Assembly: GCA_035524935.1 (NCBI GenBank)
Contig: DATLFD010000100.1
Span: 57,152 to 121,151, forward strand
Direction: 5' to 3'
DNA from: Gammaproteobacteria bacterium
Lineage (GTDB): Bacteria; Pseudomonadota; Gammaproteobacteria; Steroidobacterales; JACDCP01
Length of the DNA: 64,000 nucleotides
Part shown: piece after piece, positions 1 through 64,000 of the stretch
Layout of the letters: each line of letters opens with the position of its first letter
How positions within the stretch are numbered: the first letter of the stretch is position 1
Position numbers and translations under genes: made by a program
Notes under the pieces: generated by a model
The model's database searches: none
What the model was told of the DNA's origin: nothing
The model's input: the letters and a program-made list of their open reading frames with translations, nothing else

Positions 1-9336: not shown

Positions 9337-10801
9337 ATGAGCACGACCTGCGGGCCCCCCGGCGCCGAAGAGACCCTCGACCCGGCCGACTGGGATGCTT
9401 TCCGCCGCTTCGCGCACGGCGCGCTGGACGACACCCTCGATTATCTCGCCACGGTTCGCGAGCGCGCGGCCTGGCAACCGGTCCCGGCCGACATCCGCGA
9501 GCGGCTGCACGCGCCGGCGCCGGTCGAACCGGAGGGGATCGAGGCGGCGTACCGCGACTTCCTCGAATGCGTGCGGCCGTTCCCGACCGGCAATATCCAT
9601 CCGCGCTTCTGGGGCTGGGTGCAGGGCAACGGCACGCCGCTCGGCATGATCGCCGAGCTCCTGGCCGCCGGCATGAACCCGAACGCCGCCGCATTCGAGC
9701 ATGCCGCCGCCTACGTGGAGCTCCAGGTGCTCGGCTGGTTCAAGGCGATCATGGGCTTTCCCGATTCTGCCGGCGGCCTGCTGGTGAGCGGCGGCTCGAT
9801 GGCCAACCTGGTGGGGCTTGCTGCCGCACGCAACAACGTGCCGGGCGTCGATGCGCGCGCCCGCGGCCTGCATGCGCTCGAGCGCCGGCTCGTTCTGTAT
9901 GCTTCATCGGAAACGCACAGCTCCGTGCGCAAGGCGGTCGAGCTGCTCGGGCTCGGCACGGACGCCCTCCGGCTGCTGCAGGTGCGGGACGATTTCCGCG
10001 TCGACCCGGCGGCCGTGGAAGCCGCGATTGCCGCCGATCTGCATCGCGGCCTGCATCCCTTCTGCGTCGTCGCCAACGCCGGCACCGTCAACACGGGCGC
10101 CATCGATCCGCTCGATGCGCTCGCCGATGTCTGCCGCCGGCAGTCGCTGTGGCTGCACGTCGACGGCGCCTTCGGCGCGCTGGCCGCGCTGTCGCCAGCG
10201 CTCAAGCCGCGGCTCGCCGGCATGGATCGCGCGGATTCGCTCGCATTCGACTGCCACAAATGGATGTGCCAGCCCTACGACGTCGCCTGCGCGCTGGTGC
10301 GCTCGGCCGCGCAGCACCGCGCCGCCTTCTCGGTCGTGCCCGATTACCTCGAGAAGCTGCCCGCCGGCCTCGCCTGCGCACCCATTGATTTCTCCGAGTA
10401 CGGCGTGCAGCTATCGCGCTCGTTTCGTGCGCTCAAGCTGTGGCTGTCCATCAAGGCGGAGGGCCTCGGCAAGTTCGGGCGCCTGATCGAGCAGAACGTG
10501 GCGCAGGCGGCGCATCTCACTGCTCGCATCGAGGCGGACTCCTCGCTCGAGCTGCTCGCCCCGGCGCCGCTCAACATAGTCAACTTCCGTTATGCGCCGC
10601 CAGGAATCGCGGCGGAACGGCTGGACGACCTCAATTGCCGCATCCTCATCGAGCTACAGGAGCGCGGCATTGCCGTGCCGTCCTCGACGCGCATCGCCGG
10701 CCGCTTCAGCCTGCGCGTGGCGAACGTTAATCACCGCTCGCGGCGCGAGGACTTCGATCTGCTCGCCGACGAAACAGTGCGGCTCGGCGACCGGCTCGCG
10801 G

Positions 10802-10812
<11 letters not shown>
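9337..10812 (+). CDS. pyridoxal-dependent (group II) amino-acid decarboxylase
   Basis: Start MSTTCGPPG within ORF 9202..10812. Motifs SGGSMANL and DCHKW (PLP lysine). Confidence 0.85.
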
Positions 10813-12043
<1,231 letters not shown>

Positions 12044-12175
12044 GAACGTCTCCCCCGGGGCTCGAAGCGGCCGAGCATAGTGGCCCCGCGCGCCGTCATG
12101 CAAGCCGGAACCGGAAGAGGGCGTTACGGGATAATCGGCTAGAATGCGTTTCTTCACAGCCCGGGAATCCGGTCC

Positions 12176-13171
12176 ATGCGCCGCATCCTCGCCTGCCTCG
12201 GCGTACTCGCGATGACGTCCGCTGCCGGACAGCCCGGAGATGCCGGGCCGAAGATCGCCATCGCCATCCACGGCGGCGCAGGTACGATCTCGCGCGAGGA
12301 ACTGACGCCGGAGCGCGAAGCCGAGTTCCGCGGCAAGCTGACCGAGGCGCTGCGGGCCGGCCACGGCCGACTCGAGGACGGCGCCGGCGCGCTCGACGCC
12401 GTGGTCGCGGCCATCCGCGTGCTCGAAGATTCCCCGCTGTTCAATGCAGGCCGCGGTGCCGTGTTCGCGAGTGACGGCAGCAACGAGCTCGACGCCGCCG
12501 TCATGGACGGCCGGAATCTCGCCGCCGGCGCCGTATCCGGCGTACGCCACGTGGCGCATCCCATCGAACTTGCCCGGCTCGTCATGGAGCGCTCGCCGCA
12601 CGTGATGCTGTACGGTGCCGGCGCCGAGGAGTTCGCGCTCGGCGAGGATATGCCGCTGGTGCCGCAATCGTATTTCTTCACGCAGCACCGCTGGCAGGAG
12701 CTCGAACGCGCGCGCGAACAGGAGCGGCTCGAGCTGGCACCGACCGCCGGCCAGTCCGGCACGGTGGGCGCCGTGGCGCTCGACGCGCGCGGCAATCTCG
12801 CGGCGGGCACTTCGACGGGCGGCCTGACCAACAAGCGCTACGGGCGCATCGGCGATACGCCGGTCATCGGCGCCGGCACCTATGCCGACAACGCGACCTG
12901 CGCGGTGTCTGGGACCGGTCACGGCGAATATTTCATCCGCTCGGTGGTGGGTCACGATATCGCCTCGCTGATGCGATATCGCGGCCTGTCGGTCACCGAG
13001 GCGGCCGACGAGGTGGTGCTCGGCAAGCTCGTCGAGCGCGGCGGCGACGGCGGTGTGATCGCGCTCGACAGCGACGGCAACATCGCCATGGCGCTGAATA
13101 CGCCGGGCATGTATCGCGGCGCCGTGGATACCCGCGGGCGCCTCACCGTCAAGATCTTCGCCGACGAGTAG
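12176..13171 (+). CDS. isoaspartyl peptidase / L-asparaginase (Ntn hydrolase)
   Basis: Signal peptide. IAIHGGAG, autoprocessing site GTVGAVALD, and GTGHGEYF. Confidence 0.9.
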   Translation: MRRILACLGVLAMTSAAGQPGDAGPKIAIAIHGGAGTISREELTPEREAEFRGKLTEALRAGHGRLEDGAGALDAVVAAIRVLEDSPLFNAGRGAVFASDGSNELDAAVMDGRNLAAGAVSGVRHVAHPIELARLVMERSPHVMLYGAGAEEFALGEDMPLVPQSYFFTQHRWQELERAREQERLELAPTAGQSGTVGAVALDARGNLAAGTSTGGLTNKRYGRIGDTPVIGAGTYADNATCAVSGTGHGEYFIRSVVGHDIASLMRYRGLSVTEAADEVVLGKLVERGGDGGVIALDSDGNIAMALNTPGMYRGAVDTRGRLTVKIFADE

Positions 13172-13332
13172 TGGCCTGCAACACAGAAAGCGGAAGTGGG
13201 ATCGCGACGGGATGTCGGCGCGTGGCGCCGGGCCGGAGTGAGGTCGATAGCCGTAGCTATCGGCCGAGTGAAGACCAAGCCAGGCGGCGTCAGGCCGAGC
13301 GAGATACTTTCGATTTTTCTGTTGCAGGCCAC
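13171..13332. mobile_element. MITE-like element with 13-bp terminal inverted repeats flanked by TA/TA
   Basis: GTGGCCTGCAACA (13171-13183) is the exact reverse complement of 13320-13332. TA sits directly outside both ends (13169-70 and 13333-34). The interior holds several short hairpins and has no coding capacity. Confidence 0.4.
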
Positions 13333-13334
13333 TA

Positions 13335-13352
13335 GGCCGAATTCATTCGGCC
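13335..13352. repeat. REP type B palindrome (GGCCGAATTCATTCGGCC)
   Basis: Perfect palindrome. The same motif recurs at 24680, 31776, 54061 and 54131. Confidence 0.8.
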
Positions 13353-13359
13353 GTAATCA

Positions 13360-14082
13360 ATGCCGACGCAAGATCTCCGCATCTGTCTCTGGTCGGGCCC
13401 GCGAAACGTCTCGACCGCGCTCATGTACAGCTTCGCGCAACGCAGCGACACCGCCGTCGTCGACGAGCCCCTGTACGGTCATTACCTGCGCGTGTCCGGC
13501 GCCCGACACCCCGGCCGCGTCGAGGTGCTCGCGTCCATGGACACGGACGGTGACCGCGTCATGCGCCGGCTGAGCGGGGACACCCCGCCGAAACCGGTGC
13601 TGTTCATGAAGCACATGGCCCATCACCTGACGCAGATCGACGACGGATTCCTGGAGCTCACTGCCCACGTGCTGCTGATCCGTGACCCCTGCGACATGCT
13701 GCCCTCGCTGACGCGCCAGCTTCCCGATGCGAAGCTGGACGACACCGGCCTCGAGCGGCAGTGCCGGCTGCTGGCGCAGCTGCGCTCGCTCGGCCAGGCG
13801 CCGCCCGTCACCGATGCGCAACGTCTGCTCGACGACCCGGCACGGATCCTGGAATCGCTGTGCGGCCGCCTCGGACTCGCGTTCGACCCGGCGATGCTGC
13901 ACTGGCCGGCCGGGCCGAAGCCGTATGACGGCGTGTGGGCGCGTCACTGGTACCACAACGTGCACCGATCGACTGGCTTCGAATCCCGCCCGCGGAGCCG
14001 GGATGCATTACCCGGGCGGCTGCTGCCGCTGCTCGCCCAATGCCGCCCGCATTACGACGAGCTGCTCGCGTGCGCGATCTGA
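13360..14082 (+). CDS. sulfotransferase-like P-loop family protein
   Basis: Coherent 240-aa ORF beginning ICLWSGPRNVSTALMYSF. Family assignment is from memory, not from a search. Confidence 0.6.
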   Translation: MPTQDLRICLWSGPRNVSTALMYSFAQRSDTAVVDEPLYGHYLRVSGARHPGRVEVLASMDTDGDRVMRRLSGDTPPKPVLFMKHMAHHLTQIDDGFLELTAHVLLIRDPCDMLPSLTRQLPDAKLDDTGLERQCRLLAQLRSLGQAPPVTDAQRLLDDPARILESLCGRLGLAFDPAMLHWPAGPKPYDGVWARHWYHNVHRSTGFESRPRSRDALPGRLLPLLAQCRPHYDELLACAI

Positions 14083-14149
14083 CACAGTCAGTCACCGCCT
14101 TGCTGCATTTCTTTACGTCGATTCCGGACAATAACCGAGAGCTGACGCA

Positions 14150-15043
14150 ATGAGTGATCCGCGCAATGCCGACATCCTCGTGTGGGTCGGTGACGGTCTG
14201 AAGCCGCGCGCCGAGGCGAAGGTTTCCGTATTCGACAGCGCCGTGCAGGGCGGAGACGCAGTGTGGGAAGGCCTGCGCGTTTACGACGGACGCATCGCCG
14301 AGCTGAATGCCCATCTCGACCGGCTGTTCGACTCGGCGCGCGCGCTCGCCTTCGGGGCGATACCGACACGCGATGCCGTCCGATCGGCGATATTCCGCAC
14401 CCTCGAGGCCAACGGCATGCGCGACGCGGTGCACATCCGCCTGACGCTCACGCGCGGCGAGAAAGTGACCTCCGGCATGAATCCGCGCAACAACCGCTCA
14501 GGGCCCTGCCTGGTCGTGCTCGCGGAATGGAAGCCGCCGGTCTACGGCTCGAGAACACTGCGATTGATCACCTCGTCGGTGCGCCGCAACAGCCCGCAGT
14601 GCCTGGATTCGAAAATCCACCACAACAATCTGCTGAACAATATCCTCGCCTGCATCGAAGCCAATGCGGCGGGCGCCGACGGCGCGCTCATGCTCGACCT
14701 GAATGGTTTCGTCGCCGAAACCAACGACACGAACGTTTTCCTGGTCAAGCGCGGCCGGCTGGCGACGCCGACCGCCGACAGCTGCCTGCCGGGCATCACC
14801 CGGCGCCTGGTCATCGACATCGCGCGTGCAGAGTCGATGGCGATCGAAGAACGCAACCTTTCGCTGACGGAGATTTATACGGCCGACGAGCTGTTCACGA
14901 GCGGCACGATGGGCGAGCTGGCGCCGGTCGGCGAGGTCGATGGGAGGAAGATCGGGGGCGATGCGCCGGCAGAAGTGACGCGGCGCCTGCAGAATCTCTA
15001 CAGGCGCCGCGCGCACGAGCGCGGGGAGCCGCTGCCGTTCTGA
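14150..15043 (+). CDS. class IV aminotransferase (branched-chain / D-amino-acid aminotransferase family)
   Basis: Fold-type IV motifs: FVAETNDTNVF, LPGITRR, and GTMGEL near the C-terminus. Confidence 0.85.
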   Translation: MSDPRNADILVWVGDGLKPRAEAKVSVFDSAVQGGDAVWEGLRVYDGRIAELNAHLDRLFDSARALAFGAIPTRDAVRSAIFRTLEANGMRDAVHIRLTLTRGEKVTSGMNPRNNRSGPCLVVLAEWKPPVYGSRTLRLITSSVRRNSPQCLDSKIHHNNLLNNILACIEANAAGADGALMLDLNGFVAETNDTNVFLVKRGRLATPTADSCLPGITRRLVIDIARAESMAIEERNLSLTEIYTADELFTSGTMGELAPVGEVDGRKIGGDAPAEVTRRLQNLYRRRAHERGEPLPF

Positions 15044-15058
15044 GGCCGTCGCCGCCGG

Positions 15059-15385
15059 CTAGTTGCCTTTGGGGCTGGGGCTGTTGCGGTGCATTTCTTC
15101 CATGATTCTCTTCCCGTCCTCGTGCTCGCGCTGGCGCTCTGCGGCCGTCGTACAGACGCGCGAAGCGAGCCGGGTGCCGACCGTTTTCTTTCGCACGCAG
15201 GTCACCCGGTCCTGCTCGCGAACCTGCTCGTTGTAGATCGCGAGCTTCTGCTCCTCGGTCATGGCCGCCTTCTCCTCGGCCGTGAACGCCGGCCCGGCCG
15301 CGGCATCCTTAGCGGCCTGCGACGTGCAGCCGGCGCCGGCAACGAGGACGGCGGACAGAAAGACCGCTCGACTCTGTGATCTCAT
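15059..15385 (-). CDS. small lipoprotein, paralog B (108 aa)
   Basis: Lipobox VAGAGC. Shares TAEEKAAMTEE(E/Q)KLAIYNE-VR--DRVTC...RVC and a C-terminal GN with the upstream gene. Confidence 0.65.
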   Translation of the reverse strand: MRSQSRAVFLSAVLVAGAGCTSQAAKDAAAGPAFTAEEKAAMTEEQKLAIYNEQVREQDRVTCVRKKTVGTRLASRVCTTAAERQREHEDGKRIMEEMHRNSPSPKGN

Positions 15386-15421
15386 CTCGACGCTCCGGAA
15401 CCGGCGCGTGCGCCGTGCGTC

Positions 15422-15754
15422 TCAGTTGCCGCCCGTCTCGCCAGCCGGCAGCCGGCGGGAGTTGCGCAGTGAATCTTCGGCTGCCTCCCGCTCGACACGG
15501 CGCTGTTCGGCGGACTTGCAGACGCGCCGGGTCATGTGCGAGCCGGTCGATCTCTGCGCGGTACAGGTCACCCGATCCTTGTCACGAACGTTCTCGTTGT
15601 AGATCGCCAGCTTCTCTTCCTCCGTCATGGCCGCTTTTTCCTCGGCCGTGTACTTCGGGCCGGACGCGGTGTCCTTCGAGGCCGAAGAAGCGCAACCGGC
15701 GACGGCGGCCAGGGCGGACAATATCAGAGCGGCTCGAAGGGTGGCTTGCATCAT
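15422..15754 (-). CDS. small lipoprotein, paralog A (110 aa)
   Basis: Lipobox AVAGC. AGGAGAAC precedes the ATG. Tandem paralog of 15059..15385. Confidence 0.65.
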   Translation of the reverse strand: MMQATLRAALILSALAAVAGCASSASKDTASGPKYTAEEKAAMTEEEKLAIYNENVRDKDRVTCTAQRSTGSHMTRRVCKSAEQRRVEREAAEDSLRNSRRLPAGETGGN

Positions 15755-15804
15755 GTTCTCCTGAGTGAAACGGTGGGCTTCGGGATTCCGTGCTTCGCCG
15801 CTTC

Positions 15805-15832
15805 ATTATACGAAGTATTTCGTAGAGTACAA
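15805..15832 (-). promoter_or_regulatory. sigma70 promoter with embedded dyad operator (candidate BlaI site) upstream of the lipoprotein pair
   Basis: The minus strand reads TTGTAC, 16 nt, TATAAT. The spacer and -10 contain the dyad TACGAA-ATAC-TTCGTA (15809-15824). Confidence 0.5.
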
Positions 15833-15941
15833 GCCGCAGATTGGGTCAGCGTCGGGAGGGTGCATTGTGCCGGTAGCGCGCGCCGATGTCGCGCGCAACA
15901 GCGCATTTGACTTAACGATCCCCTGGATTTTTCGGCGCCGT

Positions 15942-17960
15942 TCAGCGAACGCCCAGGCCCCGGCCGCTGCCCGCGCGCTGCAGGATCTCCACGTCGCGCT
16001 CGGCCGGGCCGAGTCGCACGTTCCGGCACAGCCGCGAACCCGTCATCGTGACGCAGGGAGGCTCCGCCGGCCGTTCGGCGCTGCCGTCGAGTCGGAACTC
16101 GATGGTGCGTGTCAGGTCCTGCTCCACGACCGTCCCGCCCCTGCGAAACGGCTCGAAACGCCAGTCGTCGACGGTCTTCAGGACCGCACGATCGAATACT
16201 CCGTGCGGCTCGGCCGCGACGATGCGCGGATTCGACACCCGCCCCGTGCCGGTCACGGTGAATTCGACCGTCACGGCGCCTTCGATACCCTTCACGCGCG
16301 CACGGCGCGGGAAGTCGGGCTGGGTGATGATCAGTGGCGTGCCGCCGGTGAGCCGGTCACGGTCGCCCGGTCCAGGCTCAACGGCGGGCTCCCGAAACGC
16401 AGGCTCGCCGATTCCCGGCCGGCTGGCAGCGGTCGTTTCCGATTCGACCCTGGCCAGACGCACTGCTTGCGCCGAAGACCCGGAATCATGCGCAGCCAGG
16501 TCTGCTGCGGATTCGTTCGCCACGGGGCCGGGCTCCGCGGGCTCGAGCGGGGGCGTCGCAGGCTCCCGAGGCGGGGCAACGGTCGATTCCCGAGGCTCCG
16601 GCCGCGGCGGGGCGACAGTCGCCGGCCGAGGCACGTCCATCGGCGGCCGGGCAAGCGCCGCCGGCGTTTCGTGCGTTTGCGGCTGGTCCTGCGCCGGTTC
16701 CGCGGGTTGCGGCGTGCTTACGGGCTCGTCGGGCAGCACCGCGACGCCCGGCGACGCGCTCGCCGTGGACACGGCAACAGGCTGCGGCGACGCCGGTGCC
16801 GTGGCTTCGACCGGTTCGGCGGCAGCAGCCGGCGCGGGCGCCTCGAGCCCCGCGGGCGTGCGAGGCCCGGGCGTCTCGATCGCGGCGGGCTCGGAAGCCG
16901 GCACTTCGATCGCGGCCGGCGAAGTCGGGGCCGGCGGCGGAGCATCGAGGCCGGCCACGGTGAAACGCGTGGCGGTCGTCATGCCGACGCCGGTCGCGAC
17001 GAGCAGGAAGCCGAGCAGCCAATGGGCTGAGCCCCGCTGCGGCGCGGGCAAGGCCACCAGCCGGTTGATCCGGCTGACGAGCTGGCCGCCGTCCGCGGCC
17101 ACGCCCATGTGCGGCGACATGCTGCGCAAGCCCTCCATCTCCGCGAGCGCACGGGCATAGGCGAGCTTCTCGCCGGAGCTCGCCACGACCAGGTCGTCGC
17201 AGCACAGCTCCCGCTCCTCACGGATGCGCGCCGAAATCCACCGCACGACCGGGTGATAGAACAACAGCGTCTCGACGACGATCTGGAACAGGTTGACGGT
17301 ATGATCGAAACGGCGGATGTGCGCGAGCTCGTGCGCCACCAGCAGCTCGAGTTGCTTCGCCGTCAGCCCGAGCAGCGCGGCCGGTGGAATGAGGATCACC
17401 GGCTTGATCCAGCCGACCACCATCGGCACGTGCACGACGGCCGACTCGAGCGCGCGTACCGGACGCCGGATGCCGAAGGCCATCCTGAGGCGCTCGGTGG
17501 TCGCGATCCAGCCCTCCGGCAGCGCGCGCGTGCTCGAATGAACGAGGGTTCGCACCTCTGCCCAGTCGCGTCCCAGCCGCCATGAAAGCAGGGTCACGCC
17601 GGCCAGCCAGGCAACCACCAGCCAGGGCAGCAGGTGCTCGATCGTCTGCAGGGCGCCGGTCCACCATACGGCATCCGTGCCACCGGCGGTGAAGTAGGCG
17701 GGCTGCGCGGCGGAAAGGCCGGCGGCGACCGCGCCCGGCGGATCGAAGAGCTGCCAGAAGGTCACGACCGGCGTCAGCGCCAGCGCGGCCAGGGTGGCCA
17801 CACCGATCGCGTAGCGCAACCGGGCGGAGCTGCGCCCGCAGATTCTCATGAGCAGGGTGAAAATCGAGCCCGCGAGGGCACCCTGCCAGAGAAAGTGCAG
17901 CAGGGTCCAGCCGAGCGTCTCGACTCCGGCATAGCCGAGGGCCTGGGTCGCGGCGCTCAT
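15942..17960 (-). CDS. BlaR1-like M56 peptidase sensor fused to a TonB C-terminal domain
   Basis: N-terminal multi-TM region with the zinc motif HELAHIRRFDH. Long Pro/Ala-rich linker. C-terminal TonB_C-like block (ARVKGIEGAVTVEFTVTGTGRVSNPRIV). Start overlaps the blaI stop. Confidence 0.85.
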   Translation of the reverse strand: MSAATQALGYAGVETLGWTLLHFLWQGALAGSIFTLLMRICGRSSARLRYAIGVATLAALALTPVVTFWQLFDPPGAVAAGLSAAQPAYFTAGGTDAVWWTGALQTIEHLLPWLVVAWLAGVTLLSWRLGRDWAEVRTLVHSSTRALPEGWIATTERLRMAFGIRRPVRALESAVVHVPMVVGWIKPVILIPPAALLGLTAKQLELLVAHELAHIRRFDHTVNLFQIVVETLLFYHPVVRWISARIREERELCCDDLVVASSGEKLAYARALAEMEGLRSMSPHMGVAADGGQLVSRINRLVALPAPQRGSAHWLLGFLLVATGVGMTTATRFTVAGLDAPPPAPTSPAAIEVPASEPAAIETPGPRTPAGLEAPAPAAAAEPVEATAPASPQPVAVSTASASPGVAVLPDEPVSTPQPAEPAQDQPQTHETPAALARPPMDVPRPATVAPPRPEPRESTVAPPREPATPPLEPAEPGPVANESAADLAAHDSGSSAQAVRLARVESETTAASRPGIGEPAFREPAVEPGPGDRDRLTGGTPLIITQPDFPRRARVKGIEGAVTVEFTVTGTGRVSNPRIVAAEPHGVFDRAVLKTVDDWRFEPFRRGGTVVEQDLTRTIEFRLDGSAERPAEPPCVTMTGSRLCRNVRLGPAERDVEILQRAGSGRGLGVR

Positions 17961-18367
17961 GACCGCCCCTCCTCGAGCCGCGCGAGCAGCGCGCGGATCT
18001 GCTCGAGCTCCTCCGCGCTCGCGCGTTTCGAATCGCCGAGTGCCTGCAGCACGAGCTGCGAGCGCGAGCCGTCGAAGGCCTTGTCGATGAGATGGCTCAT
18101 GAGCTGACGCTGGGTCTCGTCCTTGGTCACGCGCGGCGCATAGACGTGCGCGCGCTCGGACTCGTCACGGTCGACGAGTCCCTTGGCATGCATGATCTGC
18201 AGAAATTTGAGCACGGTGGTATAGCCCACCGCATCCTCCTGTAACAGGTGTTCCTGGACCTGTCGTACCGTGCTGGGGCCCAGCTTCCAGAGTGCGCGGA
18301 GAATGCCGAGCTCCGCGGCCGTCGGCCGCGGCAGCCGGGTGTCGGCGGTCTTGTTCTTGAGGCCCAT
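17957..18367 (-). CDS. BlaI/MecI/CopY-family transcriptional repressor
   Basis: Start MGLKNKTAD within ORF 17957..18430. Winged-helix region ELGILRALWKLGPSTVRQVQEHL...GYTTVLKFLQIMHAKGLV. Confidence 0.85.
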   Translation of the reverse strand: MGLKNKTADTRLPRPTAAELGILRALWKLGPSTVRQVQEHLLQEDAVGYTTVLKFLQIMHAKGLVDRDESERAHVYAPRVTKDETQRQLMSHLIDKAFDGSRSQLVLQALGDSKRASAEELEQIRALLARLEEGRS

Positions 18368-18397
18368 GTCGATGGCTCCGCTCACCTGCCGGTGGCC

Positions 18398-18434
18398 GAG
18401 TATACCTTTCACGAACCACTTCGTATACAAGCCG
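18398..18434 (-). promoter_or_regulatory. candidate BlaI operator / promoter region upstream of blaI
   Basis: The minus strand reads GCGGCTTGTA-TACGAA-GTGG-TTCGTG...TATACT. The same GCGGCTTGTA + TACGAA-N4-TTCGT dyad occurs at 15809-15838. Promoter hexamer spacing here is not canonical. Confidence 0.4.
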
Positions 18435-18439
18435 CCCGC

Positions 18440-19873
18440 TCAGCCCGCGCCGGGTCCGCCAGCGGGCGGCTGCCCGGTCGCAGGCAGCCACAAGGTCACC
18501 GCCGCCCCGCCCGAGCGGCGATTGGAGAGCTGCAGGCGGCCGCCGTGTGCCTCGACGATCTCCCGGCACAGCGGCAGGCCGAGACCCGTGCCGCTCTGCT
18601 TGGTCGAGTAGAACGGCAGCAATGCACTGTCGAGCACCTGCTCAGTCATGCCCTGGCCGCGGTCGAGAACGCGCATGCTCAGGCCGGCTGGCCGCGATTC
18701 GATCTCGAGCTCGATCGCAGCGGGCGGGGATCCCGACTCGTGCGCGTTCTTGAGCAGGTTGATGAGCACCTGCTGGATCTGCGCCGGGTCGAACCGGGCG
18801 CTCGCGGCCGGCGCGTCCCCTCGCAGCCGGAACGGCACCGTACGGCGCAACGTTTCCAGAAATGTCGGCCAGTCCACGCACTCGGGTCGCGGCTGCGGCA
18901 GCTTGGCGAAGCGCGCATATCCGTCGATGAACGAGCGCAGGTATTCGGAGCGCTCTTCGATGGTAGAGAAAATCGCGTCGAGAGAAAAAGGGGACATTCC
19001 TGATTTCGTCGTGAGAGAAAAAGGGGACATTCCTGATTTCGTCGTGCCGCCGACAGACCCCGATCCACTCATGTCGCCTTTTTCCCGCGCGATCTGCCGC
19101 CCGGAATGCGCGAGCGAGGCGATGGGCGCGAGCGAGTTGTTGAGCTCGTGGCCAATGATGCGGATGACCTTTTTCCAGATGGCTGCTTCCTGCCGTCCGA
19201 GCTCGCGCGTGAGCTCGCGTATCAGGTACAAATCGTGCGGCCGTGAATTGAGGACGAAGCGCCGTTGCGAGTAATGCCAGGTCTTACGCTCACCGTCGAC
19301 GACAGCGGTAAGCAGGCCGTCACCGAGCCGTTGCGCGATTTCGCGAAGCGGCTTCGGCGCCGACGCGAGAACCTGGGCGAAGCGCCTGCCTTCGAGCTTG
19401 CGACCTTCGTGGAGCAGGTGGCGCGCGGCAAGGTTGCTGTAAATTACATAGTCGCCCGGCGCTGTCAGCACAGTGGCGACGGGCGCGCTCTGTATCACCG
19501 TGTCGAGCAACAGCTCGCGCTGATGGATGCCGCGGCGTTCCTCACGCAGAACGCCGACCAGATCGTTGTAACTGCGCACCATGGCTTCGAGCTCGCGGTG
19601 GCGCGAGCCGGCGATGCCCACGCTGAAGTCGCCGTCGCGCAGGTTCGCAACGCCGTCCTCGAGCGCTCCCGCCAGCTTCGCGACGGGGGTGGCAAAGCGG
19701 CGCGCGCCGAACCATGCCAGCGGGAGGGTCAGGGCGAAGGCGCCGAGCGCGCCGAGCCACGCGCTGTCGAGCAGCACGGCGAGCGTGGCCGCGAGCGCGC
19801 CCGCGGCGACCGTGACCGCCGAGGCGAGGGCCAGCAGCTTCCCTTCCAGCGAAAACATTAATGGAACATTCAT
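18440..19873 (-). CDS. sensor histidine kinase (NtrB/AtoS-like: 2 TM, HAMP, PAS, HisKA, HATPase)
   Basis: H-box HELNNSLAPIASLAHSG. N box LLKNAHESG. G boxes DRGQGM and GTGLGLPLCREIV. The alternative start at 19858 is equally possible. Confidence 0.85.
   Translation of the reverse strand: MNVPLMFSLEGKLLALASAVTVAAGALAATLAVLLDSAWLGALGAFALTLPLAWFGARRFATPVAKLAGALEDGVANLRDGDFSVGIAGSRHRELEAMVRSYNDLVGVLREERRGIHQRELLLDTVIQSAPVATVLTAPGDYVIYSNLAARHLLHEGRKLEGRRFAQVLASAPKPLREIAQRLGDGLLTAVVDGERKTWHYSQRRFVLNSRPHDLYLIRELTRELGRQEAAIWKKVIRIIGHELNNSLAPIASLAHSGRQIAREKGDMSGSGSVGGTTKSGMSPFSLTTKSGMSPFSLDAIFSTIEERSEYLRSFIDGYARFAKLPQPRPECVDWPTFLETLRRTVPFRLRGDAPAASARFDPAQIQQVLINLLKNAHESGSPPAAIELEIESRPAGLSMRVLDRGQGMTEQVLDSALLPFYSTKQSGTGLGLPLCREIVEAHGGRLQLSNRRSGGAAVTLWLPATGQPPAGGPGAG
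18980..19086. repeat. low-GC palindromic element inserted in frame inside the kinase gene (includes a perfect 33-bp tandem duplication)
   Basis: Units 18980-19012 and 19013-19045 are identical (GAGAGAAAAAGGGGACATTCCTGATTTCGTCGT). An imperfect inverted arm, ATGTCGCCTTTTTCCC, lies at 19071-19086. The element encodes TTKSGMSPFSL twice, just after the H-box. Confidence 0.75.
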
Positions 19874-19946
19874 GGGGACATTCCTGATTTATTTCCGAAT
19901 GAAAGCCGTCGGCGCGACGCCACAGATAAATCAGGAATGTCCCCAT
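19872..19946. repeat. palindromic intergenic element (21-bp perfect inverted repeat, 33-bp spacer) sharing the GGGGACATTCCTGATTT core
   Basis: ATGGGGACATTCCTGATTTAT (19872-19892) is the exact reverse complement of 19926-19946. It fills the regulator-kinase intergenic gap. Confidence 0.8.
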
Positions 19947-19950
19947 TAAT

Positions 19951-21270
19951 CTAGCGGATGCCGAACTTGTCCATGCGCCGGTAAAGGGCCTGCCGGCTCA
20001 CCCCCAGCTCACGGGCTGCCTCGGCGACTACGCCGCGGGCGTGCTCGAGCGCGGTCTGCACGGCTTCGCGGCTCGGCGCTTCGGCGCGCACAGCCCGCGG
20101 CTCGATCCCAAGATGCGGCGTCCCCAGCCGGCCATCCGGCGCGAGCAGCATCGCGCGGCGGATCGTGTTCTCGAGCTCCCGGACGTTGCCCGGCCAGTCG
20201 TAGGCCAGCAGCGCCCGCTCCGCTGCCGGCTCGATGCTGAAGCCCTGCTGCAGGAAATGACGTGCGAGGGGCAGGATGTCCTCGCGGCGCTCCGCGAGCG
20301 GCAGAATCTCGAGCTCGATGACATTGAGGCGATAATAGAGATCCTCGCGAAAGGTCCCGGCGGCGATTTCGGCCTCCAGGTCGCTGTTGGTGGCCGCGAT
20401 GACCCGTACACGCACACGACGCGTGCGGCTGCTGCCCAGACGCTCGTACTCACCGCTCTGCAGCACGCGCAGCAGCTTCACCTGACCGTCGGGCGGGAGG
20501 TTGCCGATCTCGTCGAGAAACAGGGTGCCGCCGTCGGCAGCCTCGAAACGCCCGGTGCGGCTCCTGGCCGCCCCTGTGAATGCGCCGGCCTCCGCACCGA
20601 AGAGCTCCGCCGCGACCAGATCGGCAGGCAGCGCGCCGGCATTCACCTTCACGTAAGGACCGGCCGCGCACGACGAGTTGGCCTGCAGGATGTCGGCGAT
20701 CTTTTCCTTGCCGGCCCCGTTCGCGCCCCGGATGAGCACGGGCACATCCGCGTGCGCGATGCGCGTCGCGAGCGACACGAGCTGAAGCATGTCGTCGCTC
20801 TCGAAGACCATGCCGCGCAGGTCGAACTCAGCGGCGAGCTTCTCACGTGCCCGCCGCCGCGCGTCGCTAAGGCGCTGTGACTCGCGCTCGGCCGCACGCA
20901 GCCTCAGCAGGTTGCGCGCCGTCGTCAGCAGCCGGTCGTTGTCCCAGGGCTTGCCCAGGTAATCGGCGGCGCCCGCTTTGACGAGCTCCACGGCGGTCTC
21001 GAGATGCGTCCACGCGGTGAGCAAAACGATCGGCACGCCGGGATGCCGCTCGCGAATGCGATGGAAGAGCGCGACCCCCTCCTCGCCCGAGGTCGTATCC
21101 CCGGCGAAATTCATGTCCTGGATGACGAGGTCGACGTCCTCGCGGCGCAGCACGTCGAGTCCCTCGCCGGGCGACCCGGCGCTCAGCACGCGTAGGCCGT
21201 TCAGCTCGAAGAGTACCTCGAGCGCGGTGCGCACGCCGCGCGCGTCATCGATGACCAGGACGGTTTGCAT
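19951..21270 (-). CDS. sigma54-dependent response regulator (NtrC family)
   Basis: REC domain (VLVIDDA...DLVIQDMNF). AAA+ domain with Walker A GANGAGKE and GAFTGA. C-terminal HTH ([18 protein letters not shown]). Confidence 0.9.
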
Positions 21271-21339
21271 GTACCTGAAAGGATCCGGACCCCCGCGGGA
21301 TTGTAGCGCCGCCGCGAAAAGAGGGTCACTCCCCGACGC

Positions 21340-22545
21340 TCAGACCGTGCGCGTGGCGATGGCCGGCGCAATGGAGGCGGCGCGTCTCGCGGGACCGAGC
21401 ACGGCGAGCAGCCCGAGCAGCCACAGCGCGGCGATGCCGAGCGGAATATAGACGATCTCGAGCTTCGGCAGCTCGAAAGTGCGCACCAGCCAGAGGTTGA
21501 GCGCCACGGCAAGCGCGCTGCCCAGCGCGACGCCACCGGTCGTGATCAGCCAGTTCTCGACCATGAAGTAGCGGATGATGTCCGGCCGGCTCGCGCCGAT
21601 GGCGCGCCGGGTGCCGATCTGCTTGGTGCGGCTTTTCACGCTGAAGCTCGCGAGTCCCACGATGCCGAGCGCCGTGACGGCGATGAGCAGCGCGATCACC
21701 GTGGTGAGCAGTATGGCCATGGCGCGATCGGCGCCATAGCTGTCCGAGGCGATTTCCTCGAGCGAACGCACCCCGCGCACGACGCGCTGCGGATCCAGCG
21801 CGGTGAGCTTCTGCTCCACCACTGCCATGACCTCGTCGCGGCGGCCGGGCTCGGTGCGCACGGCGTAGCGCACGAAATTGCCGTCATAGATCTGCGGGCG
21901 CAGCACCACTTCGTCAACACGTTCCGCGTCCACCCACGAGCCGTGCATGTGCTCGACGATGCCGATGATGGCCTGCGGCTGCCCGAGGCCGTCGTAGACA
22001 GTCGCGCCGAGCGCGTTGCCGTTCGGGAACAGCCGCTTTGCGAGCACATCAGTAACGATGATGGATGCGGGCAGCTTGCCGCTGGTCGACTCGTAGAAGT
22101 CGACGTCCTCCGGCCTGAAATCGCGGCCGGCCACGAGCTTGACACCGAGCGTTTCCAGGCCCTGCTCGTCGATCGTGAAGTAGTTGGCGGCCACGCGCGA
22201 TTCGTCCTGCCCCGCTTCGACGTAGTGCTCGGTCGCGCTGCCGCCGCCGCTCAGGGGCATGGAGCCGATTGCCGTCGCGGCACGCACGCCCGGAAGGCCA
22301 CGCAGGAGCTCGAGGTCGGCGCGCACGCGCTCGCGGAAGCTGACGTGCTCGGCAAAGTCGACGCTCTGCACCTGAAAGATGTGGGCGACGTCGAGGCCGG
22401 TGGGGCGGCCGATTAGATCGAGGCGCTGCTTGATGATGTGCGCCGCATTGGTGACGACGGCCAGGGTCACCGCGATCTGCAACGCGATGAGCACGGCGCC
22501 GGTCTTGTTGCGCAACATGGCGCTCAGGATGGGGCGGATTTCCAC
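21340..22545 (-). CDS. FtsX/MacB-type ABC transporter permease
   Basis: GTG at 22545 (VEIRPILSAMLRNK) is preceded by AGGAG at 8 nt. The track start at 22605 would overlap the upstream gene. Confidence 0.8.
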   Translation of the reverse strand: MEIRPILSAMLRNKTGAVLIALQIAVTLAVVTNAAHIIKQRLDLIGRPTGLDVAHIFQVQSVDFAEHVSFRERVRADLELLRGLPGVRAATAIGSMPLSGGGSATEHYVEAGQDESRVAANYFTIDEQGLETLGVKLVAGRDFRPEDVDFYESTSGKLPASIIVTDVLAKRLFPNGNALGATVYDGLGQPQAIIGIVEHMHGSWVDAERVDEVVLRPQIYDGNFVRYAVRTEPGRRDEVMAVVEQKLTALDPQRVVRGVRSLEEIASDSYGADRAMAILLTTVIALLIAVTALGIVGLASFSVKSRTKQIGTRRAIGASRPDIIRYFMVENWLITTGGVALGSALAVALNLWLVRTFELPKLEIVYIPLGIAALWLLGLLAVLGPARRAASIAPAIATRTV

Positions 22546-22556
22546 GGCGGCGGCTC

Positions 22557-23873
22557 CTATTGGGTCTTCAGATGGGCGGCCGGCGGCACGCTGCATGCGC
22601 GCCAAGTCGGGTAGATGCCGGCGATGAGGCTCGCGGCCAGCGCGATCAGGATCGCCACTCCGACCAGGAACGGATCCAGGCGTGCGAGCCGTTCGTAATC
22701 ATCGATGATGAGCCGCACGCCAGCGAGCCCGGCGACGGCCAACCCGAGGCCCAGCAGGCCCCCGGCAACGCCGATCATACCGATCTCGACCAGGTGCTGG
22801 AGGAAGGTCGTGCCGCGGCTGGCGCCGAGCGCGCGCCGCAGCGAGATCTGCGGCGCTTTACCGGCGAACTTCGCCAGCAGCAGCCCCACCGTGTTCAGCA
22901 GGCAAACGGCCAGGAACATGAATGCGAGCCCGACGAGCACGCGATTATCGTCCTGCACGACCCTGCGGACGTCGAGCCAGTCGCGTGCGGAGGTCAGGCG
23001 GTTGTTGAGGGGACGCTCGAACCGGCCGAGCCGCTGCTGCTCGCGCGCGTAATTGTCCAGGAAGGCCTGATATTCCTCGACCTGCGTGGGCGAGTCGAGC
23101 TCGACCCAGTACTGGATCCACACGCATTCGGAGTTCAGGAAGTCGGCGAACGAGTCTATCGGTTCGTTCTTCCAGCAATTCACGTTCCCGGTGCTCTCCG
23201 CCTCCAATGTCTCGGTCAGCGAGAAGGGGATGTAGACGTCCTCGGGATCGTTGAACGGCCCGTTGTTGAGGTCGTAAACCTTCGGCACCGGCGCCCAGTC
23301 GTCCAGCACGCCGACGACCTCGAAATACCGTTCACCGATGAGCAGCTTGCGGCCGACGCTGTTTTCACCGCCGAACATTTCCTCGTTCTTCTCCTTGCTG
23401 AGCACGATGACCGGTCGCTCCGCCTGGTCGGCCTCGCGCGTCCACGCACTGCCGAACGCGAACGGCACATCGAACAGGGAGAAGAAATCCGAGTCGGTCA
23501 GACGGGTGATTACGAAGGAGGGGCTGATGCCCTCCGCCTCCGGACGCGTGGCGAAAGTGGAAATGAACATCGCCGCGCGCCGCGCGGCTATGTCGGACTC
23601 GCGCAACACCATGGCGTCGCGCCAGGTCAGCTCCCAGGGCGCCTGCTCCGGACGAGCGTCGATGAACGGCGCGTTCACGTCCCAGCTGTCGAGCTGCACG
23701 GCATAGACCCGGTCGCTCTTGTGCGCTATGGGATCGGCCGACATCAGGTGATATACGGTGAGTGCCGTCATGCACACGCCGATGCCGAGTCCGATCGCGG
23801 CGACCATCAGCGCGCTCAGGATCGGATTGCGCCGCAGGCTGAGCAGCGCCAGTTTCAGGTAGTAGTGAAGCAT
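22557..23873 (-). CDS. FtsX/MacB-type ABC transporter permease
   Basis: Starts MLHYYLKLALLSLRRNPILS. Large periplasmic domain between TM1 and TM2, then a C-terminal FtsX 3-TM bundle. Confidence 0.85.
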   Translation of the reverse strand: MLHYYLKLALLSLRRNPILSALMVAAIGLGIGVCMTALTVYHLMSADPIAHKSDRVYAVQLDSWDVNAPFIDARPEQAPWELTWRDAMVLRESDIAARRAAMFISTFATRPEAEGISPSFVITRLTDSDFFSLFDVPFAFGSAWTREADQAERPVIVLSKEKNEEMFGGENSVGRKLLIGERYFEVVGVLDDWAPVPKVYDLNNGPFNDPEDVYIPFSLTETLEAESTGNVNCWKNEPIDSFADFLNSECVWIQYWVELDSPTQVEEYQAFLDNYAREQQRLGRFERPLNNRLTSARDWLDVRRVVQDDNRVLVGLAFMFLAVCLLNTVGLLLAKFAGKAPQISLRRALGASRGTTFLQHLVEIGMIGVAGGLLGLGLAVAGLAGVRLIIDDYERLARLDPFLVGVAILIALAASLIAGIYPTWRACSVPPAAHLKTQ

Positions 23874-23884
23874 TTGGCGCTCCG

Positions 23885-24598
23885 TCAGGCCGTTGCGCGT
23901 GCCTCGATCGCTACTGCCGGCGGATCGAAGGGCTCGAGATCGGATACCTTGCCGTCCATGATGTGGATGCTGCGCTGCGCCCGCCGTGCAAGCTCCGGAT
24001 CGTGCGTAACCATGACGATGGTCGTGCCGCGCGAGTTGATGTCCTCGATGAGTTCGAGGATCTGCCTCGCCATCAGCGAGTCCAGATTGCCGGTCGGCTC
24101 ATCCGCCAGCAGGATGCGCGGACCACCCGCGAGCGCGCGCGCGATCGCCACGCGCTGCTGCTGCCCCCCGGAGAGCTGCGCCGGAATGTGCTTCCTGCGC
24201 GAGCCCAGGCCCACCAGATCGAGCGTGCTCTCTATGCGCTGGCGCCGTTCGGCGGCGCCGAAGCCGCGATAACGCAACGGCACGTCGACGTTGTCGAATA
24301 CGTTCAAGTCCGGGATCAGGTTGAAGCCCTGGAAGATGAAGCCGATTTTCTCGTTGCGCACGCGCGAGCGCTGCCGGTCGCTCAAAGCGCTCACGTCCTG
24401 GCCGTCGAGCAGGTAGCCGCCGCCGTCGAAGGTCTCGAGCAGGCCGGCGATATTGAGGAAGGTTGTCTTGCCGGATCCCGACGGGCCGGTGACGGCGATG
24501 AACTCGCCTTCCCGCACGTGCACGCTGAAATCGCGCAGGGCGTGCGTCTCGACGAGCTCGGTGCGGTAGATCTTGCTGACGTGATGCATCTTGAGCAT
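23885..24598 (-). CDS. ABC transporter ATP-binding protein (MacB/LolD-like)
   Basis: Real start MLKMHHVSKIYR. Walker A GPSGSGKTT, signature LSGGQQQR, Walker [12 protein letters not shown]. The upstream part of the track ORF is REP sequence. Confidence 0.9.
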   Translation of the reverse strand: MLKMHHVSKIYRTELVETHALRDFSVHVREGEFIAVTGPSGSGKTTFLNIAGLLETFDGGGYLLDGQDVSALSDRQRSRVRNEKIGFIFQGFNLIPDLNVFDNVDVPLRYRGFGAAERRQRIESTLDLVGLGSRRKHIPAQLSGGQQQRVAIARALAGGPRILLADEPTGNLDSLMARQILELIEDINSRGTTIVMVTHDPELARRAQRSIHIMDGKVSDLEPFDPPAVAIEARATA

Positions 24599-24610
24599 GA
24601 AACTATTCCT

Positions 24611-24729
24611 CTTAGATGGCGGGTTGAAACCCGCCCTACCAATGGCGGGTTGAAACCCGCCCTGCGGCGCCTTGTGCGTGACCGAATTCATTCGACGGCG
24701 CTGCAATGGCGGGTTCAAACCCGCCCTAC
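24611..24729. repeat. REP cluster: three type A hairpins (GGCGGGTT[G/C]AAACCCGCC-CT[A/G]C) plus one degenerate type B
   Basis: Type A copies at 24618-24639, 24644-24665 and 24708-24729. A type B-like copy lies at 24680-24696. The cluster sits between the adaptor and ATPase genes of one operon. Confidence 0.85.
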
Positions 24730-26045
24730 TCGTTGACGAGCACGCGGGCAGCGCCTTCGAAGGCGGTGGTATCCGAGACGATGACGGTGTCACCGGCCTC
24801 GAGGCCGCGCAAGATTTCCACCTCGCCGACGCTGACCGCGCCTATGGCGATGTCACGGCGCGTCGCCATGCCGTCGGCGAGCACATAGGCGACGCGGCCG
24901 CCGCCGCTGTCGAGAAAGGCGCCGCGCGCGAGCTTGAGGGCGTCGTCCTTGGCCTCGAGGATGACGCGCGCGGAGACGCGCTGGTTCTGGCGCAAGCCGT
25001 CCGGCACTTCGCCCGCGAAACGAATGCGGCCGGTGACCTGGTTGTTCTGGATCTCCGGGGAGATCGCAGTGACCGTCGCCGGGTAGGTATCGCGGCCGTA
25101 GCTCACTTCGGCTTCCTGCCCGATCGCGAGGTCGTCCCCGTAGCTTTCGGGCACGCGGATCTCGATCTCGAAGGCCGACAGGTCGACCACCGTCAGCAGG
25201 GGCTGGTTGATCTGCACGTTCGCCTTCTGCGCCACCGCGAGGTTGCCGACGAGCCCGTCGACCGGCGACTTGACGGCCAGCGCGTCCACTTTCCGCTCGA
25301 GATTGGCGACCAGCAGACGCTGGCGGTCCCTGAGCAGCGCCGTGGTCTTAAGCTCGAACTCGAGCGTTTCTTTCTCGAGTGCCGCATTCTGCTTGGCGTG
25401 CTCGAATCGCAGCCGCGCGGTCGACAGGTCGTCGCGGGCCTCCTCGTAGTCGCGCTCGCTGATGACCTGGTGCTCGAACGACGCCTCGGCACGGCGCAGC
25501 TCGCGGTCCGCGGCTTCGATCTCGACTTGCGCGAGATCGATGATCTGCTGGTTCGCGAATTGTTGCTTCTTGGTCTCGATGCCCTGGCGATCCAGGTCGA
25601 TCTGAAGGGACTGCAAGGTGGCCCGCTCGCGCTCCAGCTCGTTGGTCAGCTCGGGGCTGTCGAGGGTCGCGAGCGGCTCGTCCCTGGCCACGCGCTCGCC
25701 GGCCTGCACGGTGAACGTCACCGTGCCCGGCGCGGGCGCGTACAGCGTGGGGCTCACGGCCGCGACCACCGTGCCCGACACGGAGACGTCGCGCACGAAC
25801 GGCCCCCGCTCGACCCTGGCGAGGCGCAGGCGCTCGCCGGCGACGGCGACTTCCGCCTCCGAATAGGCTCGCCAGGCCGGCCAGGTGAGCAGCGCGGCGG
25901 CGACGAGCACGGCCGCTGCCGCGAGGGCGACGATCAGCCGCCGGCGGCGTCGCGGTGCCGGGTCGAGCGGCGTGTCCTGGCCGGAGGTGTCCTTGATCGA
26001 GGCAGGCATACGCTTCTCGCGGCGAGGCAGGGTGGCAACGGGCAT
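24726..26045 (-). CDS. HlyD/MacA-type periplasmic adaptor (membrane fusion protein)
   Basis: N-terminal TM (LIVALAAAAVLVAAALL), coiled-coil hairpin, beta-barrel region. The alternative start at 26009 is possible. Confidence 0.85.
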   Translation of the reverse strand: MPVATLPRREKRMPASIKDTSGQDTPLDPAPRRRRRLIVALAAAAVLVAAALLTWPAWRAYSEAEVAVAGERLRLARVERGPFVRDVSVSGTVVAAVSPTLYAPAPGTVTFTVQAGERVARDEPLATLDSPELTNELERERATLQSLQIDLDRQGIETKKQQFANQQIIDLAQVEIEAADRELRRAEASFEHQVISERDYEEARDDLSTARLRFEHAKQNAALEKETLEFELKTTALLRDRQRLLVANLERKVDALAVKSPVDGLVGNLAVAQKANVQINQPLLTVVDLSAFEIEIRVPESYGDDLAIGQEAEVSYGRDTYPATVTAISPEIQNNQVTGRIRFAGEVPDGLRQNQRVSARVILEAKDDALKLARGAFLDSGGGRVAYVLADGMATRRDIAIGAVSVGEVEILRGLEAGDTVIVSDTTAFEGAARVLVNE

Positions 26046-26088
26046 GCGCTCTCCGGTTCACCGGCGATGGCCGGCTCGCAAGGCGCAT

Positions 26089-26104
26089 TGCACGGCCTGT
26101 GCCA
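26089..26104 (-). promoter_or_regulatory. sigma54 (-24/-12) promoter upstream of the adaptor/ABC/two-component operon
   Basis: The minus strand reads TGGCAC-AGGCC-GTGCA, which has the GG-N10-GC spacing. It lies about 45-80 nt upstream of the candidate starts. Confidence 0.55.
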
Positions 26105-26214
26105 GCGCGGTCCGGTATGCCAACGCATTGATTTTTCGGAAAAACCTGGCAACAAGACGCAGGTCGCGCTTGTCCGCGGCCGGACACCGGACACCCGCGG
26201 ACAACTTATCCACA

Positions 26215-26240
26215 GGGGTCGGATCCAAGGATCCGACCCC
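26215..26240. promoter_or_regulatory. perfect 26-bp palindrome, candidate enhancer-binding-protein site
   Basis: GGGGTCGGATCC-AA-GGATCCGACCCC. It lies about 110-135 bp upstream of the sigma54 promoter. It could equally be a gshA 3' hairpin. Confidence 0.35.
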
Positions 26241-26250
26241 CTTAAGCACT

Positions 26251-26273
26251 GGCGGGCTGAAGCCCGCCCTACG
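26251..26273. repeat. REP type A variant (GGCGGGCTGAAGCCCGCC-CTACG)
   Basis: Same hairpin-plus-CTAC architecture as the other type A copies. It abuts the gshA stop codon. Confidence 0.75.
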
Positions 26274-27834
26274 CGAAATAGCGGCGCAGGTGCTCCTCGA
26301 AGCTCACGTCGTCTGCCGCCTCCATGCAGCGCTGCTGAGCGATCGAGCTCGCGGCCGCCTCGCGGAACGCCTCGCGCCGGCCTTCACGCACCTTGCCCAG
26401 CGACAGGAAGTAACTCTTGTGCGCCTGTGACATCTGCAGTGCGAACTCGAAGAACGAGAGGCCGGCATCTCGCATGCCGGCCAGGATGCGCGCGGAGGGC
26501 GTGAGCTCGGGCTGCTCGACCGCCCGGCGCTGCATCTCGAGGGCGGTCTGGTAAGGCCGCGCCGCGTCGCCGGCATCGAGTGCCTCGCAGGGTCCCTGCA
26601 TCCGATCGAGTATTTCGAGCGCCCAATCCCGAAGCGGGCGCCGGCGGTCCCCCGCAACGAGCCTGAGCGCAGGGTCGCGCCCGCGATGCGCGACCGCAAG
26701 ATGATTGGCGTCGAGCGCGGCCTGCTCGTCGGCGCCGATCTGCGGGCTGTCGCGGAGCAGGCAGAAAATCAACAGGCATTCGAGAAAGCGCAACTCATGG
26801 CCATTGGCGCCGACCGGATCGAAGGCGCTGACGTCCAGCGCGCGCAGCTCGACGTATTCGACCCCGTCGCGCCGCAGCGCCTGGGTCGGGCGCTCGCCCG
26901 AGCGCGCAACCCGCTTCGGCCGGATGAGGCTGTAGTACTCGTTCTCGATCTGCAGCACGTTGGCGTTGAGCTGCCGATGCTCGCCATTCACGACCACGCC
27001 GATCCGCTGGTAGTCGGGATGTGGCGTCGTGATCGCTCGAGTCAGATCGGCAACGTACTCGTCCATCCCGTTCAGCGAGATCGCCAGGTTTTTCTGGGTC
27101 GCATTGCGATAACCGAGGTCGCTCATGCGCAGTGACGTCGCGTACGGCTCGTATAGCGTGCCGGCATCGAACTCGGACAGATCGAGCTTTTGGCCGCGCA
27201 CGAAGGATTTGCACACGGCCGGCGAGCTGCCGAACAGGTAGAGAACGATCCACCCGTAGCGGCGAAAGTTACGAAGCAGCTCGAAATAAGCGGTGGAGCG
27301 GAATGTCGCCGGCGCCGCATCGGATCGCTCGACGGCACGGTACACCGGCCAGAACGCTTCCGGCAGCGAATAATTGAAGTGCACGCCGGCGATGGCTTGC
27401 ATCGCGCGGCCGTAGCGGTAACCGAGCCCGCGCCGGTAAACGGTCTTCATGATACCCACGTTGGAGCTGCCGTATCGGGCCAGTGGAATGTCCCCGTCGC
27501 CTGAAACGATGCACGGCATGCTCGTCGCCCAGAGCAGCTCGTCGCCCAGATTCTCGTACACGAACTGATGGAGGTCGCAGAGGAACTGCAGTGTTTCCCA
27601 GGCCTCTGCGAACGGCGGCGTCACCAGCTCCATGAGAGCTTCGGAGAAGTCGGTCGTGATGTACGGATGGGTGAGCGGCGAGCCCAGCACGCCCGGGTGC
27701 GGCCGGCGCGACAGCCGTCCATCGGGCTCGATGCGCAGGGATTCCTTCTCGAGTCCCTTGCGGCCGCCGCCGAGATGCGCGCCCGGATCGTCGGCGAACA
27801 GGGCGGCGAGCCGTTGGTCTAGCAGATCGTGCAC
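26269..27834 (-). CDS. gshA: glutamate--cysteine ligase
   Basis: Collinear with E. coli GshA as I recall it (GSPLTHPYITTDFSEALMELVTP, SMPC, NVLQIENEYYSLIRPKRV, EYVELRALD). The GTG at 27834 gives an E. coli-like length. The track N-terminal extension overlaps the upstream gene. Confidence 0.9.
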   Translation of the reverse strand: MHDLLDQRLAALFADDPGAHLGGGRKGLEKESLRIEPDGRLSRRPHPGVLGSPLTHPYITTDFSEALMELVTPPFAEAWETLQFLCDLHQFVYENLGDELLWATSMPCIVSGDGDIPLARYGSSNVGIMKTVYRRGLGYRYGRAMQAIAGVHFNYSLPEAFWPVYRAVERSDAAPATFRSTAYFELLRNFRRYGWIVLYLFGSSPAVCKSFVRGQKLDLSEFDAGTLYEPYATSLRMSDLGYRNATQKNLAISLNGMDEYVADLTRAITTPHPDYQRIGVVVNGEHRQLNANVLQIENEYYSLIRPKRVARSGERPTQALRRDGVEYVELRALDVSAFDPVGANGHELRFLECLLIFCLLRDSPQIGADEQAALDANHLAVAHRGRDPALRLVAGDRRRPLRDWALEILDRMQGPCEALDAGDAARPYQTALEMQRRAVEQPELTPSARILAGMRDAGLSFFEFALQMSQAHKSYFLSLGKVREGRREAFREAAASSIAQQRCMEAADDVSFEEHLRRYFA

Positions 27835-27857
27835 AGGATGAACCCGCGAGTCCGCGG

Positions 27858-28184
27858 TCAGAACGGGATCCGGCCGGTGAGCATGTCTCTGAACATGACG
27901 AAATCGCCGGCCAGGCTGTAGAACGGGTGACGGAATGTCGCCGGACGATTCTTTTCGAAACAGAAATGGCCGAACCACGCAAAACCGTAGCCGAACACCG
28001 GCGCGAGCCACAACCAGGCCAGCTGCATCTGCAGCAACGCCGCCAGCGCGGTGACGAGCACGAGCGCGGTGCCGGCGAAGTGCAGCCGCCGGCTGTTACG
28101 GTTCGCGTGCTCGGAAAGATAGAACGCGTAGAACTCGCGAAACGAGCCGAAATGCGGCCGGTCGGTCTTGTGAAGCTCGCTCAA
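27858..28184 (-). CDS. DUF962 (Mpo1-like) membrane protein
   Basis: 108 aa. Contains FREFYAFYLSEHANRNSRRLHFAGT and two TM segments. Confidence 0.7.
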   Translation of the reverse strand: MSELHKTDRPHFGSFREFYAFYLSEHANRNSRRLHFAGTALVLVTALAALLQMQLAWLWLAPVFGYGFAWFGHFCFEKNRPATFRHPFYSLAGDFVMFRDMLTGRIPF

Positions 28185-28362
28185 CTGTGGCTGCCTTTGC
28201 CGCGCGCGGCGCCGATTATACGGGAATCCATGCTGCGGGAATCATGGGGCCTGAACCGCCGTCCGGCGCAATCGCACTTTGGCCGCAGCCCGATACGGGC
28301 GGGTGCCGCACCGGGGGCTGCATTTGCTATGCTTGATGGATGAAATCCTTGAGGAATGTTTC

Positions 28363-29130
28363 ATGAGCAGAGCTGCAGGCGCGGTATTGACGCTGTTTCT
28401 CGCACCGGGTGCGTGGGCCGGCGTGGTTTTCCAGATCGAGAGCGTCACTTCGGGCGCAGAGGTGCAACCCCTCGAGATCGCGATAGAAGACGGCAAGATG
28501 GCCGTCACGGGAGATGCCGAGGGCGCCATGATCTACGACGGTGCGGCGCAGTCGATGCTCGCGATCAGCCACAGCGACAAGACGTACATGGTTATCGACA
28601 AGGCAGCCGCCGAACGACTCGCCGCCCAGATCAGTCCCGTCCTCGAGCAGCTCGAGCGCATGCCGCCCGCGCAGCGTGCGCAGATCGAAAAAATGACGGG
28701 CACGAGGCTTCCCGGCGCGAAGCGGCCTCCTGCCGAGACGAAGCTCGTCGATACCGGGCGCAGCGACACGGTCAGCGGCTTCGACTGCGTCTGGTGGGAG
28801 GCGAAGCAAAACGGCCTCACCGTGCGTGAGATGTGCGTGACCCCGAAGAACGAGGTCCCCGGAGGCGGCGACGTGATGGCTGTGCTGTCCGATATGAGCG
28901 AATTCTATGAGGATGTGTTCGCGCAATTCAGCGGCGCCTTCGACTTCGAAATGACGGGCAACCCGTTCGCGGACGTCCGCAACATGGACGGCCTGCCGGT
29001 GAAGACACGCACCTTCCGCGGCAACGAGCTGGAAAGCGAAACCGTTATCATGTCGGCGACCGAAAAAGCCATCGGCCCGAAGCCGTTCCAGCCACCGGAG
29101 GGCTACGAGAGACGCAGCATCGGCGGCTGA
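28363..29130 (+). CDS. secreted protein of unknown function (DUF4412-like)
   Basis: Start MSRAAGAVLTLFLAPGAWAG (signal peptide) preceded by GAGGAA. The family call is tentative. Confidence 0.6.
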   Translation: MSRAAGAVLTLFLAPGAWAGVVFQIESVTSGAEVQPLEIAIEDGKMAVTGDAEGAMIYDGAAQSMLAISHSDKTYMVIDKAAAERLAAQISPVLEQLERMPPAQRAQIEKMTGTRLPGAKRPPAETKLVDTGRSDTVSGFDCVWWEAKQNGLTVREMCVTPKNEVPGGGDVMAVLSDMSEFYEDVFAQFSGAFDFEMTGNPFADVRNMDGLPVKTRTFRGNELESETVIMSATEKAIGPKPFQPPEGYERRSIGG

Positions 29131-29251
29131 TACCCGGCGGCCGTGCGCCGGCCCGAGGAACACGGGCCCGGCAGCAAGGTCGAATTCAGTGGCCGTTCAG
29201 GCACGGCATTGCAGCCTTGCAACAAGAGCCGGTCCGTGCCGGAGACGAAGC

Positions 29252-29605
29252 ATGATTCTCAGATATTCCATCGCGCTGCTCGCTTTCCTGCTGGCTTCGG
29301 CACCGGCGCGCGCCGATGCCATGCGTTGCGGCAGCAAGCTGGTCACCGACGGCGATTCCGCCGCCAAGGTCCTGAACCGCTGCGGTGAGCCTGAGCAGAT
29401 CGTCGAAACCCTGGTTTACCGGACTTTCCGGCCTTTGCATTTCCAGGGCACGCACGCATTTCCGGTCGGCATCGAGACCACGGTCGGAATTCTCGTCGAA
29501 AAATGGACCTATAATTTCGGTCCGCTGAAGCTCATGCGCGTGCTGCACTTCGAGAACGGGTATCTCGTCGAGGTCGAGACGCTCGGGTACGGATACCACG
29601 ATTAG
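29252..29605 (+). CDS. DUF2845-like small secreted protein
   Basis: Start MILRYSIALLAFLLASAPARA (signal peptide) preceded by GGAGACG. Contains MRCGSKLV...CGEP. Confidence 0.65.
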   Translation: MILRYSIALLAFLLASAPARADAMRCGSKLVTDGDSAAKVLNRCGEPEQIVETLVYRTFRPLHFQGTHAFPVGIETTVGILVEKWTYNFGPLKLMRVLHFENGYLVEVETLGYGYHD

Positions 29606-29656
29606 GACCGGCTTCATTCGACCGGCGGCGCTCGCACGCAAGCCGTTACGCCCCAG

Positions 29657-29700
29657 AAAAAAAAAGCGCCACGGCCCGAGCGTAAGCCGGACCGTGGCGC
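29657..29700 (-). terminator. rho-independent terminator (minus strand)
   Basis: The minus strand reads GCGCCACGG...CCGTGGCGC followed by nine T (A-run 29657-29665 on plus). It lies about 200 nt downstream of the ThrC-like gene stop. Confidence 0.7.
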
Positions 29701-29904
29701 GAGAGCCGTTGGCATACGGCATCAGGAGGAACTTCGTTCAGGCGTCGGGGACGCTCCGCCAGTCAGTGGACAACCTCGTCGCTCGTCCGGGCAGGCCGGA
29801 CGGCACAGTCGATTTCAGCCAAGCAAGACGCGTGCCATCGCCGCGCTGCCGCCACTGTCACGGACCCGGACCGGGGTACCGCCGAGCGGGGGTGACGCGC
29901 AGCG

Positions 29905-31215
29905 TCAGAAACCGGCTGCGCACGTCACCTTGCACGCCGCCCCGCGCTGTGCCGCGCCGGCGTCGAGCCGCTGGCGCAGATCAGGCCAGTACTTCTCGAA
30001 CGCGCCGGTGTTGACGCATACGACACGTTCGCCGCGCCTTATCAATTTTCGTTCGACGCAGGCGTCGAGCACCGCCAGTGTCGCCGCCCCTTCCGGGCCG
30101 ATGCGCCATCGGCGGGCACGATGGAACTCCGCGAGCGTGTCCGCGATCGCCTGCTCACTGACCGCCAGCGCAGCGCCACCGCTCTCGCGCAGGATCTTGA
30201 GCACCTGCAGGTGTCCCTGGCCGCCGGGGACATTGAGCCCCGTGGCAAGGGTCGCGCGCGGCGTGACCGGCACAGTATCGTCGCGTCCGGCGTCGAATGC
30301 CTCGACAATGGGTGCAGTGCTTTCGCTCTGCACTGCGATGAAACGCGGACGCCGCGAATCGGCAAGTCCAAGGGCCTCGAGCTCTGCGAACGCCTTCCAC
30401 ATGCCGATGATGCCGGTGCCGCCGCCGGTCGGAAAAACGATCGTATCGGGCAGACTCCAGTCGTCGCCATTCATCCCGTTGCGCGGCTCGGCAATCTCGA
30501 GGCCCAGCGTCTTCTTGCCCTCGATGCGCCAGCCGGGCTCCCGCAAGGCAGCCGCGTTGAAGTAGCCGGCGGCCACAAGACTGCGCTCGACCAGCTCGGC
30601 CGCCTCGCGAATCGTCCCTTGCACGAGATCGAGACGGATGCCCGGGTTCGTTTTCGAAAGCGCCGCCACGCGCTCGAGGATCGGCAGCGGCGTATCCGCG
30701 GGCATCACGACCGCGGCCGCGAGGCCGGCGTGCACCGCATAGGTCGAGAGCGAATCGCCGGCATTACCCTGGGTGGGCACGGCCAGCCGGCCGAGCCCGA
30801 GCGCACGCGCCATCGATACGGTCATGGCCATGCCGCGATCCTTGAACGACAAGGTCGGATTCGCGCCGTAGCCGGGCATCGGCATGCCCTCCTCCTTGAG
30901 CCAGAGGCAAAATCCGTGCTGCCGGGCCTGCGGGAGATCGTGCAGGTCGAGCAGCGGCGTATGGCCTTCGCCGCAAGTGACGATCGAACGCCGGTCGGCG
31001 GGGTCATCGTAATCGAGCGCGAGCAGTCCGCCGAAGCGCCACATGTTGCGCCGCTCCGGCCGATACCACGCGGCTCCGGGACGGTCGGCCGCGAGGCGGT
31101 CGATATCGAGCACGATCTCGACCGGCCGCCGGTCCCGCGGGCACAGGTTCATGATCGTGTCGGGCGGGAAGCGTTCGCCGCAGCCCGAGCAGCGCAGATG
31201 CAGCCGGTAGCTCAC
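29905..31215 (-). CDS. threonine synthase-like PLP enzyme with N-terminal zinc ribbon
   Basis: The GTG at 31215 gives (M)SYRLHLRCSGCGERF...NLCP. PLP-lysine region NPTLSFKDRG. Glycine loop PTGGGTGIIG. Confidence 0.8.
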   Translation of the reverse strand: MSYRLHLRCSGCGERFPPDTIMNLCPRDRRPVEIVLDIDRLAADRPGAAWYRPERRNMWRFGGLLALDYDDPADRRSIVTCGEGHTPLLDLHDLPQARQHGFCLWLKEEGMPMPGYGANPTLSFKDRGMAMTVSMARALGLGRLAVPTQGNAGDSLSTYAVHAGLAAAVVMPADTPLPILERVAALSKTNPGIRLDLVQGTIREAAELVERSLVAAGYFNAAALREPGWRIEGKKTLGLEIAEPRNGMNGDDWSLPDTIVFPTGGGTGIIGMWKAFAELEALGLADSRRPRFIAVQSESTAPIVEAFDAGRDDTVPVTPRATLATGLNVPGGQGHLQVLKILRESGGAALAVSEQAIADTLAEFHRARRWRIGPEGAATLAVLDACVERKLIRRGERVVCVNTGAFEKYWPDLRQRLDAGAAQRGAACKVTCAAGF

Positions 31216-31355
31216 GCGGAGAGTATGCCATCGGCGCCGACCCTGGAGTCGGTCGCCGCTGGCTCGCAGCAAAGTCGCTGGCAGCGGAAACCTTTTGGGG
31301 TCCGACCCGTTTTGCCGCACAATGCATGGGCCATTGCAATGCCGGGGAGTCGCCC

Positions 31356-31757
31356 ATGGCTGGCAGAAATCCGTTGCGCCGCATCCTCGATCGTGCGTCC
31401 GGGCCGACGACCTTCATCGGCGAGGATGCATGCTTCACCGGCAATATAGAGGGCGACGGCCACTACGTCGTGTGCGGCGCTGTCATCGGCGACGGCAAGC
31501 TCGACGGCCCGGTCACCATCGCCGCGAGCGGTCGCTGGAAAGGCCGCATCGAAGGCACTGATATCGTCATCGCCGGTGAAGTCGAAGGCGACGTGCTTGC
31601 GCACGGCAGGCTCGAGATCGCGGCGGCGGCGCGCATCTCGGGCAATCTGTCCGGGCGCTCGGTCGCCATTGCCGAGGGCGCGGTCATCGAAGGCGGCGTG
31701 AACGTGCAGGGCGACCTGCCGCTGATTACGTTTACCGAAAAGCGGAAGTCGGACTGA
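31356..31757 (+). CDS. bactofilin-family protein
   Basis: Beta-helical repeats (FTGNIEGDGHYVVCGAVIGDGKLDGPVTIAASGRWKGRIEGTDIVIAGEVEGDV...). The start could be 31326 or 31356. Confidence 0.75.
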   Translation: MAGRNPLRRILDRASGPTTFIGEDACFTGNIEGDGHYVVCGAVIGDGKLDGPVTIAASGRWKGRIEGTDIVIAGEVEGDVLAHGRLEIAAAARISGNLSGRSVAIAEGAVIEGGVNVQGDLPLITFTEKRKSD

Positions 31758-31775
31758 CCGGGCTGGCGGGCGCAG

Positions 31776-31817
31776 GGCCGAATTCATTCGCATTGGCGGA
31801 TTGAAATCCGCCCTACG
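31776..31817. repeat. REP pair (type B-like then type A)
   Basis: GGCCGAATTCATTCGC at 31776-31791 and GGCGGATTGAAATCCGCCCTACG at 31795-31817. Confidence 0.8.
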
Positions 31818-33996
31818 GGCCGCAGCCGTTGAGCGCCGCTATCCACTCACCGAGCAGGCTCGCGCCAGCCTCGTCGACGACGTTGGTCGCGAGCGGCGGC
31901 ATCGCATTGGCGTCGCGCCGGCGCATGCGCTCGAGGAGCACCGAGCGTTCCGGCGCGCCCGGCGCGATGATCCGTGCGTCGGCGATGCCGAGGTCGCCGG
32001 CCTGAGGTACCGTGTCGCACGCGCCCGTGTCGCGCAGCGCCGTGCCATGTCGCAGATCGAGCGGCGCCGATCCACCCGGCCTGTGGCATTGCGCGCAGTT
32101 GGTGTGCAGGTAGGCGCGGGCACGCTCCGCGAGGGGCGCTGATGCGTCGAACGGATCGGCCAGTCGCGGCAGCGCGTCCGGCTCACCCGCAAGCGGCGAA
32201 TCGAGCAGCAGGATGGCGTCGTAGGTCGCGAGCTGATTCGCCGTGCGGCCCGTCGCGGCGTAGGTGAAATCGCGATTGAGCTGCGGGATTTCCGCACCGA
32301 GGCTGAAACCGGCCGCGGCAGTGTGGCATTCGAGGCATTGCGCTCCGCTCGGATAGATCCAGGTCTGGCCGTCGAAGTCGCGCGTCTTGCCGCCTTCGAC
32401 GAGGCTCGCGTCGCTGCTGTCGTCCGCCCACTCGTAGCTGTAGCCGGCCCAGACCCCGTCGGGATGGCGCATGAAGAGCCGCGTCTCGACGAGCCGGTCG
32501 TCCAGCACGAAATGCTTCATGAGCACGCTGCCCGGCGGAAAAATGAAATCGCCGGCACCGTCGATCGACGCCGTGGTGCCGTCCGGCAACGCGAGCCAGC
32601 GCTGCTTGTCCGCGCCGTCCGACCAGAACGGCGCGTTGATGGCATAAGGGATGAGCCCAGCCGCCGGCGCGGCAGGATCGGCGGGGTCGACGCAGCCGGT
32701 CGCGGAGAGCTGCACCGGCACCGCAGCGCCCGTGCCCGGCGCCGCGGCCGCCAGGCGATGGAGATTGCCGCCTGCGAAATCTACGACATAGACCTCGCCG
32801 GCGATGTCCTGCCCGAACGACGCGATCGACAGGCTGGTCTGCGCGAGCTCGACCGGATCCGGCGTGCCGGCGCCATCGTCGAGCGCCCAGATCGTGCCGC
32901 TGCCGAAATCACCGTATACGAAGCTTCCGGCCAATGCGGGAATGTCGGCGCCGCGGTACACGTAGCCGCCGGTGATGGAAATGCCCTCGGCATGCGAGTA
33001 CTCGGCGACGGGATCGATGAGGCCGGCGGTGTCGCAGCTCGATGCATTGAAGCAGTGCGCGCCCTCGCGCACGTTCCAGCCGTAATTGCCACCGCGCTCG
33101 ACCCGATTCACTTCTTCCCAGCTCGACTGGCCGACGTCGCCGAGCATGAGCACGCCGGTCCCGGTATCGAAGCTCCAGCGCCAGGGATTGCGGAAGCCCC
33201 AGGCATAGATCTCCGGGCAGCCGCTGCCGCAGCCGGCGCTCGCCGCGAACGGGTTGTCCGCGGGGATCGCGTAAGGCGCCGCGCCATCGACGTCGATGCG
33301 CAACAGTGCGCCGAACCAGTTCGAGGTGTCCTGGCCGTTGCCGAGCGGATCGCCGACCGAGCCGCCGTCGCCGAAGCCGATGTACAAAAACCCGTCGGGG
33401 CCGAACTCGATGTGGCCGCCGTTGTGGTTGCCGAACGGCTGGTCGAGTGTGAGTATGACTTCCTCGCTGGCTGCATCGAGCGTCTGGCCGCCGTCGGCGC
33501 TGCGGAAACGTGACACGTGGGACACGAGCGGCGAGCCGGCCCGCGTATAGGAGAGAAACGCCTCGCCGTTGGCTGCGAATTCCGGATGGAATGCCAAACC
33601 GAGCAGACCGGCCTCCTGCGGCCCGTCCTCGACACGACTCGCGATGTCGATGAAGACCTCTGCGCCGGATACGCCCGCATCGTTGTCGAAGGCGCGCACG
33701 CGCCCGGCGCGTTCCACGACGAACCAGCGCGAGCCGTCGCCGGGCGCCTGGCGCAGGCCGAGCGGTTGGTCGAATGCGGGCAGCGCGGCAAAAACCCGCT
33801 CGACCTCGACCGCCAGCTCGCTGCCGGCGCGCGCCGGCGCCACGCAGTCCGGGTTCGAGGGCCGCGCATCGAGGCCCGAGGACGGCGGAAGCGCCGGCGG
33901 CGGAGCCCCCGGCGCACTGCCGCCGCCGCCACCACCGCAGGCCGAGGCCAGCAGCGCGCCGAGCGCGATTGCGGCCAATCGGCTGTGAAACCGCAC
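31813..33996 (-). CDS. PQQ-dependent sugar dehydrogenase (SGDH)-like beta-propeller fused to a di-heme-motif C-terminal domain, lipoprotein
   Basis: The GTG at 33996 gives a lipoprotein signal (LGALLASAC). SGDH motifs GLLGLAFHPEF and NHNGGHIEFGPDGFLYIGFGDGG. Two CxxCH motifs (CLECH, CAQCH). Confidence 0.8.
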   Translation of the reverse strand: MRFHSRLAAIALGALLASACGGGGGGSAPGAPPPALPPSSGLDARPSNPDCVAPARAGSELAVEVERVFAALPAFDQPLGLRQAPGDGSRWFVVERAGRVRAFDNDAGVSGAEVFIDIASRVEDGPQEAGLLGLAFHPEFAANGEAFLSYTRAGSPLVSHVSRFRSADGGQTLDAASEEVILTLDQPFGNHNGGHIEFGPDGFLYIGFGDGGSVGDPLGNGQDTSNWFGALLRIDVDGAAPYAIPADNPFAASAGCGSGCPEIYAWGFRNPWRWSFDTGTGVLMLGDVGQSSWEEVNRVERGGNYGWNVREGAHCFNASSCDTAGLIDPVAEYSHAEGISITGGYVYRGADIPALAGSFVYGDFGSGTIWALDDGAGTPDPVELAQTSLSIASFGQDIAGEVYVVDFAGGNLHRLAAAAPGTGAAVPVQLSATGCVDPADPAAPAAGLIPYAINAPFWSDGADKQRWLALPDGTTASIDGAGDFIFPPGSVLMKHFVLDDRLVETRLFMRHPDGVWAGYSYEWADDSSDASLVEGGKTRDFDGQTWIYPSGAQCLECHTAAAGFSLGAEIPQLNRDFTYAATGRTANQLATYDAILLLDSPLAGEPDALPRLADPFDASAPLAERARAYLHTNCAQCHRPGGSAPLDLRHGTALRDTGACDTVPQAGDLGIADARIIAPGAPERSVLLERMRRRDANAMPPLATNVVDEAGASLLGEWIAALNGCGP

Positions 33997-34081
33997 TGTC
34001 TCGAGGTCCGTGTTTATGCCGCCTCCCTTGCCGCGGTTCCCTGTCTTGAGACCCCCGATTCGCGTTAAAGTCGCTCCCTTC

Positions 34082-34858
34082 ATGTCAGAGAGTCCAGCCG
34101 AGTCGCCGCTCCCGGAGCTGATCGCGCACCGCGGCTTCGCGGCGCGCTATCCCGAGAATACCCGTATCGCGCTGCGCGCGGCACTGGAGCTCGGCGTCCG
34201 CTACGTCGAGTTCGACGTGCAGCTCACAGCCGACGGCATACCGGTGCTGCTGCATGACGCCGACCTGGCGCGCACCTCCGGCACCGCGGGCAACGTGCTC
34301 GACATGAGCCTGCGAGAGCTGGTCGGCGTGCGCGTCGGGGAGCCCGCACGCTTCGGCGACAGGTTCAGCGAGCCGGTGCCCCTGCTCGAGGACATCGTGC
34401 GCCTGCTGTCCGCCTATCCCGGCGCGCGGGCTTTCGTCGAGATCAAGCGGGCGGCCCTGCGACGATTCGGCATTCCGCACGTGCTCGAGCGCGTCATTCG
34501 CTGCCTCGAGCCCGTGAGCGATCGTTGCGCGGTCATCTCCTTCGAGTATCACGCCGCGCAGCAGGCCCGGCAACTGGGCGCGCGCGAGGTAGGCTGGGTT
34601 ATCGATGCCTGGCACGATCGCATCCGCGGTGCCGCCGTCACGCTCGCGCCGGACTATCTCTTCGTCGACCATCAGCTGCTGCCGCCCGTTCCGCAGTCGC
34701 TCTGGCGTGGTCCCTGGCGCTGGGTGGCTTACGAGGTCGACGATCCCGCGCTCGCGCTCGCGCTCGCCGCACGCGGTATCGATCTCATCGAGACCATGGC
34801 CATCGGCTCGATGCTCGAGGACGAGCGCCTCCGCAAAAGGGCTGCCATTGCCCGCTGA
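34082..34858 (+). CDS. glycerophosphodiester phosphodiesterase
   Basis: Start MSESPAES. GDPD motifs AHRGFAARYPENT and EFDVQLTADG. Confidence 0.85.
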   Translation: MSESPAESPLPELIAHRGFAARYPENTRIALRAALELGVRYVEFDVQLTADGIPVLLHDADLARTSGTAGNVLDMSLRELVGVRVGEPARFGDRFSEPVPLLEDIVRLLSAYPGARAFVEIKRAALRRFGIPHVLERVIRCLEPVSDRCAVISFEYHAAQQARQLGAREVGWVIDAWHDRIRGAAVTLAPDYLFVDHQLLPPVPQSLWRGPWRWVAYEVDDPALALALAARGIDLIETMAIGSMLEDERLRKRAAIAR

Positions 34859-34882
34859 CGTGCCCCGCGCGGCGCCGCGGGC

Positions 34883-36049
34883 ATGAGATACGACGTCGTC
34901 GTCATCGGCGGCGGCATCAACGGCGCGGGGGTCGCGCAGGCGGCTGCCGCGGCCGGGCATTCGGTGCTGCTCGTCGAGAAGAGCAGGCTCGCCGCCGGCG
35001 CATCGAGCCGTTCGAGCAAGCTCATCCACGGCGGGCTGCGCTACCTGGAAAGCGGCAACCTCCAGCTCGTGCGCGAGGGCTTGCGCGAACGTCGGCTGCT
35101 GCTGCGCCTGGCGCCCGATCTCGTGCATCTGCGTGCCTTCCATATTCCGGTTTATCCCGAGACGCGGCGGCGGCCGTGGTTGTTGCGCGTGGCCTTGTCG
35201 ATCTACGCCCTGCTGGGCGGAGTGCGGCACACCGCAGGTTTCCGCGCCGTGGCGCGGCGCGACTGGGAGGCACTGGATGGTCTGCGCACCGATCGCCTGC
35301 AGGCTGTGTTTCGCTATTACGATGCACAGACGGACGACGCTGCGCTGACCGAGGCCGTGATGAGATCGGCGATGGCGCTCGGCGCAGAGCTCGCCCTGCC
35401 GGCGGAGTTCGCCGGTGCCGACCTCTTCCCGGATGGTTGCCGCATCGATTACTCCACTGCGACGGGCGGGCGCACGGTCGAGGCGAAGGTCATGGTCAAT
35501 GCCGCCGGCGCGTGGATCGACCGCGTGACGCGCGGCATCCGGCCGCCCGTCGCGATGCCGCCGATTGAGCTCGTGCAGGGCGCGCACATCGTGCTGCGCG
35601 GCGAGCTCCAGAGGGGCCTCTACTATGTCGAAAGCCCGCGTGACGGCCGCGCGGTGTTCGTCATGCCCTGGCATGCCGGGCAGGTGCTCGTCGGTACGAC
35701 GGAAACGCGTTTTCGCGGCGATCCGGACCGGGTACGCCCGCTGACCGCGGAGGTGAATTATCTGCAGTCCGTGCTGCGCTACTACTTTCCGCGTTTCGTC
35801 CGGCCCGAGTTGCTCGATGCATTCGCCGGCCTGCGCGTGCTGCCCGCCGGCATCGGGCATGTTTTTCACCGATCGCGCGAGACGGTGCTCGGCACGGACA
35901 GGATGCTGCGCCCGCGAGTGCTGACCGTCATGGGCGGCAAGCTGACGAGCTACCGCGCGACCGCCGGGCGTGTCATGCAACGCCTCGAGCCCTCCCTGCC
36001 CCGGCGGCAGCCGCGCGCGCGCACCGACCGGCTCCGGCTCGAGCCGTGA
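34883..36049 (+). CDS. FAD-dependent glycerol-3-phosphate dehydrogenase/oxidase
   Basis: DVVVIGGGINGAG dinucleotide fold and SSRSSKLIHGGLRYL. Confidence 0.85.
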   Translation: MRYDVVVIGGGINGAGVAQAAAAAGHSVLLVEKSRLAAGASSRSSKLIHGGLRYLESGNLQLVREGLRERRLLLRLAPDLVHLRAFHIPVYPETRRRPWLLRVALSIYALLGGVRHTAGFRAVARRDWEALDGLRTDRLQAVFRYYDAQTDDAALTEAVMRSAMALGAELALPAEFAGADLFPDGCRIDYSTATGGRTVEAKVMVNAAGAWIDRVTRGIRPPVAMPPIELVQGAHIVLRGELQRGLYYVESPRDGRAVFVMPWHAGQVLVGTTETRFRGDPDRVRPLTAEVNYLQSVLRYYFPRFVRPELLDAFAGLRVLPAGIGHVFHRSRETVLGTDRMLRPRVLTVMGGKLTSYRATAGRVMQRLEPSLPRRQPRARTDRLRLEP

Positions 36050-37488
36050 ACCGGCAGCGCGACGCGAAGGACGGCGAACTCGTCCTTGCCATCGACCAGG
36101 GCGGGCACGCCAGCCGCGCCATTCTCTTCGACGCGCGCGGTGAGCCCTGCGCCGAGGCGTTCGCTCCGCTCGCGACATCCCGGCCGAAGGACGGTTGGGT
36201 CGAGCACGATGCGGAATCGTTGCTCGCATCCGTGCGCACGGCCATAGCGGAAGCGCTGTCGGGCATCGCGGACCGTGCGCGCTTGCGTGCTGCCGGGCTC
36301 GCCACACAGCGCTCGAGCATCGTCTGCTGGGACCGTCGCACCGGCGAGGCGTTGTCGCCGGTGATCTCCTGGCAGGACCGGCGCAATGCAGGCTGGCTGG
36401 AACGGATGCGACTCGATCCGATCGCGGTGCGCGAGACGACCGGCCTCGTGATCTCGCCGCATTACGGCGCGAGCAAGCTCCGCTGGTGCCTCGAGCATCT
36501 GCCGGCAGTGCGTGCGGCGCGCGCGGCGGGCACGCTCGCCGCGGGACCGGTGTCGAGCTTTCTCCTGTACCGGCTGATCGACGCACGCCCGCTGCTCGTC
36601 GACCCGGCCAATGCCTCGCGGACCCTGCTCTGGGATTACCGGCGCCGCGACTGGTCACAACCGCTGCTCGATGCGTTCGATATCCCGCGAGCCGTGTTGC
36701 CCCGGTGCGCCGGCAGCCGTCATCCTTTCGGGGCGCTCGACATCCGCGGCGCGCGCATTCCGCTCGAGGTCTGCACCGGCGACCAGTCTGCGGTGCCTTT
36801 CGCGTTCGGCGAGCCGCGCGCGGACACCGCGTACATCAATATCGGCACCGGCGCATTCATTCAGCGACTGATCGGCCAGGCGCCCGACTCGACGCGCGGT
36901 CTGCTGGTGAGCGTGGCCTGGCAATACGCCGCCGAGGCGGTCTATGCGCTCGAGGGGACGGTCAATGGCGCAGGCAGCGCGCTCGAGAGGATCGGTCGGC
37001 AACTGGGCATCGACCCGGCGGCGGACTTCGACCCCGGCAACGGCGAGCCGCCGCTGTTCCTGAACGGTGTGTCGGGCCTGGGTTCGCCATACTGGCAGCC
37101 ACACTTTGAATCGCGCTTCGTCGGCACCGGCGACGCAAGCGCGTGCCTCCACGCGGTGCTCGAGAGCATCGCGTTCCTGGTCGTGGAAAATCTCCGGCTC
37201 ATGCAGGAGCAGGCCGGGCCGCTCGCCTTCGCCGTCGTGACCGGCGGTCTCGCCTGCCGCGATGCGTTGTGCCGCGTGCTGGCCGACCTGGGCGGCCTCG
37301 CCGTGCTGCGCCCTGACGTGCGTGAAGCCACTGCCCGGGGCCTGGCCTGGCTGGTCGCCGGCCGGCCGGCAGGGTGGCAGGCCGCAGCGCGCCGCTTCGA
37401 GCCTTCGCCTGTGCCGGAACTCGCCGCGCGGCACGCGCGCTGGCAAGCGGCGATGCGAGCGGCCGGCGCCTGCGCCGACCCGGTTTGA
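36046..37488 (+). CDS. FGGY-family carbohydrate kinase (glycerol kinase-like)
   Basis: The GTG overlaps the upstream stop. Contains LAIDQGGHASRAILFD and GWVEHD. Confidence 0.8.
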   Translation: MNRQRDAKDGELVLAIDQGGHASRAILFDARGEPCAEAFAPLATSRPKDGWVEHDAESLLASVRTAIAEALSGIADRARLRAAGLATQRSSIVCWDRRTGEALSPVISWQDRRNAGWLERMRLDPIAVRETTGLVISPHYGASKLRWCLEHLPAVRAARAAGTLAAGPVSSFLLYRLIDARPLLVDPANASRTLLWDYRRRDWSQPLLDAFDIPRAVLPRCAGSRHPFGALDIRGARIPLEVCTGDQSAVPFAFGEPRADTAYINIGTGAFIQRLIGQAPDSTRGLLVSVAWQYAAEAVYALEGTVNGAGSALERIGRQLGIDPAADFDPGNGEPPLFLNGVSGLGSPYWQPHFESRFVGTGDASACLHAVLESIAFLVVENLRLMQEQAGPLAFAVVTGGLACRDALCRVLADLGGLAVLRPDVREATARGLAWLVAGRPAGWQAAARRFEPSPVPELAARHARWQAAMRAAGACADPV

Positions 37489-37513
37489 GGTTCCAGGCGG
37501 GCAGGCGGATCCC

Positions 37514-38494
37514 TCAGACGTCCAAAGCCTCGAACACCTTCTCGTCAATCCAGCTCGAGAGCCCGGGACCCTGCAGGTAGCCGCAATGGCCGCCCAGGTC
37601 GGTCGCCTCCACCGTGAGGCAGGGCGGCGCGGCGAGCCTGTCGATGTCCGCGAACGGGATGATCGGGTCGTCGGCCGCTACGATGATGCGGGAAGCGGCG
37701 TTCAACTCGAGGAGCGCGCCGTCGACGATCGCATAGCCCTTGAGGTACGACGCCAGGTCCGTGAACTCCGAATGATGGCGGACGAGGTAATCGGTCATCT
37801 CGGTCAGCGTTCGCAGGGCCAGCAAGCCGCGGAAATCGTAAACGCCCGGATGGCTCGCCTGCTTGAGCCTGAGCGAGCGCCTCCACCGGCGCAGGAAATA
37901 CAGCCGATAGCCGGGCCATCCGGTTTCGAGTGCCTCGAGCGTGTGCGCGGGGTCGAGCACCGGACAGACCGCGGCGACGCTCGAGACGTCGAGACCTGCA
38001 CGCCGTGCGCGGGCCGCCACGCGCAATGCGAAATTGCCGCCTAGCGAAAACCCGGCCAGGTGCAGGCTGTGTCGCGGATGGTCTGCGGCCAGCCGGCGCA
38101 CGGCGCCGACGACTTCATCGAGCCGGCAGGAATGGAACAGCTCGACGTTGAGCCCGTGGGTGGCGCCATGATCCCGCAGGTTGAGCCGGAAGACGTCGAA
38201 GCCGCGAGCATGCAGGTACGCCGCCGCGGAGATCAGGTACAGCGAATCGGCGCTGCCTTCCCAGCCGTGGAGGAGCACCGCGAGCCGGCGCGGCCCGTCA
38301 TCCGCCCCCCCGCGGCCATCGGCGAGGAAACCCTGCAGCCTCACGCCGGCGCCGCAGTCGAGCACTTGCGGCCGCGAGGCCCGCAGAAGATGGCGCGCCC
38401 GACGCAGCACGAACGGCCTGCGCAGCCAGAAGCTCGCGAGCACGGCTTGCGCATGCGCGTTGCGCGCGTACCGTGCCGGGATGAACTCAGCCAA
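37514..38494 (-). CDS. alpha/beta hydrolase (YheT-like)
   Basis: LLHGWEGS and the nucleophile elbow GFSLGGN. Confidence 0.8.
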   Translation of the reverse strand: MAEFIPARYARNAHAQAVLASFWLRRPFVLRRARHLLRASRPQVLDCGAGVRLQGFLADGRGGADDGPRRLAVLLHGWEGSADSLYLISAAAYLHARGFDVFRLNLRDHGATHGLNVELFHSCRLDEVVGAVRRLAADHPRHSLHLAGFSLGGNFALRVAARARRAGLDVSSVAAVCPVLDPAHTLEALETGWPGYRLYFLRRWRRSLRLKQASHPGVYDFRGLLALRTLTEMTDYLVRHHSEFTDLASYLKGYAIVDGALLELNAASRIIVAADDPIIPFADIDRLAAPPCLTVEATDLGGHCGYLQGPGLSSWIDEKVFEALDV

Positions 38495-38507
38495 GATTCG
38501 CTAGTGA

Positions 38508-39836
38508 CTAGCGTCGGTTTTCCGTGAGCTGGATGCGCACGCGGTTGTTGAGGCTGGCGATCTGGTTCCATTCGCGCGCGGTGGCGCCGCTGGCCGGCGA
38601 GGGATAGTCCACGAGCGGCGCCTCGACACCGAACGGCGCCACCTCGACGCGGATCTCGCCGCCGGTTTGTTCCTCGACGCCGGCGAGAAAGTTCGCGAAG
38701 GCCAGGGAACTGCGCTCGCCGGCATCATAGGCGGGATTGCCGAAGGCATCGCAGCTTCCCGCCGGGCGATCGTCCTGGGGGAACGCATAGCCATCGACAG
38801 TATTGCCGATCATGCAGAAGCGGCCCAGGTGCGTCTCGAGCCGTACGACGCCGGCGAAACCGATCGCCATCAGCCGGTCGATGAGCCCGCGCAGCAGGTC
38901 GAGGCGCCCGTCGTCGAGGGCGATCTCATCGGGCCCGAAGCCGCCGGCCTGATTGACGCTCCATTCGATGGCATCGATGATTGCCGCGTCGTCGTCGCCG
39001 CTGTGCTCGCGTTGCGCGCGCAGATCGCCATGCAGCTCGATCGATTCCTCGGCGGCCGCGATCTGCTGCTCCTCGAGCGCTGCAATGAGCTCGGCATTTT
39101 CCGCCTGCAGTCCGGTCCATCGCCGCTCGGACTCGAAGTACAGGCCGAAAAACAGCAGCGACAGGAACACCAGCGCGCCGATCGACAGCAGCATTGCGAG
39201 CGGCCGGATCGGACGCTTCTCGGGCGGTAGCGGGCGCAATTGCGGCGGGGTGTCGGCGCCGTTGCGCTGCGCGTCCTCTTCCCTGATTTCCTCGACGACG
39301 CGCCGGGCCACAGCCTCGTAGCCTTCGAGCATCTCGCGCTTGAAGACGTCGGTCTGTTCCTGGAACAGCCGTTCCAGGAAATCGCGCAGGTTGGCATCGA
39401 GCTCGCGCACCTCGCGCGCATCGGGCGCCGCGCGAGCGTCTTCCGGCGACACTGCGCTCGCGGCAGGCACGAGGTGCAGCGACTCGAGCACCTTCGACAC
39501 TTCGACGGGCTTGATCTGCTTGGGCAGCACGCCAACCGCGCCGAGCGCGCGCGCCTGCCCGACGTAGAGCTCGCCGCGCTGCGACGTGTACATCATGATC
39601 GGGATGGTCGCCGTCTGCGGATTGTCCTTGATGACGCGCACGGCCTGGAATCCGTCCATGCCCGGCATGAGATGGTCCATGAAAATGACGTCCGGGCGAT
39701 GGTCGCTCAGGTATTCGAGCGCCTCTTCGGCTGATTCAGCGGCGTCGACCTCGAGCTCGTGCGCCTTCAACATGCGGCTCAGGAAAAATCGTGCGGACTT
39801 GGAATCGTCGACGATGAGAGCGCGCTTGGCCGGCAT
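38508..39836 (-). CDS. response-regulator receiver domain protein with one TM and a periplasmic C-terminal domain
   Basis: Start MPAKRALIVDD preceded by GGGAGAGGGG. REC motifs (DVIFMDHLMPGMDG, K in LPKQIKP). TM segment LAMLLSIGALVFLSLLFFGLYF. About 210 aa of C-terminal region ending NNRVRIQL. Confidence 0.75.
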   Translation of the reverse strand: MPAKRALIVDDSKSARFFLSRMLKAHELEVDAAESAEEALEYLSDHRPDVIFMDHLMPGMDGFQAVRVIKDNPQTATIPIMMYTSQRGELYVGQARALGAVGVLPKQIKPVEVSKVLESLHLVPAASAVSPEDARAAPDAREVRELDANLRDFLERLFQEQTDVFKREMLEGYEAVARRVVEEIREEDAQRNGADTPPQLRPLPPEKRPIRPLAMLLSIGALVFLSLLFFGLYFESERRWTGLQAENAELIAALEEQQIAAAEESIELHGDLRAQREHSGDDDAAIIDAIEWSVNQAGGFGPDEIALDDGRLDLLRGLIDRLMAIGFAGVVRLETHLGRFCMIGNTVDGYAFPQDDRPAGSCDAFGNPAYDAGERSSLAFANFLAGVEEQTGGEIRVEVAPFGVEAPLVDYPSPASGATAREWNQIASLNNRVRIQLTENRR

Positions 39837-40006
39837 GTCCCCTCTCCCGATGCGTGCCGCCCTAACCCGGAGCGGCACAGTTATTCTACACGCGCCCTGC
39901 CGGCCGGGCGCAAGCGCCGCGCCGCCCTGTTCTCCTCAGGCAGTCTGTGCTAAAGCGGCACGCCATGCCTGATCATTATTTTTTCCGGACGGACGAGAAA
40001 GCCCGC

Positions 40007-42055
40007 ATGGCGCAATGCTTCGGCACGGCGGTTCTCATTATGTTCACTTCGCCGGTGCATGCCATCGAGTCGCTAGCGCTCGAGATCGGCGATCTGCGCG
40101 CCGGCTTCGGCGCCGCCGAAGGCGTGGTCCTGATCGTCGATTTCGATCGCGACGCGACGCCGGCGGTGTCCCTGCGCGCCGCCACGCTCCTGCTGCCGCC
40201 TCCGCTCGGCCGAATCAGCGAGCTGCGCGTCGACTGCCCCGCCTTGCAGGCGGCCGGCAACCGTTTCCTCTGCGCGCAGGCCAGCGCCTCGGCGGTTTTC
40301 GCGCAGCTCGGTGCGCAGACCCTGCATGCGCGCATCGCATATGACGCCGCGGCGCGGCACATCGAGCTGCACGCCGAGGGGCTCGAGCTTGCACACGCGC
40401 CGATAGAGCTCACTGTCGCCGGCACGGCCGACGACTGGCGCCTCGAGGTCAACGCGCGTGGCCTGGATGCCGCGGCGCTGGCGCAGGTGGCCGCCCGGCT
40501 CGGCCTGCTCGACACTGCGCCCGAGCTCTCAGGCGCCCTCGATATCTCCCTGTCGGCGAGCGGCGGCAGCAACGGTCCGGCGCAGGCTGCCGCGCGCCTG
40601 GCAACCCGGGATTTCGCCGGCAGCGACACTGACGGGCGCCTCGCCGCGGAGGCGCTCGCCCTCGAGCTCGAGCTCGAGCTGCGCAAGGCCGCCGGCACCG
40701 GTTGGGATTTCAAAGCCGCAGGCGCGGCGGCGAGCGGCCAGCTCTATTTCGAGCCCTGGTTCCTCGAGGCCGAGGGCGCACCGCTCGAACTCGAGGCGCG
40801 CGGCACGCTCGATGCGGCAATGCTGCGCGTGAACGAGGCCTCGTACAGGCAGGCTGGCGTCGTATCCGCCTCGGGGGAGGCGCGCATTGCCCTGGCGCCG
40901 CAGCTGCGCGTCGAGACCGCCCGCGTTCGGGTCGACGACGCCCGCTTTCCGGCCGCGTATCGCATTTTTCTGCAGCCCTGGCTGTACGGCGGCGCGTTCG
41001 ACGCGCTTGCCACGTCGGGGCGTGCCGAAGTGGAGCTCGTCGTCGAAAACGCCTCGCTGATCAGCGCCGCGCTCCGCGCGCACGACCTGCATGTCGACGA
41101 CGACAACGGGCGCTTCGCCATCTACGGCCTCGATGGAGAACTGCACTGGCGCGCCGGCGCCGCTGCCCCCGACTCCCGTCTCGCGTGGAATGGCGGATTC
41201 CTCTACGGCATCGGTTACGGCACCGCCGTCGCCGTCGCGCGCCTGAACGAGCGGGGATTCAGCCTGCTCGAGCCGCTGGTTGTGCCGCTGCTCGACGGTT
41301 CGCTGCGCATTGCCGAGCTCGCCGTCGACAGCGAGCCGGAGCTCGCGGTGAGCTTCGACGCGGAGCTCGAGCCCGTCGATATGCGCGCGCTCACCGCGGC
41401 GCTCGGCTGGCCGTCGTTCGCCGGCCAGCTTTCCGGCCGCATTCCGGAGCTGAGCTACGATGCAGGCGTGGTCACACTCGGCGGCGATCTTCGCGCGCAA
41501 GTCTTCGGCGGCACGGTCACAGTGGAGAACCTGCAGCTGCGCGAGCCGCTCGGCGACCTGCCCAGGCTCGACGCCGACGTGCGCATCCGCGCGCTCGATC
41601 TCGATACTCTCACCGACACCTTCGAAATCGGCCGAATCGAGGGCCGTCTCGATGGCGATATCGACGGGCTGCGCCTGTTTCGCTGGTCGCCCGTCGCCTT
41701 CGACGCGGACTTCCACACCCCCGCCGACGACGACTCCAGGCACCGTATCAGCCAGCGCGCCGTGGAGAGCATCTCGAGCCTCGGCGGCGGGGGTGGCGCG
41801 GCGGGCGTGCTCTCCGGCGGCTTTCTCCAATTCTTCGAAAGCTTCGCCTATGCACGACTCGGCCTGGGTTGCCGGCTGGAGAATGGCGTCTGCCATATGC
41901 ATGGCGTCGCCGCCGCGCCGCAGGGTTATTACATCGTGCAGGGCAGGTGGCTACCCCGCATCGACGTTATCGGTTATGCGGATCGCGTCGACTGGCCGGT
42001 GCTGGTCGAGCAGCTCAAGAGCCTCACGAAGGTCGATGAAGCCGTCGTGCAATGA
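40007..42055 (+). CDS. YdbH-like AsmA-family (intermembrane transport / DUF748-type) protein
   Basis: N-terminal anchor MAQCFGTAVLIMFTSPVHA. Long repetitive beta-rich body. C-terminal ...YYIVQGRWLPRIDVIGYADRVDWPVL. Followed by a ynbE/ydbL-like gene. Alternative starts at 39947 and 39965. Confidence 0.65.
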   Translation: MAQCFGTAVLIMFTSPVHAIESLALEIGDLRAGFGAAEGVVLIVDFDRDATPAVSLRAATLLLPPPLGRISELRVDCPALQAAGNRFLCAQASASAVFAQLGAQTLHARIAYDAAARHIELHAEGLELAHAPIELTVAGTADDWRLEVNARGLDAAALAQVAARLGLLDTAPELSGALDISLSASGGSNGPAQAAARLATRDFAGSDTDGRLAAEALALELELELRKAAGTGWDFKAAGAAASGQLYFEPWFLEAEGAPLELEARGTLDAAMLRVNEASYRQAGVVSASGEARIALAPQLRVETARVRVDDARFPAAYRIFLQPWLYGGAFDALATSGRAEVELVVENASLISAALRAHDLHVDDDNGRFAIYGLDGELHWRAGAAAPDSRLAWNGGFLYGIGYGTAVAVARLNERGFSLLEPLVVPLLDGSLRIAELAVDSEPELAVSFDAELEPVDMRALTAALGWPSFAGQLSGRIPELSYDAGVVTLGGDLRAQVFGGTVTVENLQLREPLGDLPRLDADVRIRALDLDTLTDTFEIGRIEGRLDGDIDGLRLFRWSPVAFDADFHTPADDDSRHRISQRAVESISSLGGGGGAAGVLSGGFLQFFESFAYARLGLGCRLENGVCHMHGVAAAPQGYYIVQGRWLPRIDVIGYADRVDWPVLVEQLKSLTKVDEAVVQ

Positions 42056-42069
42056 ACTCGGGTAAACTC

Positions 42070-42172
42070 GGTGCCGGGGTTCGGTATTTCGGTATTTTCC
42101 GGCAGCATCCTCCGACATGCCCGTGATTCCAAAGCTCACGGCCGAGGCACCGCAATACCGAACCCCGGCACC
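42070..42172. repeat. 19-bp perfect inverted repeat with a 65-bp spacer in the ydbH / ynbE-ydbL intergenic region
   Basis: GGTGCCGGGGTTCGGTATT (42070-42088) is the exact reverse complement of 42154-42172. Confidence 0.7.
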
Positions 42173-42203
42173 TGAAACCGGGCACCCTGGAACTGGAGCC
42201 ACC

Positions 42204-42815
42204 ATGCGACGAGCACTGCCCCTCCACGTCACGATCGCCGGGCTGTTCCTGGCGGCCTGTGTCACGATCAACGTTTATTTTCCTGAAGCGGCCGCCGAAA
42301 GGGCAGCCGACCGGGTCATCGACAATGTCTGGGGCCAGCAGCCTGCAGAGACCCCGGCGGTGGTGCCGCCGGCGACCGGTGGGGCCACGGCGCCTCCGTC
42401 CAGCCTGTTCGCGCGGGCCGGGCTCGGCCTGCTCGATATCGTCCTGCCAGCCGCGCATGCACAGGCGAATTTCGATATCTCCACGCCGGCCATCAATGCG
42501 CTCGTCGAGTCCATGAAGCAGCGCTTCGCTTCCCTCGAGCCCTGGTTCAACTCCGGTGCGATCGGACTTGCGGGCGACGCCACCATCGAGATCCGCGACC
42601 GAAACCTCGTGCCGCTCGCCGAGCGCAATCGGGTGCGGCAACTCGTCGCCGACGAGAATGCCGACCGCAACAAGCTCTATAGGGAGATCGCCGAGGCCAA
42701 CGGCCACCCCGAATGGGAAAGCCAGGTGCGGGAAACGTTCGCCGAACGCTGGATTGCCCGGGCCCGCGGCGGATGGTACTACCGGAACGAAAACGGCGAG
42801 TGGACGCAGAAATAA
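42204..42815 (+). CDS. fused YnbE-like lipoprotein / YdbL (DUF1318)-like periplasmic protein
   Basis: Start MRRALPLHVTIAGLFLAAC (lipobox) after GGAG. The mid-protein segment GLGLLDIVLPAAHA-QA looks like a retained signal peptide. The C-terminal half matches E. coli YdbL as I recall it (ADENADRNKLY...GGWYYRNENGEWTQK). Confidence 0.7.
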   Translation: MRRALPLHVTIAGLFLAACVTINVYFPEAAAERAADRVIDNVWGQQPAETPAVVPPATGGATAPPSSLFARAGLGLLDIVLPAAHAQANFDISTPAINALVESMKQRFASLEPWFNSGAIGLAGDATIEIRDRNLVPLAERNRVRQLVADENADRNKLYREIAEANGHPEWESQVRETFAERWIARARGGWYYRNENGEWTQK

Positions 42816-43150
42816 GCCGCTTTGCCGCAACCTGCCGGGTCTGCGCGGGGTCGAATCCCCTGAGGGGTGGCACGGCAAGCGCGAATCCAGGCTCTATCAC
42901 TTGAAATGCCCGTTTTATGTTAAAAAGGCTGGCGTGCCGCCGGACGGTGTGCTTTGCTGTCGGCCGTTGCTGCGAGACGCCGCACTGCGGCTTCGGGCCG
43001 TGCGCATCGGACGGGTCGCGCGCTATCAAACAACAATAACGAGCCGGCGGGACCGGCCTCACCCCGAGCTGTGCTTTCGCCGCCGGGGAAGCCGGTGATG
43101 ACCATGACCGAGGGGTTTTACCGCAGTCGAATGCTTGCCGGGGCGCGTGC

Positions 43151-45616
43151 GTGAAGCTGCAGCGCCTTCAGCTCAAGCACGTGCTGCTGGCGCTCGGGCT
43201 CACCCTCGGCACGTCGGCGATCCTGTCGGTGGTGCTGCTCACGGATTTCCGCGCGTCGCGCAGCGAGATTCGAAACGTCGTGGTCGAAAACAACCGGGCG
43301 GCGCTGCGCGACGCCCTCGAGGCACGCGGCCAGCTCATCGCCCTGGATGCCGCCGACCGATTCGCCGCGCCGCTCGCCGCCGAGGACGTAGCCTCCATCT
43401 TCGCCATCGCCGATCTCACGCTCGCGCGCGAGGGCGTCGACCGTCTCGTGGTAACCGGACGCAACGGCGCGCTGATTTTCGATTCGGCGGGGGATCCGCT
43501 GGTCGAGCTGCCCCTCGATCCCGTTCTCGAGGGACCGCTGTGGACCGCCGATGCGCTGCGCGTCAGCGCGCCCGTTCGGGACGGCGGCGACACCGAGCTC
43601 GGACGAGTGCACGTGACGATGTCGCTCGACGGCTTGCATGATGCGATCGGTGACGTGAACCGGGCGGTCGGCTCCATCGACCGCCGTCAGCTGCAGCGCA
43701 GCCTCGTGCTTCTCGCCATCACCACGGGCATCCTGATGATCGTCGGCATGCTGTTCGCGCGCCACGGCGCGCAGCGCATCGTGGTGCCCCTGCGCGAGCT
43801 CACGCGGCGCGCGGCGCTGCTGAGCCAGGCGCCTGCGGAGGAGCGCCTGCGCATGCGCCGCAAGGACGAGCTCAGCGAGCTGGCACAGGCACTGGACGGC
43901 ATCATCCGCGAGCTCAAGAAGACGAGCAGTTCCCGCGACTACCTCGACAAGTTGCTCGCGAGCATGAACGACGCAGTCATCGTCATCTCGCCGGACGGCA
44001 TCATCAAGCGCGTGAACCAGAGCACCACGACCATGCTCGGCTACAGCGAAGTGGACCTGCTCGGCAAGCCGTTCCAGTCACTGCTCGCCGGCGACCGCCA
44101 GCTCGATCTCTCCGCAAGCCAGATGTCCGTCGACGTGCTGGAGTCCACTTTCGTCACGCGCGCGGGGCGCTCCATACCCATATCGATCTCGAGCTCGCCG
44201 ATCAGCACCGACGAGCCGCAGTTCGAGGGAAAGATTCTCGTCGCACGCGACATCACGGAACGCAAGAAGGCGGAGAAACGCATCCGCTTCCTGGCCCACT
44301 ACGATCCGCTCACCAAAGTGCCGAACCGCATGCAGTTCCAGCATCTTCTGCAGCAGGCCATCGCCCGGGCACGGCGTCAGCGGCAGGCGGTGGCGCTGCT
44401 CTATATCGACCTCGACCGCTTCAAGGACATCAATGACACCTTCGGGCATCTGGCGGGCGATACGGCCCTGGAAACCGCCACGGCCCGGCTCGTCGCGGCA
44501 GTGCCGAAGAGCGCGGTGGTCGGGCGCCTGGCGGGTGACGAATTCGCGGTCATCCTCGACCGGCTGAGCACCGCACGCAGCGACGAGGTCACACAGACGG
44601 CGCGCAACCTGCTGCGCTCGCTCGGCCACCCGTTTCGCGTGCAGGACAGCGAGGTCTTCCTGACCGCCAGCATCGGCATCGCCACCTACCCGGCCGATGC
44701 CGACAACGTCATCGACATGATCCGCAACGCGGACGCCGCGATGTATCACGCCAAGCAGATCGGCGGCAACAATTTCGAGTGCTACACGCCGGAGATGAAT
44801 GCCAAGGCTGTCGATCGGCTCATGATGAAGAGCAAGCTGCGCCGCGCATTCGAGCGCAATGAGCTCGTGCTCCAGTATCAGCCCAAATACGACTTGAGCA
44901 ACGGCGTCGTCGTCGGCGCCGAGGCGCTGCTGCGCTGGGAGCTGCCCGGCCACGGCACGATCGGTCCGTCCGAGTTCATCCCGCTGGCCGAGGAAACCAA
45001 CATGATCCTCGATCTCGGCGAGTGGGTGCTCGACAGGGTGTGCGCGGACTACCGGATCTGGCAGAGCTCCATTCCCTCGCCCGGAAGGGTGGCGGTCAAT
45101 TTCTCGCTGAAGCAGTTGCGGCAGACCAACATTCAGAAAAGAATCGCAGCGATCCTGAACCGGCACGGGGTCGCGCCGCAGAGGCTCGAGCTGGAGATCA
45201 CGGAGACGACACTCATGCAGGACGCCGCGCGCACAGTCGGCATCCTGCGCGAACTGTTCGCGATGGGCCTGCACCTGTCGATCGACGACTTCGGCACCGG
45301 GTACTCGTCACTGAGCTCGTTGCAGCAGTTTCCCATCGGCACCCTGAAGATCGACCGGTCGTTCGTGTGCAACGCAGCCACCGATGCCGACGACGCGGCG
45401 ATCGTGTCGATGATCATCGACATGGGGCGCAGCCTGAACATGGAAGTCGTCGCCGAGGGAGTCGAGGATCAGCAGCAGCTCGAGTTTCTGCGCAAGCGCA
45501 AGTGCAACTACGCACAAGGCCATCTGTTCGGCGACCCGATGAGCGCCGAGGACTACCTGGAACTGCTGCTGAAGCAACAGCAGGGCACCGACCGCTATCT
45601 CGCGCTCTTCGCCTGA
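43151..45616 (+). CDS. membrane-anchored HAMP-PAS-GGDEF-EAL protein
   Basis: GTG start. GGDEF-type site RLAGDEF. EAL domain motifs (EALLRW, ELEITE, DDFGTGYSS). Confidence 0.9.
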   Translation: MKLQRLQLKHVLLALGLTLGTSAILSVVLLTDFRASRSEIRNVVVENNRAALRDALEARGQLIALDAADRFAAPLAAEDVASIFAIADLTLAREGVDRLVVTGRNGALIFDSAGDPLVELPLDPVLEGPLWTADALRVSAPVRDGGDTELGRVHVTMSLDGLHDAIGDVNRAVGSIDRRQLQRSLVLLAITTGILMIVGMLFARHGAQRIVVPLRELTRRAALLSQAPAEERLRMRRKDELSELAQALDGIIRELKKTSSSRDYLDKLLASMNDAVIVISPDGIIKRVNQSTTTMLGYSEVDLLGKPFQSLLAGDRQLDLSASQMSVDVLESTFVTRAGRSIPISISSSPISTDEPQFEGKILVARDITERKKAEKRIRFLAHYDPLTKVPNRMQFQHLLQQAIARARRQRQAVALLYIDLDRFKDINDTFGHLAGDTALETATARLVAAVPKSAVVGRLAGDEFAVILDRLSTARSDEVTQTARNLLRSLGHPFRVQDSEVFLTASIGIATYPADADNVIDMIRNADAAMYHAKQIGGNNFECYTPEMNAKAVDRLMMKSKLRRAFERNELVLQYQPKYDLSNGVVVGAEALLRWELPGHGTIGPSEFIPLAEETNMILDLGEWVLDRVCADYRIWQSSIPSPGRVAVNFSLKQLRQTNIQKRIAAILNRHGVAPQRLELEITETTLMQDAARTVGILRELFAMGLHLSIDDFGTGYSSLSSLQQFPIGTLKIDRSFVCNAATDADDAAIVSMIIDMGRSLNMEVVAEGVEDQQQLEFLRKRKCNYAQGHLFGDPMSAEDYLELLLKQQQGTDRYLALFA

Positions 45617-45631
45617 CCGCACCCGCCGCTG

Positions 45632-45796
45632 CTACCGCTTCGCGCGGCTGGCTCTGTGCGGCATCACGAGCGCGACCGGATCGCTGGCCGGGTAGGTCGA
45701 CGCCAGCGCTTCGTCCAGCTTCCGATCCAGGGCTTCCTCAAACGAATCCCGGGTCGGGCGCCCGGCGCTCGGCTTCATCGTCTGCTTCTCGGTCAT
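45632..45796 (-). CDS. small conserved hypothetical protein (54 aa, ...DEALASTYPASDP... motif)
   Basis: Internal ATG at 45796 preceded by GAGG. The motif resembles a widespread small-protein family (from memory). It is in frame with the upstream AttH-like remnant. Confidence 0.45.
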   Translation of the reverse strand: MTEKQTMKPSAGRPTRDSFEEALDRKLDEALASTYPASDPVALVMPHRASRAKR

Positions 45797-46495
45797 GATC
45801 GTGCCTCGCAGCTGCACTGTACGCCGTGCTCGAGCTGCGGGAAAGGACGGCGGCCGGGAGCCTGGATCGCAACGGATTTGGTCGTTCCGGCGCGTCACCC
45901 CGGCGCGGTGCGGCCAGCCGTGTGCCCTACCGGCCGGCCACGTCCCCGCCGCGTACCCCGCAAGCTCGACGTAGCCCTCGCCGCGCACCGGTCCGCGGCT
46001 GCCGGCGCCGGCCACGGTCACCGCGCCTTCCCAGTAGCGCACGCTGAGCGCCATCTCCTGTGCCGCGAGTCGCGGTGTCACGTCGAGAGCCAGTCCGTGA
46101 GCGGGCAGATCGAGCCGCCAGCCGGACGGGTAGGTGATACCGGTCGCGGGACTGGTCCAGAAGTCCGTTTCCCGGACGACGACGTCTCCAGCCTCGAGGG
46201 CTTTCCGACCGCCGTCGGCCGCCACCAGCGAGCCGGCGCTGAACGGATCGCTGACGCCGTTGCTGCGGCGCAGCCGGTAAAACATGAGCTCGGTGCCATT
46301 ATCGAGCTGCAGCGCGAACCAGTCCCAACCCTCGATCCCGGCGCCGAGCGCGCTCGTGCCCCATTCGCGATCCATCCACGCCTGGCCACCGACCGTGAAG
46401 GTTTTGCCGTCGAGCCGGAGTTGCCCGGCCGCCGGCAGGCGCGTGAACGAGTAGTACCAGGATGCGTTGCCGGCTTGCGGTCCCTTGCGAATCAC
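45797..46495 (-). pseudogene. N-terminally truncated AttH-like (CrtC/lipocalin) gene lacking its own stop codon
   Basis: Begins at a GTG overlapping the permease stop, with KGPQAGNASWYYSFTRL, which as I recall is a mid-protein motif in full-length homologs. The homologous region ends near GYVELAGYA. The frame then runs on into the small ORF. Confidence 0.5.
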
Positions 46496-48999
46496 TCCTC
46501 TCGAAGGTATCGCGCCGGCGCGCCTCGTGCCAGCGAATACGCCGGGCGCAGCCCGGCCAGAAGCGCCGATGCGAGAGCCAGCGCCGCCCCCTGCCAGAGA
46601 GCGGCCGGCGCAAGCTCGAACCCCATGCTCCAGCCGAACGCACGCTCATTGATGACCCGCACCAGGATCCATGCCAGCACAACGCCGAGCGGCAACGCAA
46701 CCGCGGCGGCCGACAACCCGAGCAGCGTAGTCTGGGCAAGCACATGGTTTCGCACCTGCGCCGGTGTGAAACCGACGGCCCTGAGGATGGCGATCTCGCG
46801 CCGGCGTTCGAGCGCCAGCGCCTGCAGTGCGCTGTAAATGCCGAGCAGCGCGACGAAGCCGGCCAGGAACCGCAAAACTTCCGTCACCGTGAACGTGCGC
46901 TCGAAAATTTCCAACGACGCGGCACGGATCTCGCGACTGGACGCGAGTTGCAGACCCGCCCGTCCCGACATTGAGCTCGCAAGCTCCCTGCGCACCGCTT
47001 CTGCATCGACCCCGCGCTGCAGGTAGACGCCAAGTCCGGACAAAGCGTGGTCAGCGAACTGCGCGCGATAGGCATCCAGCGCGAGCGCGACGACGCCGTG
47101 CTCGGTCGTGTAGTCGACGAACACGCCGGCCACGGGCCATGCTCCGCCGGGCGCCGGAACCTCATCGCCGATCGCGATGCCCCGGCGGCGGGCCAGCGGC
47201 TCGGATATGAGCGCTGCTTTGCCCGCTGCGAAGCGCGCCCAGGCCGAAGCGGGATCGCCGGCAACGAAACGCGGCCGCCAGTCTGACGGGCCCGGATCGA
47301 TGGCCCATATTCGCAGCTCGCCATCGGCGACCGGCACACGTGCGCGGCGCGTCCGGCTCAAGCCCCTCACGCCCGGCACGTCGGCAAGTCGGGTTACCAG
47401 CTCGTCGTCGAGCGCGGTTTCGTGCGCCGCTTCGGCGCTCACGTAAAAATCCGCGCGCAAGGTCGTCTCGAGCCACTCGGCCACGCTGCTGCGAAAGCTC
47501 GCGATCATGATGCCGATGCCGATCACGGTCGCCACCGCCACCGCCAGCGCGGAGACGGCGACGCCGGTGCGGCTCAGGCCTGCGACCACGCTGCGCGCCG
47601 CCAGGCTGCCCGCGACGCCGAGCAACCGGCCGACTGCCTTGCCTGCGACGGCCATCATCGCGACTGTGGCGACCGGCGTGGCAAGAGCCGCGGCGATGAT
47701 TACGCAGAAAAGGCCGAAGAAGCCGAGGGCGAGCGAGTCTCCGGACAGAAAAAACGCGAACGCGGCGACGAGCGTGCTGCCGGTAGCGAGCAATACCATG
47801 CGCAATTGTCGCTTGCGCGCATGCACTTCCATGGAAGCGCGGCTCAGCACGGCGCGCGGCGGGCTTGCGGCCGCCTCCCGTGCCGGACCGTATGCCCCGA
47901 GCAGCGACACGGCGAGTCCCGGCACGAGCCCTTTGGACAGGCTCGCGGCGTTGATCCACAGCGGAGCGCCGCTCACGTCGTAATAGAGGTCCGCGATAGT
48001 GCGCGTGACGAGCGCAACCAGCCCGCTGCCCAGCAGCACGCCGAGCATAAGCCCCAGAATCGTGCCGAGCGCTCCGATCACGGCAGCTTCCGCGAACACC
48101 ACGCGAAACAGTTGCGCCCGGCTCACGCCCAGTACGCGCAGCAGGCCGAGCAGCCGGCGGCGGCGCACGACCAGAAACGCCATGGTGCTGTAGATCAGAA
48201 AGGCCCCGACCAGGAGTGCGAGCAGGGACAGCGCGGTCAGATTGGTGCGGAACGCGCGCGTCATTTCGACGAGCGCGCGATTGCGTGCAGCCGCGGGCAC
48301 CAGCTCCGCCGTGCCGAGGCCGCTCGCGGCCAGCGCTTCCGCCTGCCGCTCGTCCAGAATCAGATCGATACGGCTCAAGCTGCCCTCGACGCCAAGCAGC
48401 TCCTGTGCGGTCGCGATATCGGCGAGCACCAGGTCCTTGATGAAGGGCGCTCGCCCGCGATCGGGCGAGACGATGCCGATCACTTCGACCGGCATGCGGC
48501 GCCCGCCGATAGCCAGATCGACGGTTTCTCCGGCGGTGATCGACAGCCTGTCGGCCAGCGGGCTCGGCAGAACTACCGTGCCGGGCTCGGTGAAGAGGCG
48601 CGACAAGGGAAGGCGACCGGCTGCGCCCGGCGCCAGGAAGTCCCGGAACGATGCCTCCGCCAGCGGATCGAGACCCAGCAGGGTGACGGCCTCCCCCGGG
48701 AAATCCGCGAGTCCCACCCCCGCCTCCACGACCGGCGCGGCGCGCCGGATGCCGAGCCGCGTGCGCAGATGAACGTAGAGCGATTCGGGGACGAGGCCGG
48801 CCGTGGCAACGAGCTGGTGCGTCGCGCGGCCGGTGACGATCTCGGCGGAACGCAGGAACGCCCGCTCGGCGCTGGCATTGGCCAGATCGACACCGGTAAC
48901 GACCGCGACCCCGGCGGCGATTCCGGCGAGGGCGAGCGCGAGCTGCAAAGGATGGCGGAACAGAAAGCGCCGGCTCGAGCGAGCGACGAGGATGCTCAT
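46492..48999 (-). CDS. double-FtsX ABC transporter permease (YbbP-like, 835 aa)
   Basis: Two FtsX 4-TM modules, each with a large periplasmic loop. Start overlaps the ATPase stop. Confidence 0.85.
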   Translation of the reverse strand: MSILVARSSRRFLFRHPLQLALALAGIAAGVAVVTGVDLANASAERAFLRSAEIVTGRATHQLVATAGLVPESLYVHLRTRLGIRRAAPVVEAGVGLADFPGEAVTLLGLDPLAEASFRDFLAPGAAGRLPLSRLFTEPGTVVLPSPLADRLSITAGETVDLAIGGRRMPVEVIGIVSPDRGRAPFIKDLVLADIATAQELLGVEGSLSRIDLILDERQAEALAASGLGTAELVPAAARNRALVEMTRAFRTNLTALSLLALLVGAFLIYSTMAFLVVRRRRLLGLLRVLGVSRAQLFRVVFAEAAVIGALGTILGLMLGVLLGSGLVALVTRTIADLYYDVSGAPLWINAASLSKGLVPGLAVSLLGAYGPAREAAASPPRAVLSRASMEVHARKRQLRMVLLATGSTLVAAFAFFLSGDSLALGFFGLFCVIIAAALATPVATVAMMAVAGKAVGRLLGVAGSLAARSVVAGLSRTGVAVSALAVAVATVIGIGIMIASFRSSVAEWLETTLRADFYVSAEAAHETALDDELVTRLADVPGVRGLSRTRRARVPVADGELRIWAIDPGPSDWRPRFVAGDPASAWARFAAGKAALISEPLARRRGIAIGDEVPAPGGAWPVAGVFVDYTTEHGVVALALDAYRAQFADHALSGLGVYLQRGVDAEAVRRELASSMSGRAGLQLASSREIRAASLEIFERTFTVTEVLRFLAGFVALLGIYSALQALALERRREIAILRAVGFTPAQVRNHVLAQTTLLGLSAAAVALPLGVVLAWILVRVINERAFGWSMGFELAPAALWQGAALALASALLAGLRPAYSLARGAPARYLREE

Positions 49000-49733
49000 C
49001 GCGGATATTCCAGCAAGCGGCCGCTGCCGATGCTGAATACCCGGTCGCAGCGCGCGGCAGCCTCGTTGCTATGCGTGGCGATCAGCAGCGTGCTGCCGTA
49101 TTGGCGGCCGAGCGTTTCCAACAATTCGAGCAGTTGCGCCGCGGTTTCGGCATCCAGGTTTCCGGTCGGTTCGTCGGCCAGGATCAGGGCCGGTTGATGA
49201 ATGAGCGCGCGCGCCACGGCCAGGCGTTGCTGCTCGCCGCCGGAGAGCGTCTCGGGAAAGCTGGCCGAGCGGTCGCCGAGGCCGACCGTTTCGAGCCATT
49301 GCGCCGCCCGGTCGCAGGCGTCACCGGGTTCGACCCCGTTGAGCTCCAGCGGCAGGCGCAGATTCTCGCCGACGGTCAGCGTCGGTATGAGATTGAAGAA
49401 CTGAAAGACGAAACCGATACGTTGCCGCCTGAGCAGCGCACGGGCGGTTTCGTCGAGGCGAGCCAGGCTTGCGCCCGCAATGAGGATTTCTCCTGTGGTG
49501 GGCTCATCGAGCGCGCCGATGAGGTTGAGCAGCGTCGATTTGCCGGAACCGCTCCGCCCGACGACCGCGACGATCTCGCCCGCGCCGACGGTCATATCGA
49601 GATCGGCGAGGACGACCTGGCTTCGACCCGAGTCCTCGTAGCATTTTGTGACGCGGCGCAGCTCGACCGCCGGCGGAGCGGATGGCACGTCGCTCAGATC
49701 GGCGGCGGAGACTTCAGGGCAGCGATCCGCCAC
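48996..49733 (-). CDS. ABC transporter ATP-binding protein (YbbA/LolD-like)
   Basis: Walker [10 protein letters not shown], signature LSGGEQQR, Walker [16 protein letters not shown] start at 49733. Confidence 0.9.
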
Positions 49734-49761
49734 TCAGGTCGCGAATCGCGCCGGGTCGCCA

Positions 49762-49989
49762 TCAACCGCGCTCGAGGTCCTCGAACTGGCGCCTGAGATC
49801 GAAATTACGATCGGTGACGATTCTCTCCAGCACCCGGATCCGGTGCTCGAGATCGTCGAGGCGGCCGAGCTGCGCATCCAGCTCCGGCGAAGCCTTGCCG
49901 GCGGCCGCCCTCTGCCGGTCGCGGTGCTTGATCAGGCCGGCGACCGTGATGATGGCGACGAGGATGAGAACGAATTCGAACGGATTCAT
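49762..49989 (-). CDS. small TM protein with PspC-tail / PspB-like coiled coil (75 aa)
   Basis: N-terminal TM FVLILVAIITVAGLI. LDDLEHRIRVLERIVTDRNFDLRRQFEDLE aligns with FRDLEARMRRMERYVTSPRFRLDEEFRDLE of the upstream PspC. ATGA overlap with the upstream gene. Confidence 0.6.
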   Translation of the reverse strand: MNPFEFVLILVAIITVAGLIKHRDRQRAAAGKASPELDAQLGRLDDLEHRIRVLERIVTDRNFDLRRQFEDLERG

Positions 49990-50408
49990 GCGCGGCGGCC
50001 TCCATCAGGGCGGTCTTCGAGATCCCGGAATTCCTCGTCGAGCCTGAAGCGCGGCGAAGTGACGTAACGTTCCATCCGGCGCATGCGCGCCTCCAGGTCG
50101 CGAAATTTGTAGCGGACGTTGGACAGTGTGTCCTGCGGCGAGAAGCGCACCGATTGCGCGAATCGCTCGTCCCGCGGCGTGCGTGCCGGCTCCGCCGGCT
50201 TGCGCGGCAGGATAAAGCACAAGCCGAAGTAGATCAGGAGCACGCCGGGCATGAAGAATATCAAAGAGAGGGCGGCGATGACCCGCGTGATCGTCCGATC
50301 GAAGCCGAAGTAGTCGGCGATCCCGGCGCAGACGCCACAGATGACGCCGTTTTTCGGGTCTCGGTACATCCGCCTCGGTGTCAGCGAATCATCGTACTCG
50401 TTACGCAC
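49986..50408 (-). CDS. pspC: phage shock protein C (full-length type)
   Basis: The GTG at 50408 is preceded by GGGAGGAG. PspC domain GVCAGIADYFGFDRTITRVI plus a TM. C-terminal MERYVTSPRFRLDEEFRDL resembles the E. coli PspC tail. Confidence 0.8.
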   Translation of the reverse strand: MRNEYDDSLTPRRMYRDPKNGVICGVCAGIADYFGFDRTITRVIAALSLIFFMPGVLLIYFGLCFILPRKPAEPARTPRDERFAQSVRFSPQDTLSNVRYKFRDLEARMRRMERYVTSPRFRLDEEFRDLEDRPDGGRRA

Positions 50409-50700
50409 GCTCTCCTCCCTCCGGCCGACGGCTCTCGCGCCGCCAGAAGTTCGGCTCGTCAATCGTGCCGCGGTAGCGCAGCGGCCGGTCCTTCAACATC
50501 AGTCCGGCCATGACGTATACGACCGCCGTCGGCACCGTCCAGAAGAACAGCGAGGCGACCGCAACCGCACGCACCGCAAGCACCGGCCACTCGAAGTAAT
50601 CCGCCAGGCCGGCGCACACGCCCATGAGGATCCCGTTCTCCTGATCGCGATACAAGCGCTTCAGCAAGCCGCTGATTCGGCGCCACGTCTCAGAGCTCAT
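50401..50700 (-). CDS. PspC-domain protein lacking the C-terminal zipper (99 aa)
   Basis: Start MSSETWRR overlaps the pspB stop (ATGA). PspC domain GVCAGLADYFEWPVLAVRAV plus a TM. No YVTS-type tail. Confidence 0.7.
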   Translation of the reverse strand: MSSETWRRISGLLKRLYRDQENGILMGVCAGLADYFEWPVLAVRAVAVASLFFWTVPTAVVYVMAGLMLKDRPLRYRGTIDEPNFWRRESRRPEGGERA

Positions 50701-50915
50701 GTCTTCTTCCTCCAATCCGGGACCCGATCGTCGAGAATGGTTTCGAGCGTGTTGATGCGGCTCTCCATGCGCTGCGAGCTGTCCCATAAATCCTCGAGCA
50801 TTTTCTCGTCCTCGCTCGAAAACGAGCGCGTCGCTTTCCACTTCGTGATGTAGTGCAGAATCACGAGCAGCGGGAGGACGAGGCTGACGAAAATGATGCC
50901 AATCACTTCACCCAT
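50697..50915 (-). CDS. pspB: phage shock protein B
   Basis: 72 aa. N-terminal TM, then ...SSEDEKMLEDLWDSSQRMESRINTLETILD..., similar in layout and length to E. coli PspB. Confidence 0.8.
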   Translation of the reverse strand: MGEVIGIIFVSLVLPLLVILHYITKWKATRSFSSEDEKMLEDLWDSSQRMESRINTLETILDDRVPDWRKKT

Positions 50916-50939
50916 ATCGTTTACCGTCCGCCTGGAATT

Positions 50940-51617
50940 TTATTGTGACGCGGAAGTCTCTTTGGCAATCCTCGCCTTCAGCGCCGACAGCTCCTTCTCG
51001 ACGGACTCCTCGGACTCGAGGCTTGCAAACTGGTGCCGCAAGTCCTTCTTGAGGCCCAGGTCGTAAGCTTCCACACGCCCTTCCACGTCCTCCATCTTGC
51101 GCTCGAACTGCTCGAAGCGGACCAGCGCGTCCTCGATCTTGTAGTCGTGGATTTTCTTGCGCACCTCGAGCCTGTGATTCGCAGTTCGATGCCGTGCGAG
51201 CAATGCCTTCTGTCGCGTCTTGGCGTCGGTCAGCTTTTCTTCGAGCCGGGCAATATCGTCATTGAGCTTGTTCAAGCCCTCATCGATCGCTTCGTACTGG
51301 CTTCGCAGCGAGCTTCCGTGCTCCGTCACGCGCGATTTCTCGATGAGCGCGGACTTGGCCAGGTCATCCCGGCCTTTGCCGATCGCGAGCTCTGCCTTGC
51401 GCTGCCAGTCCTGCTCCTCGCGCTCGACGCTGCCGAGCCGCCGGTTGAGCTCTTTCTTGTCGGCGATGGCGCGCGCAGCGGTCGAGCGGACCTCGACGAG
51501 CGTGTCTTCCATCTCCTGGATCATCAGCCTGACCAGCTTCTCGGGGTCTTCGGCCTTGTCCAGAATCGAGTTGATGTTCGAATTCACGATGTCGCTGAAT
51601 CTGGTGAAAATGCCCAT
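50940..51617 (-). CDS. pspA: phage shock protein A
   Basis: Start MGIFTRFSDIVNSNINSILDKAEDPEKLVRLMIQEMEDTL, the canonical PspA/IM30 N-terminus. Coiled coil throughout. Confidence 0.9.
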   Translation of the reverse strand: MGIFTRFSDIVNSNINSILDKAEDPEKLVRLMIQEMEDTLVEVRSTAARAIADKKELNRRLGSVEREEQDWQRKAELAIGKGRDDLAKSALIEKSRVTEHGSSLRSQYEAIDEGLNKLNDDIARLEEKLTDAKTRQKALLARHRTANHRLEVRKKIHDYKIEDALVRFEQFERKMEDVEGRVEAYDLGLKKDLRHQFASLESEESVEKELSALKARIAKETSASQ

Positions 51618-51654
51618 GAGTGGATGAACCTCGTGTGAAACCTGATCCCCACTT

Positions 51655-51670
51655 AGCAGCTTCCGTGCCA
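51655..51670 (-). promoter_or_regulatory. sigma54 (-24/-12) promoter of pspA
   Basis: The minus strand reads TGGCAC-GGAAG-CTGCT. The -12 element lies about 40 nt upstream of the pspA ATG. pspF is encoded divergently. Confidence 0.7.
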
Positions 51671-51686
51671 GGTGGCGGCTGGACTC

Positions 51687-51798
51687 GTAAATTGTTGAAA
51701 TTAAAGGGGAAATCGACCAGATGCCGATCAAGCTTGGTTCGGTTGAGTTGGCCATTTAGGCTAACTTGTGGCTAATTCAACCGATATTTGGCTAGAAT
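51687..51798. promoter_or_regulatory. psp divergent control region: IHF-like AT-rich site, three GGCTA(A/G) repeats, pspF -10
   Basis: AAATTGTTGAAATTAAA (about 51689-51705). GGCTAA/GGCTAA/GGCTAG at about 51759, 51770 and 51790. TAGAAT at 51793-51798, only 6 nt before the pspF ATG. Confidence 0.35.
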
Positions 51799-51804
51799 GC
51801 GCAG

Positions 51805-52911
51805 ATGGCCGCACTGCATTCAGAAGGCGTCCCGGTCATCGGCCAGGCGCCCGCCTTCCTCGAGACGCTCGAGCACGTCTCCCGGGCCGCCGCGCTCGCC
51901 AAGCCGGTGCTCGTTATCGGCGAACGGGGCACCGGCAAGGAGCTGATCGCGGCGCGCCTGCACTACCTGTCGCCCCGCTGGGAGCAACCGCTGGTCAAGC
52001 TCAATTGCGCCGCGCTCACCGAAAGCATTCTCGAATCGGAGCTTTTCGGCCATGCCGCAGGTGCATTCACGGGCGCTGTCCGCGAGCACGTCGGGCGGTT
52101 CGAGCGTGCCGATGGCGGCACGCTCATACTCGACGAGCTCGCCACTATCCCGTTGCGCACCCAGGAGAAGATCCTGCGTGTCATCGAGTACGGCGAGTTC
52201 GAGCGCGTCGGCGGCAGCAAGACCGTGCACGCCGACGTGCGCATCGTCGGCTCGACGAACGCACATTTGCCGGCCCTCGCGCGCGATGGCCGCTTCCGCG
52301 AGGACCTGCTCGATCGCCTGGCATTCGACGTCATCGTGGTTCCGCCGCTGCGCGCCCGGCGCGATGACATCCTGGAGCTGGCGCATCACTTCGCCGTTAA
52401 TATCACCAGCGAGCTGCACCGCGAATACTTCCCGGGCTTCACGCTGCGCGCAGCCTCTACGCTGCTGTCCTACTCCTGGCCCGGCAACGTTCGCGAGCTG
52501 AAGAATGCCGTTGAACGATCGGTTTACCGTTCCGCGAAGCCCGGGGCACGAATCGACCGGATCCATTTCGACCCGTTCGATTCTCCGTTCATGCCGCCCG
52601 CGCCAGTAAAGCCCGCGGAGTCGTCGCCGCCTGCGCGCCAGGGATCGGCGCAAGCGGAGCCCGAGGAGGCGCCGGCGGAAGAGGAGCCTCTGTTACCCTG
52701 CAAGCTCAAGGAAGAGCTCGCGGTCTTCGAGGCCGAATATGTGCTGCATGCGCTGGAGCAGTGCCGTTTCAATCAACGGCGCGCGGCGCAGGCCCTCGGC
52801 CTGACCTATCATCAATTGCGCGCCTGCCTGCGCCGGCACGACCTGGCCGGCAAGGCTGCGGCGCCGGAGCAGGCCGCAGACGCTGAATCGGCCGCGCGCC
52901 GCCGCCGGTGA
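51805..52911 (+). CDS. pspF: psp operon transcriptional activator PspF (sigma54 bEBP without a receiver domain)
   Basis: Collinear with E. coli PspF as I recall it ([50 protein letters not shown]-terminal HTH LGLTYHQLRACL). Confidence 0.9.
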   Translation: MAALHSEGVPVIGQAPAFLETLEHVSRAAALAKPVLVIGERGTGKELIAARLHYLSPRWEQPLVKLNCAALTESILESELFGHAAGAFTGAVREHVGRFERADGGTLILDELATIPLRTQEKILRVIEYGEFERVGGSKTVHADVRIVGSTNAHLPALARDGRFREDLLDRLAFDVIVVPPLRARRDDILELAHHFAVNITSELHREYFPGFTLRAASTLLSYSWPGNVRELKNAVERSVYRSAKPGARIDRIHFDPFDSPFMPPAPVKPAESSPPARQGSAQAEPEEAPAEEEPLLPCKLKEELAVFEAEYVLHALEQCRFNQRRAAQALGLTYHQLRACLRRHDLAGKAAAPEQAADAESAARRRR

Positions 52912-52974
52912 AAAAGCCACTCGCGTCACAACGCTATGATGCGCTTCGATCGCCCTCGCAGAGGTGGACCGGGG

Positions 52975-54060
52975 ATGAAAGACATGTCTCACCCGCACTG
53001 GTTCAGTGTCCTGATCTGGCTCGCCTCGCTCGCGCTGATCGCGATGACCCTGCTGCCGCTCGCGCAGACTCCGGCCTGGTGGGTGCGGGCGTTCGATTTT
53101 CCACGTGCGCAGATCGCCGGCTTTCTGGCTATCGTGCTGCTGGCCGGCGTGCTGGCGCTCGATCGGGGCAGCGGCGCCACGTGGGTGCTGATTTTGGCGC
53201 TGACGGCATCGCTCGTGTACCAGGTCGTGCGCATTTTCCCGTTCACGCCGCTCGCGCCCGTTCAGGCAACGACCGTGGAGCGCTGTGCGCCGTCCGCGCG
53301 CATCCGGCTGCTGATCGCCAACGTGCTGGAAAGCAATCGCGACAGCCGACCGCTGCTCGAGATGACACGCCGCCTCGAGCCCGATGTGCTGCTGGCAATG
53401 GAGACCGACGCATGGTGGGACCGCGAGCTGTCCGCACTCGATGGGGACTACCCGTTCCGCGTGCGCCAGCCGCAGGAGAACACCTACGGCATGCACCTGT
53501 TCTCCAGGCTCGAGCTCGTAGAGCCCGAGGTGCGGTACCTGCTGGAGGATGACGTGCCGTCGATCCACGCGGCGATCCGCCTGCGCTCTGGAGCGCTGGT
53601 CGATTTCCACGGCGTGCACCCGAAGCCGCCGGACATCGATCAGGACACCGCGGAGCGCGATGCCGAGCTGCTGATCGTCGGCCGCCAGGTGCGAAAAAAG
53701 GGCGTGCCCGCCATCGTCGCCGGTGACCTGAACGACGTCGCGTGGTCGCGCACCAACCGCCTGTTTCAGGAAATCAGCGGGCTGCTCGACCCGCGCATCG
53801 GCCGTGGGCTGTATTCGACCTTCAACGCGAACTGGCCGCTGCTCAGATGGCCGCTCGACCACGTTTTCTTCCACGAGACGCTCGAGCTGATCGATATGCG
53901 CCGCATGGGGCCAATCGGCTCCGACCATTTCCCGATCTACATCGCCCTGTGCCATCAGCCGGAAGCCGCCGCACGACAGAGCGCACCGCAGCCCGATGCC
54001 GAAGACGAGCAGGAAGCGGACGAGGCGATCGAGGAAGGCCGCGAGCAATCCGAGCCGTAG
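52975..54060 (+). CDS. membrane-anchored endonuclease/exonuclease/phosphatase (EEP) family protein
   Basis: Three N-terminal TM segments. EEP motifs GDLNDVAWS and SDHFPIY. Start ambiguous (52936, 52975 or 52984). Confidence 0.8.
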   Translation: MKDMSHPHWFSVLIWLASLALIAMTLLPLAQTPAWWVRAFDFPRAQIAGFLAIVLLAGVLALDRGSGATWVLILALTASLVYQVVRIFPFTPLAPVQATTVERCAPSARIRLLIANVLESNRDSRPLLEMTRRLEPDVLLAMETDAWWDRELSALDGDYPFRVRQPQENTYGMHLFSRLELVEPEVRYLLEDDVPSIHAAIRLRSGALVDFHGVHPKPPDIDQDTAERDAELLIVGRQVRKKGVPAIVAGDLNDVAWSRTNRLFQEISGLLDPRIGRGLYSTFNANWPLLRWPLDHVFFHETLELIDMRRMGPIGSDHFPIYIALCHQPEAAARQSAPQPDAEDEQEADEAIEEGREQSEP

Positions 54061-54184
54061 GGCCGAATTCATTCGGCCGGCACCGCACCATCGCATTGCG
54101 GATCGGCGGATTGAAATCCGAACGCCGTAGGGCCGAATTCATTCGGCCGGCGCCGCGGATAGGCGGATTGAAATCCGCCCTACG
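54061..54184. repeat. REP cluster: alternating type B and type A elements (B-A-B-A)
   Basis: Type B at 54061-54078 and 54131-54148. Type A at 54105-54130 (degenerate) and 54162-54184. Confidence 0.85.
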
Positions 54185-54186
54185 AG

Positions 54187-55485
54187 TCACCGGTAAGCAG
54201 CCGGCAACTCCGCATCGAGATCGAGATAGCGGTCGCGCAGCAGCGTGGCGCGGCTCACCATCGGCACCGCAATGCCGCGGATGAACACCTGCTCGGCAAA
54301 CGTCGCGAGCTCGAGAGGGTCGCCGCTCCAGATCACCACATCGGCATCCTTGCCCGCTTCGAGCGTGCCGAAGCTGTCCTCGATACCGTAAATACGGGCC
54401 GGATTGATCGTCAGGGCCGCCAGCGCCGCTTCGTGCGGCATGCCATGGGCGACGGCGTTGCCAGCGGCCTGCTTGAGGTTGCGGGCATTGTGCGAATCGC
54501 CCGATGCGAATGCGACCATGACGCCGGCCCTGTGCAGGCGCGCCGCGTTCTCGAGCGTCGCAGCCAGGGTCTCGAATCGTGCCGGCAGGTTGTCGAGCGG
54601 ATTAAGCACAACCGGCACGCGCGCGGCCGCGAGCTCCGCTGCCACGAGCCAGGCCTCGGCGCCGCCGCGCACGACGATCTCGATGTCGTGGCGGCCGGCC
54701 AGGCGCAACGCGGCGGAGATATCGCTTGCACGATTGACGTGGAGCACGAGCGGCACGTCCTTGTCGAGCACATCCTGCAACGCCTCGAGGTCGAGTCGGC
54801 CGATGGCATATGCGCGCCGCTCGTTGGATTCGAAGCTCGCCCGGTTGCGAGCGAAATCCTTCGCGTCCTCGAGGGCTTCGCTGAGCCGCGTCAGGGCCGC
54901 GGCCCGTGAGCCGCCGGCCAGCAGCGCGCCGTGCTCGCCGAGCTCGGCGAAGATGGCCGCGCCGCGCCGCACGAGATAATCGTCACCGCTACCCAGATGA
55001 ATGACGGCGCCGCGGCCGCTGATCATCTGGCCGCGCGCGAAGGTGCCCGGCGGAGGTATGACCGATACCGGGGCGCTGGCCACTCGCGTCACGCCCTCGA
55101 TGCGATTGACCGGAATCAGGCTCGAGCGCGGATTGACCGCGTCTGCCACGTCGAATGCGGCGGCGAAATGGTTGCCGATCTGCGCCGAATCATTGGTCTC
55201 GGCCACGAGGCTGATCTCGATGATGCCGATGTAGCTGTGGGCATCGAACAGACCGGGCGTAATCACCTTGCCTGCGGCCTCGATACGGCGCGCATCTTCC
55301 GGCACAGGCACGTCACGGCCCGCCGCAACGATGTGGCCGTCCCGCATCAGCAGCGTGCCGTTGTCGATCTTGCCCGCCTCGCCGAGCGTATGCAGCCTGC
55401 CGCCGACGATCGCCACGGTTTCGGCCTGCGCGGCTGGGGCCAGCAAGGTCAGCAGAGCGGCGGCGAGGTGCGCGGCGCGGCTCAT
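54187..55485 (-). CDS. secreted amidohydrolase-family protein
   Basis: Real start MSRAAHLAAALLTLLAPAAQA (signal peptide), overlapping the upstream stop (ATGA). TPGLFDAHSY and GTLEAGKDADVVIW. Confidence 0.85.
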   Translation of the reverse strand: MSRAAHLAAALLTLLAPAAQAETVAIVGGRLHTLGEAGKIDNGTLLMRDGHIVAAGRDVPVPEDARRIEAAGKVITPGLFDAHSYIGIIEISLVAETNDSAQIGNHFAAAFDVADAVNPRSSLIPVNRIEGVTRVASAPVSVIPPPGTFARGQMISGRGAVIHLGSGDDYLVRRGAAIFAELGEHGALLAGGSRAAALTRLSEALEDAKDFARNRASFESNERRAYAIGRLDLEALQDVLDKDVPLVLHVNRASDISAALRLAGRHDIEIVVRGGAEAWLVAAELAAARVPVVLNPLDNLPARFETLAATLENAARLHRAGVMVAFASGDSHNARNLKQAAGNAVAHGMPHEAALAALTINPARIYGIEDSFGTLEAGKDADVVIWSGDPLELATFAEQVFIRGIAVPMVSRATLLRDRYLDLDAELPAAYR

Positions 55486-56870
55486 AATGGCGCGCCTCCG
55501 TCGAGGCTGACCAGGCCGAGCTCGAAATCGGAAACCGGCTGCCGCGCAGTGTCTGCGCGGTCGAACACGAGCGCGCCGTCGATGAACACCTTTTCCGCTT
55601 TCGTGTAAACGCTGAACGGATCGCCGTCCCAGACGACGACGTCGGCCATCTTGCCGGCCTCGAGCGAGCCCGTCTGTGTGTCGATGCCGAGCGATCTCGC
55701 GGGATTGAGCGAAAGCCAGCGCATGGCCCCGGCACGATCGACCTCGATTCCCGAGCGTTGCGCGGCGGCCATGGCCTTTGCGGCTTCCTGGTTCAAGCGT
55801 TGGATGCCCGTATCCGAGTCGGAGTGCACGATCGCGCAGGCGCCTGCTTTGTCGACCATGGCGATGTTCTCGCGCACCGCGTCGAAGGCCTCGAGCTTGA
55901 AGCCCCACCAGTCCGCCCACATGGCCGCACAGGTGCCGCTCTCTGCAAGCAGGTCGGCAACCTTGTAGGCCTCCACGGCGTGGTGGAACGAGGCGATGCG
56001 GTAACCGAACTCGCGGGCCACGTCGAGCATCACCGCCATCTCGTCGGCGCGATAGCAATGATTGTGGACGAGAATCTCGCCGCGCAGCACCCCGGCCAGC
56101 GTCTCGAGCTGCAGATCGTGCTCGGGTGCCTCGTCAGCGGCTCCGCTGTCGAAAGCCTCCTGCGCCGCCATGTAGTCCTTCGCCTTCATCCAGGCCTGAC
56201 GATAGCCGGCGACGTTGCCCATGCGCGTGCCCGGCGCCACCAGGCGCTCGACGCCGTAAATACGCTTCGGATTTTCCCCGCAAGCCATCTTGAGACCGTG
56301 CGGCGCACCGGGGAATTTCATCTCCTGGACCGTGCGTGCCGGCACGTTCTTTACCACGACCGAACGGCCGCCGAACAGGTTCGCCGAACCGGGCAGAATC
56401 TGCAGGGTGGTCACGCCGCCGGCAAGCGCCGCGGCAAAGCCCGGATCCTGCGGCCACACCGCGTGCTCGGCCCACACCTGGGCCGTGTTCGGATCGGAGA
56501 CCTCGTTGCCGTCGGCGACCGCCGCGACCTGCGGCGAAGGATAGACGCCGAGGTGCGAATGATTGTCGATGATGCCCGGTGTCACCCATTTGCCGGCTGC
56601 ATCGATGCGGGCGAGCCCGGCGGGCGCCTCGAGTCCTGCGCCGACTGCCTCGATCCGGCCGCCGCGCATGATCAGCACGCCATCGTCGATACGTTCGCCA
56701 ACGCCGGTGAGAATGGTGGCGTTTTCGATGACCACCGGCTCGCCGGGAAGCGGCTCGTAAGTGGAAGCGTACAGGGGCGGTGCTTCTTCCCCGGGCTTGT
56801 CGACGGCCTGTTGTCCGCAGCCTGCGGCGGCGGCGAGCAGACAACCGATAAACGCGCGCGAGCGGGCCAT
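55482..56870 (-). CDS. amidohydrolase-family lipoprotein
   Basis: Real start MARSRAFIGCLLAAAAGC after GGAGGTGGG. Metal motif TPGIIDNHSHLG. GSLEAGKMADVVVW. Confidence 0.85.
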   Translation of the reverse strand: MARSRAFIGCLLAAAAGCGQQAVDKPGEEAPPLYASTYEPLPGEPVVIENATILTGVGERIDDGVLIMRGGRIEAVGAGLEAPAGLARIDAAGKWVTPGIIDNHSHLGVYPSPQVAAVADGNEVSDPNTAQVWAEHAVWPQDPGFAAALAGGVTTLQILPGSANLFGGRSVVVKNVPARTVQEMKFPGAPHGLKMACGENPKRIYGVERLVAPGTRMGNVAGYRQAWMKAKDYMAAQEAFDSGAADEAPEHDLQLETLAGVLRGEILVHNHCYRADEMAVMLDVAREFGYRIASFHHAVEAYKVADLLAESGTCAAMWADWWGFKLEAFDAVRENIAMVDKAGACAIVHSDSDTGIQRLNQEAAKAMAAAQRSGIEVDRAGAMRWLSLNPARSLGIDTQTGSLEAGKMADVVVWDGDPFSVYTKAEKVFIDGALVFDRADTARQPVSDFELGLVSLDGGAPL

Positions 56871-56966
56871 CCCACCTCCAGCAACTGCCCCAGACCGCGA
56901 AGACGCGCATGCTAACATGCCGCCGACGGCCACCTCCCGCGCTGACCGTCCGGCGCCACGCACCAC

Positions 56967-58952
56967 ATGCACTACGACGCCCTCGCCCAGATCCTCGTCC
57001 TGATCGCAGCCGCCGTGCTCGTCGTTTCAGTGTTCCGGAGCATGCTGCTGCCGCCGATCCTCGGCTATATCGCGGTCGGCATCCTGCTGGGTCCGCACGC
57101 AGCCGGATGGATCTCCAACACCGACGACATCCGTTTCCTGGCCGAGATCGGCGTCGTGTTCCTGCTGTTCACCCTCGGTCTCGAGTTCTCGCTGCCACGC
57201 ATGATCGCCATGCGCTGGACGGTTTTCGGCCTCGGCGGCGCGCAGGTCGCGGTGACCACACTGGTCGCAGCGCTCGTCGCCTGGTGGCTCGGCGCCTCGC
57301 TCGCGAGTGCAGTCATCGTCGGCGGCGCGGTCGCCATGTCGTCGACGGCGATCGTCATCAGGCAACTGGCGGAGCAACTCGAGCTCAACAGCCGACACGG
57401 CCGGCATGCCGTGGGCATACTGTTGTTTCAGGATCTCGCCGTCGTGCTTTTCCTGGCATTGATTCCCGTGCTTGCGGCGCGATCCGATCCCACGGTGGTC
57501 GGCCTGCCGATCTGGCGGGCGCTGCTGCAGGCCGCGGCCGCATTGATCATCGTGCTCGCGGCAGGCCACTGGCTGCTGCGGCCGCTGTTTCACGAGATCG
57601 CGCGCCGGCGCTCGGCGGAGCTGTTCACGCTCACCGTGCTGCTCGTGGCGCTGGGGGCGGCCTGGGCGACCCACGCTGCGGGGCTGTCCCTCGCGCTCGG
57701 CGCCTTTCTCGCCGGAATGATGCTTGGCGAAACCGAGTACAGGCACCAGGTCGAGGCCGATATCCGGCCGTTTCGCGACATCTTTCTCGGCCTCTTTTTC
57801 ATCACCATGGGGATGCTGCTCGACCTGGAGCTGCTCGTCGATCGAGCCGGCGCCATTACCTTGCTGGTCATCGAGCTGGTGGTGCTCAAGGCCGCGATAA
57901 TCACGCTGCTGGCGCGCCGCATCTGCGAGAACTGGAATCAGGCGTCGCGCATCGGCCTCGTGCTCGCGCAGGGCGGTGAGTTCGGTTTCGCGCTGCTGAC
58001 CCTCGGCCTGCAGGACCGGCTCATCCCGCCGGCGGTCGCCCAGCCCCTGTTGACCGCCATCGTCGTCAGCATGGCCTTGAGCCCGCTGCTCATTCGCTAC
58101 AACGGCCGGCTCGCCGGGTGGCTGTTCCGCTCACGGGACGTCGATCTCGCCGACCTGATGCGAGACGAGGCGGCGACGGCCGCGGTCGCGCACCGCGAGC
58201 ACGTGATCATCTGCGGCTACGGTCGAGTCGGGCAGAATCTGGCGCGCATCCTCGAGCAGGAAGGCTTCGAATACATCGGTCTCGACCTCGATCCGTACCG
58301 CGTGCGGACGGCCCGCCAGGGCGGCGATCCGGTCTTGTTCGGCGACGCCTCGCAGGGTGACGTGCTCGAGGGCGTCGGGCTCGCCCATGCGAGCATCGTC
58401 GTGATCAGCTTCGCCGACAACATTGCGGCGTTCAAGATTCTCGACAAGGTGCGCAGCCGACGGCCCGACGTGCCGGTGCTGGTGCGCACGCAGGACGACA
58501 CCGATCTGGAGCGCCTGCAGGCTGCCGGCGCCACGGAGGTGATTCCGGAGACGCTGGAGGCGAGCCTGAGCCTGGTGTCGCACGTGCTGCTGCTCCTGAA
58601 CGTGCCGGTCTCGCGCGTCGTGCGCAAGATCGGCGATATCCGCAGCCATCGCTACAGCCTGTTTCGCAACATTTACCGCAAGCAGGACGCGCGCGTGCTG
58701 GACAGCTCGCATGCTTTTCGCGAGCAGCTTCAGGCCGTTGCCCTGCCGCCCGGAGCCCACGCCGTCGGCCGCACCCTGGCGGAGCTCGATCTCGACGCGG
58801 CGGAGATCGGCGTCACGGCCATCCGGCGCGACGGCATCGTCGGTCACCAGCCGCTCCCGGAGACGATGCTGAAAGAGGATGACGTGCTGGTCCTCTATGG
58901 CACGCCCGAGGCGCTCGAGCACGGTGAGACTTTGCTGTTGACCGGTCTCTAG
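56967..58952 (+). CDS. CPA2 monovalent cation:proton antiporter with TrkA-N/TrkA-C domains (KefB/KefC-like)
   Basis: About 13-TM Na+/H+ exchanger domain. Rossmann motif VIICGYGRVGQ. C-terminal TrkA-C. Confidence 0.9.
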   Translation: MHYDALAQILVLIAAAVLVVSVFRSMLLPPILGYIAVGILLGPHAAGWISNTDDIRFLAEIGVVFLLFTLGLEFSLPRMIAMRWTVFGLGGAQVAVTTLVAALVAWWLGASLASAVIVGGAVAMSSTAIVIRQLAEQLELNSRHGRHAVGILLFQDLAVVLFLALIPVLAARSDPTVVGLPIWRALLQAAAALIIVLAAGHWLLRPLFHEIARRRSAELFTLTVLLVALGAAWATHAAGLSLALGAFLAGMMLGETEYRHQVEADIRPFRDIFLGLFFITMGMLLDLELLVDRAGAITLLVIELVVLKAAIITLLARRICENWNQASRIGLVLAQGGEFGFALLTLGLQDRLIPPAVAQPLLTAIVVSMALSPLLIRYNGRLAGWLFRSRDVDLADLMRDEAATAAVAHREHVIICGYGRVGQNLARILEQEGFEYIGLDLDPYRVRTARQGGDPVLFGDASQGDVLEGVGLAHASIVVISFADNIAAFKILDKVRSRRPDVPVLVRTQDDTDLERLQAAGATEVIPETLEASLSLVSHVLLLLNVPVSRVVRKIGDIRSHRYSLFRNIYRKQDARVLDSSHAFREQLQAVALPPGAHAVGRTLAELDLDAAEIGVTAIRRDGIVGHQPLPETMLKEDDVLVLYGTPEALEHGETLLLTGL

Positions 58953-58977
58953 GCCATCGTGCCGGTCGGGAACCTGT

Positions 58978-59565
58978 CTAACGCGGCGGCCGGTCCTCGC
59001 CGGCTTCGCCGGGCGGAAATTCGGCCAGCATCCCGTCGACCGCCTGCCCGGATTTGCGCAGAGCGTCGCGCGGCGAAATGGCCGTGCCCGCGGCGATGCC
59101 CTGCCAGACGAGGCGCTTGCTCGCCGGCTCGACGAAAAACAGGATGAGCGTACCCTTGCGGATGATGCCCTGGTTGATGCGCAAATCCTCGCGGTACACC
59201 TGAAAGGACTCGCCAGGATCCAGGTCTGCGCTGTCGAAAACGTTCAGACGCTCCTCGTAGAGGCGTGGATCCTCCTCCTCGGTGACTACCACGTGATAGC
59301 TGACGAGGAAGTCGGGCTCGCGGTCGGAGACTTCGCGGTAGCCCTTGGCCGTCAGATTCTCGACCACGCTGCTGCGAACGATGGCTTCGACGCGTCGCGC
59401 GACATCAGGGTCGTACGTGCCGGTCGTGGAGACGCCCGGATCTTGCCACGCGAAGGTCTCGAGGGCGGCAAAATCGGTCGTGCGGTTATAGTCGGTCTGG
59501 ATCTCGATGTCCGATGCGCAGGCGGCGGTGAGCAGCACCGCGGTGGCAATGATCATTGCGCGCAT
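58978..59565 (-). CDS. DUF4136-like lipoprotein
   Basis: Real start MRAMIIATAVLLTAAC (lipobox). The upstream part of the 439-aa track ORF is antisense to the next gene. Confidence 0.7.
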   Translation of the reverse strand: MRAMIIATAVLLTAACASDIEIQTDYNRTTDFAALETFAWQDPGVSTTGTYDPDVARRVEAIVRSSVVENLTAKGYREVSDREPDFLVSYHVVVTEEEDPRLYEERLNVFDSADLDPGESFQVYREDLRINQGIIRKGTLILFFVEPASKRLVWQGIAAGTAISPRDALRKSGQAVDGMLAEFPPGEAGEDRPPR

Positions 59566-59636
59566 GGCCGTACTCCATCTTTGTCCCGCGAGGTGCGACC
59601 ACGCCGGGACCGGTCCAGCATACGTCATGCCGCTGC

Positions 59637-60842
59637 CTAATGCATACGCACCCGGATGCTGCCGCTGCCGGTATTGATCACCGCCTTGCCTTGCCCGCCG
59701 CTGACGTCGGCTTCGAAGTAGCCGTCCCCGGCGCGCACGTTGGACAACGCCGGCAGGTCGATGTCGACCCCGCCCGAGCCCGCCTCCGCGCGCAGGTGCA
59801 GCGAGGGGAGCTGCGCTGTGGCGAGCTGCACGCCGCCGCTGCCGGTATCGATGCCGAGACGTTCGACTTCGGCGAGATTGCCTGCCAGCGAGACGCTGCC
59901 GCTGCCGGTGTCGACCGCGATGCTCTTGCCGGCGAAGTAGTTCTCCGCCCTGACGCTCCCGGAACCGGTATCCGCGTGCAACGAGCCGGTCACGTTCCTC
60001 AGTGAGACGCTGCCTGAGCCCGTATCGGCGTGAATGCGCCCGGCCGCGACATTCTCGATCTTCACACTGCCGGAGCCGGTGTCGGCGTGCACGTCGCCCT
60101 CGATGTTGCGGAATGTCACCCGCCCCGAGCCCGTAGCTGCGCTGGCGTCGCCGACCAGCCCCTCGATGAGCACGGCACCCGATCCAGTGTCTGCGACGAC
60201 GCTGCCGCGGTGATCGCGGACGCGCACGGGTGCGCTGCCGGTGTCGAGCATGGCCTTGCCGGTGACGTTGACGACCTCCAGCGATCCGTGGCCGCACGCC
60301 AGGTAAAGGTCCGCGGCGACGTCCGCCGCTTCCATGCTGCCGGCGCCATTGTCTACCTTGACGGCCACGCCCCGCGGGAGCTTGAGCACGAAGTCGGTAT
60401 GTACCCTCGCGCCCGCCCGGCCCGCCCGGCTGGTGAGCAGCACGGTAGTGCCTTGATATCGCGTGCGGCGCGCGAACCGGCCGATGCCCTCCGCCTGATA
60501 GATATAGACCTTGTGCTCCTCGACCGGATAGCGCACCAGCACCGAAATCTGCCGATCGCCCTCGTCGACGTCGAGATGCACCGACCGCGCGAGCGACTCG
60601 GCCTGTGCCGCGGATTCTGCCTCAGCAAGCGTACGCGCCTCGAGCTCGAGTGCATTGCCGTCGGCCGGCTGGATACGGATGTGGCCGGCAAGATTCTCGA
60701 GCGCGAGACGTCGGCCTTCGGGCGCCTCGAAGCTCAGGCGGGACACTTCCTCGTGCACGGCGGCGTGCGCGGCGCTGACCAACGCGCTGGCAAGGCTCAG
60801 CGCCGCGAGCACGAGCAGCCCGCGTCGGAATACAGCGATCAT
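59637..60842 (-). CDS. DUF4097-type repeat protein (putative beta-helical adhesin-like)
   Basis: Signal peptide. At least eight approximately 19-aa repeats centred on DTGSG(S/A)V. Confidence 0.75.
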   Translation of the reverse strand: MIAVFRRGLLVLAALSLASALVSAAHAAVHEEVSRLSFEAPEGRRLALENLAGHIRIQPADGNALELEARTLAEAESAAQAESLARSVHLDVDEGDRQISVLVRYPVEEHKVYIYQAEGIGRFARRTRYQGTTVLLTSRAGRAGARVHTDFVLKLPRGVAVKVDNGAGSMEAADVAADLYLACGHGSLEVVNVTGKAMLDTGSAPVRVRDHRGSVVADTGSGAVLIEGLVGDASAATGSGRVTFRNIEGDVHADTGSGSVKIENVAAGRIHADTGSGSVSLRNVTGSLHADTGSGSVRAENYFAGKSIAVDTGSGSVSLAGNLAEVERLGIDTGSGGVQLATAQLPSLHLRAEAGSGGVDIDLPALSNVRAGDGYFEADVSGGQGKAVINTGSGSIRVRMH

Positions 60843-61243
60843 GGGGCATCCTCCTCAGCGGCCGATGGCGGCCGGTCGATCTGCACCGTCAGGCGTGATT
60901 CGACCTCGGTCACGCCGTCGGTCGCCAGGGCCAGCTCGACGGCCCGGTCGAAATCTTCCATGCCGCGCACACGGCCGTGCAGCGACACCGTGCCGTCGCG
61001 GGCCGTCACGCGGATGTCGGCATCGCGCAGCAGCTCGTCCTCGCCATAGCGGCGAGCCACGCGCTCGGCAATGCCGGCGCCGGCCGGTCGCGGCGCATAC
61101 CCCCGTTCCTCGTAACGGCCGCCGTCCCGTTGCCAGGCCGAATCCCATGCCGAATCGCTCGTTTCGTCGGGATTCACGACCAGCACGCATCCGGCCGCGG
61201 CCAGGCAGACGGTGAGGACAGTGGCAGATTTCCAGGCGTTCAT
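60839..61243 (-). CDS. BON-domain lipoprotein
   Basis: ATG at 61243 after GAGGGA. Lipobox LAAAGC. BON-like region IRVTARDGTVSLHGRVRGMEDFDRAVELALATDGVTEVESRL. Confidence 0.7.
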   Translation of the reverse strand: MNAWKSATVLTVCLAAAGCVLVVNPDETSDSAWDSAWQRDGGRYEERGYAPRPAGAGIAERVARRYGEDELLRDADIRVTARDGTVSLHGRVRGMEDFDRAVELALATDGVTEVESRLTVQIDRPPSAAEEDAP

Positions 61244-61282
61244 GTTCGGTTCCCTCGTCAAATTGCGGCCGTCGCAGCGGAT

Positions 61283-62167
61283 TCAAGCGTCATCGCGGTA
61301 GCGCCTGAGCAGGATGGCGCCGGTCGTGAACGCCGCACCCAGGGCCAACCCGCTCCACAGCCCCGTGCTCGCCAGGAGCTGTCCGGGCGCGAGCAGATCG
61401 ACGGCGGCCGGTGCGTTATCGAAGAAGGCGTCGTGGTCGCCACTCTGCATCCAGAACGGAATTTCGTATCCGGTGCGATACACGCCGGCGATCCTGTAGC
61501 CGATCCAGTCGGCGACATGCCGCGAGCGCAGTATCTCGGCCTCGAGCACTATCAGCACGATCGGCACGAGCGTCGCCCACAGGAACGGCACGCGCCGCGC
61601 CCACACCGAAACCAGCAGCAACCAGCCGTAAACCGGGGCGTACCACAGCGATACCGCCAGCAGCGTATAAACGAGCACTGCCTGCGCGTCGACGACCGCC
61701 GCGGCGCTGTGCAGCAGGGACGGACCGTCATCGCTGCTGAGCGCAATGGCGAAATGTCCGATCAGGAAGCTCACGACCTGGGTCGCGGTCGCGGCGACGT
61801 ACACGAGCAACGGCGCGAGCAGCAGAGCCACCGCCAGCTTCGACAGTACGGTCGAGGTGTCCGACACCGGCATCGATTTCCAGAACAGAATGCTCCGGTC
61901 CTTGCGTTCCGAGTACAGGCAGTCCAGCAGATACAGCGGCGTGACGACGAGCAGAACCATGAGAAACGGCACCACGAAACCCGCCACGCCGAGGTCGAGG
62001 ATCAGTCCCACGTCCTCCGCCCCGTGGTCTTCCACGAATCCGCCCAGATAACCGATCTTGCCGATCACGCCGACCAGGCACAGCGCCAGCACGACCAGCG
62101 GAGCGATGTACAGCGCCGGGTGCTCCCAGATTTCCCGGCGCAGCAATGTCACAGCTGTGCGGTTCAT
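61283..62167 (-). CDS. ABC-2-type transporter permease
   Basis: Real start MNRTAVTLLRREIWEHP overlaps the ATPase stop (ATGA). Six or more TM segments. Confidence 0.7.
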   Translation of the reverse strand: MNRTAVTLLRREIWEHPALYIAPLVVLALCLVGVIGKIGYLGGFVEDHGAEDVGLILDLGVAGFVVPFLMVLLVVTPLYLLDCLYSERKDRSILFWKSMPVSDTSTVLSKLAVALLLAPLLVYVAATATQVVSFLIGHFAIALSSDDGPSLLHSAAAVVDAQAVLVYTLLAVSLWYAPVYGWLLLVSVWARRVPFLWATLVPIVLIVLEAEILRSRHVADWIGYRIAGVYRTGYEIPFWMQSGDHDAFFDNAPAAVDLLAPGQLLASTGLWSGLALGAAFTTGAILLRRYRDDA

Positions 62168-63021
62168 GCTGCTGCCCTCTTGACGGTTGCAACAAACAGA
62201 TCGGCGATGCTCGGCGTGCGCGGGTCGCCGAGGAGCGCTACACGTTCCCGCTCCACGCCGGAGAACAGGAAGACGGGCCGCCCGAACACCTCGCGCTCGA
62301 AGACCGGGCTCAGCGCACGCGCCGCCGCCGCCTGATCGGGGCGCGTCATGACCTCGACATATTTCGCCGCGAGTTCCTCTACGGTTTCCCGGAGCACGAT
62401 GCGACCACGATCGATGAACACGACGTCGGTCAGGATATGCTCGACCTCCTCGACCTGGTGCGTGGTGAGCAGGATGGTCCGTTCGCCGTCGCAGTAGTCG
62501 CCCAGCAGGGTCGCGTAGAACTGCTTGCGATAGATGATGTCGAGGCCGAGCGTGGGCTCGTCGAGCACCAGAAGCCGTGCGTCCACCGCCATGACCAGCG
62601 CAAGATGAAGCTGCGTGATCATGCCCTTCGACAACGATTTGACGCGGGCCTTGGGCCGCACGTCCGTCGAGGCGAGAAAGGCCTCCGCGCGCGCGGGGTC
62701 GAATTTCGGGTGCACGCCGGCCACGTAGTCGAGCACCTGGCGAACCCGGATCCAGCGCGGGATGACGGCGGTGTCGGTGATGAAGCAGATGTCGCGCATC
62801 AACGCGTGGCGCTCGCGGCGCGGATCTCGGCCCAGGACCTCGAGCGATCCCTGAAAGCTGGTCAGGCCGAGAATGGCCTTGAGTGCCGTGGTCTTGCCCG
62901 CGCCGTTCGGCCCGATCAGGCCGACGATGCGGCCGGAGCCGATGTCCAGATCGATGCCGTCGAGCGCCTGAGTGGCACCGTAGCGCTTGCGGAGATTGCG
63001 CGCCTGGATGACGCTGTTCAT
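62164..63021 (-). CDS. ABC transporter ATP-binding protein
   Basis: Real start MNSVIQARNLRKRYG overlaps the GntR stop. Walker A GPNGAGKTT, signature LSKGMITQ, Walker B LVLDEPTLGLD. Confidence 0.9.
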   Translation of the reverse strand: MNSVIQARNLRKRYGATQALDGIDLDIGSGRIVGLIGPNGAGKTTALKAILGLTSFQGSLEVLGRDPRRERHALMRDICFITDTAVIPRWIRVRQVLDYVAGVHPKFDPARAEAFLASTDVRPKARVKSLSKGMITQLHLALVMAVDARLLVLDEPTLGLDIIYRKQFYATLLGDYCDGERTILLTTHQVEEVEHILTDVVFIDRGRIVLRETVEELAAKYVEVMTRPDQAAAARALSPVFEREVFGRPVFLFSGVERERVALLGDPRTPSIADLFVATVKRAAA

Positions 63022-63404
63022 TCCGGTTTCCTCGATTGCCCGTTCCCCGACTTGCGCGCCCGCTCGAGAAGCTCGCCGGCCTCCAGGCCGAGTCGCTCGA
63101 CGGTGGCCAGGACTTTCGGCCATTCCTCGTCGAGAAAGCGCTTGCGCTCATTCCTGCGCAGGGCCTCGACCGCACCCGGCATTACGAACATGCCGAGCCC
63201 GCGCCGCTTCTCGACCAGGCCCTCATCGACGAGGGCCTGGTAACCTTTGAGCACGGTCAGTGGGTTCAACCGGTACTCGGCCGCTACGTTGCGCACCGAC
63301 GGCAGCGCATCACCGTCTCCGAGCACGCCTTCGAGGATCATGGCCACCACGCGATCGCGCAGTTGACGGTAAATCGGCTGGTTGTCGTCCCAGTTCGGTT
63401 CCAT
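63018..63404 (-). CDS. GntR-family transcriptional regulator, YtrA subfamily
   Basis: 128 aa. PIYRQLRDRVVAMILEG...LPSVRNVAAEYRLNPLTVLKGYQALVDEGLV. The short C-terminal domain is typical of YtrA. Confidence 0.85.
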   Translation of the reverse strand: MEPNWDDNQPIYRQLRDRVVAMILEGVLGDGDALPSVRNVAAEYRLNPLTVLKGYQALVDEGLVEKRRGLGMFVMPGAVEALRRNERKRFLDEEWPKVLATVERLGLEAGELLERARKSGNGQSRKPE

Positions 63405-63437
63405 GAATGCAAGTCCCGGCCGGCGCCCGCCGACCTA

Positions 63438-63477
63438 GTGTTGTACTCAACTATAACACCAAATGGGCGACTTGCAA
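63438..63477 (-). promoter_or_regulatory. sigma70 promoter with overlapping inverted repeat (candidate YtrA operator)
   Basis: The minus strand reads TTGCAA (63477-63472), 16 nt, TATAGT (63455-63450). The dyad GTGTT-N12-AACAC (63438-63459) spans the -10. Confidence 0.5.
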
Positions 63478-63483
63478 GCACCG

Positions 63484-63513
63484 GAGACAACCCTGGCCTC
63501 CAGACCCCGTCGT
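63484..63513 (+). promoter_or_regulatory. candidate ECF-type promoter upstream of the sigma factor gene
   Basis: GAGACAAC, 16 nt, CGTC. This is the AAC/CGT spacing typical of autoregulated ECF promoters. About 125 nt upstream of the ATG. Confidence 0.3.
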
Positions 63514-63637
63514 TTCTACCTTCATGAGCGCAGAGCGAGCAATGCAGGCGCCCGCCTGGGCGGGCCTTCCCGGCGGCCCGTGCAGGAAGCGGCCCGCGCA
63601 GCGGCCCGCGCCATGCCCCGACCCGGCCGTCTTGAGT

Positions 63638-64000
63638 ATGCTGCCTCGCATGACCGCGGCGCCGGACGACAAGGAACTCATGCTGCGTTACCGCGCCGGA
63701 GACGTGGGCGCCTTCGAGGTCCTTTACGGCCGCTACAAGGGCCCGCTGTATCGCTTCATGCTGCGCCAGTGCCGCGACCCCGAGATCGCAGCCGACCTGT
63801 TCCAGGAGGTCTGGAGCCGGGTGATCGGGGCGCGCGAGCGCTACGTCCCCACCGCGCGCTTCAATACCTGGCTCTTCCATATCGCGCATAACTGCTTCAT
63901 CGATCATTACCGGGGGCGCCGGCGCCGCCCTCTCGAGGCAGCAGGCGACGGCGCCCTCGACTGCGCGGAGGACCCCTCGGCCGGCCCGGAGGCGCGCGCC
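63638..64000 (+). CDS. ECF (RpoE-like) sigma-70 family sigma factor, 5' partial (runs off the window)
   Basis: Not in the ORF track because there is no stop in the window. The frame from ATG 63638 (or 63650) reads ...ELMLRYRAGDVGAFEVLYGRYKGPLYRFMLRQCRDPEIAADLFQEVWSRVI...FNTWLFHIAHNCFIDHYR (regions 2.1-2.4). Confidence 0.8.
   Translation, partial: MLPRMTAAPDDKELMLRYRAGDVGAFEVLYGRYKGPLYRFMLRQCRDPEIAADLFQEVWSRVIGARERYVPTARFNTWLFHIAHNCFIDHYRGRRRRPLEAAGDGALDCAEDPSAGPEARA

Follow-up and report, generated by a model that had tools for sequence, protein, structure and literature searches.

The 64-kb window, the whole stretch of gammaproteobacterial DNA that was analyzed, contains an operon on the minus strand in which the gene for a sigma-54-dependent response regulator lies upstream of the gene for an NtrB/NtrY-like sensor histidine kinase (Table 1). 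The kinase shows the features of a HisKA-type protein, i.e. an H-box on DHp helix 1 (HELNNSLAPI, with a His that is invariant in the homolog alignment), a helical hairpin and a C-terminal HATPase_c domain (Pfam, E = 7.7e-22). The Pfam HisKA domain itself was detected in some insert-free homologs and not in the window kinase. Since codon positions 1, 2 and 3 are 92, 95 and 72% identical between the window and its relative L115, the gene is under purifying selection. An exact look-up retrieved the deposited kinase protein, HUO83414.1, which begins at the ATG at 19873, within the flank of an intergenic palindrome; the probable start is MFSLEGK at 19858.

Table 1. Position of the operon genes, the in-gene repeat segments and the intergenic hairpin in the window.
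Feature	Position	Strand	Evidence
Sensor histidine kinase CDS, NtrB/NtrY-like (TM, HAMP, PAS, DHp, HATPase_c)	18440..19858	-	ORF list, Pfam, homolog alignment, AF2 model
33-bp tandem unit, copy 1 (encodes TTKSGMSPFSL; 17-mer core 18990-19006)	18980..19012		TRF, core positions
33-bp tandem unit, copy 2 (17-mer core 19023-19039)	19013..19045		TRF, core positions, ortholog comparison
Whole in-gene remnant of the palindromic element, 101 nt	18984..19084	-	Codon-by-codon comparison with L113 and L123
Element loop remnant	19046..19061		Comparison with the L123 and L115 loops
Decayed 5' arm, mRNA sense GAAAAAGGCGACATGAGTGGATC	19062..19084		Inverted-repeat pairs I4 and I7; intact arm in L113 and L123
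Intact family member, hairpin between the response-regulator stop (19951) and the kinase start	19868..19950		Pair I2, fold z-score, orthologs
Sigma-54-dependent response regulator (REC, AAA+ sigma-54 activator, Fis-type HTH)	19951..21270	-	Pfam; synteny conserved in L113 and L117

The repeat within the kinase gene and its intergenic relative

A first-pass annotation had described a perfect 33-bp tandem within the kinase CDS, followed by an imperfect inverted arm, in a segment more AT-rich than its surroundings, and each of these observations was reproduced. Tandem Repeats Finder (TRF) reported a repeat at 18980-19046 with a period of 33, 2.0 copies and 100% matches. Positions 18979-18997 were complementary to 19071-19089 at 16 of 19 sites, and a second pairing, of 19009-19030 with 19071-19092, reached 82% over 22 nt. 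The G+C content was 0.47-0.50 over the repeat compared to 0.67 for the window. The kinase ORF reads through the segment in frame on the minus strand.

In the sense of the mRNA, copy 1 of the 33-bp unit corresponds to the 3' arm of the element, and the 3' end of the loop remnant, GGCGGCACGACG, resembles GGTGGCACGACG in the loops of L123 and L115. The core of the 5' arm carries 7 mismatches in 17 positions to the 17-mer GGGGACATTCCTGATTT and has retained its GAAAAA flank. Prior to the duplication, the remnant was 68 nt long. Its translation, EKGDMSGSGSVGGTTKSGMSPFSLTTKSGMSPF, covers residues 259-291 (numbering from MFSLEGK) and forms the loop between DHp helices alpha1 and alpha2. The in-gene element of the window is a relic, its 5' arm decayed and its 3' arm unchanged and duplicated. 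With the decay of this arm, the lineage of the window has lost the mRNA/DNA hairpin; the arm in question is the 5' one. Relative to shuffled sequences, the fold z-score was 0.0 for this in-gene copy, compared to -5.6 for the intact copy of L113 and -7.5 for the intergenic copy (minus strand; -6.9 on the plus strand).

In agreement with the earlier annotation, the 17-nt core is common to the in-gene repeat and the intergenic palindrome. It was found four times in the window with up to three mismatches allowed, and all four sites were exact (18990, 19023 and 19874 on the plus strand, 19928 on the minus strand); the expectation from shuffling was 0.08, and 0 of 100 shuffles reached four. Both arms of the intergenic hairpin contain it (cores at 19874-19890 and 19928-19944). 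These arms, at 19868-19892 and 19926-19950, are complementary at 24 of 25 positions and enclose a loop of 33 nt, and 20 nt of complementarity link an in-gene arm to an intergenic arm at a distance of 921 nt (pair I3). At the orthologous site the hairpin arms were retained in all five related loci, with 33-34 of 34 positions identical and diverged loops. The GGGGACA/TGTCCCC heptamers at 13576, 27489, 30226 and 39836 were rejected as further elements, being chance occurrences in ordinary sequence.

History and placement of the insert across related kinases

The spacer between SLAHSG and IFxTIEE was 12-15 aa long in 76 of 81 homologous kinases and 30-42 aa long only in the five carriers. The net gain of the window kinase over typical homologs is 28 aa (42 vs. 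14), 11 of which stem from the duplication, and the insert residues begin five residues after SLAHSG, that is, 22 after the phospho-accepting His. The insert had been correctly recognized as in frame, whereas its reported size of about 35 aa and its reported position about 11 residues after the H-box gave way to these values. A PDB sequence search aligned the CA domain alone and could therefore not place the insert, so the AF2 model was used instead. In this model, a helix at 218-264 that bears His237 and a helix at 293-317, with the CA domain next, are separated by residues 263-290 with a pLDDT below 50, and the insert is accordingly predicted to sit in a disordered loop between the two DHp helices, where the first-pass annotation had expected it. 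A DHp hairpin loop that tolerates 16-28 extra disordered residues would be a natural experiment useful for kinase engineering, and it bears on the question of how this loop affects autophosphorylation.

In L113 and L123, an intact palindrome occupies the same kinase codons and is read as EKGDIPDF...KSGMSPF; further, an unusual AAAAA/TTTTT flank is common to all carriers. Both observations point to a single ancestral insertion event. Close carriers have the same DNA, including rare codons, beyond the same peptide, and distant orthologs are without the segment, in line with the lineage-specific insertion that had been proposed. Judging from the kinases of the carrier lineages, which are only 72-75% identical, the invasion is old and not recent. 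Taken with the dispersed family described below, the 76 homologs without the segment and the loop position in the AF2 model, this suggests that a repeat did invade the DHp loop, as initially suspected.

The window and L116 were identical at all 430 aligned codons and differed by one 33-bp unit (two copies vs. one), so that the suggestion that the unit is length-variable held. The L116 contig, with its one copy, was assembled by Logan at k=31 and also differs from the window by a SNP at 19870; the two are therefore independent assemblies. The tandem duplication of the 3' arm (33 bp, equal to 11 codons) is very recent and lengthens the DHp loop. A metagenome search with the kinase-specific arm context revealed no further copy-number variants and matched one contig, L123, which is informative because its palindrome is intact. 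In L117, both in-gene arms have been lost and the gene shows no visible damage.

The in-gene 3' arm was identical at 21 of 21 positions in five sequences, compared to an identity of 54-71% at the synonymous sites of the same gene. This conservation, like that of the intergenic arms, is far beyond the neutral expectation and counts against a neutral relic. Gene conversion from the intergenic copy was considered as its cause and thought unlikely, since the shared identity extends over only 17-19 nt.

The dispersed palindromic family

The genome-wide search for the 17-mer that the first-pass annotation had recommended was carried out as a scan of public-genome contigs, which returned at least 112 loci; the core is thus far from unique to this operon, and its distribution is dispersed, taxon-restricted, mostly intergenic and occasionally coding. 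About 100 of the loci, among the matches listed, belonged to Steroidobacteraceae or unclassified gammaproteobacterial MAGs, and the consensus of 199 arms from these matches was (G/A)AAAT-GGGGACATTCCTGATTT-CC. The matches listed formed 137 clusters, comprising 74 simple hairpins, 48 solo arms and 15 multi-arm arrays with layouts that included ++-, ++-- and +++---, and only around one third of the solo arms showed a recognisable decayed partner. In the same set of listed matches, most copies were hairpins, with loops of 5-300 nt, typical units measured 40-100 bp, 57 of 101 clusters lay within 60 nt after a stop codon (approximately 30 of them within 8 nt), and tandem arm duplications with a spacing of 23-55 nt were present in 15 of the 137 clusters, from many assemblies.

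Where both arms of a copy differed from the consensus, 14 changes were compensatory and 2 non-compensatory. Varying A/T bases in the flanks also changed as complementary pairs, and therefore belong to the stem. The loops of different copies were mostly unrelated in sequence, which is unexpected for recently copied units and counts against the explanation that we favor below.

Coding copies made up about 3% of those sampled, i.e. the window kinase and 3 of 137 clusters elsewhere among the matches listed. In an Lhr helicase, the element lies in frame within 53 residues that have no counterpart in M. smegmatis Lhr (5V9X) and are located between the DEAD and Helicase_C domains; in ImuB, two MAGs carry it in frame at orthologous positions. 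An arm can be read through without a stop codon in five of its six frames. Other candidates for in-ORF copies were dismissed: L023 and L062 as chance similarity inside genes by their appearance (inspection covered L023 only), L027 and L041 as lying upstream of the true starts, and L026 and L080 as lying in non-coding frames.

With regard to mobility, no target-site duplication was found at the borders of 60 hairpins, where duplications of 2-8 nt did not exceed chance. A RAYT homolog was not found in approximately 0.9 Mb (the 8-kb genome samples L001-L118 plus the window) with one insensitive query, E. coli TnpA_REP, which had been validated against 4ER8 and was employed in phmmer and tblastn. 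When 1239 ORFs of the loci were compared all against all by BLAST, no gene family recurred beside the elements; the clusters obtained were heterogeneous sets of paralogs, which included no transposase and offered no usable series of orthologs. Between arms separated by 600-5000 bp lay ordinary genes or cassettes and no transposase, and no parent IS with matching terminal inverted repeats was found there. We infer mobility from the distribution of the family and from the insertion events. After the stem comes only ATTT(T/C). Since this is no T-run, the long hairpin is not called by a consensus terminator scan, which thus gives no support to a terminator role, though the location at gene 3' ends fits.

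Rfam returned nothing for the whole window at gathering thresholds and, at E <= 1, only spurious matches to miRNA-precursor hairpins far below the cut-offs. One match in 2.9 million viral contigs was consistent with chance, and a phage link was discarded. A full-text literature search for the arm sequence retrieved unrelated primers only, and a search of the literature on palindromic or repetitive elements of Steroidobacter retrieved nothing relevant. The family appears to be undescribed.

Known repeat systems and competing explanations

The window element works like Rickettsia palindromic elements (RPEs) and REPINs and is a member of neither. RPEs are about 100-150 bp long, and nearly half of the copies are coding in some families (Ogata et al. 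2000 and 2002, summarised in PMC10969869). The likeness lies in a dispersed palindrome found in frame in unrelated housekeeping genes (kinase, Lhr and ImuB) and in an extra peptide that is translated, occupies a surface or linker position compatible with the fold and has been retained for long. In contrast to RPEs, the host organisms are free-living gammaproteobacteria with 67% G+C, the units reach only about 40-100 bp and vary in their loop, coding copies amount to about 3% among the matches listed, and most copies sit directly after stop codons; by host taxon and unit length, the family stands apart from the described RPE families.

REP/REPIN elements are mobilised by RAYT transposases (PMC3116915; bioRxiv 10.1101/2021.07.10.451892). 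The cognate RAYT, a Y1 HUH enzyme, is encoded by a single-copy gene that usually has repeats on either side. REP/REPIN elements share with the present family short hairpin repeats with a conserved head beside the stem, a mostly extragenic location at gene 3' ends as singlets, inverted doublets and clusters, confinement to one bacterial clade and persistence at orthologous sites, and both the missing target-site duplication (60 hairpins) and the covarying arms (14 vs. 2 changes) agree with this class. However, the consensus at the 5' foot of the hairpin is AAAT followed by GGGGAC and not GTAG or a similar tetranucleotide, a single arm is not itself a palindrome, the samples and window searched with the one insensitive query yielded no RAYT, and the loops, of 5-300 nt, can enclose entire genes. 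Copies that lie in frame inside genes are also known for bacterial MITEs, among them ERIC, Correia/NEMIS and the Anabaena MITEs (PMC10969869). They too are small, A+T-richer than the host, bounded by terminal inverted repeats, non-coding alone and capable of in-frame ORF fusion; unlike DDE-type MITEs, the inverted repeats found here were without a flanking target-site duplication in 60 copies, and no conservation of the internal sequence is seen from copy to copy. DNA uptake sequences (DUS/USS), which the competence machinery recognises, and terminator-like repeats such as SPRITE likewise show a short conserved motif in inverted pairs 3' of genes, which also occurs singly or in coding sequence and has a free spacer. 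The present motif is longer (17-25 nt), its arms covary, whole palindromes were inserted as units and no T-run follows the stem. DUS/USS occur about once per kb; the density here is at least approximately 10-fold lower, with four arms in 64 kb at three mismatches allowed.

It is very likely, in our assessment, that 18984-19084 is the translated relic of a copy of a dispersed palindromic family, inserted in frame in an ancestor and later altered by arm decay and duplication. Members of this family are usually hairpins just 3' of a stop codon in Steroidobacteraceae-like gammaproteobacteria. A copy of about 50-70 bp, of a length divisible by three, would have inserted in the common ancestor of a small clade, at the point where the gene encodes the connector of the two DHp helices. 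As five of six arm frames are stop-free and the insert falls in a disordered loop on the surface, the kinase would have stayed functional, with the element translated ever since. The family may spread as hairpin units that are not autonomous and depend on an enzyme acting in trans, which would recognise the AAAT-GGGGAC head and the stem, and REPIN/IS200-like single-strand chemistry is suggested by the lack of target-site duplications. Intergenic copies might act as 3'-end or intercistronic RNA hairpins, and the one between regulator and kinase probably tunes the expression ratio of the two. The 33-bp duplication may have arisen by slippage or unequal exchange, a mode of change that recurs in the family.

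Several of these points can be read otherwise. Confinement of the 17-mer to this operon within the window would suit an ancestral or lineage-specific kinase linker whose likeness to a palindrome is coincidental or due to local duplication, but this is close to inconceivable given that the same arms recur at more than 100 unlinked loci of related MAGs, that 76 of 81 homologs are without the segment, and that the carriers share the DNA including rare codons, two of them with a perfect in-gene palindrome. An assembly artefact behind the difference of two units vs. one, whether a collapse of the Logan contig or a spurious expansion in the MAG, is very unlikely. Typical reads exceed the 66-bp tandem in length, a repeat with a period of 33 forms a cycle in a k=31 graph and would normally break the contig, the SNP at 19870 marks the assemblies as independent, and tandem arm duplications recur in 15 of 137 clusters (among the matches listed) from many assemblies; on the other side, both sequences are short-read assemblies, that of L116 from a k=31 de Bruijn graph, and the two-copy allele was found nowhere else. 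Highly improbable, too, is a contingency locus with reversible copy-number change that tunes the DHp loop length, e.g. for cis or trans autophosphorylation. DHp loop geometry influences the direction of autophosphorylation, and the unit is an in-frame stretch of 11 codons with perfect copies whose number differs between sequences identical at 430 of 430 codons; however, only two states were seen, with one two-copy sequence, the loop is predicted to be disordered, and a 33-bp unit present twice changes at a far lower rate than the short units of classical contingency repeats.

It is possible, though unlikely, that the 17-nt arm works as a sequence-specific site and owes its presence in the gene to selection, not to descent as a relic. 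It might be a DNA or RNA protein-binding site, an uptake-signal-like motif in inverted pairs after genes, or a long-range RNA pairing partner of the intercistronic hairpin beside the kinase start codon, and the tandem duplication would double the site. Such a function is partly compatible with the translated relic, as it concerns the persistence of the arm and not its arrival. Inverted uptake sequences serve as terminators, and are also found in coding sequence, in Neisseriaceae and Pasteurellaceae (PMC2346458). The 21/21 identity of the in-gene 3' arm in five lineages, despite rare codons and a synonymous identity of 54-71%, argues for a site under selection, as do the conserved intergenic arms with diverged loops, the 48 solo arms in 137 clusters (around one third with a decayed partner, among the matches listed), the unrelated loops of different copies, the lack of a transposase and of target-site duplications in the loci examined, and the 20-nt complementarity to an intergenic arm at a distance of 921 nt. 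Against it stand the low density of four arms in 64 kb compared to the value for DUS/USS, the arrival of the kinase, Lhr and ImuB arms as whole palindromes by insertion, and the loss of both in-gene arms in L117 without visible damage to the gene. Further, no binding protein is known, and the arms covary, which indicates that pairing matters and not sequence alone. The stronger proposition, that the arm is a host-maintained cis element rather than selfish debris and that the hairpins form a new class, is doubtful. If true, the arm would be kept by selection even inside a CDS, as a binding site or a long-range RNA partner, and the class would combine the lack of RAYT, GTAG head and target-site duplication with a stop-codon position, in-frame protein insertion and composite inverted arms able to bracket single-gene cassettes.

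In-frame colonisation of proteins by palindromes has mainly been documented in Rickettsia, and the present case concerns free-living, high-G+C soil gammaproteobacteria. Its history is visible across relatives, from the intact palindrome through the loss of one arm to arm duplication, and a family with over-conserved arms is a tractable system for studying what maintains such repeats. The elements are also an annotation hazard: they interfere with the detection of HisKA by Pfam, introduce spurious start codons and give rise to spurious small ORFs of the MGTFLI or NQECPH type.

A dispersed palindromic repeat family

Tandem Repeats Finder identified a perfect 33-bp × 2.0 tandem at 18980-19046, inside the kinase ORF, in agreement with the first-pass annotation, and each unit contains the 17-mer GGGGACATTCCTGATTT. 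Four copies of this 17-mer are present in the 64 kb (≤3 mismatches), two lying in the tandem and one in each arm of the neighbouring intergenic palindrome (19868-19950), so that the two features share a core as had been claimed. Shuffled sequences would hold 0.08 copies, and 0 of 100 shuffles reached four. The imperfect inverted arm (19071-19092) and the AT-richness of the repeat (G+C 0.47-0.50 vs. 67% for the window) were likewise recovered.

Exact matching against 185,579 species genomes located the core at a minimum of 112 loci, i.e., well beyond this operon. Among the matches listed, approximately 100 were in Steroidobacteraceae or unclassified gammaproteobacterial MAGs, and many MAGs carried several loci; single matches in unrelated phyla fit the approximately 70 chance matches that we estimate for 596 Gb. 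The arm consensus (199 arms) is (G/A)AAAT-GGGGACATTCCTGATTT-CC. Simple inverted pairs, whose loops span 5-300 nt (modes at 6, 10, 16, about 40, 57 and 80 nt) made up 74 of 137 clusters, solo arms 48, and multi-arm arrays (++-, ++--, +++---) 15, and tandem arm duplication is therefore recurrent in the family. Loop sequences are mostly unrelated between copies while their lengths cluster, and hairpins of a sister type (AAA[AT]GGGGACGCGCCTC...) are nested in the longer loops. Where both arms depart from consensus, 14 changes were compensatory and 2 were not. The repeat family is apparently undescribed; an Rfam search of the window gave no match to the element, literature searches on the arm sequence and on Steroidobacter palindromic or repetitive elements returned nothing relevant, and viral contigs scanned for the 17-mer held essentially nothing.

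Elements lie no more than 60 nt past a stop codon in 57 of 101 clusters (no more than 8 nt in about 30), the stop codon TAA often lying inside the element flank (TAAT-GGGG), and they seem to adjoin gene ends, or to replace them, to the exact base. Judging by their position, intergenic copies may function as RNA hairpins at 3' ends or between cistrons; the T-run is absent. At roughly ten loci, a single base separates the stop of the upstream gene from the GGGG core, so that the stop lies within the flank of the element (stop-in-flank examples being L001, L096 and L105).

Coordinates of features in the window and in related loci (L-numbers)
Feature	Coordinates	Strand	Source or remark
Kinase ORF	18440-19873	-	ORF list
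Sigma-54-dependent response regulator	19951-21270		Pfam; kinase lies downstream
Spurious ORFs from repeat arms	18648-19274	+	
Spurious ORFs from repeat arms	19542-19949	both	
Unrelated outgroup hairpin repeats	L120:2400-2510		Povalibacter uvarum; e.g. CCGTCATTCCCGCGAAAGCGGGAATGACGG
Unrelated outgroup hairpin repeats	L121:2350-2510		
ImuB in-frame element	L021:6753-6794		
ImuB in-frame element	L014:7186-7227		
Composite-arm span	L095:575-1844		
Composite-arm span	L069:5648-7805		
Composite-arm span	L065:4318-4919		
Composite-arm span	L035:3889-4711		
Composite-arm span	L045:4071-5011		

History of the insertion in the kinase gene

The kinase ORF encodes an NtrB/NtrY-like sensor kinase with a HATPase_c domain (Pfam) within a conserved gene order (FtsX, FtsX, regulator, kinase, BlaI, BlaR1/TonB); Pfam HisKA was detected in some insert-free homologs and was not detected in the window kinase. 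The deposited protein (HUO83414.1, 477 aa, from a 136 kb gammaproteobacterial MAG contig) starts at an ATG at 19873, within the flank of the intergenic palindrome (CCCCATGAATG). At this ATG, the close relative L116 has T for G (CCCCATTAATG), and most homologs, including P0001, P0002 and Povalibacter proteins, start at the MFSLEGK position (19858); the ATG at 19873 is probably a spurious start made by one SNP. Identity between the window and the related locus L115 was 92, 95 and 72% at codon positions 1, 2 and 3, which indicates purifying selection on a kinase gene that, by this measure, is still functional.

The stretch from SLAHSG to IFxTIEE comprises 12-15 residues in 76 of 81 aligned homologs; lengths of 30-42 residues are confined to the window and the four relatives closest to it. 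The insertion is old and lineage-specific, and the first-pass interpretation that a palindromic repeat had invaded the DHp loop in frame is supported, with small corrections to its residue counts. An AlphaFold2 model built from the 81-sequence alignment (mean pLDDT 74) has a helix at 218-264 with the H-box His237, then 263-290 at pLDDT <50, a helix at 293-317 and the CA domain, a layout from which the element-derived residues 259-291 are predicted to form the DHp alpha1-alpha2 connector.

Different stages of the insertion are visible among the relatives. The L113 kinase, approximately 75% identical, carries an intact palindrome at exactly the same codons (GAAAAAGGGGACATTCCTGATTT, 19 nt, AAATCAGGAATGTCCCCTTTT; translated EKGDIPDF...KSGMSPF; fold z = -5.6), and that of L123 is intact with a 37-nt loop. 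L115 and L123 are 96.85% identical, yet six substitutions (0.7 expected), all to A in L115, fall within 23 nt of the 5' arm (L115:1976-1998 vs. L123:301-323); one arm of the L115 element appears to have been destroyed in a burst. In L117 both in-gene arms are lost. An unusual AAAAA/TTTT(T) flank common to L113, L115, L116, L123 and the window, and too decayed to be judged in L117, points to one ancestral insertion. In the window lineage, insertion was followed by loss of one arm and, recently, by duplication of the other: the core of the 5' arm is mismatched at 7 of 17 positions, two intact copies of the 3' arm are present, and the segment folds no better than shuffles (z = 0.0).

The window and L116, which comes from an independent Logan assembly, match at each of 430 aligned codons; they differ by one 33-bp unit (2 vs. 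1) and one SNP in the intergenic flank. No further two-copy sequence was found among kinase homologs, by exact protein look-up or in metagenomes. The duplication is therefore very recent and its copy number probably polymorphic, with the caveat that the one-copy sequence was assembled at k=31.

Five sequences agree at 21 of 21 positions of the in-gene 3' arm, compared to 54-71% synonymous identity in the same gene, and intergenic arms are identical at 33-34 of 34 positions while their loops have diverged. As judged from these alignments, arm conservation lies far beyond neutral expectation; for this reason, in an alternative reading, the arm itself may be a selected recognition site. The 17-mer was absent from three outgroup operons (Povalibacter uvarum and two MAGs), two of which have other, unrelated hairpins at the regulator-kinase gap; in the third (L122), regulator and kinase genes overlap (ATGA). 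This gap seems repeatedly to attract or need a hairpin.

Elements in other proteins and around genes

An Lhr helicase (L013) has, between its two RecA-like domains (DEAD and Helicase_C), 53 residues to which nothing corresponds in M. smegmatis Lhr (5V9X). They contain a nested double hairpin of the family (L013:2634-2749), read NGDIPDL...SKSGMSPF and translated as NGDIPDLLAKGDRPRQ...GGPSPFASKSGMSPF. A short-loop element lies in frame at orthologous sites of ImuB, a Y-family polymerase paralog, in two MAGs; one copy has ATTCC/GGAAT where the other has ATGCC/GGCAT, a compensatory exchange that affects both arms. Read from the sequence, TGA interrupts a single forward frame of the arm, and the other five frames, over both orientations, are open.

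In five loci, stretches of 600-2150 bp are enclosed by composite inverted arms (GGGGACATTCCTGATTT-CCTAGG-AAATGGGGACGSGCCTC and its complement). In L095, L069 and L065 the enclosed DNA includes complete ORFs whose codon usage resembles that of the host (an unknown secreted protein, a PAN-domain protein and a RidA/L-PSP protein), and no transposase was found among the bracketed ORFs. Either the element carries cargo or genes were inserted into its loop.

Proposed mode of spread and known repeat classes

The defining tests of each known class are failed or left undecided by this family. It resembles Rickettsia palindromic elements in that it inserts in frame and in a way compatible with the protein fold (PMC10969869), but is not a Rickettsia family. 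REP/REPIN sequences share its genomic habit and persistence (PMC3116915; 10.1101/2021.07.10.451892); unlike them, it lacks a GTAG head, and no RAYT homolog was detected with a single E. coli query in the element-carrying loci (8-kb genome samples) or the window. No target-site duplication was found at the borders of 60 hairpins, and the element therefore does not qualify as a classical MITE; for an uptake sequence it is too sparse. The missing target-site duplication, together with a conserved head adjoining a covarying stem, clade restriction and the occurrence of singlets, doublets and arrays, leads us to infer that the unit would spread by a hairpin-recognising single-strand mechanism like that of REPIN/RAYT or IS200/IS605. 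Against this, no mobilising enzyme was found in the sampled loci and the window; nor did any gene family recurrently adjoin elements in the sampled loci. In-frame palindromic insertion is known in principle, and the kinase provides a clear case from a new taxon, one in which the successive evolutionary stages can be seen.

Short-loop copies (e.g., L038:3031-3070) have the centre ATTTCC-NN-GGAAAT. One short-form copy reads ATTTCCCGGGAAAT, which is identical to the B. subtilis Noc-binding-site consensus; the match is probably a coincidence, as gammaproteobacteria are not expected to have Noc. Other frames and strands of the repeat arms yield spurious ORF peptides (REKGDIPDFVV, MGTFLIY..., ...NQECPH), and such fragments are likely annotated as hypothetical proteins in genomes with this family.

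Follow-up and report, generated by a model that had tools for sequence, protein, structure and literature searches.

The window (the whole stretch of 64,000 nucleotides that was analysed) carries on its minus strand a phage-shock (psp) operon of five genes in the order pspA-pspB-tail-less pspC-pspC-75-aa gene, with ORF positions as first described in the initial annotation of this DNA. The product of the last gene is referred to below as X, and the tail-less PspC as the head. The features of the locus are as follows.

51805..52911, plus strand: pspF, sigma-54 enhancer-binding activator, divergent from pspA (TIGR02974, phageshock_pspF, 498.5 bits, cutoff 443.55)
51656..51670, minus strand: sigma-54 -24/-12-like element, TGGCACGGAAGCTGC, with the pspA ATG 38 nt downstream
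50940..51617, minus strand: pspA, 225 aa from MGIFTRF (PF04012, 146.5 bits; TIGR02977, 296.3 bits, cutoff 242.95)
50697..50915, minus strand: pspB, 72 aa (PF06667, 85.5 bits; TIGR02976, 76.8 bits, cutoff 51.7)
50401..50700, minus strand: head, a tail-less PspC paralogue of 99 aa with a PspC domain, a transmembrane (TM) helix and an E..FW..R motif, without the PspB-like tail
49986..50408, minus strand: full-length pspC, 140 aa, GTG start at 50408, with a PspC domain and a PspB-like C-terminal tail
49762..49989, minus strand: X (pspX), 75 aa, with a short N-terminus predicted outside, a TM helix, the basic stretch KHRDRQR and a predicted cytoplasmic heptad coiled coil with RIRVLERIVTD; PspC-tail-like, PspB superfamily

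The equivalogs of PspA, PspB and PspC occur together in this one operon, each above the cutoff of its model (TIGR02977, TIGR02976 and TIGR02978); the full-length PspC scores 119.1 bits against TIGR02978 (cutoff 104, positions 2-121 of 121), and its orthologue in locus L004 is likewise called at 140 aa. Stop and start codons overlap across the last four genes, with ATGA at the pspB/head junction, an 8-nt overlap (GTGCGTAA) between the head stop and the pspC start, and again ATGA at the pspC/X junction, which bears out the translational coupling of the three distal genes claimed in the initial annotation. The GTG start of pspC at 50408 had been proposed together with a strong ribosome-binding site, and this site was indeed found (GGGAGGAG, 50419-50412), its GGAGG core lying 5 nt from the GTG. 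Upstream of pspA, a pattern search identified TGGCACGGAAGCTGC, with one mismatch to TGGCAC-N5-TTGC, in a fitting sequence context; the number of such matches across the window equals the chance expectation, so that it is the position alone that supports this element. The promoter and terminator scan of 48800-52000 found none, and the Rfam scan of the whole window gave zero matches. All five psp genes are under purifying selection according to dN/dS, pspF is divergent from pspA in related loci too, and the five-gene order recurs in independent assemblies (MAGs) with protein identities of 45-90%, the layout being shared by numerous uncultured proteobacteria from sediment and soil. The locus is a genuine phage-shock operon of the PspF type, probably under sigma-54 control, and is conserved in a gammaproteobacterial clade that comprises Woeseiaceae and relatives.

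E. coli has a single PspC, and PspB and PspC sense membrane stress. The enterobacterial pspF/pspABC(DE) systems (E. coli, Yersinia enterocolitica) share with the window the divergent PspF, a sigma-54-type element (putative in the window), PspA, PspB and full PspC, and the order A-B-C. Compared with them, the operon described here lacks PspD, PspE and PspG, whereas it contains two additional genes, the tail-less PspC between pspB and pspC and the 75-aa tail-like protein after pspC.

The 99-aa protein is confidently recognised as a PspC-domain protein (PF04024, 63.7 bits, cutoff 25, positions 1-56 of 58), and falls below the TIGR02978 cutoff (76.4 versus 104 bits), matching only positions 2-81 of 121. 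It exhibits 38% identity over 60 aa to the full PspC of the same operon (E-value 2e-15), retains the GVCAG..DYF signature (as GVCAG.ADYF) and the E..FW..R motif that follows the TM helix, and ends just before the point where the tail starts in full PspCs. A homologue search with the 99-aa protein itself (word index) gave 12 matches, and the head survey comprised 94 loci. In the phylogeny, 50 of 51 head-only PspCs group in a single clade to which none of the 79 full PspCs belongs; the subtree of the heads and that of the full proteins mirror one another, with identities of 56% between heads, 40% between full proteins and 31% between the two groups. Head-only PspCs are confined to one gammaproteobacterial clade, and the dN/dS of the window's copy relative to two relatives is 0.14-0.27. 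Judging from these comparisons, the 99-aa gene is an old PspC paralogue minus the C-terminal PspB-like tail, and it looks like a duplicated PspC whose tail was lost. Stand-alone PF04024 proteins without a PspB-like tail are known from Firmicutes, Actinobacteria and others, and multiple PspC paralogues per genome are reported to be common (PMC9239133); unlike these stand-alone proteins, the tail-less copy in the window lies directly upstream of full PspC as part of a classical pspFABC operon, and over positions 2-81 it can still be recognised as belonging to the proteobacterial TIGR02978 type.

The 75-aa protein X remains below the cutoff of every curated model (PF06667: 15.2 versus 25.6 bits; TIGR02976: 25.4 versus 51.7 bits; PspC: 24 bits), while PspB and full PspC pass theirs and the head is covered by PF04024. 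The enterobacterial PspC model NF007973 nevertheless aligns residues 6-72 of X with positions 50-119 of 119, i.e. with the TM helix and the tail. BLASTP reported 40% identity over 53 residues to the tail of the neighbouring PspC (E-value 5e-7; about 37-40% identity overall to this tail); against the PspB of the operon it produced no alignment. The pattern common to X and the PspC tail is DLE-R-R--ER-VT---F-L---F-DLE, exactly as the initial annotation had claimed. The homology extends along the entire PspC tail and takes in the leucine-zipper heptads as well as the (L/M)E.(I/Y)VT(D/S) motif; the heptad positions read from the sequence are L37, L44, I51, V58, L65 and L72. Profile-profile comparison with hhalign related the X family to PspC tails (96.7%, E-value 4.2e-10, 45 columns) and to PspB (95.2%, E-value 2.4e-8, 54 columns including the juxtamembrane part), whereas PspB and the PspC tail matched each other with only 21%. 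By hydropathy, a TM helix spans about residues 4-20 and a basic cluster comes after it, which are topology signals like those of PspB, and the AlphaFold2 model of the monomer, of moderate confidence (pLDDT 68), comprises a helix (residues 3-30), a linker and a second helix (residues 36-74). The profile search of the PDB with the X family returned generic coiled coils alone (prefoldin, HA2, ZapA; E-value >=0.0065) and no solved PspB or PspC. By these profile comparisons the X family shares ancestry with the PspC tail and, at a greater distance, with PspB. The Pfam and NCBIfam matches, hhalign and BLASTP together agree with the initial reading of the three ORFs as a head without a tail, a full PspC and a protein made of a TM helix and a coiled coil, and neither small ORF was assigned to an unrelated family.

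The X family, recognised by the motif ERIRVLERIVT(D/E), comprises 807 representatives of 50%-identity clusters (E-value <=1e-10) and occurs in at least 503 species genomes of alpha- and gammaproteobacteria. No Pfam or NCBIfam model describes it, and public annotations of its members are inconsistent (hypothetical protein, FtsB, FliO, YlxW, PspB). The family is, as predicted from sequence, a widespread and unnamed group of small bitopic membrane proteins, in which an outside N-terminus and a single TM helix precede a heptad coiled coil on the cytoplasmic side. The N-terminus MNPFE was rejected as a family-wide invariant, as Woeseiaceae members begin with MNT(L/M)FY. After a single HMM iteration the PspB, PspC-tail and X profiles had merged; first-round models were used instead, and each ORF was classed by its best score.

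With the X profile we recovered 80 species-level loci, 76 of which contain psp-operon genes (74 with a pspA-containing psp operon). Both a head and a full PspC are present in 47 of the 76 psp-bearing loci, a count that does not tell how common head-only PspC is in psp operons at large, since the loci were chosen for having X. The survey of related operons suggested in the initial annotation thus revealed the head/full/tail triplet conserved across independent assemblies. At 28 of the 80 loci, including alphaproteobacterial ones, X accompanies a single intact PspC and the head-only gene is absent; Sedimenticola and the sphingomonads belong here, and in Sedimenticola and Thiolapillus X lies between pspA and pspB. 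In three sphingomonad loci (L008, L086 and L085, the last from Sphingomonas colocasiae JCM 31229), 2-5 X-like ORFs carrying the motif of the family are arranged in tandem. In 26 operons the order is pspA-head-full-X, with no room for pspB and none within 4 kb at the locus; the PspB-less Woeseiaceae operons, among them those of OZ245053.1 (L039) and CBDCZL010000018.1 (L093), belong here, in a nested clade in which the operon dropped pspB and retained the tail-like X. In such genomes pspB may be encoded elsewhere. A few X-like genes are located outside psp operons (L048, L055 and L064).

Parts of this picture have precedents. Ravi et al. (2024, PMC11237479) annotated the tail of PspC as a PspB domain that has diverged, a view that agrees with our profile comparisons, and listed "PspB duplicates" in the psp operon of Erythrobacter litoralis as a catalogue entry without analysis of family or function. 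The latter are, like X of the window, small proteins composed of a TM helix and a further helix and encoded downstream of pspC. Compared with the sphingomonad operons, which have no tail-less PspC, the window has one copy of X together with the tail-less PspC. Neither the triplet nor the PspB-less form appears in the text or supplement of PMC11237479, and a literature search for the tail-less/full/tail-like triplet and the 26 PspB-less operons returned no description and no experiments, only reports on pneumococcal PspC and unrelated papers. The initial statement that the arrangement was uncharacterised therefore holds for the triplet as far as this literature search reaches; it does not hold for the tail as a divergent PspB or for the PspB duplicates, both already published. 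The operon is an interesting variant and not a new type of system, its layout having been partly catalogued before.

Other close parallels are engineered. In E. coli, the fragment PspC40-119 (TM helix and tail) binds PspB via the TM region and PspA via the leucine zipper, and together with PspB it induces psp without stress (PMC3068692); tail-less PspC fragments bind PspB and not PspA (Jovanovic et al. 2010, PMC3068692). The layout of X is that of PspC40-119, and the 99-aa protein corresponds to PspC minus the leucine-zipper tail. In contrast to the engineered fragments, the genes in the window are natural, separately encoded and conserved alongside an intact PspC, and they are known here from sequence. 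By analogy, we infer that X may bind PspA as the PspC tail does in E. coli and Yersinia, its identity to the neighbouring PspC tail being 37-40%, and that the tail-less copy would bind PspB and not PspA.

The explanation that we favour, and consider probable, combines an old tail-less paralogue and a member of the widespread X family in one mechanism. The three small proteins would join PspB and PspC in an assembly of the inner membrane, where X would provide a PspC-tail-like coiled coil that is always cytoplasmic and binds PspA, as the engineered PspC40-119 does. Because it is made from a PspF-dependent operon, X would add docking or sequestering sites for PspA upon induction, by which the response could be amplified or sustained. 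The tail-less PspC would keep the sensing and PspB-binding half of the molecule; as it could not bind PspA, its part would be to tune or buffer the sensor. Where the operon has no pspB, as in many Woeseiaceae, X is the sole PspB-like protein encoded there and would probably also cover the role of PspB.

These same operons are among the arguments for a different reading, which we regard as rather doubtful, namely that X is a functional second PspB, which silences the C-terminal domain of PspC or replaces PspB in the PspBC complex, and hence acts as a damper or gate and not as an amplifier. X shares with PspB the architecture and predicted topology (N-terminal TM helix, basic cluster, cytoplasmic helix), and its profile match to PspB (95%, E-value 2e-8) extends over 54 columns and takes in the juxtamembrane part. 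Some members reach the Pfam PspB model or carry the JGI name PspB, such genes are called PspB duplicates by Ravi et al. (2024, PMC11237479), 26 operons retain X with no pspB at the locus, and the title of a paper cited in PMC5596341 states that PspB's and PspC's cytoplasmic domains interact, silencing the response. However, the helix of X that follows VT(D/S) (dL.rei..L) matches the PspC tail and is missing from PspB, which ends with P.WR; pairwise BLASTP gave no similarity between X and PspB; and in most operons PspB is retained along with X, an argument against simple redundancy.

An unlikely extension of the favoured mechanism would treat the operon as a modular kit, in which the head and the tail of PspC also exist as separate subunits of tunable stoichiometry: X would be an inducible dock for PspA, creating positive feedback, the head would be a decoy blind to PspA, and X would be able to stand in fully for PspB, as in the Woeseiaceae operons without pspB. 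If this were true, PspB, the PspC tail and X would be interchangeable members of one coiled-coil adaptor family, and the operon would constitute a natural test of the disputed PspC topology and of the partner-switch models.

As to the origin of the two extra genes, the initial annotation invoked module duplication and fission. The first part stands insofar as the head resembles a duplicated, tail-less PspC; the derivation of the tail-only gene by fission alongside the head is not supported. A recent, lineage-specific duplication of pspC followed by fission, with the 99-aa and 75-aa proteins as halves of one former PspC, is suggested by the end of the head at the very place where the tail would start, by the BLASTP preference of X for the neighbouring PspC tail over PspB (E-value 5e-7 versus no match) and by the alignment of X to the TM helix and tail in NF007973 (positions 50-119). 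Against it, at 28 of 80 loci X occurs beside one intact PspC where a head is absent, it precedes pspB in Sedimenticola and Thiolapillus, and in the window the head and X are non-adjacent, with full pspC between them. Moreover, the tail of the neighbouring PspC scores 23 bits with the X-family model, no better than tails from distant lineages (16-20 bits), with 66-107 bits for X proteins (X of the window: 107). As X is present where the tail-less PspC is absent, it is not a local fission product, and its spread, together with the scores of the local tail like those of other lineages, indicates that the X family exceeds the head-only paralogue, limited to one gammaproteobacterial clade, in both age and breadth. 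We regard fission as improbable: the phyletic pattern largely refutes a recent, local event, and the 75-aa gene is, on this evidence, not a local pspC fragment. In the distant past the X family may still have arisen from the C-terminal half of a PspC.

A lack of function in the extra ORFs (as a tandem pspC duplicate in decay plus a chance ORF in GC-rich DNA, or as an assembly artefact) would fit the frequency of chance small ORFs in high-GC DNA and the many overlapping ORFs listed for the window, but we rejected the pseudogene, chance-ORF and artefact readings as extremely improbable on dN/dS (0.13-0.27 for X, relative to two relatives, and a similar range for the head) and recurrence, with length, order and start/stop overlaps kept in dozens of independent assemblies, significant domain matches and 807 clusters with invariant motifs.

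Debate continues over the way in which PspA is switched from PspF by PspB and PspC, and also over the topology of PspC, the assignment of domains to partners and the role of PspB. The head of PspC and a module like its tail, encoded as separate conserved genes beside an intact PspC, amount to ready-made separation-of-function variants for the partner-switch model, and the loss of pspB from the operon with retention of X in the nested clade offers a further natural variant. Another outcome is the definition of the X family, a sizeable group of small membrane proteins for which Pfam and NCBIfam have no model. The practical gain is modest and consists of better psp annotation in Woeseiaceae, Sedimenticola and sphingomonads, and of a testable hypothesis.

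Downstream of X, Pfam searches identified three further genes:

48996-49733, minus strand: ABC ATPase
46492-48999, minus strand: double MacB/FtsX permease
45632-46495, minus strand: AttH/lipocalin protein

This trio (45632..49733) may be co-transcribed with the psp operon, and it follows X in about 15 related loci, all of the same operon type. Its membership in the psp system was considered and rejected; because the synteny is restricted to one subclade, the three genes are entered here as mere neighbours.

The psp locus consists of five minus-strand genes that span window positions 49762-51617 and one plus-strand gene that diverges from them; a further cluster follows on the same strand:

51805-52911, plus strand: pspF, divergent (TIGR02974, 498.5 bits; cutoff 443.55)
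51670-51656, minus strand: sigma-54-type element TGGCACGGAAGCTGC between pspF and pspA, 38 nt 5' of the pspA ATG
50940-51617, minus strand: pspA, ATG at 51617 (above the NCBIfam equivalog cutoff)
50697-50915, minus strand: pspB, 72 aa (above the NCBIfam equivalog cutoff)
50401-50700, minus strand: head-only (tail-less) PspC, 99 aa (PF04024, 63.7 bits)
50408 (GTG) to 49986, minus strand: full pspC, 140 aa (equivalog, 119.1 bits; cutoff 104; model positions 2-121 of 121)
49762-49989, minus strand: X, 75 aa, one transmembrane (TM) helix and a coiled coil (below the cutoff for every curated model)
45632-49733, minus strand: ABC ATPase, double MacB_PCD/FtsX permease and AttH/lipocalin protein, 3' of X

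The initial annotation described the ORFs, the PspC modules, the translational coupling and the pspC GTG start with GGGAGGAG 5' of it accurately in every checked detail. The HMM analysis agrees with its modules: the 140-aa protein exceeds the PspC equivalog cutoff, while the 99-aa protein carries the PF04024 domain but covers just positions 2-81 of 121 in the equivalog model, with a score under the cutoff. As read from the sequence, the pspB stop and head start overlap as ATGA, as do the pspC stop and X start, and the head stop and pspC start overlap by 8 nt (GTGCGTAA). The 64-kb window contains no further psp-like ORF. Sigma-54-type matches of the quality of TGGCACGGAAGCTGC are not enriched window-wide, and position alone counts for this element. 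A perfect match to the TGGCAC-N5-TTGC consensus, TGGCACGCGTCTTGC, lies at 29823-29837 (minus strand), far from the psp locus.

Judged from the sequence comparisons, the 99-aa and 75-aa ORFs are genuine genes. Compared with their orthologues in two metagenome-assembled genomes (MAGs; loci L001 and L004), the head-only gene has a dN/dS of 0.14-0.27 and X one of 0.13-0.27 (pspC 0.10-0.13; pspA and pspB <0.1), and the five-gene order recurs with similar lengths in independent assemblies, where X identity is 83%, 69% and ~51%.

A database search returned 185 X homologues of 71-100 aa, nearly all named "hypothetical", with a few called PspB (phage shock protein B) and a few mislabelled FtsB, FliO or YlxW/UPF0749. 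Such inconsistent labelling shows that the family lacks a curated model; scored against Pfam and NCBIfam, the 75-aa protein was captured by no curated model, and a PDB profile search with the family found no solved structure. P0025, P0054, P0074 and P0080 are examples of inconsistent public annotation among the matches. The exhaustive profile search yielded 807 cluster representatives (50% identity) at E<=1e-10, rising to 2,981 at E<=1e-3; a few of them are fused double copies. Two X-like stretches share one polypeptide in P0133 (151 aa), P0143 (148 aa), P0190, P0242 and P0278 (162 aa). In a species-level genome collection, at least 503 of 600 candidate stretches encode a relative, with carriers in Woeseiaceae, Sedimenticola, Thioalkalivibrio, Chromatiales, Gynuella and Hydrocarboniphaga as well as Sphingomonas, Sphingomicrobium and Sphingobium.

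The family alignment reveals a short conserved N-terminus (often MNPFE; MNT(L/M)FY in Woeseiaceae), one TM helix and a near-invariant (E/D)RIRVLERIVTD block. By hydropathy the TM helix of X covers roughly residues 4-20 and KHRDRQR comes next, a layout identical to that of PspB. The AlphaFold2 model (pLDDT 68) comprises a helix at 3-30, a short linker and a long helix at 36-74, and the sequence exhibits a perfect heptad series (L37, L44, I51, V58, L65, L72). The natural tandem fusions are a hint of pairing between X units.

On the profile comparisons X bridges PspB and the PspC tail, combining PspB's architecture with a helix most like the tail, because hhalign matches it to both and the tail also aligns pairwise. 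With local alignments of 85 X, 56 PspB and 79 PspC-tail sequences, all from fetched loci, X matched the tail with probability 96.7% (E 4e-10) over 45 columns, which span the tail in full and take in the dL.rei..L stretch that follows VT(D/S), and PspB with probability 95.2% (E 2e-8) over 54 columns of the juxtamembrane region and helix; PspB against the tail gave 21% (E 1e-3, 25 columns). The coiled-coil likeness to the PspC tail claimed initially is thus borne out, also by BLASTP between the window's X and its own PspC (40% identity over 53 aa, E 5e-7); X and the window's PspB gave no pairwise alignment. Curated models match X weakly: TIGR02976 (PspB; 25.4 bits, positions 11-74 of 75) and, over the PspC tail, TIGR02978 (positions 84-121) and NF007973 (positions 50-119 of 119). 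The bridging position of X agrees with Ravi et al. 2024 (PMC11237479), in whose description the PspC tail is a divergent PspB domain that had gone unrecognised, making E. coli PspC "PspC+PspB".

ORFs were called in 94 fetched loci and the window and classified by local first-round HMMs.

Operon architectures at 80 species-level loci, selected for X and hence showing X associations, not operon frequency
26 of 80: pspA-head-full-X, with no pspB in the ~8-kb locus and no space for it between pspA and head; mostly Woeseiaceae
20 of 80: pspA-pspB-head-full-X, the window's type; second X-like gene in 4 of 20
28 of 80: pspA-pspB-full-X(n), no head; includes Sedimenticola, Thiolapillus and sphingomonads
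4 of 80: X without psp neighbours, e.g. Gynuella L048
2 of 80: short contigs without pspA, L023 (head-X) and L027 (pspB-head-full-X)

The head/full/tail triplet, for which a survey of related operons had been proposed, is found in 26 PspB-less and 20 pspB-containing operons and on the short contig L027. In the PspB-less operons (L030, L031, L034, L035, L039 and 21 more) pspB is present neither in the operon nor within ~4 kb. In Sedimenticola and Thiolapillus X precedes pspB, in the order A-X-B-C or A-X-C-B (A, B and C being pspA, pspB and pspC). Sphingomonad operons contain 2-5 tandem small X-like ORFs (L008, 3087-4512; L086, 3020-4521; L085, Sphingomonas colocasiae JCM 31229, 3329-4255), each with a TM helix and a (R/K)(I/V).VLE(R/K)I.TD-type helix, the MNPFE N-terminus being confined to a single ORF in each operon; they match what Ravi et al. 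2024 list as "PspB duplicates" in Erythrobacter litoralis. Orphan X-like genes (L048, 3980-4219, Gynuella sp.; L055; L064) have no psp genes within ~4 kb; the one in L048 is flanked on one side by a response-regulator GGDEF/EAL protein and on the other by a gene resembling, by eye, pseudouridine-5'-phosphate glycosidase.

The initial annotation attributed the triplet to module duplication and fission. Duplication is upheld by a neighbour-joining tree of 130 PspC N-domains (51 head-only, 79 full), in which 50 of the 51 head-only proteins form one clade with all 79 full PspCs outside; the exception comes from a 2.2-kb contig. Head and full subtrees branch in parallel, and the PspB-less operons are a nested group within the head clade. 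Mean identity is 56% head-head, 40% full-full and 31% head-full (window pair: 33% in the tree alignment, 38% over 60 aa by BLASTP). Head-only proteins still carry both GVCAG.ADYF and, after the TM helix, the E..FW..R motif; they end ~10 residues further on, where full PspCs continue into SP..TL...R.RFR.LE.R...(L/M)E.YVTS. Fission as the source of X finds no support, because X has a broader phyletic range than the head and because the window's PspC tail (23 bits on the X model) is no closer to it than tails of distant lineages (16-20 bits). On the 45 residues that can be aligned, X may derive anciently from the C-terminal half of PspC or, conversely, the PspC tail may stem from a fused X-like gene. 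The simplest history would be an ancestral A-B-C-X operon, one pspC duplication, loss of the tail from the upstream copy and later loss of pspB in a Woeseiaceae subclade. In one Woeseiaceae MAG (L078, 3547-3922) the full pspC appears as two overlapping ORFs, head and tail fragments in different frames, probably owing to a frameshift or assembly error, though the split could also be genuine and recent.

In E. coli, PspC40-119 (TM and tail) binds PspB via the TM region and PspA via the leucine zipper of the tail, and its co-expression with PspB induces psp without stress; tail-less PspC fragments keep PspB binding and lose PspA binding (PMC3068692). X looks like a natural counterpart of the engineered PspC40-119, its predicted topology holding the tail-like helix in the cytoplasm, and the 99-aa protein like a natural tail-less PspC. 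Because of these resemblances, we favour a model in which X would join the PspBC complex as an extra PspA-docking or adaptor subunit, made on operon induction, and the head-only PspC would be a sensor or modulator subunit blind to PspA. In the main alternative X would act like PspB, gating or silencing the PspC tail, which fits both the architecture of X and the PspB-less operons; X may also be both dock and gate.

The arrangement had been thought uncharacterised. In the literature searched we found no description of a tandem of tail-less and full PspC within a pspFABC operon, alone or combined with X, nor of a PspB-less A-head-full-X operon, of X as a family of its own with the PspC tail as nearest relative, or of experiments on these proteins; however, the tail/PspB homology and the occurrence of PspB-like duplicates are published (PMC11237479), and so is the general finding that several PspC domains per genome are common (PMC9239133).

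Synteny links the window to gammaproteobacterial MAGs from soil and sediment (GCA_050740235.1 and GCA_965610025.1), all three sharing the order Na+/H+ exchanger-TrkA, pspF, psp operon, ABC ATPase, double MacB/FtsX permease, AttH/lipocalin, PAS-GGDEF-EAL. The gap between X and the ABC ATPase is at most 28 nt (longest-ORF GTG start at 49733), and a scan of positions 48800-52000 found no terminator-like site between X and the ABC genes. In one subclade the ABC/FtsX/AttH trio may share a transcript with the psp operon, since it lies 3' of X in ~15 related loci there, only of the A-B-head-full-X type.
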